Shown: positions 1-6,445 of the stretch, in pieces
Layout: the number at the start of each line of letters is the position of its first letter
How positions within the stretch are numbered: position 1 is the first letter of the stretch
Virus record (IMG/VR): IMGVR_UViG_2778261514_000007
Coordinates: 1 to 6,445 of that record
Strand: one strand, 5' to 3'
DNA length: 6,445 nt
From: a virus
Lineage: Duplodnaviria; Heunggongvirae; Uroviricota; Caudoviricetes
Notes under the pieces: generated by a model
The model's database searches: none
Told to the model about the DNA's origin: nothing
Seen by the model: the letters and a program-made list of their open reading frames with translations, nothing else
Position numbers and translations under genes: made by a program

Positions 1-64
1 TTTAACGTCCCCAGACCGCTAACGACGCATGTGCCATACGCCGTGTTACAACCAACCTTTCGTT

Positions 65-81
65 AACAACAGTCTGTTGTT
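65..81. promoter_or_regulatory. 17-bp perfect palindrome aacaacag-t-ctgttgtt (8-1-8), just downstream of the putative leftward promoter; candidate operator or 5' RNA hairpin
   Basis: Seen directly: positions 65-72 are the exact reverse complement of 74-81. Function is inferred from position only. Confidence 0.3.
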
Positions 82-91
82 TGTTCAGATA

Positions 92-120
92 ATGATGCTA
101 CTAAAAGTAGCAAAAATCAA
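92..120 (-). promoter_or_regulatory. PL/OL-like leftward promoter-operator module
   Basis: Minus-strand reading ttgatttttgctacttttagtagcatcat matches the module upstream of the cro-like gene (2485-2513, ttgcaatttgctattttaagtagcatcat) at 24 of 29 positions. It contains a -35-like TTGATT, a 17-nt spacer holding the dyad ctact-ttt-agtag (plus strand 98-110), and a weak -10-like CATCAT. An extra aagtag half-site lies at 128-133. Confidence 0.45.
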
Positions 121-350
121 CAACAAAAAGTAGAAGTGTGTATTTAATTTTTAGTTTTCTATATAACGTTATGAATTAAAAGGTTTTTCACAGATGGGGG
201 GATGTGGTGTAGTTACGTATAGAAAATATCGAGTGTCTTTTGTTTTGGTTTAATTATTAGGTTAATTAGATAGTAATAATTTTGGGGAAAATAGTGGGAA
301 CTATGGATACAACGGGTCAGGAACAGTGTTATTAAGCAGGCTACGAGTAT

Positions 351-372
351 AAAACCCGACCTGTTGGTCGGG
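351..372 (-). terminator. Rho-independent terminator downstream of the ParA-like gene
   Basis: 7-bp GC-rich stem cccgacc (355-361) / ggtcggg (366-372) with a 4-nt loop. On the minus strand the stem is followed by TTTT (complement of aaaa 351-354) then ATACT. It lies 37 nt past the minus-strand stop at 409-411. On the plus strand it is not followed by a T-tract, so it is unidirectional. Confidence 0.55.
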
Positions 373-408
373 CGAGAATTATGTTCGTTCTAAATCATGG
401 TTATTGTA

Positions 409-1494
409 TTACAGACACTTGACTACTGTTGAAACATCAGATTCTAGTGCTTCAATTTGTGCTCTATTAGCTTGGGTCGCCATACCATAGATAGTGTAAC
501 TCTTATGCTGCAGCCTACTTAAAGGGCATCCCTCATGGTTTATTATTGCTGCAAGAGTATTACCATCTTTGACATTTTGAACTCTCTCGAAAGTAGCCAC
601 ATTTGTGAACAGATGAGGATGTGTATTTAACAGGTCATCCGTGATTCTTTTGATCTCTTCTGCATGTGATTTGAATGCTTTTGCTGCATCACTTTCATTA
701 GTTCTTGAGCGGTTTTGTACGAAAAGGTGTAGTTCAGGTAGTTCGATAAGGTTTTGCTTTGCTTCTTTGTTGAAATCTAAGAACATTTCATCTTGTTCTG
801 ACTTGTCAATAGACACTCCATAAATAAGTTTAACAAGGTTTTTTATTCCGCGAATTGATGCAGCATCGGCAGTGCAAGGGATAATTATTCTATTTGCCGC
901 GACTACTCCCAATTCTGTGTAGCTGGCAAAACTTGGATTACAATCAATAAAAAATGTTTTTGCTCTGTCAGAAATGTTTTTATCGGCTTCAAAAGATGCT
1001 ATTAGATCTACCAGCAAAGATCGGCTTTTCTTCCATGCTTCTTTTACTGGGGATGAGCCAATGTGAGATATTAAGCGTGAACAGATATCAAGATCGACAT
1101 CACCAGGAAGAATATATAAGTTCTCTGGCATTTTTGCATTAACATCATGGGCTCGTACAAAGTAAGAAGATTCATTTCCTAAACGAGACAAAGGAGATTT
1201 GCTAAAACGCTCCTTGATATAACCTGCGATTGTAACATTTCTGTCTCGCAATTTATTTAGATTTTCTTCCCCGGTACCATTGCCACCAAGAATAATTTCT
1301 GAAACGTTTGATTGAGGGCATGAGTCAATAACCACAACATCTTGATCCGGATGAGATATAGCAAACTCAACGGCAAGATTATATGTAAGAAAAGTTTTTC
1401 CTACACCACCTTTGTTGTTCCATACTAAATATTTTGTATTGGTGGAAATCATATCTGCTACCCCATCTGTCGCTTCAGTACGTTCATTAATCAT
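409..1494 (-). CDS. ParA/MinD/Soj-family (deviant Walker A) ATPase, 361 aa, with a ~110-aa C-terminal extension of unknown function; no ParB partner
   Basis: ORF-track protein has NKGGVGKT at residues 27-34 (deviant Walker A with the signature lysine) and a ParA-like Walker B region FFIDCNPSFASYTELGVVAANRIIIPCTADAASIRG. ATG at 1494-1492 is preceded by AGGA with a 7-nt spacer on the minus strand. The gene is visibly AT-rich relative to the right half of the window (not computed). Confidence 0.85.
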   Translation of the reverse strand: MINERTEATDGVADMISTNTKYLVWNNKGGVGKTFLTYNLAVEFAISHPDQDVVVIDSCPQSNVSEIILGGNGTGEENLNKLRDRNVTIAGYIKERFSKSPLSRLGNESSYFVRAHDVNAKMPENLYILPGDVDLDICSRLISHIGSSPVKEAWKKSRSLLVDLIASFEADKNISDRAKTFFIDCNPSFASYTELGVVAANRIIIPCTADAASIRGIKNLVKLIYGVSIDKSEQDEMFLDFNKEAKQNLIELPELHLFVQNRSRTNESDAAKAFKSHAEEIKRITDDLLNTHPHLFTNVATFERVQNVKDGNTLAAIINHEGCPLSRLQHKSYTIYGMATQANRAQIEALESDVSTVVKCL

Positions 1495-1728
1495 TATCGT
1501 ATCCTGTTGTATAGAATTGTCTATTATTTATGTTTTATTTTGGTTTTTTTTGTGTTAGTAACGCACCCAAAGATAACATATGGTCTTTATCTTTTCTTAC
1601 TTAGGGTAACAGCTCAGTGTTAATCCATTTTTATGGACCAATGTGCCAAATAAAATTTGTATAAAGATTTTCTATCCTTATCTTTTATCATCTGTGCTCG
1701 TTTGCTTTAACGATTGCTAGATGCCTAA

Positions 1729-2469
1729 TTAAAGTCGATTATATTTAATCGACTCATGAATCAGTGCCTTACCCATAACATAAAGCTGATCTTGCGACTT
1801 CTCATCAATGTACCATTTCTCATAGGCGGGGTTATCCGAAAGAACAGCTAGTTTGTTGCCTTGCATTTGTAGACGTTTAACATGGAAAGTCTTACCGTAA
1901 ACGAAAGAGTAAACTCCATCAGTCTGGAAGTGGCGAACGGAAATGTCGACAAACAATCGATCCCCGGAAACAAGAGTTGGGGACATACTATCTCCATTTA
2001 CCGTCATAACTTTTATATCATTCTGAGAACGGTTTCCGAAAAGAGAACGGGCATGTTCAGTTGTGAACTCAATGGCGTAGAGCACATCAACATAGTCTGA
2101 AAGCATATAGGTCCCAGGTCCTGCGCTAACGCTAAGATCCAAAACTTCTATCCTGTATACATCGGGCTTTGTTGGATTGGGGATGCTTGCCATTTCCTTA
2201 CATTCCTCTCTATCTCCAACACCATATTCTAGATATGAAGCTGATACTCCAAGAGCCAACGCAAGTTTACTCATGACAGAGACACGTGGCTTCGCTGCGC
2301 CGATTGTGTATCGACGAGCCATTTCATATGTAACGCCCACAAGACTTTTGAGTTGAGTGACAGAGATTCCTTTGATTGTCATCAATTCGTTTAGTCTCTT
2401 GGCGAAATCTGGATACTTCTGTTCTTCTACCATAGGTAGAAGATTACTCACATCGCACGCGCTAGTCAT
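1729..2469 (-). CDS. cI-like prophage repressor: N-terminal HTH (XRE-type) plus C-terminal S24 LexA-like autopeptidase domain
   Basis: N-terminal HTH-like segment FAKRLNELMTIKGISVTQLKSLVGVTYEMARRY. C-terminal S24 hallmarks: Ser in NGDSMSP, Lys in HVKRL, and a possible Ala-Gly cleavage site in VSAGPG. The ORF-track start at 2490 is a TTG; the first ATG is at 2469-2467 with no Shine-Dalgarno, consistent with a leaderless PRM-type transcript as for lambda cI. Start is therefore 2469 or 2490. Confidence 0.85.
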   Translation of the reverse strand: MTSACDVSNLLPMVEEQKYPDFAKRLNELMTIKGISVTQLKSLVGVTYEMARRYTIGAAKPRVSVMSKLALALGVSASYLEYGVGDREECKEMASIPNPTKPDVYRIEVLDLSVSAGPGTYMLSDYVDVLYAIEFTTEHARSLFGNRSQNDIKVMTVNGDSMSPTLVSGDRLFVDISVRHFQTDGVYSFVYGKTFHVKRLQMQGNKLAVLSDNPAYEKWYIDEKSQDQLYVMGKALIHESIKYNRL

Positions 2470-2539
2470 TTCTATTTTAAGTAGTTGCAATTTGCTATTT
2501 TAAGTAGCATCATCCCTCTGAATTTCAGAGGAGAAAGGT
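2470..2539. promoter_or_regulatory. Divergent promoter/operator region (PRM-like leftward, PR-like rightward) between repressor and cro-like gene
   Basis: Exact 13-bp direct repeat ctattttaagtag at 2472-2484 and 2495-2507, each an imperfect dyad (ctaYt-NNN-agtag). -35-like TTGCAA at 2485-2490, 17-nt spacer, -10-like CATCAT at 2508-2513. On the minus strand a TAAAAT hexamer sits 4 nt upstream of the repressor ATG. A 17-bp palindrome (2515-2531) overlaps the cro Shine-Dalgarno. Confidence 0.55.
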
Positions 2540-2779
2540 ATGTCATCTCAAAACTACACAGAGAAAGCAGTAAAGGCTGCGGGAAAATCTTTATCTGAAG
2601 TAGCCCGTCGCTTTGGTTTTAAGTCCACTCAATCCGTCGCCAATTGGGTAATTAACAATCAAGTCCCGTCAGAACGGGTTTTACAACTTTGTGAGTTGGG
2701 AAACTGGTCCGTGACCCCTCATGAACTGCGTCCTGATATTTACCCCAATCCAAATGATGGATTACCTGAGTGCTATTAA
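2540..2779 (+). CDS. Cro-like small HTH regulator (YdaS/Cro family), 79 aa
   Basis: Strong RBS gaggag (2528-2533) 6 nt upstream of ATG 2540. The motif VPSERVLQLCELGNWSVTPHELRPDIY matches my recollection of the YdaS/Cro-family signature (..VP.ERV...E..TG..RHELRPD..). Divergent from the repressor, in the classic cro position. Confidence 0.8.
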   Translation: MSSQNYTEKAVKAAGKSLSEVARRFGFKSTQSVANWVINNQVPSERVLQLCELGNWSVTPHELRPDIYPNPNDGLPECY

Positions 2780-3416
2780 AAAGTTAGCGGTTCAACTGCG
2801 TAAACGTAACCACAGAAACGAGGAATTAACCGTGGGTAAAGAACCTGAATGGAAAGTTGATAAGCAACCAGCATGGCTGGTGGCAGCAATACGAAGAACG
2901 ATTGCTGATTTACCTCATGGCTATGAGGAAGCAGCGGAAATTCTTGGTTTGTATAAATCTGATGATATCACCCCAGCGAAAGATCAATTGCATAACAGAC
3001 TGCGTAGCGGTGGGGATCAAATTTTTCCACTTGAGTGGGCCATGGTTTTACAGGATGCCAGTGGTACCAGGCATGTAACGGATGCGATAGCGCGTCGTAG
3101 TAATGGGGTGTTTGTGCCGCTGGTGGACATTGATGACATTGACAATGGTGACATTAATCAGCGGCTGATGGAGTCAATAGAATGGATTGGCAAGCATTCC
3201 CAGTACTTACGCAAGGCAACTGCTGATGGAGTTATTGACCAGGCTGAGCGTGAGCAAATCGAAGAGAACAGCTACCAAGTAATGGCGAAGTGGCAGGAGC
3301 ATTTAACACTGTTATTTCGTGTTTTTTGTGCGCCGGAAAAGAGTAACGCCCGCGAGTGTGCAGCTCCGGGCGTCGTGGCGTCGATTGCTTCTGGTTGTGG
3401 AGAAACTAACGCATGA
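2754..3416 (+). CDS. CII-like / YdaT-family lysis-lysogeny regulator (family assignment tentative)
   Basis: Open frame 2721-3416, immediately after cro as in Rac-type immunity regions; family assigned by position and general resemblance only. Start is ambiguous: ATG 2721 (ORF track), ATG-ATG 2754/2757 (both overlap the cro 3' end, no clear SD), or GTG 2832, which has a good SD (gagga, 7-nt spacer). The stop TGA 3414-3416 overlaps the next ATG (ATGA). Confidence 0.6.
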   Translation: MMDYLSAIKKLAVQLRKRNHRNEELTVGKEPEWKVDKQPAWLVAAIRRTIADLPHGYEEAAEILGLYKSDDITPAKDQLHNRLRSGGDQIFPLEWAMVLQDASGTRHVTDAIARRSNGVFVPLVDIDDIDNGDINQRLMESIEWIGKHSQYLRKATADGVIDQAEREQIEENSYQVMAKWQEHLTLLFRVFCAPEKSNARECAAPGVVASIASGCGETNA

Positions 3417-4564
3417 ACAGTTTAACGGCAAATAACCGTTTGTCGCAACAGCTGGTGGTCAGCGTCGCTGAACACCTGTTGTTACGGCATGAATGCAGAT
3501 TACCAAATCACCTGGCTGTAAGTAACCACAGAGAACTTTACCTGACTGTGGGGGGCGAGTTGTGCAGGAACTTAACCGCTGGTTTCGTGACGGAAGAGGG
3601 CTTTATGTCCATGTTATTCGTTGGGAGCCAGAAACACAGCGCGTTATCTATCTTCGCAAAGACTACCCGCATGAGTGCTTTAGTCCTTTGTGGAAATTCA
3701 GGCGTGATTTTGTTGAGTGTGAAGGACCACCAGCATATTGATTCTGCAATTCCGGGACGTTACACTGTTCCGGCACCTTATAAAGCGGGTGCCGGGCGTG
3801 GAAACCCGAAATTCAATATAGAGCACAACCGCGCTCATGCGGTTTTTTCGTGTCATGAGCATCGTTACGCCCAAATTATGGTGGGGCGTGCAGGGCCAAC
3901 TTCGGTTGGGCCGGGTTCTATGTTGACCGGTATTTCCACCCCTGTACGTCTCACCACCTATATGGTCGTGGAAAGCCTTGGTGGTGAGTTCATTGAATTC
4001 AACATAGGGGCTGTCACCATGACTACTCTCCCAACCCAATCTCACCCTGAAATCACGATTATCAATGGTCGCGTTGTCACCACATCTCTTGCAGTAGCTA
4101 ATTACTTTACTAAACGGCATGAGCGGGTTTTAGATAGAATTAGAAACCTCGAATGTTCCGCTGAATTTACTGAACACAATTTTGTGTTAAGTGAATACAC
4201 CGACGCATCAGGCCGCAAACTCCCTTGTTACCAAATCACCCGCGACGGTTTTGCGTTTCTTGCTATGGGTTTCACGGGTAAACGTGCTGCCCGGTTCAAA
4301 GAGGCATACATCAATGCCTTTAACCAGATGGAAAAACTGCTTTCAAAGCCATCCACGCTGAGCGATGCCGCAGATAACGCCAGCGTGCTTTACTCCCACC
4401 TGTCGGTAATCCACAAGGTCTGGCTGCAGCAGCTTTATCCCATGTTGGCAAAAGCCGAATCCCCGCTGGCTGTAAGTCTGTATGACCGCATCAACGACGC
4501 GGCGCTACTGGCCAGTCTCATAAATTTGTCGCTGAACCCTTCAGAGGTAAGGGGGCGCAAATGA
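3413..4564 (+). CDS. Rha-family (pRha domain) phage regulatory protein with an unusual ~200-aa N-terminal region; possibly tandem pRha-like modules
   Basis: Residues ~203-300 (MTTLPTQSHPEITIINGRVVTTSLAVANYFTKRHERVLDRIRNL...ITRDGFAFLAMGF...) match the pRha domain as I recall it. The start at 3413 has an ATGA overlap with the upstream gene and a GGAG 10 nt upstream. The N-terminal part carries a weaker echo of the same motifs (VAEHLLLRHE vs VANYFTKRHE; VTEEGFMSMLFVG vs ITRDGFAFLAMGF). An internal ATG at 4019, preceded by GGGG, could start a canonical ~181-aa Rha. Confidence 0.65.
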   Translation: MNSLTANNRLSQQLVVSVAEHLLLRHECRLPNHLAVSNHRELYLTVGGELCRNLTAGFVTEEGFMSMLFVGSQKHSALSIFAKTTRMSALVLCGNSGVILLSVKDHQHIDSAIPGRYTVPAPYKAGAGRGNPKFNIEHNRAHAVFSCHEHRYAQIMVGRAGPTSVGPGSMLTGISTPVRLTTYMVVESLGGEFIEFNIGAVTMTTLPTQSHPEITIINGRVVTTSLAVANYFTKRHERVLDRIRNLECSAEFTEHNFVLSEYTDASGRKLPCYQITRDGFAFLAMGFTGKRAARFKEAYINAFNQMEKLLSKPSTLSDAADNASVLYSHLSVIHKVWLQQLYPMLAKAESPLAVSLYDRINDAALLASLINLSLNPSEVRGRK

Positions 4565-4785
4565 TCCGGAATATTTTCAAACGGTTTACCAATCAGACTT
4601 TCCGTTGTCCTCGTCCTGGTCAGTGGTACACCACGCCTGCAGGGCATGTTCTACGTGTTAGCCTGGTTGACCGTGAATGTCAGAAGGTGATTTGTGAACC
4701 GCTGGGCCGTAATTACCGCGTCAGTATGCCGCTTATAGCCTTTTGCTCCGGAAAAATGTTTAAGCGTCTGGGAGGTGTGGCGTGA
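4561..4785 (+). CDS. Small hypothetical protein, 74 aa, 4 Cys
   Basis: ATG overlaps the Rha stop (ATGA at 4561-4564); RBS aggtaaggggg upstream; stop overlaps the next gene's GTG. No family recognised. Confidence 0.55.
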   Translation: MIRNIFKRFTNQTFRCPRPGQWYTTPAGHVLRVSLVDRECQKVICEPLGRNYRVSMPLIAFCSGKMFKRLGGVA

Positions 4786-5081
4786 ACTGTTTTCAGTTTG
4801 TGTGCGGATGTGCTTTCGATAACCCGATTCAGCGCCTGATTATGTTGCGTGTTTTGATGTCGGGTTCTTCAGACGGTGAAGGCGAGAGAGTTATTGATCA
4901 TCAGGTGCTTGCTGATTTCTGCTGTTGTTCTAAGCAAGCGATATTCAGGGAAACCCTGGCACTGGAAAGAGCTGGTTATCTTCATATCCGAAAAATTGCA
5001 ACGCTTACTATTGATGCAAAAGCCAGACTACAACCTGCGCGTGGCTACACAATTCTCATGCTGCGGAAGGAGGTTGTATGA
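4782..5081 (+). CDS. Small hypothetical protein, 99 aa, GTG start, 6 Cys, possible HTH
   Basis: GTG at 4782 overlaps the upstream stop (GTGA); RBS gggagg about 8 nt upstream; stop overlaps the next ATG (ATGA at 5078-5081). The segment SKQAIFRETLALERAGYLHIRK is HTH-like. No family recognised. Confidence 0.55.
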   Translation: MNCFQFVCGCAFDNPIQRLIMLRVLMSGSSDGEGERVIDHQVLADFCCCSKQAIFRETLALERAGYLHIRKIATLTIDAKARLQPARGYTILMLRKEVV

Positions 5082-6061
5082 GCCGTTACGCCCCCACACC
5101 GGAAGTTATGGCTATTGGTCAAATTAATATTTCCGGCAATGTTACACCTGCGACCTGGTGGAAATATATTCGACTACCCAGTGGGCGTCCGGATGCGACG
5201 GCTATCGCTCTGCTTTCAGAGATCGTTTACTGGTACCGCCCGACAGAGGTCAGGGATGAGCACACCGGAGCGTTGCTGGGATATCGCAAGCGTTTTCAGG
5301 GCGACAAACTGCAAAGAAGCTACCAGGCGTTTGCTGAGCAGTTTGGTTTCGGGAAAAGGGAAACCGCAGATGCGCTGAAGCGTCTGCGCGATGCAGGGTT
5401 TATTACTCTGGATTTACGCACGGTGGAAATGCTCGATGGGGTGAAATGCAGCAATATTTTGTTTGTCGGGATCAACCCACAGGCAATTGCGGCCATCACC
5501 ACACCTTCTTCTGTTTCGCCAGAAAGTAACAGCAATAATGCAATCAGCGATACAGCTATTACGTTAAAACGGAACACCCCCCGACGTCATAACGGAACAG
5601 GGGATACGCCGAATGTTGATACAAATACAGAGATTACTACAGAGATTACAACGGAGACTAAAAACACTATTGATGCATCCGCTGACGCGTCTGCGCCAGC
5701 GCGTTCTGCCCGACAGGAATATTCACCGGAATTTGAACAGGCCTGGCAGGAATATCCCAAACGTGCTGGTGGCAATTCAAAATCAGCAGCCTTCAAAGCC
5801 TGGAAAGCCCGTTTGAACGAGGGGGTAAACCCCGAAACCATGCTGGAAGGTGTGAAACGCTACGCGGGCTGGGTATCTGCGATGGGCAATAGCGGCACAC
5901 AATTTGTGAAACAGGCTGTCACGTTCTTTGGTCCGGATCGTCATTTCGAAGAATCCTGGGAAGTTCCTGCGGTATCTGCAGCCAGACGCGAGGACCCGTA
6001 CTTCAAAGCCAGTTACGACAACGTGGACTACAGCCAGATCCCGACAGGATTCAGGGGGTGA
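5078..6061 (+). CDS. Phage replication initiation protein (lambda O-like / replisome organiser), 327 aa
   Basis: Strong RBS ggaaggagg (5066-5074). N-terminal HTH-like domain (FGFGKRETADALKRLRDAGFITL), a central low-complexity Thr/Glu/Ile linker, and a C-terminal segment EFEQAWQEYPKRAGG...AAFKAWKARL of the kind seen at the C-terminus of phage replication proteins (recalled pattern). Position after the regulators fits. Confidence 0.7.
   Translation: MSRYAPTPEVMAIGQINISGNVTPATWWKYIRLPSGRPDATAIALLSEIVYWYRPTEVRDEHTGALLGYRKRFQGDKLQRSYQAFAEQFGFGKRETADALKRLRDAGFITLDLRTVEMLDGVKCSNILFVGINPQAIAAITTPSSVSPESNSNNAISDTAITLKRNTPRRHNGTGDTPNVDTNTEITTEITTETKNTIDASADASAPARSARQEYSPEFEQAWQEYPKRAGGNSKSAAFKAWKARLNEGVNPETMLEGVKRYAGWVSAMGNSGTQFVKQAVTFFGPDRHFEESWEVPAVSAARREDPYFKASYDNVDYSQIPTGFRG
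5627..5662. repeat. Short tandem repeat (12-bp unit acagagattacW x2 plus a degenerate third copy) inside the replication gene linker
   Basis: acagagattact (5627-5638) and acagagattaca (5639-5650), followed by acggagactaaa. Encodes TEITTEITTET. Followed by an A/T-rich stretch. Confidence 0.5.
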
Positions 6062-6063
6062 TC

Positions 6064-6445
6064 ATGAGTCTGATGAACGATGTACAGAAATTCATTGAAG
6101 CCCATCCGGGGTGTACTTCAGGTGACATTGCGGATGCTTTTGCTGGTTACTCACGACAGTGCGTTCTGCAGTCAGCAAGCAAGTTACGTCAGAGTGGCCG
6201 TGTGGCTCACTGTTGTGAAGGGAAAACACGCAGACATTTCCCACACCAGGCTGAGATATCGCAGGAGGAGAAACTGCAACCTGTTCTTGAAACCATACCT
6301 GTGCGCAATTTCTATGTCGGCACTAACGATCCCCGGGTGATTTTGTGCCTGACCCGCCAGGCGGAAGAACTGGAGTCCAGGGGCTTATACCGTCGTGCTG
6401 CAACCGTGTGGATGGCGGCATTCCGTGAAAGCCACTCCCAGCCAG
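6064..6445 (+). CDS. Hypothetical protein, 3'-truncated at window edge (at least 127 codons); N-terminal winged-helix-like segment, C-terminal PerC/ANR-like motif (tentative)
   Basis: ATG 6064 lies 2 nt after the replication gene stop, with GGGGG upstream; the frame is open to the end of the window. It is absent from the ORF track only because no stop is reached. The motif LESRGLYRRAATVWM resembles my recollection of PerC-family proteins. Confidence 0.55.
   Translation, partial: MSLMNDVQKFIEAHPGCTSGDIADAFAGYSRQCVLQSASKLRQSGRVAHCCEGKTRRHFPHQAEISQEEKLQPVLETIPVRNFYVGTNDPRVILCLTRQAEELESRGLYRRAATVWMAAFRESHSQP

Follow-up and report, generated by a model that had tools for sequence, protein, structure and literature searches.

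Inverted operator-promoter modules around the cI region of an E. coli lambdoid prophage, a probable λ-type OL/PL and OR/PR switch

Two modules in inverted orientation, one on the left side of a ParA-like gene and the other between the cI and cro genes, are very probably the OL/PL and OR/PR elements of a λ-type prophage switch. The window, by which we mean the whole 6445 bp stretch of DNA that was analysed, comes from a lambdoid prophage of E. coli (SfV / mEp460 / cdtI / CPS-53 type) and makes up its early control region. The features by which lambdoid switches are recognised are found in it: a CI repressor with an S24 domain, a divergent Cro, palindromes between cI and cro that lie over predicted divergent promoters, an operator cluster on the far side, and exchange of the whole as a unit. 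A sequence-only reading of the same DNA had proposed a PL/OL-PR/OR architecture of the lambdoid type, and the genes, their orientation, the cassette, the conservation of the left module and the promoter positions all turn out as that proposal would have them at the level of sequence.

The early control region and its inverted repeat

The genes and the terminator of the control region are as follows.

354–373, minus strand: intrinsic terminator ending the leftward cI-ParA unit (8 bp stem with 6 GC pairs, then TTTTAT)
409–1494, minus strand: gene for a ParA-like ATPase (Pfam AAA_31 and CbiA; PHROG 164)
1729–2433, minus strand: cI repressor gene, 234 amino acids (Pfam HTH_3 and Peptidase_S24; PHROG 4 and 6201)
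2540–2779, plus strand: cro, 79 amino acids, YdaS/Cro-type HTH protein (Pfam YdaS_toxin and HTH_3; PHROG 35)
2832–3416: CII-like YmfL gene, the next gene after cro

The CI protein matches HTH_3 in its N-terminal part (E = 1.7e-5) and Peptidase_S24, a LexA-like autopeptidase, in its C-terminal part (E = 1.9e-16), and its translation shows AG and GDSM...K motifs; a search of solved structures with CI gave no match at E ≤ 0.01. Among solved structures Cro is closest to PDB 3bd1, "Cro protein" (E = 2.8e-5). PGAP also places the cI start at position 2433. A start at the ATG at 2469, which would add 12 residues, was rejected because residues 3–7 of the extension are poorly conserved and conservation begins at the M encoded at 2433. 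The terminator, an analogue of λ tImm, is present as the same element in the related locus L010, and to the right of the YmfL gene lies an Ash/Rha antirepressor region followed by replication genes. PADLOC, run on ParA, CI and Cro, returned nothing meaningful and no defence system for ParA, and an Rfam search of the PL leader and the OR region found no match there, the only Rfam matches in the window being C4 and isrK further to the right.

The two modules form the arms of an inverted repeat.

92–138, minus strand: the whole left module (OL2, PL −35, OL1, PL −10), an inverted copy of 2467–2513
2467–2513, plus strand: the whole right module (OR2, PR −35, OR1, PR −10), the second arm of the 47 nt inverted repeat

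The sequence-only reading had noticed that the minus strand at 92–120 (TTGATTTTTGCTACTTTTAGTAGCATCAT) and the plus strand at 2485–2513 (TTGCAATTTGCTATTTTAAGTAGCATCAT) are identical at 24 of 29 positions, and recomputation gives the same figure. Taken alone this identity is marginal in a search of the whole window for inverted matches, in which the best matches of 30 dinucleotide shuffles ranged from 20 to 25, one of them reaching 25. The similarity is, however, longer than that reading had it, running over 47 nt (92–138 against 2467–2513) with 37 identities, and the maximum among the shuffles at this length is 32. An independent repeat finder returned the same arms, 79% complementary, as the top inverted repeat. 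The 13-mer CTAYTTTWAGTAG has three exact matches in the window, at 98–110, 2472–2484 and 2495–2507, and a fourth at 121–133 with two mismatches; each module therefore holds two palindromes whose centres are 23 bp apart. With up to three mismatches allowed the 13-mer is matched 14 times, against 5.0 ± 2.5 expected, and none of 200 shuffles reached 14.

Putative operators and promoters

The putative operator is a 13 bp palindrome, CTAY-N5-RTAG. One palindrome of each module fills the 17 nt spacer of a promoter and the other abuts the −35 hexamer on its upstream side, and a further palindrome of the same kind lies on the cI start.

98–110: putative OL1 operator, CTACTTTTAGTAG, inside the PL spacer, with perfect 5 bp arms and an exact pattern match
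121–133: putative OL2 operator, CTACTTTTTGTTG, with one degenerate arm and 2 mismatches, its centre 23 bp from that of OL1
2425–2441: O3 palindrome, TTCTACC-ATA-GGTAGAA, a CTAC-N5-GTAG match whose centre falls on the ATG that starts cI (A at 2433)
2472–2484: putative OR2 operator, CTATTTTAAGTAG, an exact pattern match
2495–2507: putative OR1 operator, CTATTTTAAGTAG, inside the PR spacer, an exact pattern match

OR2 and OR1 make up a direct repeat with 23 bp spacing (repeat family D2). OL1 is conserved in all related loci; OL2 is in register with OR2 within the 47 nt repeat, and its position is occupied by a perfect CTACTTTTTGTAG in locus L011 and in many IMG/VR loci. The right module is conserved in 66–72 distinct OR sequences, and the O3 columns, which the search pattern left free, are at least 95% conserved in a set of 66. 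The dyad ctaYt-NNN-agtag that had been reported in both spacers is perfect on the left (CTACT-TTT-AGTAG) and matches at four of five positions on the right. The single operator that had been assigned to each module does lie in the spacer, but there are really two per module, 23 bp apart, in addition to O3.

Three promoters are predicted around these sites.

92–97, minus strand: putative PL −10, CATCAT, 17 nt from TTGATT, with a predicted start near 85
115–120, minus strand: putative PL −35, TTGATT, read from the sequence
2441–2446, minus strand: proposed PRM −10, TAATCT, from a phylogenetic footprint and not called by the scanner
2464–2469, minus strand: proposed PRM −35, ATGACT, 2 bp from OR2; relatives read ATGACA
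2485–2490, plus strand: putative PR −35, TTGCAA, read from the sequence
2508–2513, plus strand: putative PR −10, CATCAT, 17 nt after TTGCAA, with a predicted start near 2520

The pairs of −35-like and −10-like hexamers with 17 nt spacers are thus both where the sequence-only reading had placed them. Putative PL (TTGATT-17-CATCAT) and PR (TTGCAA-17-CATCAT) each agree with the consensus at 8 of 12 positions, and neither was called by the consensus promoter scanner because its threshold is 9 of 12. The right module would fire rightward into cro and the left one leftward, away from the ParA-like gene, both as that reading had suggested; cro starts 27 nt beyond the right module, and in related loci the genes that the left module faces all read leftward. 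In an alignment of 12 distinct modules from eight loci the half-sites, the TTG of the −35 and A2 and T6 of the −10 are kept, and the other hexamer positions drift. At PL the −35 reads TTGATT, TTGCTA, TTGCAA or TTGCAT, the TTG being conserved across lineages, and the −10 of relatives reads CAACAT, CAATAT, TAGATT, CATTAT, TATAGT or TATATT, its distance from the TTG being held at 17–18 nt while its sequence varies. Some relatives have better −10 hexamers than this prophage, namely CATTAT or TATTAT at PR and TATAGT or TATATT at PL. An alternative register for PR in this window, TAGTTG-17-TAGCAT, was considered and set aside, because in most lineages the −10 T6 is missing from the corresponding register at OL. 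We note as a separate observation that a register shifted by 3 nt does appear to be used at OR in another lineage group, in which both the TTG of PR and the −10 (TAGTAT) are displaced by 3 nt to the left, so that the spacer stays at 17.

It might be argued that the left copy is no more than a cluster of distal operators, serving looping or acting as a repressor sink, that it has no promoter and carries its hexamers as passengers of shared module ancestry, and that leftward early transcription would start elsewhere. The 8 of 12 score of the left hexamers, their absence from the scanner calls, and the 0.4–0.6 kb or so without an ORF downstream of PL in this lineage would all suit such an arrangement. 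Yet A2, T6 and the 17–18 nt distance to the TTG are kept even as the −10 varies by lineage, there is no other viable leftward promoter candidate between the ParA-like gene and the left-hand genes (one scanner call, at 432–403, would run straight into the terminator at 373–354), and in locus L004 a gene in the right orientation starts about 80 nt downstream of the module. We therefore regard a left module without promoter function as unlikely, and take it as OL/PL in what follows.

The proposal for PRM comes from conservation in the same 66 distinct OR sequences, in which O3 and an adjoining AGATTA (plus strand) are 83–100% conserved although the search did not impose this. They are followed by a spacer of constant length, 17, but variable sequence (39–89% per column), after which AGTCAT directly adjoins OR2. 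The TCAT columns of the −35 hexamer were part of the search pattern and hence fixed, and the G that precedes this anchor, the only unfixed column of the hexamer, is 97% conserved. We propose that ATGACT-17-TAATCT on the cI strand is a weak PRM that starts at 2433–2434, in which case the cI mRNA is probably leaderless, as it is from λ PRM; this would explain why no Shine-Dalgarno sequence precedes the ATG at 2433. The only scanner call in OR, a leftward TTAAAA-18-TAAAAT, is at odds with the switch model, and it was rejected as PRM since, placed within OR1 and OR2, it would be silent in a lysogen.

Distribution of the operators, the CI helix and the exchangeable cassette

The cI-cro pair of the window is present in 206 of 5426 complete E. 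coli genomes (~4%), STEC and APEC strains among them; 71 of these are at 99% identity or more with this ParA gene, 133 at 90–95% and 2 at 80–90%. Separately, 174 E. coli genomes match the left region, and about 100 of these match only a stretch of 43–46 bp at window positions 89–134. The left module is a conserved island of about 45 bp in loci L003, L004, L005 and L011, in which both flanks and the cargo differ. The search of related prophages for the 13 bp consensus that the sequence-only reading had called for thus finds the motif in other E. coli prophages, and it finds it as well in IMG/VR phages and in other genera. A scan of IMG/VR with the two-site pattern gave at least 119 stretches, although such counts of first motif copies are biased because the loci were found through the motif itself. 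Among the 119 matches listed a Cro homologue (40–100% identical) is present in 106, and the CI homologues are 26–100% identical. The inverted second module, which the search did not force, lies 0.8–2.7 kb away in 39 of the 50 loci that could be evaluated among the matches listed, that is, those with enough left flank; the 11 loci without it belong to groups that share the CI N-terminal domain only. The switch is also present in many uncultivated phages, and OL and OR of this family can be annotated simply by looking for a CTAY-N5-RTAG pair 23 bp apart.

The operators go together with one segment of CI. In an alignment of four E. coli CI variants (83–96% identical) the helix segment EMARRYTIGAAKPR is invariant, and among 50 distinct CI N-terminal sequences (37–100% identical) the core YEM(A/V/I)RRYT is kept in 49 (40–100% identical); the fuller segment (V/I)(S/T)YEM(A/V/I)RRYT(I/L)G is absent, among the sequences that cover the helix, only from the most distant one. 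Conservation is far stronger in this segment than elsewhere in the domain, and the Pfam HTH_3 alignment would place the recognition helix within it. Neither the helix motif nor the sites occur in five cI loci that are heteroimmune or unrelated. A search of representative genomes with CI gave three loci (in Citrobacter, Enterobacter and Salmonella) that have another N-terminal domain and no motif, and they were accordingly used only as negative controls. The motif does occur in the Providencia phage PSTCR8lys, the Acinetobacter phage AbTJ, the Aggregatibacter phage Aaphi23 and the Moraxella phage Mcat4, whose CI N-terminal domains are 47–54% identical. Like the switch described here, these four carry CTAC-N5-GTAG sites in the cI-cro interval and one to two more distally, together with the CI helix motif (V/I)(S/T)YEM(A/I)RRYT(L/I)G, and Cro-like genes adjoin the sites in them too; they differ from this phage in their hosts, cargo genes and phage backbones. 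Three of the four (Aaphi23, PSTCR8lys and AbTJ) have an O3-type site at the cI start or immediately upstream of it, and in Mcat4 the third site is about 25 bp upstream of the cI start. We found no operator study of these four phages in the literature searched (the Aaphi23 genome paper lay outside the search), and searching the literature with the operator strings gave unrelated matches only. The suggestion that the operator consensus might define an immunity specificity does not stand in any narrow sense, as the consensus is common to phages of several bacterial families with CI N-terminal domains only 40–60% identical. The putative repressor-binding sequence of this switch, so far uncharacterised, is broadly distributed in phages of several bacterial families.

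CI binding and Cro binding are inseparable from sequence because both proteins co-occur with the motif, and one could suppose that the palindromes are recognised mainly by Cro or another regulator and that the match of the CI helix reflects common descent only. The Cro homologues in 106 of the 119 IMG/VR matches listed would fit this, as would the Cro-like genes beside the sites in the distant phages. Against it stand the far stronger conservation of the CI helix segment than of the remaining domain, the placement of O3 on the cI start, which is sensible for autoregulation by CI, and the general rule that lambdoid CI and Cro share operators; to our knowledge the two proteins use the same operators in every lambdoid switch that has been studied. 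We judge recognition without CI to be very unlikely, and keep to the reading of the palindromes as operators of CI.

The limits of the exchangeable unit are given by heteroimmune phages. Phages mEp460, cdtI and many Stx phages match about 90% in the flanks, at window positions 1–55 and beyond 2809, and not in between, where mEp460 carries a different cI and a different cro, with repeated sequences (operators) of its own at both ends. Since the match to heteroimmune mEp460 is confined to these flanks, about 57–2808 behaves as an immunity cassette. That the region is such a cassette, holding the repressor and the ParA-like gene, is thus upheld, with bounds at ~55 and 2809 from mEp460, but its size is about 2.75 kb and not the 2.4 kb that had been given; cro lies outside the two modules but is part of the exchangeable cassette. 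A distant DNA search of deposited phages with 57–2808 gave partial matches to the ParA gene or the C-terminal part of cI only, and this cI-cro was found in no deposited, characterised phage of the collection searched.

The cargo between cI and OL varies by lineage. It may be this ParA-like gene, a ParA-like gene whose product is 23% identical, two small hypothetical genes, or nothing, in which last case the modules are about 850 bp apart. On the evidence of gene order the ParA-like gene is variable cargo in the cI-OL slot, in the position that rexAB has in λ. This slot, on the downstream side of cI, is known as a hotspot of mosaicism and defence (PMC8585504). In a Klebsiella phage it holds a ParA that is 75% identical, beside an unrelated cI, and the operator motif is absent. 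The ParA of the Klebsiella phage and the variability of the cargo fit such a hotspot and argue against reading the repeats as centromere-like (parS-type) sites for the neighbouring ParA-like ATPase, a reading for which it speaks that repeated or palindromic sites are the usual partners of ParA-family ATPases and that the gene lies between the modules. Moreover a ParB-like partner is missing, the promoter hexamers and the sites overlap, and, where sites of a ParABS system would travel with a ParA/ParB pair, lineages that have two small genes or nothing in the slot keep both modules unchanged; a partition function for the repeats is thus extremely unlikely. The operator map delimits the cI-OL cargo slot, where accessory or defence genes expressed in the lysogen sit, and the cargo of this family includes two very different ParA-like ATPases. 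Finally, a chance similarity or neutral relic of a duplication, for which only the shuffle that reached 25 of 29 speaks, is refuted by the comparative data, the module being kept as an island across lineages and genera and its 37 of 47 identities lying above all shuffles, so that the probability left to it is negligible.

The proposed switch, the cro hairpin and known systems

With the modules read as OL/PL and OR/PR, the switch would probably work in the following way. CI dimers, each with an HTH and an S24 domain, would bind the palindromes through the helix TYEMARRY, and pairs of dimers would bind cooperatively on one face of the DNA, keeping PL and PR off in the lysogen. At OR2, beside the −35 of the weak leftward PRM, CI probably activates cI transcription, and at O3, over the PRM start, it would limit its own synthesis (autorepression). 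In λ, OR2 lies about 2 bp nearer to PRM than does the putative OR2 centre here (near −44.5), a point against the model. The 2.4 kb between the modules would permit OL-OR looping, as in λ. RecA-stimulated self-cleavage of the S24 domain would lift repression, and Cro would then take the same operators after induction. This gives a testable operator map for a prophage switch, which marks four or five sites, predicts three promoters and sets a cassette boundary.

A hairpin follows directly after the PR −10.

2515–2531, plus strand: hairpin CCTCTGA-ATT-TCAGAGG (−10 kcal/mol), with the cro Shine-Dalgarno sequence covered by its 3' arm

All relatives with a −10 of CAT(T/C)AT have it, and the consensus fold of 21 relatives has compensatory changes in 4 of 7 pairs, the sense strand usually being the more stable one because of G-U pairs. 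That it acts as an RNA of the antisense strand or as a protein-binding palindrome is disfavoured both by this strand difference and by its covarying rather than being conserved. With the canonical PR start near 2520, as predicted, the 5' arm of the hairpin would lie outside the PR transcript, so that only read-through transcripts would be blocked. The hairpin, and nothing else in the region, resembles in this the fold-back inhibition of IS10/Tn10 (Davis, Simons and Kleckner 1985, as cited in PMC13181058), in which, according to that citing account, the ribosome binding site pairs with sequence lying upstream of where the element starts its own transcription and only read-through is blocked; unlike the IS10 case, the one here is a lead from sequence, with a predicted PR start.

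Two wider readings may be considered jointly, (a) that the hairpin insulates lysogeny and (b) that one pair of operator and recognition helix has been frozen across families; we offer the combination tentatively and hold it to be possible but rather doubtful. If (a) is true, Cro would be translated only from mRNA initiated at PR, and rightward read-through, whether from host flanks or from late transcription round the genome, would be translationally silent, so that lysogeny would be insulated as in IS10. We know of nothing like fold-back inhibition that has been described for cro genes. As to (b), CTAC-N5-GTAG together with TYEMxRRYT appears to have been frozen across phages of Enterobacterales, Pasteurellaceae and Moraxellaceae whose CI domains are only 40–60% identical. 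If this is true, immunity in this large group would not have been diversified by operator specificity, unlike in λ, 434 and P22, and distant repressors might cross-repress.

The likeness to λ is extensive. Both have two inverted operator-promoter clusters about 2.4 kb apart around a leftward unit of cI plus cargo with a terminator at its end, palindromic operators about two helical turns apart with one in the promoter spacer and one at the −35, a divergent cro, a CI with a self-cleaving S24 C-terminal domain, and a cI mRNA that here is probably leaderless, from a weak promoter beside OR2. This switch differs from that of λ in its 13 bp CTAC-N5-GTAG operators, which are unrelated to the 17 bp operators of λ, in having only two evident sites at OL, in the third right-hand site, which does not adjoin OR2 but lies on the cI start at a distance of 45 bp from it, in its Cro, which is of the YdaS / all-helical type, and in its cargo, which is ParA-like and not RexAB. 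A search for an N-type antiterminator gene to the left of PL found no plausible ORF in the 0.4–0.6 kb leader, nor were nut sites recognisable downstream of PL; as no N-like gene follows PL, the resemblance to λ stops at the switch. An N-type antiterminator is not universal, since HK022 lacks it, and its absence leaves the membership of this switch in the broader type unaffected.

The DNA search of deposited phages gave no match to P22 or 434. The OL/OR logic of those two phages is the same, and like CI here the P22 (immC) and 434 repressors (c2/cI) have a DNA-binding domain of the HTH_3 (XRE) type and use short symmetric operators whose centre is AT-rich; they differ in recognition helix and in half-site sequence. 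By these comparisons of sequence and gene order, the switch described here would confirm the λ paradigm and not extend it, apart from the questions of the cro hairpin and the frozen operator.

Interchangeable cargo between cI and OL

The interval between the repressor gene cI and the left operator module (OL) is occupied by interchangeable cargo across the loci compared.

Window 409-1494, minus strand: cargo slot, holding a ParA-like ATPase
L003 (E. coli) 5000-6076, L005 (E. coli) 3298-3972, L011 (E. coli) 3779-4478 and L006 (Klebsiella phage) 3976-5052: the same slot in other loci

Its contents are the window's ParA-like ATPase, a second ParA-like protein that is just 23% identical to it, or small hypothetical genes in pairs, and the slot can also be empty. 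The Klebsiella phage carries a 75% identical ParA in this position beside an unrelated cI. A PADLOC search with the ParA-like cargo gave no match. The cI and ParA proteins of locus L010 are identical to those of the window; L010 is pEND_Eco 18005, a large (204.8 kb) APEC plasmid, and here the same prophage early region lies on a plasmid and not on a chromosome.

The leader downstream of PL

L010 4888-5505, minus strand: PL leader, 0.4-0.6 kb, extending to the left past window position 1
L010 5012-5076: strong hairpin (-21 kcal/mol) followed by a U-run, about 0.45 kb from PL
Window 65-81: palindrome AACAACAG-T-CTGTTGTT with perfect 8-bp arms, on the predicted transcript from PL, roughly +5 to +21

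The leader contains no convincing open reading frame, and heteroimmune phage mEp460 has a copy that is 98-99% identical. With the hairpin and U-run within it, expression of the early left genes would need antitermination, but neither an N-like gene nor a known RNA family was found in the PL leader. Directly 3' of the PL -10 hexamer the motif CAACAGCGAACAGGCAGGACGCCCACGAAGT is conserved in the related E. coli loci L003, L004 and L011 and in many of the IMG/VR loci found by the two-site operator scan, and it is kept in many lineages in spite of differences in their other flanking sequences. It is absent from the window, where there is only a partial resemblance, CAAACAACAGAC. The palindrome at 65-81 was found only in the window's lineage.

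PR and the cro ribosome-binding site

Window 2515-2531, plus strand: hairpin CCTCTGA-ATT-TCAGAGG, which sequesters the cro Shine-Dalgarno sequence
PSTCR8lys (L132) about 2880-2680, minus strand: cro homologue (MHQENITEKAIRAVG...), immediately 3' of the phage's OR

The cro hairpin shows covariation across lineages, and its 5' arm lies 0-2 nt past the PR -10 hexamer, so a canonical transcription start at about 2520 would exclude that arm. The hairpin may insulate cro translation against read-through transcripts; with a PR start further upstream, it may instead be a structure at the 5' end of the transcript. The cro homologue of Providencia phage PSTCR8lys is unannotated in its record. The STEC17-183 prophage matches window 1-2800 at 99.9% identity, and its PR -35 hexamer (L002 11485-11490) is TCGCAA versus TTGCAA in the window, which may be a promoter-down change in that prophage.

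RNA matches in the antirepressor region

Window 3760-3812, plus strand: c4-a1b1, sub-threshold Rfam match
Window 3773-3849, plus strand: isrK, Rfam match (62 bits, above gathering score)
Window 3874-3961, plus strand: C4 antisense RNA, Rfam match (82 bits, above gathering score)

All three matches lie within the long open reading frame 3413-4564, whose Rha antirepressor domain lies just downstream of them. The N-terminal part of this frame is probably not translated as drawn, since the region looks like an RNA control of the antirepressor, a second layer of immunity, of the type found in the immI regions of P1 and P7.

Follow-up and report, generated by a model that had tools for sequence, protein, structure and literature searches.

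The window, the whole 6,445-nt stretch of viral DNA that was analysed, carries at 409..1494 on the minus strand a CDS of 1086 nt encoding a 361-aa orphan ATPase of the ParA/MinD class (RefSeq WP_000606712.1, 'ParA family protein'). The preliminary description had placed a 361-aa ORF 3' of and co-oriented with the repressor gene, and it was found there; the interval noted for it, 351-1728, additionally extends over the terminator on one side and the repressor-proximal spacer on the other. The repressor, at 1729..2433 (-), is cI-like and contains HTH_3 and Peptidase_S24 domains; its longest ORF extends to 2490, with the RefSeq start at the ATG at 2433. A cro-like regulator with a YdaS family HTH lies divergent from it at 2540..2779 (+).

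Organization of the immunity region

A 47-nt inverted repeat pairs positions 92-138 with 2467-2513 (79% complementary), and operator-like palindromes, TGCTACTAAAAGTAGCA / TGCTATTTTAAGTAGCA, occur in each arm, with 8 pattern matches against a chance expectation of 1.27. The arm at 2467..2513, in the interval between the repressor and the cro-like gene, marks an OR-like operator region, and the arm at 92..138 an OL-like operator region at the left end of the immunity region. Placing these operators locates the ATPase gene between cI and OL, like rexAB in lambda, in agreement with the rexAB-equivalent slot proposed earlier. No ORF of at least 40 aa was found between the ATPase terminator and OL, nor on the ATPase strand in the spacer between cI and the ATPase gene.

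Directly after the ATPase stop codon, the terminator scan identified an intrinsic terminator at 345..373 (-), consisting of the hairpin GCCCGACC-AACA-GGTCGGGT (arm span 373..354) followed by a T-tract. The hairpin directly follows the stop in all alleles compared, with compensatory double changes in 3 of the 7 predicted pairs. It was the only site on the gene's strand near the gene, and none was found in the 234-nt gap to the repressor; a dedicated terminator and a terminator-free gap had both been described, and both hold. On the 5' side, a conserved upstream block at 1495..1530 (-) comprises a TAGACA motif and an AGGA Shine-Dalgarno sequence (1502-1505), followed by the ATG, and includes a promoter-like match, TAGACA-16-TACGAT. 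When 16 alleles located behind different repressors were aligned, similarity began about 35 nt 5' of the ATG and the flanks were unrelated; as judged from this alignment, the block travels with the ATPase gene.

The remainder of the gap, from the repressor stop to the block, is an AT-rich spacer at 1531..1728 (-), in which folding gave a z of -2.5 and no hairpin followed by a U-run. Lacking a terminator, the spacer makes read-through from the repressor promoter possible. Otherwise identical copies are told apart by an A-tract indel in this spacer, which also holds the only tandem repeat near the gene, a weak AT-rich 11-nt x3 array. The GC content is 0.377 in the ATPase gene and 0.303 in the spacer, compared with 0.48-0.52 for the cII-like, Rha and replication genes, a difference already noted from the sequence. 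The features of an immunity-region moron are thus present: location between the repressor and OL/pL, co-orientation with the repressor, a terminator of its own, deviant composition, and presence or absence in related prophages. A comparison of the slot across related prophages, suggested earlier, found it variable: its contents differ among E. coli prophages with related repressors, and sister prophages carry a second, unrelated ParA-like gene in the same slot (3pg5-like, APEC O18-type; WP_000167381.1).

Motifs and predicted fold of the ATPase

The deviant Walker A motif, N27-KGGVGKT34 at 1393..1416 (-), was read off the translation and contains the signature Lys28 and Lys33, with GGVGKT occupying residues 29-34; K28, G30 and K33 are kept in 218-219 of 219 aligned family members. 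The Walker B motif, I183-D184-C185-N186 at 943..954 (-), is the core of FFIDCNPS (181-188) and aligns to the Walker B of 3pg5, 8ray and the delta protein, D184 and N186 being invariant among the same 219 members. NKGGVGKT at residues 27-34 and a ParA-type Walker B region had been recognised beforehand and were confirmed. K28, K33, T34 and D184 together constitute the combination of deviant Walker A (xKGGxxK[ST]) and Walker B that defines the ParA/MinD (SIMIBI) class. Switch I / Walker A', D57-S58-C59 at 1318..1326 (-), aligns to 3pg5 (DCDPQ), Get3 and DLDSQ ParA. In the DxD of Walker A'/switch I, the second Asp is catalytic (Soj D40/D44, MinD D40, Get3 D57). The window protein departs from DxD, with D57 present and the second position occupied by C59; this Cys is found in 219/219 aligned members at the position of the catalytic Asp in canonical ParA, Soj, MinD and Get3. 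Ordinary ParAs commonly have a Cys following the Walker B Asp, an observation that bears on the idea of a metal or Fe-S site drawn from conserved cysteines.

The profile search proposed earlier returned the Pfam families AAA_31 (3e-16) and CbiA (1.5e-8), and the PHROGs match was PHROG 164, 'ParA-like partition protein' (2e-46). The Pfam models end near residue 230, in keeping with the description of the C-terminal ~110 residues as motif-less. The further suggestion that this tail is a novel effector or sensor was not sustained by the structural model, in which the protein is one complete ParA/Soj fold with no effector domain and no separate C-terminal domain. The closest fold neighbours of the model are DNA-segregating ParAs, McdA and Soj; the combination of Wzc or CapB as closest fold with a C-terminal tyrosine cluster, as in a BY kinase, was not found in the window protein. 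Compared with canonical ParA, Soj, McdA and delta (pSM19035), the window ATPase has no ParB/McdB partner or centromere, is ~100 residues longer through an N-terminal tail and insertions, carries the invariant Cys in place of the catalytic Asp, and probably serves immunity instead of segregation.

Residues 2-14 are just 9-64% identical between alleles, and Met15 is conserved. A translation start at Met15, leaving residues 1-14 untranslated, was considered and rejected: the alleles keep the upstream ATG with its AGGA, and the five lengths of the N-terminal segment are all multiples of three and free of stops.

Orthology to GiPD474 and distribution of the family

A closely similar protein, GiPD474 (gipd474, STM474_RS13505), encoded by Gifsy-1 of S. 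Typhimurium 4/74 and Gifsy-3 of 14028s, was published by Bosma, Noireaux and Bowden (Appl Environ Microbiol, November 2025; PMC12724215). The gene is the single gene of the Gifsy-1(4/74) / Gifsy-3(14028s) immunity region, measures 1086 bp (361 aa, AAA_31/ParA-like, GGVGKT at residues 29-34), and is strongly expressed in the growing lysogen, exceeding 500 TPM in exponential phase (PMC12724215). Its deletion in the native lysogen restored FO1 plating, and when GiPD474 was expressed in S. Typhimurium LT2 or E. coli K-12, plating fell by as much as ~5 logs for FO1, Alf5 and T4, so that the published orthologue protects even E. coli K-12 against T4 (PMC12724215). T7, SP6 and others were unaffected, and the related phages VpaE1, Jbel and S16 escape (PMC12724215).

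The window gene was connected to gipd474 through loci L114-L118, in which both lambda-Red arms used to delete gipd474 (Table S2) have exact matches, located at the gene's first and last codons. The 13-kb locus L117 is ~97.6% identical to Gifsy-1 and Gifsy-2 over 43-48%, and the L114-L118 group is Gifsy-type; identifying its allele as GiPD474 rests on the two 39-40-nt arms, gene length, motif position and Gifsy context. The L114-L118 protein is 93% identical to the window protein over 361/361 residues, and 95% from residue 15 on, and the E. coli and S. Typhimurium proteins share one 90%-identity cluster. By way of this allele, the window protein lies within the homologue definition of PMC12724215 (identity and coverage both at least 70%), and it shares with GiPD474 the 361-aa length, GGVGKT at 29-34 and the AAA_31/ParA-like fold. 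Both are encoded by a single immunity-region gene directly 3' of the prophage repressor, near cro and cII and with no partner gene. The window gene is, on this sequence evidence, the E. coli orthologue of gipd474. The two settings differ in that the window belongs to a lambdoid prophage of E. coli whose repressor is S24 cI-like, whereas the Gifsy side has a short HTH, antirepressor-controlled repressor. PMC12724215 calls the C-terminal part of GiPD474 an 'unknown domain', and the Cys-for-Asp change and the distribution outside Enterobacteriaceae are absent there.

The ATPase ORF occurs in 71 of 5426 complete E. coli genomes, and this ~1.3% carriage, which includes O157 and O145 Shiga-toxin strains, bears on phage choice for therapy and biocontrol. 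Every one of these genomes has an intact ORF with identity of at least 99.6%, and 70/71 copies are chromosomal; the annotated O157 copy of the prophage is Stx1-converting and integrated beside mlrA. The published clades are Salmonella/Escherichia (Clade I includes Escherichia), Klebsiella/Enterobacter and Pantoea/Yersinia (PMC12724215), and the homologue list compiled here agrees with them. Beyond Enterobacteriaceae, the family reaches many phyla, archaea included, with between-phyla identity of 50-60%. Third-codon identity is 0.44-0.50 at 86-95% protein identity, with dN far under saturated dS; this codon comparison indicates that purifying selection on the family is extreme and unusually strong for a defence gene.

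Among IMG/VR loci with at least 79% identity, the co-oriented upstream gene is a repressor in ~37/39, of at least 7 repressor types, and homologues behind a repressor are also found in Klebsiella phage ST11-VIM1phi8.2, Pseudomonas phage phi297 and Salmonella phage S.Inf 5-2. The phi297 (HQ711984) orphan 'putative ParA' resembles the window protein in length class and in lying directly 3' of and co-oriented with its repressor but, at 38% identity, is a distant member. Clustering of 612 neighbouring ORFs from 85 loci revealed no universal partner gene, the largest family being an IS1595 transposase (7 loci). Pfam and PADLOC scans of 150 immediate neighbours gave a heterogeneous picture, mostly housekeeping among the matches listed. 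In Aggregatibacter, Moraxella, Electrothrix and many MAGs, lone homologues are flanked by housekeeping genes; others are located within a type I R-M operon, adjacent to Cas9 and MmeI, or beside HicAB or ParE. No system HMM of PADLOC-DB v2.0 (2023) matched the window protein, Drt5 alone appearing at an E of 0.007, which is noise, and the phi297 and pSJ_98 homologues likewise had no PADLOC-DB v2 matches; since GiPD474 was published after that release, the miss is uninformative.

Function, alternatives and possible mechanism

The most probable reading, to which we assign a probability of roughly 0.78, is that 409-1494 (-) is the gipd474 orthologue and encodes a single-gene anti-phage defence in a lambdoid immunity region. 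The preliminary description had anticipated a single-gene anti-phage function rather than partition; this is shown experimentally for the Salmonella orthologue (PMC12724215) and is carried over to the window by sequence relationship. Its statement that no defence built on a lone ParA-like ATPase had been described was overtaken by the GiPD474 report: the role of the gene is already known through a published close orthologue and is no longer new. Under the defence reading, a compact moron of ribosome-binding block, gene and own terminator would have been inserted between the cI-like repressor and OL, and transcription of the ATPase gene in the lysogen would most probably be joint with that of the repressor or run alongside it. 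The ATPase would need no ParB, centromere or other partner gene.

A true partition ATPase serving an extrachromosomal phage form, with an unrecognised ParB or centromere, would fit the closest folds (DNA-segregating ParAs, McdA and Soj), the PHROGs family name, and the 2012 report on the phi297 homologue, which noted the absence of parB and guessed at a partition role (PMC3564109). This reading is nonetheless highly improbable. No ParB domain was found in the window ORFs, in 32 kb of the annotated prophage or adjoining any homologue examined, as the preliminary description had stated for the surroundings of the gene, and its point about centromere-like repeats is equally upheld, with just the weak 11-nt x3 array and the OL/OR operators present. 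An adjacent ParB, ParG or ParR, a centromere array and a replicon needing segregation, the hallmarks of ParABS, are all missing from the window, and the prophage is chromosomally integrated. On the P1-like plasmid pSJ_98, a homologue of 35% identity lies 8 kb from the true, canonical ParA-ParB pair, and plasmid-borne GiPD474 protects a phage-free K-12 host (PMC12724215). In a variant of the partition reading, the repressor and its operators act as the adaptor; this was rejected, because nearly identical ATPases follow repressors that are 27-100% mutually identical or of different type, a variety that rules out a co-evolving repressor partner.

Modulation of the host or prophage, for example a Soj-, MipZ- or FleN-like control of replication initiation, division or induction, could instead be the primary role, with resistance a side effect. 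The extreme purifying selection and the 50-60% identity between phyla suggest a conserved cellular target, and the lone copies among housekeeping genes, the lack of an effector domain and the neighbouring-slot system RemAIN, which cuts the yield of its own prophages, point the same way. Against this stand the FO1 plating restored by gipd474 deletion in the native lysogen, the phage specificity of the effect (escape of VpaE1, Jbel and S16), which fits immunity better than general physiology (PMC12724215), and the defence-like or mobile contexts of some homologues, making such a primary role unlikely for the window gene. Outside the enterobacterial clade, the distant homologues among housekeeping genes may have a primary role other than defence. 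Defence specificity often shifts through few substitutions, and the 7% of protein residues that differ, clustered in the N-terminal 14 residues and at a few sites on the surface, could mean that the E. coli allele is an orthologue that lacks activity or acts on another range of phages than GiPD474. The intact ORF conserved across the 71 complete E. coli genomes, the retention of every invariant family residue, dN far under saturated dS and the activity of GiPD474 in E. coli K-12 (PMC12724215) argue against such a difference, which is regarded as rather improbable.

For the defence reading, a mechanism is proposed tentatively. The window protein would dimerise as deviant-Walker-A ATPases typically do, in an ATP sandwich, and the replacement of Asp by Cys would slow hydrolysis and yield a long-lived dimer. 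Once the phage has adsorbed, this dimer would bind DNA or a conserved protein of phage or host and so block the infection cycle, the protein itself degrading nothing. As a whole, this chain of a long-lived ATP dimer, a post-adsorption block and no degradation is possible but doubtful. Equally speculative is the wider notion of a GiPD474 type, a lone ParA fold that works as a slow or non-hydrolysing switch via the invariant Asp-to-Cys change and occupies DNA or a highly conserved machine of host or phage without any enzymatic effector, a mechanism that would be new for immunity. Handles on how a bare ParA fold stops phage are offered by the Cys for catalytic Asp and the lack of a separate C-terminal domain, and further ones by the extreme purifying selection, the reach beyond Enterobacteriaceae and the second unrelated ParA-like gene in the slot.

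Accessory genes 3' of the repressor, in or next to the immunity region, are also represented by rexAB (lambda), nun (HK022), stk (933W) and bstA (BTP1), but these encode unrelated proteins with unrelated mechanisms, none a ParA-class ATPase. All four are expressed in the lysogen and exclude or abort other phages. The location of bstA in BTP1 is described in PMC8585504. A nearer parallel is RemAIN (STM14_3218-3220) in Gifsy-1 of S. Typhimurium 14028s (Sargen & Helaine 2024, cited in PMC13043305 and PMC9879122). It likewise occupies the repressor-proximal slot of the immunity region, is expressed in the lysogen, combines anti-phage activity with prophage competition, and begins with an orphan ParA-like ATPase without ParB, RemA; a ParA-like ATPase in the same slot by 2024 further reduces the novelty claimed for the window gene. 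Unlike the lone ATPase gene of the window, RemAIN comprises three genes, for RemA (279 aa), the immunity protein RemI and the HEPN anticodon nuclease RemN; neither RemI nor a HEPN nuclease was found beside the ATPase in the window, and remAIN is reported to have no homology to the gipd474 region (PMC12724215). At least three unrelated ParA-class ATPases recur in prophage immunity regions, namely GiPD474, RemA and the 3pg5-like protein (APEC O18-type). With the ultra-conservation and spread of the GiPD474 family, this recurrence suggests that ParA-like ATPases may make up a general class of immune sensors or executors that has been overlooked.

The ATPase gene and its published relatives

The ParA-like ATPase ORF (409..1494, minus strand; 361 aa) carries a deviant Walker A motif with the signature lysine, NKGGVGKT (residues 27-34), and the Walker B motif FFIDCNPS (residues 181-188). 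Profile searches match the protein to AAA_31 (3e-16) and CbiA of Pfam and to PHROGs family 164, 'ParA-like partition protein' (2e-46), and its sole NCBIfam matches are sub-threshold ones to ParA, MinD and BcsQ. Upstream and co-oriented lies a repressor gene with HTH_3 and Peptidase_S24 domains (1729..2433 or 2490, minus strand), and the opposite strand carries, in order, YdaS-type cro-like, cII-like, Rha/Ash and DnaD-like replication genes. The terminator scan detected no terminator-like site in the 234-nt repressor-ATPase spacer, leaving co-transcription with the repressor plausible, as had been proposed; the sole such site (373..354, minus strand) directly follows the ATPase stop codon. GC content is lower in the ATPase gene (0.377) than in the early genes on its right (0.48-0.52). 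The ORF, Walker motifs, repressor, terminator, composition, spacer and slot reported in the preliminary description were confirmed on all points.

A 2023 paper on Gifsy-1 of Salmonella Typhimurium 14028s describes the immunity-region genes STM14_3218-3220, the first encoding a ParA-like ATPase, as expressed like the repressor and required for RtcR activation. In a 2026 Nature paper the same genes become RemAIN, comprising the RemA ATPase, the RemI immunity protein and the RemN HEPN anticodon nuclease, labelled anti-phage with Sargen & Helaine 2024 as source. RemA and the window protein are both ParA-like ATPases of an immunity region, but RemA works beside RemI and RemN. In Gifsy-1 (4/74) and Gifsy-3 (14028s), the single gene gipd474 replaces remAIN (Bosma, Noireaux & Bowden, AEM November 2025; PMC12724215). 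According to that study, deleting gipd474 restores FO1 plating, and supplying the gene on a low-copy plasmid to LT2 or E. coli K-12 lowers plating of FO1, Alf5 (~5.5 logs) and T4 (5 logs), while T7, SP6, LPST153, Jbel, VpaE1 and S16 are insensitive. The gene exceeds 500 TPM in growing lysogens, and its homologues form Salmonella/Escherichia, Klebsiella/Enterobacter and Pantoea/Yersinia clades in which cII, cro and a repressor are constant neighbours (PMC12724215).

The lambda-Red arms in Table S2 of PMC12724215 are exact matches to codons 2-14 and to the final 13 codons of the gene copy carried by five Gifsy-type loci (L114-L118), whose protein is 93% identical to the window protein. All five carry the same gene and the same short upstream repressor, and L117 is ~97.6% identical to Gifsy-1 and Gifsy-2 over 43-48% of 13 kb. 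E. coli and S. Typhimurium proteins share one 90% cluster. The window gene is assigned as the orthologue of gipd474 (STM474_RS13505) on the two arms together with its length, the position of its motif, its context and the make-up of the clades, all of which agree. The orthologue confers single-gene, phage-specific resistance, is active in E. coli and probably acts after adsorption (PMC12724215). The window gene is therefore probably a functional GiPD474-type defence gene, at a probability of roughly 0.8. The suggestion of a single-gene anti-phage function rather than partition was thus right, and the accompanying statement that no defence by a lone ParA-like ATPase had been described is overtaken by the 2025 publication. 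The gene belongs to a known kind whose function was published in 2025; to this the window adds one ParA fold with neither effector domain nor partner, a Cys substitution, and an immunity-region site with no terminator after cI. Cys59, the single fold, extreme conservation, the spread of the family beyond Enterobacteriaceae and the unrelated ParA-like gene that fills this slot in sister prophages are usable mechanistic leads.

Fold and active site

The AlphaFold2 model of the window protein, built with 36 homologues, is confident (pLDDT 87.4, pTM 0.88). Walker A' and Walker B stand 127 residues apart versus ~85 in 8ray, placing at least 40 insertion residues ahead of position 275; consequently, 245 aligned residues can be reached only if the C-terminal third aligns. 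The ~110-residue tail, previously suggested as a possible novel effector or sensor, is therefore no separate domain of that kind. Its predicted strand-helix-strand-helix (254-360), with the motifs NRSR and VKDGNT, appears from its topology to represent the usual ParA/Soj C-terminal elements. The extra length consists of a variable acidic N-terminal tail and internal insertions. Codons 1-14 (window 1452-1494) are acidic and poorly conserved, range from 11 to 16 codons among alleles with the reading frame always kept, and have low AlphaFold2 confidence, while Met15 is common to all enterobacterial alleles; the segment may be a variable tail or a site offering an alternative start.

Canonical switch I reads DxDPQ, in which the second Asp is catalytic, and mutating that Asp traps Soj, MinD and Get3 as ATP-bound dimers. 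The window protein instead has D57-S-C59-P-Q, with the Cys59 codon at 1318-1320. C59 aligns to the catalytic Asp of 3pg5, Get3 and an ordinary ParA-like protein alike, and is invariant in 219/219 aligned family members, down to ~30% identity. We infer that hydrolysis may be slow or altered. The account in the GiPD474 paper (PMC12724215) does not include the Asp-to-Cys substitution.

Conservation, genomic contexts and a possible mechanism

The family is small: 1.84 billion representatives yield 124 clusters (50% identity) at E <= 1e-30. The best 120 homologues are 54-93% identical to the window protein and span Enterobacterales, Pasteurellaceae, Campylobacter, Acinetobacter, Azospirillum, Gallionella and cable bacteria, and the GTDB scan found homologues in 418 species, including Bacteroidota, Planctomycetota, Verrucomicrobiota, Spirochaetota, Firmicutes and some archaea. 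Between window 409-1494 and four alleles (L114, L139, L130, L099), third codon positions are 44-50% identical where the proteins are 86-95% identical. Saturated synonymous sites with a near-frozen protein indicate extreme purifying selection, an unusual pattern in a moron of a prophage or in a defence gene.

A partition role would place homologues beside parB, yet across 85 homologue loci there is neither a ParB among the neighbours nor any conserved neighbour gene, and 32 kb of an Stx1a prophage carrying the gene (O157 strain, beside mlrA) contains no ParB. More than 100 non-mobilizable plasmids, mostly of Escherichia, Klebsiella and Salmonella, carry a 35% identical homologue. These include P1-like IncY phage-plasmids, where it lies near the immI/repL region. 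In one of them, pSJ_98 (NZ_CP011063.1; L097, L179), it follows a 281-aa HTH gene by the icd/antirepressor region and precedes a DUF3892 gene, and the canonical ParA-ParB-RepA cluster is separate, 8 kb away. Homologues also occur on an integrative island that carries ParE and RhuM, next to HicAB in the late region of a prophage, and as lone copies amid housekeeping genes. The Azospirillum homologue (58-59% identical; L007:8593-11477, L173:6597-12842) is cargo of an IS1595-family element, alongside a DUF6471 protein and a 142-143-aa protein that weakly matches HARE-HTH; the A. thiophilum element sits within a type I R-M operon, and in Azospirillum sp. BE72 two IS1595 copies bracket it, adjoining Cas9-Cas1-Cas2 and an MmeI-like enzyme.

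For the defence function, the favoured but low-confidence scheme is that the protein would form an ATP-sandwich dimer with slow turnover, that the dimer would bind either DNA or a conserved protein of phage or host, and that the bound dimer would block the phage cycle. A target that is itself conserved would fit the extreme conservation of the family.

Immunity-region slot and moron structure

In lambda, rexAB occupies the interval between cI and OL. A 47-nt inverted repeat in the window pairs 92-138 with 2467-2513, and operator-like palindromes occur in both arms (8 matches versus 1.27 expected by chance), a predicted OL/OR arrangement as in lambdoid phages. The ATPase gene thus falls within the immunity region, flanked by cI and OL, bearing out the proposed rexAB-equivalent slot. 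The gene lies directly behind a co-oriented repressor in ~37/39 IMG/VR loci at no less than 79% identity, preceded by at least seven repressor kinds (S24 cI-like or short HTH_3/Phage_CI_repr), and likewise in Klebsiella phage ST11-VIM1phi8.2 (83%), Pseudomonas phage phi297 (38%) and Salmonella phage S.Inf 5-2 (30%).

Chromosomal prophages in 71/5426 complete E. coli genomes, the Stx1a prophage among them, match the first 2540 bases of the window at 99.8% identity or higher. The window gene is present in all 71 genomes with a repressor allele of at least 99% identity. The slot itself is variable rather than conserved: of the 133 genomes whose repressor is 90-95% identical, 109 hold another ParA-like gene, WP_000167381.1 (358 aa; e.g. 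L101:3753-4829 in E. coli APEC O18, NZ_CP006830.1, repressor 92% identical). This protein is 24% identical to the window protein, has a canonical DLDSQ motif, is non-orthologous, and is similar to an uncharacterised protein of known structure, PDB 3pg5 (E 1e-21); its match to the PADLOC candidate PDC-M28B is confined to the P-loop. Small unrelated ORFs fill the slot in two further prophages, one from the 90-95% repressor group, the other having a repressor of 80% identity. Neither of the two conditions named beforehand as counting against a defence role, parB-linked homologues and a conserved slot, is thus borne out.

Allele similarity spans from ~35 nt before the ATG to the terminator hairpin, whose pairing is kept through three compensatory changes, so the mobile unit comprises ribosome-binding block, gene and terminator. 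Judged by its sequence anatomy, this unit is a classic moron. In the upstream block 1495-1530 (minus strand), 16-19 nt separate TAGACA from a GATAAT or TACGAT that overlaps the Shine-Dalgarno and ATG; the block might serve the moron as a promoter of its own, in which case transcripts would begin within codons 1-5. A 10-nt deletion of CAAAAAAAAC in the spacer A-tract (window ~1538-1548), ~45 nt upstream of the ATG, separates otherwise identical copies, giving spacers of 225 nt versus 234-235 nt in the others.

Within the left-hand region, only the first 55-65 bases (window 1-65) match sequenced lambdoid or Stx2 phages (mEp460, cdtI, Stx2a/Stx2c phages; 95-100%), and the end of this match marks a putative recombination joint just left of OL. 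Rfam places isrK at 3773-3849 (61.6 bits) and C4 antisense RNA at 3874-3961 (82.4 bits), both on the plus strand and above gathering score. Both sites lie within the single predicted Ash and Rha ORF (3413-4564, plus strand; 383 aa), the 5' part of which is probably non-coding, and 3773-3961 resembles an isrK/c4-antirepressor module of the P1 immI or Gifsy type.

Follow-up and report, generated by a model that had tools for sequence, protein, structure and literature searches.

The nearest described parallels to the element reported here are the fold-back structures of the insertion sequences IS10 and IS50, in which only transcripts from outside fold, and these are translationally silent. For IS10, fold-back inhibition goes back to the 1985 work of Davis, Simons and Kleckner, and the fold-back arm reportedly lies upstream of the pIN start; for IS50, the transposase is said to be protected from read-through transcripts, as credited to Schulz and Reznikoff in 1991. 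By its promoter geometry, the locus described here would be laid out in the same way, with the distal arm over the translation signals and the proximal arm upstream of the element's own start (a predicted one in our case), and we propose the same logic for a phage cro gene. It differs in that the setting is a prophage immunity switch and not a transposon end, that cro is the gene protected, and that the arm fits within the 6-nt discriminator of a promoter. The IS10 reference is cited in PMC13181058 (Davis, Simons & Kleckner, 1985; PMID 2416461).

Other systems share parts of this design. In pyrC and pyrD, a transcription start 6-7 nt after the Pribnow box decides whether a hairpin forms that sequesters the Shine-Dalgarno (SD) sequence (PMC6524683); the original work (Wilson et al., 1992; Sorensen et al., 1993) is taken here as summarised in that article. 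As predicted for our locus, the 5′ arm of the SD hairpin abuts the transcription start, and the start position relative to the -10 hexamer decides folding. The pyrC switch, however, is a 2-nt shift among starts 6-9 nt after the -10 that senses the CTP/GTP ratio, whereas the SD-pairing bases here are nt 1-5. We considered start switching by nucleotide pools, as in pyrC, and rejected it, these bases being outside the range of starts. The 5′ UTR of IS200 tnpA carries a stem-loop that sequesters the SD in cis and blocks 30S binding (PMC4513863). It resembles our element as a cis hairpin on the SD, but it lies in its own mRNA and represses constitutively, and a separate terminator handles impinging transcription. 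The 5′ stabilising stem-loops of the ompA type compare only if the stem here is at or near the 5′ end of the cro mRNA, a reading that we weigh below; they leave the SD uncovered and need a start upstream of the stem, while here the SD is covered.

The surroundings follow the OR/PR-cro region of lambda: cI and cro diverge, PR and PRM are interleaved with operators, cro has a leader of about 20 nt, and the cI mRNA is leaderless (here probably so). Unlike in lambda, the operators are 13-bp sequences of the form CTAC-N5-GTAG, and Cro is of the YdaS/DicC type. In the lambda PR leader we know of no anti-SD sequence in the discriminator. In the literature that we searched, no relevant account of a hairpin in the cro leader of lambdoid phages came up. 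The class of SD-sequestering fold-back structures is well known, then, and an anti-SD sequence inside the discriminator of a prophage lytic promoter is, as far as we found, new; we know of no description of a phage switch in which part of the promoter also serves as the silencing arm of a translational insulator.

The immunity region

The window, that is, the whole 6,445-nt stretch that was analysed (IMG/VR record IMGVR_UViG_2778261514_000007), is the immunity region of an Escherichia coli prophage that is lambdoid and e14-like. Of 5426 complete genomes, 206 carry this region, and no strain with published maps of transcription starts was evident among them. Its features are these:

409-1494, minus strand: ORF for a ParA/AAA_31-type ATPase of 361 aa, between cI and OL
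1729-2469, minus strand: gene for a CI-like repressor (HTH and S24 peptidase), divergent from cro, with a putative leaderless start at ATG 2469
2472-2484, no strand: operator OR2, CTATTTTAAGTAG, 13 bp, overlapping the PRM-like -10
2485-2490, plus strand: PR -35 hexamer TTGCAA, 17 nt before the -10; TTG in all 30 members of group A (see below)
2495-2507, no strand: operator OR1, CTATTTTAAGTAG, 13 bp, within the PR spacer
2508-2513, plus strand: PR -10 hexamer CATCAT, which is CATTAT or TATTAT in relatives and is mirrored at PL
2515-2519, plus strand: CCTCT, the anti-SD core of the left palindrome arm; part of the PR discriminator, 3′ of the -10 and 5′ of the predicted +1
2520, plus strand: predicted PR start G2520, from sigma-70 geometry; 7th nt after the -10, a purine after a pyrimidine
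2529-2533, plus strand: cro SD, AGGAG, 6 nt 5′ of ATG 2540; GGAG in all relatives
2540-2779, plus strand: cro-like gene, 79 aa, YdaS/DicC-type HTH (PF15943), labelled 'transcriptional regulator' in RefSeq
3773-3849, plus strand: isrK, an Rfam match at gathering score (61.6 bits)
3874-3961, plus strand: C4 antisense RNA, an Rfam match at gathering score (82.4 bits)

Downstream of cro come a YmfL/CII-like gene (PF06892), an Ash/Rha antirepressor module and the replication genes. The isrK and C4 matches lie just 5′ of the Ash/Rha-domain ORF, as in the c4-ant antirepressor immunity module of P1/P7, and this module accounts for the apparently non-coding gap between ymfL and the Rha gene. On the other side of the switch, the ParA-like ORF occupies the position of rexAB in lambda, where relatives have other small genes or none. 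Farther left, beyond window position 1, about 570 nt separate PL from the annotated start of rdgC (3812-4390 of locus L001). This stretch is relatively G+C-rich, holds no convincing ORF and gave no match in an Rfam search; it could belong to a long PL leader or encode an RNA that is not annotated.

RefSeq starts cI at 2433. An ATG at 2469, 12 codons upstream, opens an extension that is free of stops in 40 distinct relatives, and in the extension (2434-2469, minus strand) GTCATTTCTATTTT is invariant among these 40. By comparison of these sequences, the cI start is probably ATG 2469 and not the annotated 2433. The ATG stands 5 nt past a PRM-like -10, TAAAAT (2479-2474), a spacing that suggests that cI, like its lambda counterpart, has a leaderless mRNA. 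At the other end of the gene, a perfect 9-4-9 palindrome, AGTCGATTA-TATT-TAATCGACT (1733-1754), occupies the last cI codons and is followed on the minus strand by UUUAAUUA; it may be the cI terminator, ahead of the ParA-like gene.

Relatives and the geometry of the lytic promoter

An alignment of 47 Cro homologues served as the profile for a scan of metagenome and viral contigs, which yielded 160 loci; a scan of genome contigs with the single Cro protein as query yielded one locus only. These 160 loci, five annotated loci and one genome-scan locus gave 101 distinct cro-upstream sequences, which fall into three sets. Homologous Cro proteins occur in Escherichia, Salmonella, Klebsiella, Citrobacter, Serratia, Pectobacterium and others. 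Group A, to which most of what follows refers, has 30 distinct leaders whose Cro proteins are 66-100% identical to that of the window, and shows a common layout: OR2, TTGnnn, 16-17 nt containing OR1, then [C/T]AT[T/C]AT. In group B the -35 and the -10 (TAGTAT) are both 3 nt further left than in group A, and in the third set the operators are unrelated.

The spacer between the TTG and the -10 is 16-17 nt in 30/30 group A sequences. PL repeats the -35/-10 layout, as TTGATT-N17-CATNAT, in 15 relatives. The conserved TTG spacing, the PL layout and the joint 3-nt shift in group B all support the assignment of CATCAT/CATTAT as the -10 of PR. At sigma-70 promoters, transcription starts about 7 nt past the -10. 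The first six nt after the PR -10 are pyrimidines and the seventh is G2520, and a pyrimidine followed by a purine at nt 6-7 is found in most relatives.

The operators fit the consensus CTA[C/T]-N5-GTAG. A further candidate, OR3, is CTACCATAGGTAG (2427-2439), which by its sequence fits CTAC-N5-GTAG and is the core of a perfect 9-3-9 palindrome, TCTTCTACC-ATA-GGTAGAAGA (2423-2443); its place is 45 bp from OR2, within the 5′-terminal part of cI. At the far left of the window, OL/PL (92-138) is a 47-nt inverted copy of OR/PR (2467-2513), 79% complementary to it, that includes a -35 (TTGATT), an operator and a -10 (CATCAT). A second perfect 8-1-8 palindrome, AACAACAG-T-CTGTTGTT (65-81), follows the PL -10 in the leftward direction after 10 nt and would be part of the PL transcript. 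We examined it as a sister of the element at cro and rejected it, since the PL regions of relatives do not conserve it and no SD is adjacent. Four other loci (L002, L145, L147 and L150) share GGCAGGACGCCCACG(A/T)AGTAGC about 20 nt downstream of the PL -10, a motif that is near the beginning of the PL transcript and that the window does not have; perhaps it is an RNA element of the nut or put kind.

A hairpin over the cro Shine-Dalgarno sequence

A sequence reading and an exhaustive palindrome scan both find at 2515-2531 a perfect 8-1-8 palindrome, CCTCTGAA-T-TTCAGAGG, which cannot be extended, C2514 being opposite A2532. It begins one base past the PR -10 hexamer CATCAT, and its right arm (2524-2531) shares three bases with the cro SD AGGAG. 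The palindrome has no motif in common with the operators. In each of these respects (the form of the palindrome, its place right after a -10-like hexamer, its overlap with the ribosome-binding site and its lack of relation to the operators) the first-pass annotation had described it exactly. The stem is followed by AGAAAGG and no U tract, so that it does not qualify as an intrinsic terminator, and a terminator scan does not list it. Rfam 15 has no match at gathering score at the palindrome, and 2400-2620 gave only chance-level matches (E above 4).

Taken bare, the palindrome is not significant by its sequence; its significance lies in conservation and covariation in relatives. At least one perfect palindrome (arms of at least 8, loop of at most 8) occurs in 60% of first-order Markov shuffles of the window; the window itself has 4 distinct ones, against 0.84 expected (P ~0.007), and any one intergenic stretch of 106 nt would be expected to have ~0.014. 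As RNA, the window sequence is predicted to form a 7-bp stem (2515-2521 with 2525-2531) closed by a 3-nt loop (2522-2524), with dG -10.0 kcal/mol.

A corresponding hairpin is found in about 27 of the 30 group A sequences, with the first paired base at nt 1-3 after the -10 and the SD in the 3′ arm. Fold scoring covered 33 segments, three of which (L043-L045) were later reassigned to the group B register; over all 33, the mean dG was -8.0 kcal/mol against -2.4 for shuffles, with a mean z of -3.2. The located SD tetramer had 4/4 bases paired in the minimum free energy structure in 24 of the 33 segments, and 3/4 in a further 7. In group A the arms vary in sequence and stay complementary, with loops of 3-12 nt. 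The arm pairs include CCTCTGAA/TTCAGAGG, CCTGTGAA/TTCACAGG, CCTATGA/TCATAGG and CCTTGG/CCAAGG, as well as CCTCTAC/GTAGAGG, TCCTGA/TCAGGA, CCTTCTG/CAGGAGG and CTCTTGG/CCAGGAG. Whatever the loop length, the SD is always paired with bases at nt 1-7 after the -10, mostly at nt 1-5; by promoter geometry, the anti-SD sequence is at nt 1-6 in about 27 of the 30.

Aligned by MAFFT from sequence alone, the leaders have 79.5% of cells paired, and all slid registers do less well; two-sided changes occur in 6 of 8 pairs (24 cells), and 0/500 column shuffles reach the observed covariation. A covariance-model alignment has 85% of cells paired, against at most 60% in slid registers. One covarying position, nt 5, changes from C to G or A together with a matching change before AGG, and is upstream of the canonical start. 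Variants within E. coli follow the same pattern: A2527G gives a U.G pair and A2521G a G.U pair, and A2521G is also found with T2525C, which makes a compensated G-C pair, in a variant whose C2526T gives another G.U.

These data bear on the possibility that the complementarity arose by chance, or incidentally, a discriminator rich in pyrimidines being set against an SD rich in purines. The 60% of shuffled windows that have a single such palindrome would suit that explanation, as would independent constraint on CCTCT and on AGAGG. It is contradicted by the covariation controls (0/500 shuffles), and it accords poorly with covariation outside the SD core, with a pairing register that moves with the SD, with PL discriminators that are not CCTCT-like and with a group B that has no hairpin, and among the explanations considered here we give it the least credence. 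The PL promoters, of the same design as PR, do without a CCTCT discriminator, from which we infer that the anti-SD sequence is not required for the promoter.

The first-pass annotation had offered a binding site for a second regulator, such as Cro, as one of two functions for the dyad. As a DNA operator for Cro, for another phage regulator or for a host factor such as LexA, the dyad is suggestive in the window, where it is perfect and placed so that a bound protein would block PR, and some relatives have CTGT-N9-ACAG, which is loosely LexA-like. A dimeric DNA-binding protein needs conserved half-sites at a fixed spacing. The half-sites here vary among phages in which the recognition region of Cro (QSVANW) is conserved, their spacing differs by up to 11 nt, the asymmetries are of the G.U type, and there is no similarity to the CTAC-N5-GTAG operators; an operator function is highly improbable, and the proposed Cro site fails on the variation of arm sequence and spacing alongside a constant recognition region. 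A LexA box in particular needs N8, and we rejected it for its wrong spacing (N9) and because CTGT...ACAG is missing in most relatives. Covarying arms, variable loops and plus-strand G.U pairs point to an RNA structure and not to a protein-binding dyad.

The G.U pairs also give the strand. There are 23 of them on the plus strand, and plus-strand folds are more stable than minus-strand folds (Wilcoxon p = 0.001). A hairpin acting in leftward RNA, for instance in a PRE-type establishment transcript running antisense across cro toward cI, would be equally stable in the window (-10.0 kcal/mol), and the gene that follows cro is CII-like (YmfL, PF06892). Across relatives, though, folding is poorer on the minus strand (p = 0.001), where the 23 G.U pairs turn into C.A mismatches, and the L148 type falls from -11.6 to -2.0 kcal/mol; there is very little probability to be given to leftward RNA as the place of action.

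The dyad might also act as DNA, through a hairpin of the non-template strand in the open or scrunched complex or through a small cruciform, and so modulate initiation at PR or escape from it. We know of no precedent for a non-template hairpin of 17-30 nt at a promoter. In its favour, the open complex melts precisely the stretch that holds the left arm, DNA hairpins tolerate G.T pairs, and the ops element for RfaH is reported to be a functional non-template-strand hairpin (PMC5995543). However, a cruciform would not be extruded from arms of 8 bp around a 1-nt centre, which are too short; the constant link of the right arm with the SD argues for translation and not transcription; and PL, a promoter of the same type, is without such an element. 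We regard an effect at the DNA level as very unlikely.

Together, the comparisons indicate that the palindrome is a local, unusually perfect form of a plus-strand RNA hairpin that has been selected and that occludes the cro SD. Of the second function offered in the first-pass annotation, an RNA hairpin near the 5′ end of the cro mRNA that sequesters its ribosome-binding site, the hairpin itself thus holds, being selected on the plus strand, whereas its place within the cro mRNA is doubtful, the anti-SD sequence being upstream of the predicted start.

The arrangement is limited to one promoter-register lineage plus one unrelated example. The hairpin is absent from group B (mean z 0.04), which includes two isolated Providencia phages. 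A megablast search of a phage collection gave matches to the YmfL/Rha part only and none to the immunity region, and distant and protein searches found group B relatives only (including the Providencia phages), in which the hairpin is absent; by these searches (megablast, distant and protein) the element is in no characterised phage. The unrelated example is L006, from Entomohabitans teleogrylli. There, 5′ of the cro at 1501, the operators are unrelated and the layout is the same: a -10, TATAGT, is followed by UCCUUG...CAAGGA over the SD, with the anti-SD sequence at nt 3-8 after the -10. It may be an independent instance of the arrangement.

Which RNA folds, and what it would do

With the left arm included, the leader (2514-2542) has a predicted dG of -10.0 kcal/mol; from G2520 on (2520-2542) it has -0.6. 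Folding of the 5′ UTR, which had been suggested as a check, therefore gives two answers: a stable structure in RNA that has the left arm, and RNA essentially unstructured at the SD if transcription starts at G2520. Across group A, RNA that begins 60 nt upstream leaves the SD unpaired with a mean predicted probability of 0.11, and RNA that begins at nt 7 with one of 0.44 (p = 9e-8). With coding sequence included, the sequence of the window shows a modest predicted gain in SD accessibility, from 0.28 to 0.51.

Covariation needs an RNA with both arms, and the geometry of PR would exclude both arms from the PR transcript, which suggests that the hairpin forms in RNA derived from upstream. The first-pass annotation had named a transcription start downstream of the palindrome, together with the absence of protein binding or of an effect on cro, as speaking against a role for it. 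The predicted start nearly is such a start, G2520 being inside the left arm, and the covariation still shows that the element functions in some RNA.

The reading that we favour, at somewhat short of an even chance, is that cro mRNA initiated at PR lacks the left arm and is translated, while transcripts that come in from upstream form the hairpin, which hides the SD. Transcription from PR would begin at G2520, inside the left arm and about 7 nt past the -10, so that PR transcripts would have no anti-SD sequence and a free ribosome-binding site. Plus-strand RNA from upstream would have both arms and would fold (at about -10 kcal/mol), hiding the SD. The hairpin would thus be a translational insulator, with Cro, which flips the lysogenic switch, made only from RNA begun at the repressor-controlled promoter.

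Candidate sources of upstream RNA are read-through antisense to cI, late transcripts around the circular genome, host read-through and spurious promoters within AT-rich upstream sequence. The DNA directly upstream of the cro leader is the cI gene, transcribed in the opposite direction, and a consensus scan found no plus-strand promoter upstream of cro. A rightward PRM-like promoter in the inverted OL copy was considered as a source and rejected, the motif being degenerate there.

The main alternative places the hairpin inside the cro mRNA initiated at PR. If the start is at or just upstream of 2514-2515, the hairpin would be a cis attenuator that occludes the SD and possibly protects the mRNA from RNase E/RppH. 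The same covariation and plus-strand evidence applies to such an attenuator; a hairpin needed at the very 5′ end would likewise have its stem base fixed beside the promoter; both the -10 and the start are predictions; and IS200 tnpA is a precedent for an SD-sequestering hairpin in a gene's own leader (PMC4513863). A start at nt 1-2 after CATTAT is, however, incompatible with that hexamer as the -10, and the TTG-N16/17-CATTAT assignment is backed by PL and by group B. The sole alternative -10, TAGCAT (2505-2510), is separated from the conserved TTG by 14 nt and lacks a -35 at the 16-18 nt distance, and even with it the start would be at nt 4-6, still leaving out SD-pairing bases. Moreover, nt 1-6 are nearly all pyrimidines, which make poor starts, and a purine stands at nt 7. 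On this evidence an attenuator within the PR transcript seems to us rather unlikely, though it has by far the strongest case among the alternatives. If it is true, the element is an ordinary translational attenuator of cro, of lower interest.

An insulator would have a counterpart across the operators. We suggest tentatively, with less than even confidence, that both genes of the switch are licensed by the start of their RNA: cI as a leaderless message from AUG 2469, and cro only from the PR start inside the hairpin.

If the hairpin is an insulator, it would provide a compact design for synthetic circuits, in which six promoter nt double as an anti-SD sequence and translation is tied to the promoter of origin. 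It would also extend a principle of insertion sequences to prophage switches: stray Cro would destabilise lysogeny, and a temperate phage would in this way shield its lysis-lysogeny decision from transcriptional noise.

Follow-up and report, generated by a model that had tools for sequence, protein, structure and literature searches.

The window analyzed here comprises positions 1 to 6,445 of the Caudoviricetes record IMGVR_UViG_2778261514_000007 and represents an E. coli lambdoid prophage in its immunity and early-right region. The gene order is a divergent CI-like repressor of the S24 type, a cro gene (gene 1), a ymfL-type gene (gene 2), and then regulatory and replication genes. After ymfL come a Rha-type regulator and replication genes, with a Q antiterminator further along. 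DNA that is 99.9% identical is found in E. coli chromosomes, where the RefSeq annotation is the same, and a search of 5426 complete E. coli genomes matched the locus in 2006 of them. The features discussed below are the following:

1729 to 2433, minus strand: CI-like prophage repressor that combines an HTH with an S24 autocleavage domain of the LexA type and is divergent from cro
2472 to 2507, unstranded: candidate OR between cI and cro, two identical 13-mers CTATTTTAAGTAG (2472-2484 and 2495-2507)
2540 to 2779, plus strand: gene 1, cro-like, encoding an HTH protein of 79 aa that belongs to the YdaS/Cro family and has HELRPD as a C-terminal motif (PF15943, phrog_35)
2781 to 2786, minus strand: predicted -10 hexamer TAACTT of leftward promoter P1, predicted start around 2774
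2807 to 2838, unstranded: candidate CII box 1, TAACCACAG-N14-CCGTGGGTA, with the core CCACAG at 2810-2815 and CCGTGG at 2830-2835
2832 to 3416, plus strand: gene 2, ymfL-type cII-like gene, 194 aa, GTG start (NF041471, phrog_101, PF06892)
3497 to 3502, minus strand: predicted -10 hexamer TAATCT of leftward promoter P2, predicted start around 3490
3523 to 3554, unstranded: candidate CII box 2, TAACCACAG-N14-CTGTGGGGG, with the core at 3526-3551, 109 nt past the ymfL stop

The CI-like repressor was matched by Pfam Peptidase_S24 and HTH_3 with 60 and 25 bits, respectively, and by phrog_4 with 169 bits. Its start was taken from RefSeq, the other in-frame starts being ATG 2469 and TTG 2490. The 106 bp between the repressor and gene 1 hold the two identical 13-mers, which are imperfect palindromes with a spacing of 23 bp. 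Another pair of 13-mers, again spaced by 23 bp, occurs at 98-110 and 121-133.

[quoted passage not shown] The encoded protein scored 43.2 bits against PF15943 (cut-off 30), with residues 9-70 aligned to positions 3-63 of the 65 positions of the profile, and 71.7 bits against phrog_35. It also matched the Xfaso1 Cro structure (PDB 3bd1) with E=2.8e-5 and is 33% identical to YmfT of e14. The HELRPD motif at aa 61-66 (nt 2720-2737) aligns with ELRPD in K-12 YdaS, DLRPD in YmfT, and ELRPD in Xfaso1 Cro. The initial annotation had placed this HELRPD-bearing HTH protein in the YdaS/Cro family, an assignment that agrees with the Pfam score above cut-off, the Xfaso1 Cro match, and an identity of 35% to K-12 YdaS.

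Gene 2 was assigned to the YmfL family with 182.1 bits against the NCBIfam equivalog NF041471 (cut-off 90) and 211.7 bits against phrog_101. It shares 56% identity with K-12 e14 YmfL over 194 aligned columns, full length from the MGK start (E=1e-78). Given these scores and those of gene 1 against PF15943 and phrog_35, both are real genes and not chance open reading frames. The sole Pfam match of gene 2 above the curated cut-off is PF06892, a transcription-activator family (30.2 bits, cut-off 26, residues 67-153), and among the matches listed this family is precomputed on nearly all of 120 gene 2 homologues. Among the homologues, most positions of the segment ARECAAPG show a conservation of 90% or more. 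The predicted structure consists of an N-terminal HTH domain, a long helical hairpin, and a C-terminal tail of some 25 disordered residues; the AF2 model has a mean pLDDT of 77.6, with residues 170-194 predicted to be disordered (pLDDT below 50).

When this model was searched against the PDB with Foldseek, the top seven matches were all chains of phage 186 CII, with probabilities of 0.94-1.0, and the identity of the chains was confirmed. A profile of the broad YmfL alignment (A4) likewise retrieved 186 CII as the best of the PDB sequences (E=5.6e-6), and hhalign gave 92% for this alignment against 186 CII over 105 columns that include the HTH. The narrow family alignment (A1) retrieved no PDB sequence and was insignificant against 186 CII in hhalign, so that the link by profile needs the broad alignment. 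Based on the curated PF06892 cut-off, the profile search of PDB sequences, and the fold search, gene 2 is a YmfL-family protein that is distantly related to the CII of phage 186.

The initial annotation had seen gene 2 in the YdaT/CII position. The CII part of this description holds, as the gene follows a divergent repressor and cro, but beyond its position nothing about the gene is YdaT-like. The YdaT profile PF06254 did not match gene 2 even at E<=10, BLASTP against K-12 YdaT gave E=5.1, hhalign gave a probability of 0.6%, and the YdaT structures 3c4r and 8bt1, which have a POU-like fold, were absent from the listed Foldseek matches. The YdaT operator TTGATT-N6-AATCAA does not occur between genes 1 and 2, and two matches with 2 mismatches (934 and 1735) are at chance level. 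Membership in YdaT was thus rejected on HMM, pairwise similarity, fold match, and operator. A lambda type of CII was rejected as well, with no match to that family in Pfam and no TTGC-N6-TTGC anywhere in the window.

The frame of gene 2 is open from 2721 to 3416 on the plus strand, with in-frame starts at ATG 2721, ATG 2754/2757, and GTG 2832, and the choice between 2721, 2754, and 2832 had been left open earlier. Comparison of 51 distinct ymfL loci, which stem from many enterobacterial genera, places the start at GTG 2832: the GTG is conserved in 49 of them, and RefSeq uses the same codon. Several loci have in-frame stops one or two codons upstream of the GTG and all homologues start with MG(N/K), for which reason a longer N-terminus from ATG 2721 or 2754 was rejected.

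The same 51-locus comparison led to the discovery of two inverted-repeat boxes around ymfL, which a generic inverted-repeat search of 2560-3100 did not reveal by itself. Both follow the consensus CCACAG-N14-CYGTGG, with half-sites 20 bp apart from centre to centre. Box 1 encloses the Shine-Dalgarno sequence GAGGA (2820-2824) and the GTG start of ymfL, and its block is nearly invariant in the 51 loci despite differing upstream cro genes. The GTG belongs to the right half-site of this box, which would account for its conservation. Box 2 was located at +109 to +133 nt past the ymfL stop in about 20 loci, with a spacer that varies in sequence and is always N14, and its exact pattern occurs in only about 40% of the loci.

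The exact box pattern had 2 matches in the window, compared to 0.04 expected. Across some 390 kb of related loci, its matches fell almost exclusively at the positions of the two boxes. In viral contigs, 102 of the 117 assessable motif matches were situated 60-200 nt downstream of a ymfL homologue, and about 90% of the assessable matches adjoin ymfL. We infer that YmfL is the protein that binds both candidate boxes, from this co-occurrence and by analogy with phage 186; literature searches returned no study of YmfL DNA binding.

The flanks of the boxes suggest leftward promoters. A minus-strand TAnnnT lies exactly 23 nt past the left half-site in 33 of 40 distinct flanks of the first site (background about 1.3 of 40) and in all 16 distinct flanks of the second. 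No comparable -10 pattern was present on the right side in the flanks compared, and rightward promoters at the boxes were therefore rejected. The proximal half-sites abut a weak -35 (TTACnn), 17 bp from the minus-strand -10, and the predicted -35 elements of both P1 and P2 are poor. This arrangement is the reason why YmfL would be expected to switch on P1 and P2. In K-12, genomic SELEX with RpoD placed an internal promoter between ymfL and ymfM (PMC3946193).

The geometry of these sites resembles that of phage 186, whose CII (PF06892; PDB 6vli, 6vpe, 6vmh) is the relative recovered by the Pfam cut-off, profile, and fold. Both proteins have an N-terminal HTH and share the recognition-helix motif L-x-N-(R/K)-L, and both genes lie on the early lytic transcript right after the cro-equivalent gene. 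The 186 CII site, ATGTTTG-N13-CAAACAT, has a 20-bp span and includes the ATG of cII in the same manner as candidate box 1 includes the GTG of ymfL; its half-sites are reportedly 20 bp apart from centre to centre. It lies within the annotated pE feature, and candidate box 1 is likewise next to a predicted leftward promoter (TAACTT at 23 nt). The geometry of the 186 site was derived from its sequence together with the GenBank record, and the pE start used in the comparison is that of a feature range in this record; another -10-like hexamer (TACAAT) is found closer to the 186 CII site. Removal of the last 24 residues stabilizes 186 CII (PMC7708051), and the YmfL tail is similarly predicted to be disordered.

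The two systems also differ in several respects. YmfL and 186 CII share only about 13-17% identity at lengths of 183-194 and 169 aa, respectively, and the YmfL copy described here has an 8-residue insertion between the two HTH helices in comparison to 186 CII. The half-sites are CCACAG in the YmfL boxes and ATGTTTG in 186, and the ymfL locus has two boxes, whereas 186 has a single pE site. YmfL occurs in lambdoid phages with an S24-cleavable CI and Cro, whereas 186 CII belongs to P2-like phages with 186 CI and Apl. The gene after cII is a cell-division inhibitor (fil) in 186, and ymfM follows ymfL in e14.

The K-12 prophage e14 also offers a parallel. Its YmfL (b1147; NF041471) has a GTG start and a GAGG Shine-Dalgarno as in gene 2, and its ymfL likewise comes after ymfT, which is Cro-like, and the divergent S24 repressor gene ymfK, with box 2 past the stop. 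Box 1 of e14 is degenerate (TCGTGG), unlike box 1 in the window, and the neighboring Cro is the YmfT compared to gene 1 above. Downstream, e14 carries ymfM and a decayed replication gene, whereas an isrK/C4/Rha module is found here. The YdaS/YdaT pairs of Rac and CP-933P are alike in the positions of the two genes and in their proposed Cro/CII roles, and gene 1 belongs to the YdaS Pfam family. YdaT binds an inverted repeat between ydaS and ydaT and activates a leftward PRE-like promoter (PMC8630535, PMC9986795), but gene 2 has no relationship in sequence or fold to the POU-like domain of YdaT. Lambda shows the same circuit logic and gene order with its Cro and CII, although its CII is not homologous to gene 2. 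In the related phage mEp460, no additional box was found near int or Q, and the YmfL regulon would consequently differ from that of lambda CII.

Taken together, genes 1 and 2 probably control the choice between lysis and lysogeny in an E. coli lambdoid prophage, gene 1 as the Cro and gene 2 as the CII-type regulator, and the job of gene 2 is most likely that of CII. In the proposed circuit, the Cro-type repressor encoded by gene 1 would be transcribed rightward, divergent from the CI-like S24 repressor, across the shared 13-bp operator pair. YmfL, made from the early rightward transcript, would bind the two inverted repeats and activate two leftward promoters. The P1 transcript would be antisense to cro and run into cI in the sense direction, comparable to lambda pRE or 186 pE. 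The P2 transcript would be antisense to ymfL and run against the early rightward transcript, with some resemblance to lambda paQ or an antisense promoter in the pO/oop position. The disordered, partly conserved C-terminal tail of YmfL may act as a proteolysis signal, as in 186 CII. The identities of the genes, the GTG start, the homology of gene 2 to 186 CII, the two conserved boxes with their exclusive link to ymfL, and the -10 hexamers at a fixed distance are shown by the data, whereas we infer activation as opposed to repression by YmfL, as well as the transcript starts and the degron. The model as a whole, with a Cro repressor, YmfL as a CII-type activator, two boxes, and two leftward promoters, is considered likely.

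The initial annotation had favored switch regulators of the Cro/CII type over a toxin-antitoxin (TA) module, and homology and context side with it, no support for TA having been found. The same argument has already been published for YdaS/YdaT (PMC5917428, PMC8630535), and since the question is settled here by homology and context, the pair itself is an ordinary one. For a genuine type II TA pair, in which gene 2 would be a toxin neutralized by the 79-aa HTH protein, there is hardly any probability left. The Pfam name YdaS_toxin suggests such a role, and two reports describe the Rac YdaS/YdaT as toxic when de-repressed (PMC5700377, PMC5700373), but YdaS/YdaT have been shown to be analogues of Cro/CII rather than TA partners, and the YdaT of CP-933P was not toxic (PMC8630535). 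Gene 2 moreover lies outside the YdaT family, its protein combines an HTH with the fold of 186 CII, and neither protein was matched by the PADLOC defense models. YmfL proteins with 45-99% identity occur behind 37 distinct proteins, which represent several Cro types (YdaS 24, P22_Cro 16, HTH_3 10, and lambda Cro 2, in overlapping counts). The conserved YmfL is thus combined with several different HTH proteins and has no cognate partner. Over-expression of e14 ymfL caused no filamentation and left cell length normal (bioRxiv 10.1101/2020.11.19.390815).

Two other readings concern the boxes. YmfL, as a member of the 186 CII family, could act negatively on them by blocking or roadblocking rightward early transcription, autoregulating, and repressing the downstream antirepressor module, possibly as a tetramer that loops the 700 bp between the boxes. 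The ymfL gene lies between the two boxes, the first of which overlaps the ribosome-binding region of the gene, and box 2 is just upstream of a DUF4222 gene and the isrK/C4/Rha module; the 186 CII entry 6vli appears with four chains (6vli_A-D) among the Foldseek matches, and YdaT is reportedly tetrameric (PMC9986795). Such negative action is nevertheless unlikely, as the one-sided TAnnnT at a fixed distance and its 17-bp gap to TTAC have the look of a promoter, which a pure roadblock does not need, and the nearest characterized homologue is an activator (PMC7708051). Still less probable is a function at the RNA level, where hairpins in the rightward mRNA would hide the ymfL GUG and Shine-Dalgarno at box 1 or serve processing at box 2. 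Most minimum-free-energy folds do pair CCAC with GUGG and leave the Shine-Dalgarno in the loop, but the folding energies are no better than those of shuffled controls (z about -0.3), and the adjacent minus-strand -10 hexamers would have no role. Box 1 furthermore has an A-C mismatch (CCACAG and CCGTGG) that is uncompensated in most loci, with variation there never compensated, and the half-site sequence is invariant without covariation. RNA hairpins were thus rejected as the main explanation on the near-zero z, the uncompensated mismatch, and the absence of covariation.

Beyond this locus, the CII-type reading would extend to a very large group of lambdoid prophages in enterobacteria, e14 of K-12 included. 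YmfL proteins would be the CII of this group and use the unusual 186 CII geometry at two boxes that bracket ymfL, one with a pRE-like promoter for cI and the other with an antisense promoter to silence ymfL and the DUF4222/isrK-C4/Rha antirepressor module, the near-universal GTG being kept as part of an operator. The chances of this wider generalization are about even. The YmfL family of y-genes is widespread, K-12 e14 included, and its annotation does not go beyond that of a putative regulatory protein. With its start codon and a structural relative (186 CII) now defined, and with two candidate operators precisely placed that each have a candidate promoter beside them, its function is easily testable. 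If the model is true, a CII mechanism of the 186 type is used by lambdoid phages.

The window comes from an E. coli lambdoid prophage, of which it covers the immunity and early-right region. The segment 1700-3500 is 99.9% identical to the chromosome of strain STEC17-183 and has a match in 2006 of the 5426 complete E. coli genomes searched. The genes are arranged as follows, with the helicase loader, DnaB, and the Q antiterminator coming next in the matching chromosome:

409-1494, minus strand: ParA-like gene
1729-2433, minus strand: CI-like repressor with HTH and S24 autocleavage domain
2540-2779, plus strand: 79-aa HTH gene (gene 1)
ending at 3416, plus strand: gene 2
right of gene 2: Rha-type regulator region
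right of the Rha-type region: replication genes

Two ORFs on the plus strand, 4782-5081 and 5078-6061, share an ATGA overlap. Each matches a replication-initiation PHROG, the first phrog_4617 (with its N-terminal half only) and the second phrog_270. Related phages carry one 273-aa replication protein at their place, and the two ORFs may represent a replication gene that is split or mosaic.

The three candidate starts described for gene 2 in the initial annotation do exist. RefSeq places the start at GTG 2832, with GAGGA 7 nt before it, and a GTG start followed by GK also occurs in K-12 ymfL and in the CII gene of Stx phage WGPS2. All 36 of 36 aligned homologues begin with MG(N/K) or MD. Across 51 distinct loci from many enterobacterial genera, the start codon lies 10-11 codons before an invariant QP-W and is GTG in 49, while several loci have an in-frame stop 1 or 2 codons upstream of the GTG. 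The conserved GTG, the homologue N-termini, and the upstream stops therefore rule out ATG 2721 and ATG 2754; the start is GTG 2832 and the start-codon question is closed.

Gene 2 encodes a YmfL-family protein related to phage 186 CII. Its scores are 182 bits on NCBIfam YmfL against a cut-off of 90, 30.2 on the phage 186 CII family PF06892 (Pfam cut-off 26), and 211.7 bits on phrog_101, a family whose description is CII-like transcriptional activator; it is 56% identical to e14 YmfL over its full length. The AlphaFold2 model, built from 36 homologues (mean pLDDT 77.6), has a helical domain at the N-terminus and a long helical hairpin, and its tail is disordered from residue 170 on. Its seven best Foldseek matches in the PDB are all chains of 6vpe, 6vli, and 6vmh, identified as 186 CII entries. 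Sequence comparison with a narrow YmfL family alignment failed to reach 186 CII. With a broader alignment from an exhaustive profile search (A4, 233 representatives), 186 CII was the best match among PDB sequences (E=5.6e-6), and hhalign gave 92% over 105 columns. The HTH, in which the 186 cII- mutation V36E/Q37S is located (PMC7708051), falls within the aligned columns. The YdaT label initially given to gene 2 proved wrong: PF06254 has no match even at E<=10, K-12 YdaT is reached only at E=5.1 by BLASTP and at 0.6% by hhalign, and the published YdaT operator TTGATT-N6-AATCAA (PMC9986795) was not found between genes 1 and 2.

Gene 2 carries an insertion of eight residues, YKSDDITP (residues 41-48, window 2952-2975), that most members of the YmfL family lack; it lies between the two HTH helices, where the AlphaFold2 model has a short beta bridge. 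An annotated cell-division inhibitor directly follows the CII-type gene in both 186 (fil; L005 2453-2680) and e14 (ymfM; L003 3323-3661), a gene-order parallel beyond the CII homology itself.

The ORF following gene 2 in the window (3413-4564, plus strand, 383 aa) is probably a composite. Similarity to e14 YmfM extends over its first ~100 aa (33% identity, E=5e-9), and its counterpart is only 61-67 aa long in several other loci. After this YmfM-like start come a DUF4222 gene in another frame and two RNA genes. Beyond an internal Met at ~nt 4019 lies a Rha domain; the product that begins at this Met corresponds to phrog_821 positions 144-324. The DUF4222 gene is a 59-aa GTG-start ORF (3562-3741, plus strand; PF13973 51 bits, cut-off 27; phrog_1343 full length). 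[quoted passage not shown] The following RNA features lie within the 383-aa ORF:

3773-3849, plus strand: isrK Hfq-binding RNA, full length, 61.6 bits (Rfam, gathering score 50)
3874-3961, plus strand: C4 antisense RNA, full length, 82.4 bits (Rfam, gathering score 45)
3760-3812: c4-a1b1 target, sub-threshold Rfam match

This region looks like an antirepressor control module of the P1 immI / Gifsy-1 isrK type. The Pfam "Ash protein family" match of the ORF (nt 3761-4051) coincides with the isrK and C4 RNA genes; the "ash family protein" called by RefSeq in a near-identical genome may therefore be a translation of the RNA locus, as perhaps is the Pfam family itself.

Gene 1 is a Cro. The 79-aa ORF and its HELRPD motif (aa 61-66) are present as initially annotated, with 43.2 bits on PF15943 (cut-off 30), which Pfam names YdaS_toxin, and a match to phrog_35. 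The best solved-structure match is Cro of the Xylella prophage Xfaso1 (3bd1, E=2.8e-5), in an alignment extending through the ELRPD motif, and identities to K-12 YdaS and e14 YmfT are 35 and 33%, respectively. In the 106-bp gap to the divergent repressor gene, the 13-mer CTATTTTAAGTAG, an imperfect palindrome, occurs twice at a spacing of 23 bp.

A second operator-like pair with the same 23-bp spacing, CTACTAAAAGTAG (98-110) and CAACAAAAAGTAG (121-133), is a candidate OL. On account of this candidate, the ParA-like ATPase gene falls between OL and cI within the immunity region, where lambda has rexAB; only a weak Drt5 match came from PADLOC (E=0.007). The CI-like repressor could begin at ATG 2433 (RefSeq), ATG 2469, or TTG 2490, and a clear Shine-Dalgarno sequence is absent at all three. 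A promoter-like TTAAAA-18-TAAAAT on the minus strand (2503 to 2474) overlaps both cI-cro operators. Transcription from it would start at ~2467-2469, so that a message from ATG 2469 would be leaderless, paralleling lambda cI from pRM.

Although the cro genes that precede ymfL vary widely (mean column identity 25%), almost no variation occurs in the 30 nt leading up to the GTG. This block consists of TAACCACAG at -25 to -17, the Shine-Dalgarno G, and AACC-GTG-GGT-A, and its left end is matched, as an imperfect reverse complement, by CCGTGGGTA at its right end. Two inverted repeats with the same spacing were thus delimited as candidate CII-type boxes:

2810-2835: box 1, CCACAG-N14-CCGTGG, at the ymfL start
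3526-3551: box 2, CCACAG-N14-CTGTGG, 109 nt after the ymfL stop

These two matches in the window compare with 0.04 expected. In ~390 kb of related loci and the whole phage mEp460 genome, exact N14 matches lie nearly all at the two box positions, with L040 (13-nt spacer) and L049 as exceptions. Box 2 occurs in ~20 loci with two quite different spacer sequences that are always 14 nt long. In a scan of viral contigs, its pattern adjoins a ymfL homologue in 105 of 117 assessable matches, 102 of them 60-200 nt after the homologue's end. The boxes are the same in YmfL variants with and without the eight-residue insertion. Among the 51 loci, only L041 and L049 have an ATG-start ymfL, both without box 1 at the start codon; L049 carries a canonical box 1 and GTG 456 nt further upstream.

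Read leftward on the minus strand, 33 of the 40 distinct flanks of box 1 and all 16 of box 2 have TAnnnT exactly 23 nt from the left half-site, against ~1.3/40 and ~0.3/16 at other offsets. Nothing comparable was found to the right of the boxes. The six bases adjoining the half-site are TTACnn, 17 nt from the hexamer, and would form a weak -35. The predicted leftward promoters, P1 beside box 1 and P2 beside box 2, have these elements:

2781-2786, minus strand: predicted -10 of P1, TAACTT, just after the cro stop
3497-3502, minus strand: predicted -10 of P2, TAATCT

The half-sites would centre near -38.5 and -58.5 of the predicted starts. The annotated 186 CII site, ATGTTTG-N13-CAAACAT, likewise has its half-sites 20 bp apart, centre to centre, and includes the cII ATG. 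This site falls within the leftward feature annotated as pE (23400-23462), and a TAAAGT is located 21 nt from the 7-mer. Its half-sites centre at -38 and -58 if the start is 23400, a start taken from the annotated feature range; a second hexamer, TACAAT, is nearer the site than TAAAGT. As a loose external pointer, an internal K-12 promoter located between ymfL and ymfM is listed from genomic SELEX with the RpoD holoenzyme (PMC3946193).

We infer YmfL binding, activation, transcript starts, and proteolysis, all four, in the following scheme. The early rightward transcript would yield YmfL, which would bind both boxes and activate P1 and P2. From P1 (start near 2774), RNA antisense to cro would continue into cI, as in classic establishment from lambda pRE and 186 pE. 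From P2 (start near 3490), RNA would be antisense to ymfL, and transcription would also converge on that toward downstream genes; from 3490 to the ymfL start at 2832, the minus strand has no predicted intrinsic terminator. The GTG start would be conserved because ATG would alter the half-site CCGTGG. The disordered YmfL tail, with a largely conserved ARECAAPG segment, may be a degradation signal; 186 CII truncated to 145 residues is stabilised against FtsH and RseP (PMC7708051).

It is possible that the boxes act negatively, by roadblock or looping, but this would leave the one-sided, fixed-distance -10 hexamers unexplained. A role as RNA hairpins is unlikely, as folding energies equal those of shuffled sequences, box 1 has an uncompensated A-C mismatch, and the half-sites never covary. 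That genes 1 and 2 form a toxin-antitoxin pair is very unlikely. The gene 2 product has an HTH and the fold of CII, PADLOC gave no match for either protein, and over-expression of e14 ymfL caused no filamentation (bioRxiv 10.1101/2020.11.19.390815). Moreover, conserved YmfL stands behind 37 distinct Cro-position proteins of several types (YdaS 24, P22_Cro 16, HTH_3 10, and lambda Cro 2, in overlapping counts) and is therefore unlike a member of a cognate pair. The toxin-antitoxin label of YdaS/YdaT has itself been argued against (PMC5917428) and tested experimentally (PMC8630535). The initial annotation was right to lean toward Cro/CII.

Genes 1 and 2 are an ordinary Cro and CII-type module of a lambdoid prophage, and the analysis adds, for the uncharacterised YmfL family, a model of operators and promoters that is concrete and can be tested.

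Follow-up and report, generated by a model that had tools for sequence, protein, structure and literature searches.

A Rha-family prophage gene whose long reading frame spans a nested DUF4222 gene and IsrK and C4 RNA genes

Layout of the locus

The window analyzed here, a stretch of 6,445 nucleotides from a Caudoviricetes record (IMG/VR IMGVR_UViG_2778261514_000007, positions 1 to 6,445), carries on its plus strand a long, Eta-like frame, f0 (3413–4564), of 383 codons plus stop, which reads through several embedded elements into a Rha-family coding region. The initial annotation described it as a Rha-family gene with an aberrant N-terminal region of about 200 codons, and its basic geometry is confirmed: the ORF is initiated by ATG and encodes 383 aa, the ATG overlaps the TGA of the upstream gene (ATGA), and the GGAG at 3399–3402 constitutes the SD. 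The upstream gene is ymfL, and the ORFs from ymfL through the replication gene are joined by ATGA/GTGA overlaps. The genes 3′ of rha occupy 4561–6061, and an S24 repressor is encoded at 1729–2490. The internal ATG at 4019 (residue 203), with its GGGG at 4007–4010, and the canonical pRha domain were also correctly recognized; the latter spans residues 223–308 (Pfam PF09669, E ~2.7e-31 to 5.7e-31, 107.4 bits vs 29.9; TIGR02681, 100.6 bits vs 45.95, E 1.5e-29). ATG 4019 opens a nested short ORF (4019–4564, plus strand) for a 181-aa Rha-family protein, in which the pRha domain (~4079–4336) is followed by a C-terminal helical region. What went unnoticed is the content of the 606 nt upstream, which hold a DUF4222 gene, a promoter-like site, an IsrK RNA gene and a C4 RNA gene. 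The 200-codon N-terminal region is no protein domain; there, the frame is open across an other-frame gene and two regulatory RNA genes.

The first 50 codons of f0 (3413–3561, plus strand) form a YmfM-like leader, delineated by alignment and with dN/dS of 0.22–0.70. Its first 38 nt are nearly invariant; a hypervariable patch comes next, in which a 6-nt indel keeps the frame. No f0 codon periodicity was found in 3413–3561. The leader motif RHECRLPNHLAVSNH resembles, as judged by eye, the YmfM-family FRYERRVSNRWVPCNHS, the phrog_1170 match is confined to residues 47–98 (E 2.8e-9), and the N-terminal similarity to YmfM is weak. The ymfM gene of the e14 element in E. coli K-12 (SfiC; bioRxiv 10.1101/2020.11.19.390815) shares the position and the frame and also starts by ATGA at the end of ymfL; its N-terminus (MNSLT...) is similar, and its C-terminal half is likewise overprinted on a frame +2 DUF4222 gene. 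However, e14 YmfM ends ~20 nt short of the DUF4222 stop, with the replication gene coming next, whereas the window frame has no stop there and continues into the RNA module and Rha; the parts that precede DUF4222, 50 codons in the window vs ~60 in YmfM, are weakly similar. With YmfM taken as an ORF of ~112 aa on the ymfL stop, with a conserved N-terminal part of ~55 aa and a stop just before the DUF4222 stop, the missing stop suggests that the window frame is a read-on relative and no YmfM orthologue.

The nested DUF4222 gene (3562–3741, plus strand) encodes 59 aa in frame +2 relative to f0, with a GTG start and the G-run at 3550–3555 as SD. It matches Pfam PF13973 (E 9.4e-14, 51.1 bits vs a cut-off of 27) and phrog_1343 (E 1.9e-36), and carries a PGAP annotation in NZ_CP013662. 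The earlier statement that both other forward frames have stops at normal density overlooked this 59-codon ORF, which lies in a +2 frame open for 71 codons. Across 64 sequence variants, DUF4222 has its own ATG, GTG or TTG start at the same aligned position, usually with an SD-like GGAGG, GGAAGG or G-run 5′ of it; variation peaks at the third codon position of its frame, and pN/pS over the gene is 0.33 in its own frame vs 1.27 in f0. The G-run (GTG GGG GGC, 3547–3555) was considered as the site of a programmed −1 frameshift by which f0 would enter the frame of DUF4222, and this was ruled out: in ST64B and a C. braakii relative the run leads directly into a stop, and each DUF4222 begins at a start codon of its own, mostly behind an SD-like motif. 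A minus-strand ORF at 3698–4120 (140 aa) gave no match in Pfam and PHROG searches. The K-12 ymfM gene also contains a conserved DUF4222 ORF, which carries no annotation.

At the end of the DUF4222 gene lies a promoter-like site (3738–3766, plus strand) with a −35 hexamer TTGATT (3738–3743), a 17-nt spacer and a −10 hexamer TACACT (3761–3766), placed for a start at ~3773 and nearly invariant in all variants. The hexamers agree with the consensus at 8 of 12 positions, and a consensus promoter scan did not flag them; the site is assigned from its conservation and from how it aligns to Gifsy-1 and P4. TTGNNN and TANANT are found at the same distance 5′ of isrK in Gifsy-1 (PisrK), P4 (PLE region), P88, N15, yong2 and one Stx2a phage. 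The gene for an IsrK/P4 seqA-type sRNA follows on the plus strand (3773–3849; Rfam RF01394, 61.6 bits vs a gathering score of 50, E 9.7e-12); it contains sites a1 (GTGGAAA, 3798–3804) and b1 (TCAATATAG, 3813–3821) and ends in a predicted intrinsic terminator (stem 3827–3844 plus T-run).

The C4/P4 CI-type antisense RNA gene (3874–3961, plus strand; Rfam RF01695, 82.4 bits vs a gathering score of 45, E 1.2e-15) has a loop b′ (CTATGTTGA, 3918–3926) complementary to b1 and b2 and an element a′ (TTTCCAC, 3933–3939) complementary to a1 and a2. The downstream target a2 (GTGGAAA, 3968–3974) pairs with a′, and the downstream target b2 (TCAACATAG, 3999–4007), extendable by G-U pairs, abuts the SD (GGGG, 4007–4010) of ATG 4019. 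AUG 3878 at the 5′ end of C4 is the counterpart of the first AUG of Gifsy-1 orf45 and is in frame with Rha here. Both isrK and C4 exceed their gathering scores in the window and in 8 of 8 long-form relatives tested, and are absent from loci without the stretch that matches Pfam Phage_ASH (PF10554; residues 117–213, 34.5 bits vs a gathering score of 26).

The three helices of C4 are 100% paired in 18 variants, with 8 pairs changed on both sides. For pairing with the targets, alignment A2 gives 96.9% of cells paired in b′–b2 (where both sides have changed in 7 of 9 pairs), 98.1% in b1–b′ and 99.2% in a1–a′, as compared to ~40% in slid controls. Nine distinct b′ loops and six variants of the a′ region (at least four core a′ sequences) occur in 12 a′/b′ combinations; cognate b sites pair over 9–12 contiguous nt in 11 of the 12 (7 nt in the remaining one, L047), cognate a sites pair over 6–8 nt, and in 11 combinations b2 ends at a distance of 8–10 nt from the ATG. 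Among these relatives, nine specificities in b′ and four or more in a′ covary three ways, in the C4 loop, the IsrK site and the downstream site. Energies of full-length C4-target duplexes compared to shuffles were uninformative because whole-molecule unfolding dominates them; loop-level complementarity and covariation were used instead.

Relation to P4, Gifsy-1 and P1

In the P4 immunity region, as outlined in PMC10111431 after Forti et al. (1999), eta (ORF199) has kil nested in it, together with seqA, the CI RNA and seqC. The window has counterparts to its internal promoter (a predicted one here), its isrK/seqA element and its C4/CI RNA, and likewise a downstream target that covers the RBS of a short ORF nested in frame. 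In both elements the long ORF starts 5′ of this promoter, coupled to the gene before it, and extends over seqA/CI/seqC. P4 ORF199 spans isrK and C4 and matches Phage_ASH (E 3.8e-23, 82.4 bits), with the match falling on the RNA-bearing part as in the window. The nested-start motif is homologous (EAAIMATTLTPSHPE vs GAVTMTTLPTQSHPE), with P4 Kil beginning at the homologous MATTLTPSHPE motif. By contrast, the cargo is a 65-aa Icd-like Kil in P4, matching NF033153 (E 1.6e-21), and a pRha-family protein here, which matches pRha only. The host element also differs: the window module resides in the early-right operon of a lambdoid (SfV/ST64B/mEp460-like) prophage, flanked by the CII-like ymfL on one side and by the replication genes on the other. 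The YmfM-like leader and the other-frame DUF4222 gene are additional parts of the long frame here, and the isrK-C4 spacer is 24 nt vs ~107 nt in P4.

A second relative is the isrK-orf45(STnc1160)-anrP locus of Gifsy-1, where translation of a uORF is coupled to that of an antirepressor (Hershko-Shalev et al., 2016; PMC4825925). Shared features are an isrK with its own promoter (predicted in the window) and a terminator that is leaky (putatively so in the window), a C4-like RNA 3′ of it, a uORF from an AUG at the 5′ end of C4 (+107 in Gifsy-1 vs +106 in the window) and, as a prediction for the window, uORF translation leading to translation of a Bro-network antirepressor. However, orf45 is an ORF of its own, with 45 codons, which overlaps anrP by ATGA and in a different frame; isrK, too, is crossed in a different frame, so there is no Eta-like long ORF in Gifsy-1; AnrP has an ORF6N domain and no sequence similarity to the window Rha; and the locus adjoins the Q antiterminator gene, outside the early-right operon. 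Gifsy-1 IsrK is an activator that acts through structural remodelling, and the regulatory sign and details may therefore differ in the window.

The P1/P7 immI operon is described in PMC8201110, which draws on Citron and Schuster (1990) and Riedel et al. (1993), as a1b1 - c4 - a2b2 - icd - ant1/ant2. There too, a two-loop C4 antisense RNA pairs with duplicated targets on either side of it, the one further downstream sits at the RBS of the first gene under control, the output is an antirepressor (a putative one in the window), and loop and target sequences define heteroimmune specificities. In P1, icd is interposed between the target and ant, the open frame over c4 ends 44 nt past C4, and the in-frame pair is Ant1/Ant2 rather than long frame/Rha. 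The window differs from P1, N15 and Gifsy-1 in that its frame runs on into the regulated gene.

With a probability of about three in four, the gene is best read as a variant, in a lambdoid prophage, of the P4 eta/kil design, in which C4 gates a 181-aa Rha. This reading draws on the anatomy, RNA family matches, three-way covariation, frame-specific selection and P4 Eta homology computed here, while the transcript ends, the RNA processing, the isoforms made and the antirepressor activity are those we infer. By analogy to P1, P4 and Gifsy-1, a constitutive-type internal promoter would yield IsrK in the lysogen; read-through of the terminator would give a precursor from which C4 would be cut out. 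C4 would then pair through a′ and b′ with a2 and b2 over the SD that precedes ATG 4019, blocking Rha translation and probably also provoking premature termination, while a1 and b1 in IsrK would be decoys, allowing IsrK to compete for C4. On early-promoter transcripts, ribosomes coupled to ymfL via ATGA would read f0 through DUF4222, IsrK, its terminator, C4 and the targets. The f0-translated transcripts would escape RNA immunity and polarity, and expression would carry on into Rha and the replication genes, chained by 4-nt overlaps. The proposal in the initial annotation that a long and a short product arise via internal initiation at 4019 comes close to this explanation: the C4 target over the SD of ATG 4019 and the Rha-like profiles with N-termini near Met203 (see below) support it, and selection keeps the long frame open, as in P4, where kil is nested within eta; the two isoforms as such are predicted.

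Selection along the frame

The frame f0 was originally judged to be open beyond chance, and the relatives bear this out: frameshift or IS variants excepted, every one of the ~90 related loci with the element has it open. The diversity of loci came from a genome scan; an earlier DUF4222 scan of viral contigs gave near-identical loci only. In 46 distinct sequence variants, f0 has no stop over 3730–4018, whereas the other two frames have 92 and 225, at 15 and 14 distinct stop columns. The region is highly variable (185 of 303 alignment columns; 174 of 285 for 3742–4018), and f0 stops are absent even within isrK and the spacer, where a transcript started at 3773 offers f0 no start codon. Indels keep the frame: the −10 hexamer lies only 111 or 108 nt from the C4 AUG, both distances preserving f0, and the alignment contains one −1/−2 pair plus +3/−6. 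The ATGA start, 149 nt 5′ of DUF4222 and coupled to ymfL, is kept in 83 of 89 loci. Over the overlap, the chance that f0 is open given the DUF4222 protein sequence is P ~0.045 (exact calculation), yet it is open over all 37 of the distinct DUF4222 proteins; an origin of f0 openness as a by-product of DUF4222 composition was ruled out on this probability.

The amino-acid sequence is a different matter. From codon 51 up to ATG 4019, dN/dS in f0 is ~1 or higher (0.85–3.8 across the DUF4222 overlap and 0.85–2.5 across the Ash stretch), and codon-position periodicity appears only from 4019 onward. These patterns argue that f0 is selected for staying open, not for its amino-acid sequence, which would be accounted for if translation lets early transcripts escape RNA immunity and polarity. 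Since f0 never gains a stop, it is probably translated, from upstream-promoter (PR-type) transcripts and as an Eta-like bridge.

Alternatively, only the short Rha could be made from 4019, with the upstream frame being an untranslated leader that is open by inheritance and extended by gene callers; openness would then reflect conserved RNA sequences and callers that extend to the first ATG. This is what the absence of protein-type selection 5′ of 4019 would look like, and Ash frames that are open over a1b1/isrK-C4 in P1 (99 codons) and N15 (74 codons) are unconnected to the regulated gene; PGAP at times calls a shorter Rha. Two close relatives, L014 (7 G’s) and L021 (1-nt deletion), have frameshifts just 5′ of DUF4222, and in one Stx2a phage the same frame is open only from 21 nt 5′ of isrK, with no upstream start. 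These three exceptions indicate that full-length upstream translation is not indispensable everywhere. Nonetheless, an untranslated leader is unlikely given the contrast in stop columns among so many variable positions, the frame-keeping indels, the open frame over every distinct DUF4222 protein, the conserved coupling to ymfL and the fact that the homologous long frame of P4 must be translated for function (PMC10111431).

The short Rha ORF is the sole part of f0 under protein-level purifying selection: dN/dS is 0.10–0.23 over pRha and the C-terminus, and the ratio of third- to first/second-position variation is 2.4–2.7. Other Rha-like PHROG/TIGRFAM profiles begin 7–15 profile positions before residues 213–216, placing their N-termini near Met203, whereas the phrog_821 match spans residues 61–383. 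A PDB sequence search with the short Rha gave no match. In an AlphaFold model of the 383-aa frame, which comes from a shallow alignment and is weak evidence, used for contrast between regions only, mean pLDDT is 36 and values of 55–75 are confined to residues 236–311. The 181-aa product from ATG 4019 is a bona fide protein of the Rha family, which would be a Bro-network, antirepressor-like one.

A genuine multidomain protein, composed of a YmfM-like N-terminus, a folded and functional Bro-network Ash domain and pRha, is what the above-gathering Phage_ASH score, the extent of the phrog_821 match, the ‘ash family protein’ label in many databases and the ever-open frame would suggest. Yet the Ash stretch fails as a protein domain: on top of its dN/dS, the codon-position profile is flat, and residues 111–210 have pLDDT of ~21–23 and lack secondary structure. 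Conserved Ash peptides fall on the promoter (HIDSAIPGRYT) and on RNA stems (IMVGRAG...), while the variable parts fall on the covarying antisense loops. The Pfam ‘Ash’ match is thus the translation of the IsrK and C4 RNA genes, and a folded Ash domain is very improbable.

Residues 1–202 do have the odd composition first reported (2 Asp and no Trp, alongside 11 His, 4 Cys and 12 Arg), which results from the translation of G+C-rich RNA stems and of an out-of-frame gene. The tandem diverged pRha module or His/Cys-rich metal-binding sensor domain that this composition and short look-alike peptides had suggested can hardly be credited: the supposed echoes of pRha motifs amount to a best BLASTP E of 10 between residues 1–202 and 203–383, separate HMM scans give no pRha match in residues 1–202, the His and Cys positions vary between relatives, the upstream region lacks protein-level selection and has pLDDT of 21–34 with almost no secondary structure at residues 111–210, and neither profile-profile similarity of residues 1–202 to pRha nor conserved Cys/His ligand patterns were seen.

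Implications for prophage genes and their annotation

The design is a known one: the arrangement has already been described for satellite phage P4, and the window is a further example. Tentatively, f0 may be viewed as a ‘translational bridge’ that makes early transcripts immune to the prophage’s own RNA immunity and to polarity, with the same bridge possibly present in e14 as YmfM/SfiC. The bridge would cross three embedded genes, an other-frame protein gene and two sRNA genes. If this is true, the e14 bridge frame carries the SfiC division-inhibitor label while the better-conserved nested DUF4222 goes without annotation in K-12, and filamentation attributed to SfiC could stem from the N-terminal 55 aa of YmfM, from its overprinted tail or from DUF4222. 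Pfam Phage_ASH would, likewise, describe translated RNA genes and no protein domain.

The methodological lesson is that an open frame plus a Pfam match can still be a translated RNA locus; here, the case was resolved by frame-specific substitution patterns and a covariance-model scan. In E. coli, Shigella and Salmonella, the labels ‘Rha family regulator (383 aa)’, ‘ash family protein’ and even ‘peptidase’ are attached to hundreds of prophage genes. A better label for such genes would be an IsrK plus C4 RNA-immunity module gating an antirepressor-like protein of the Rha type with 181 aa. In close relatives, b specificities, of which there are at least nine, and a specificities, of which there are at least four, assort independently, providing a natural set for studies of heteroimmunity and prophage cross-talk. 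Several such prophages are Stx-converting, and the switch thus bears on the induction of toxin phages.

The locus and its distribution

The window covers the immunity and early-right region of an SfV/ST64B/mEp460-type lambdoid prophage. On the minus strand, a ParA-like ATPase gene (ParA/AAA_31-type; 409–1494) adjoins the HTH plus S24-peptidase repressor gene (1729–2490). The plus strand carries a Cro-like gene (2540–2779; a match to the Pfam "YdaS_toxin" family at the Cro position), the CII-like ymfL (to 3416), the long frame f0 (3413–4564; 383 codons), two small ORFs and a replication gene (5078–6061). Four-nucleotide start/stop overlaps (ATGA at 3413, 4561 and 5078; GTGA at 4782) join five successive plus-strand ORFs (2721–6061), which suggests that ymfL through the replication gene form a single translationally coupled chain. 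The features of f0 described in the initial annotation, i.e., the ORF itself, its ATGA overlap with the ymfL stop behind GGAG (3399–3402), the internal ATG at 4019 behind GGGG (4007–4010) and the odd N-terminal composition, are all present.

Of 5426 complete E. coli genomes, 462 carry DNA covering at least 80% of 3300–4700, as do 23 phage records, among them Stx-converting phages, mEp460, cdtI and Salmonella ST64B; annotations there call the ~383-aa product a "Rha family regulator", "antirepressor" or "peptidase". In Stx2a phage Stx2_499 (L010:2078–3387), IS629 sits inside the isrK/C4 region and breaks both the regulatory module and the Rha frame. One common variant, a 278-aa "ash family protein" (L004:1584–2420, Stx2c phages; proteins P0002–P0045), keeps the conserved MTTLPT start and has, in place of the pRha cargo, a 77-aa ORF without a match in Pfam or NCBIfam; Hafnia phage yong2 has a C-terminus similar to this ORF.

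An antisense RNA module inside the long frame

Covariance models place isrK (RF01394; 61.6 bits, gathering 50) at 3773–3849 and the C4 antisense RNA (RF01695; 82.4 bits, gathering 45) at 3874–3961, with a below-threshold match to c4-a1b1 at 3760–3812. Both RNA genes occupy the matching place in 8/8 long-form relatives tested, and neither was found in related loci lacking the Ash stretch, the part of f0 (residues 117–213) that matches Pfam Phage_ASH. An intrinsic terminator (3827–3844 plus T-run) closes isrK. Directly 5' of isrK lies a promoter-like TTGATT-17 nt-TACACT (3738–3766), near-invariant among relatives and aligned with hexamers 5' of isrK in Gifsy-1, where PisrK was mapped experimentally, and in P4, P88, N15 and others; for these reasons the "conserved peptide" HIDSAIPGRYT is a putative promoter sequence. 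Another "conserved peptide", IMVGRAG..., corresponds to the 5' stem of C4.

The C4 hairpin loop b', CUAUGUUGA (3918–3926), is complementary both to b1, UCAAUAUAG, in IsrK (3813–3821) and to b2, UCAACAUAG (3999–4007), which directly adjoins the SD of ATG 4019; in most relatives, b2 pairing reaches into a GGAGG SD, 8–10 nt from the ATG. A second element, a' (UUUCCAC, 3933–3939), is complementary to GUGGAAA at a1 (3798–3804) and a2 (3968–3974). In an 18-sequence alignment (A2), b'–b2 is 96.9% paired, with both sides changed in 7/9 pairs, b1–b' 98.1%, a1–a' 99.2% (6/7 pairs changed) and the C4 stems 100%; slid controls give ~40%. This is the a1b1–c4–a2b2 architecture of P1 immI and the seqA–CI–seqC architecture of P4. 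Among 46 sequence variants, 45 of which had extractable loops, there are nine b' loops and at least four a' types, each matched by both targets. The a and b types vary independently of each other: L004 has the window's b type and another a, and L024 the window's a type and another b. This assortment (window 3798–4007, A2) implies, on sequence comparison, recombination inside the ~300-nt module, with many putative heteroimmune types between otherwise 98–99% identical flanks.

Selection by frame and the nested gene

The pRha domain spans residues 223–308 (Pfam), and the Rha-like profiles phrog_518, phrog_2657, phrog_18886 and TIGR02681 start 7–15 profile positions ahead of residues 213–216; therefore, canonical Rha N-termini fall close to Met203, encoded at 4019. 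Against relatives with 81–88% nucleotide identity over the ORF, Nei-Gojobori dN/dS is 0.22–0.70 for f0 codons 1–49, 0.85–3.8 for codons 51–109, 0.85–2.5 for codons 111–205, 0.11–0.23 for the pRha part and 0.10–0.19 for the C-terminus. Mean pairwise variation has a flat f0 codon-position profile upstream of 4019 (position 3 versus 1+2 ratio 0.7–1.07) and a protein-like one (2.4–2.7) from there on. The AlphaFold model, weak evidence given its 16-sequence alignment, agrees with the selection results: pLDDT is 21–34 over residues 1–235 and 55–75 in the pRha domain only, with no predicted secondary structure at residues 111–210. The two halves of the 383-aa product share no similarity (BLASTP, E 10), which disposes of a duplicated pRha module; of the three readings first offered (this duplication, a His/Cys-rich sensor domain, or long and short products of one gene), two were wrong, although the observation itself was worth pursuing. 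The Rha product is a probable antirepressor by analogy with AnrP and P1 Ant; AnrP, an ORF6N protein, has no sequence similarity to the window Rha.

The other frames, initially described as carrying stops at normal density over 3413–4018, include a frame +2 ORF at 3562–3741 (GTG start, 59 aa) that is DUF4222 (Pfam E 9.4e-14; phrog_1343 E 1.9e-36); within it, variation is highest at f0 position 2, the third codon position of DUF4222. In some genomes, PGAP annotates this gene alongside a shortened Rha. In SfII, mEp390, e14 and many Enterobacteriaceae prophages, the frame equivalent to f0 is YmfM (108–114 aa), which begins on the ymfL stop and ends ~20 nt ahead of the DUF4222 stop; purifying selection acts on its pre-DUF half (pN/pS 0.29), and where the two genes overlap it is confined to the DUF4222 frame (pN/pS 0.33 versus 1.27). 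The f0 of the window is a YmfM-type frame that lacks the stop and continues into the RNA module. The +1 frame relative to DUF4222 is open in 37/37 distinct DUF4222 proteins (many Enterobacteriaceae genera, Escherichia to Kosakonia and Phytobacter; loci L094–L128), with a chance probability of ~0.045 by synonymous randomisation across DUF4222. The dual-frame arrangement is also conserved in phages without the RNA module, where the frame stops 9–10 nt ahead of the replication gene start.

The K-12 MG1655 annotation lists ymfM as a cell division inhibitor (bioRxiv 10.1101/2020.11.19.390815). Frame +2 of this gene contains an unannotated 59-aa DUF4222 ORF (TTG start, AAGGAGA SD), at 1204001–1204180 of NC_000913.3 (L138 2502–2681; ymfM, 1203822–1204160), and most of this ORF would be contained in the published ymfM clone.

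The long frame as a proposed translated bridge

Across 3730–4018 in the 46 variants, f0 has no stops, against 92 (15 distinct columns) and 225 (14 distinct columns) in the other two frames. It is also stop-free over isrK and the spacer (3773–3877), and since that segment has no ATG, GTG or TTG in f0, it can be read only by ribosomes arriving from upstream. Indels in the variants preserve the frame, and the ATGA start is kept in 83/89 loci. Across E. coli, Salmonella and Citrobacter relatives, the first 38 nt of f0 (3413–3450) hardly vary and include a small inverted repeat (AACGG-N7-CCGTT, 3424–3440); the ~30 nt that follow are hypervariable and contain a 6-nt indel that keeps the frame. Two near-identical relatives, the IMG/VR contigs L014 (~150–185) and L021, carry frameshifts at or beside the G-run, in the stretch equivalent to window 3547–3561: seven G's instead of six, which joins the leader and DUF4222 in one frame and severs the long frame from its ATGA start, and a 1-nt deletion. 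Sequencing error or slippage may account for both.

In the proposed mechanism, C4 would gate the 181-aa Rha at ATG 4019 and IsrK would offer decoy sites for C4. On early-promoter transcripts, f0 would act as a translated bridge, carrying ribosomes from ymfL through the module and so protecting expression of Rha and the replication genes, chained by the overlaps at 4561, 4782 and 5078. The anatomy of the locus as described is nearly certain; that f0 is functionally translated has a probability of roughly two in three.

P4 offers the closest parallel: ORF199 (eta) spans isrK (seqA) and C4 (CI), Phage_ASH covers exactly that part (E 3.8e-23), and eta contains a nested 65-aa Kil (NCBIfam Icd-like), whose start, MATTLTPSHPE, is homologous to MTTLPTQSHPE at the window's nested start. 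A constitutive promoter within eta yields a transcript that soon terminates and is the source of processed CI; read-through allows Kil to be translated, and full-length Eta is made only from an upstream promoter, coupled to the preceding gene, its translation preventing termination (PMC10111431). In Gifsy-1, a C4-like RNA and orf45 lie downstream of isrK; orf45 starts at the AUG of the C4 5' end and is translationally coupled (ATGA) to the antirepressor gene anrP (PMC4825925); the window counterpart of this AUG is 3878 (+106 from 3773), in frame with Rha. P88 and Hafnia phage yong2 also have long Eta-like frames; by contrast, P1, N15 and Gifsy-1 lack a continuous frame. The locus is thus of an already understood regulatory type, P4 eta/kil with C4/CI and IsrK/seqA, ordinary but intricate, and differs in its lambdoid prophage setting, its pRha cargo and the extra nested gene.
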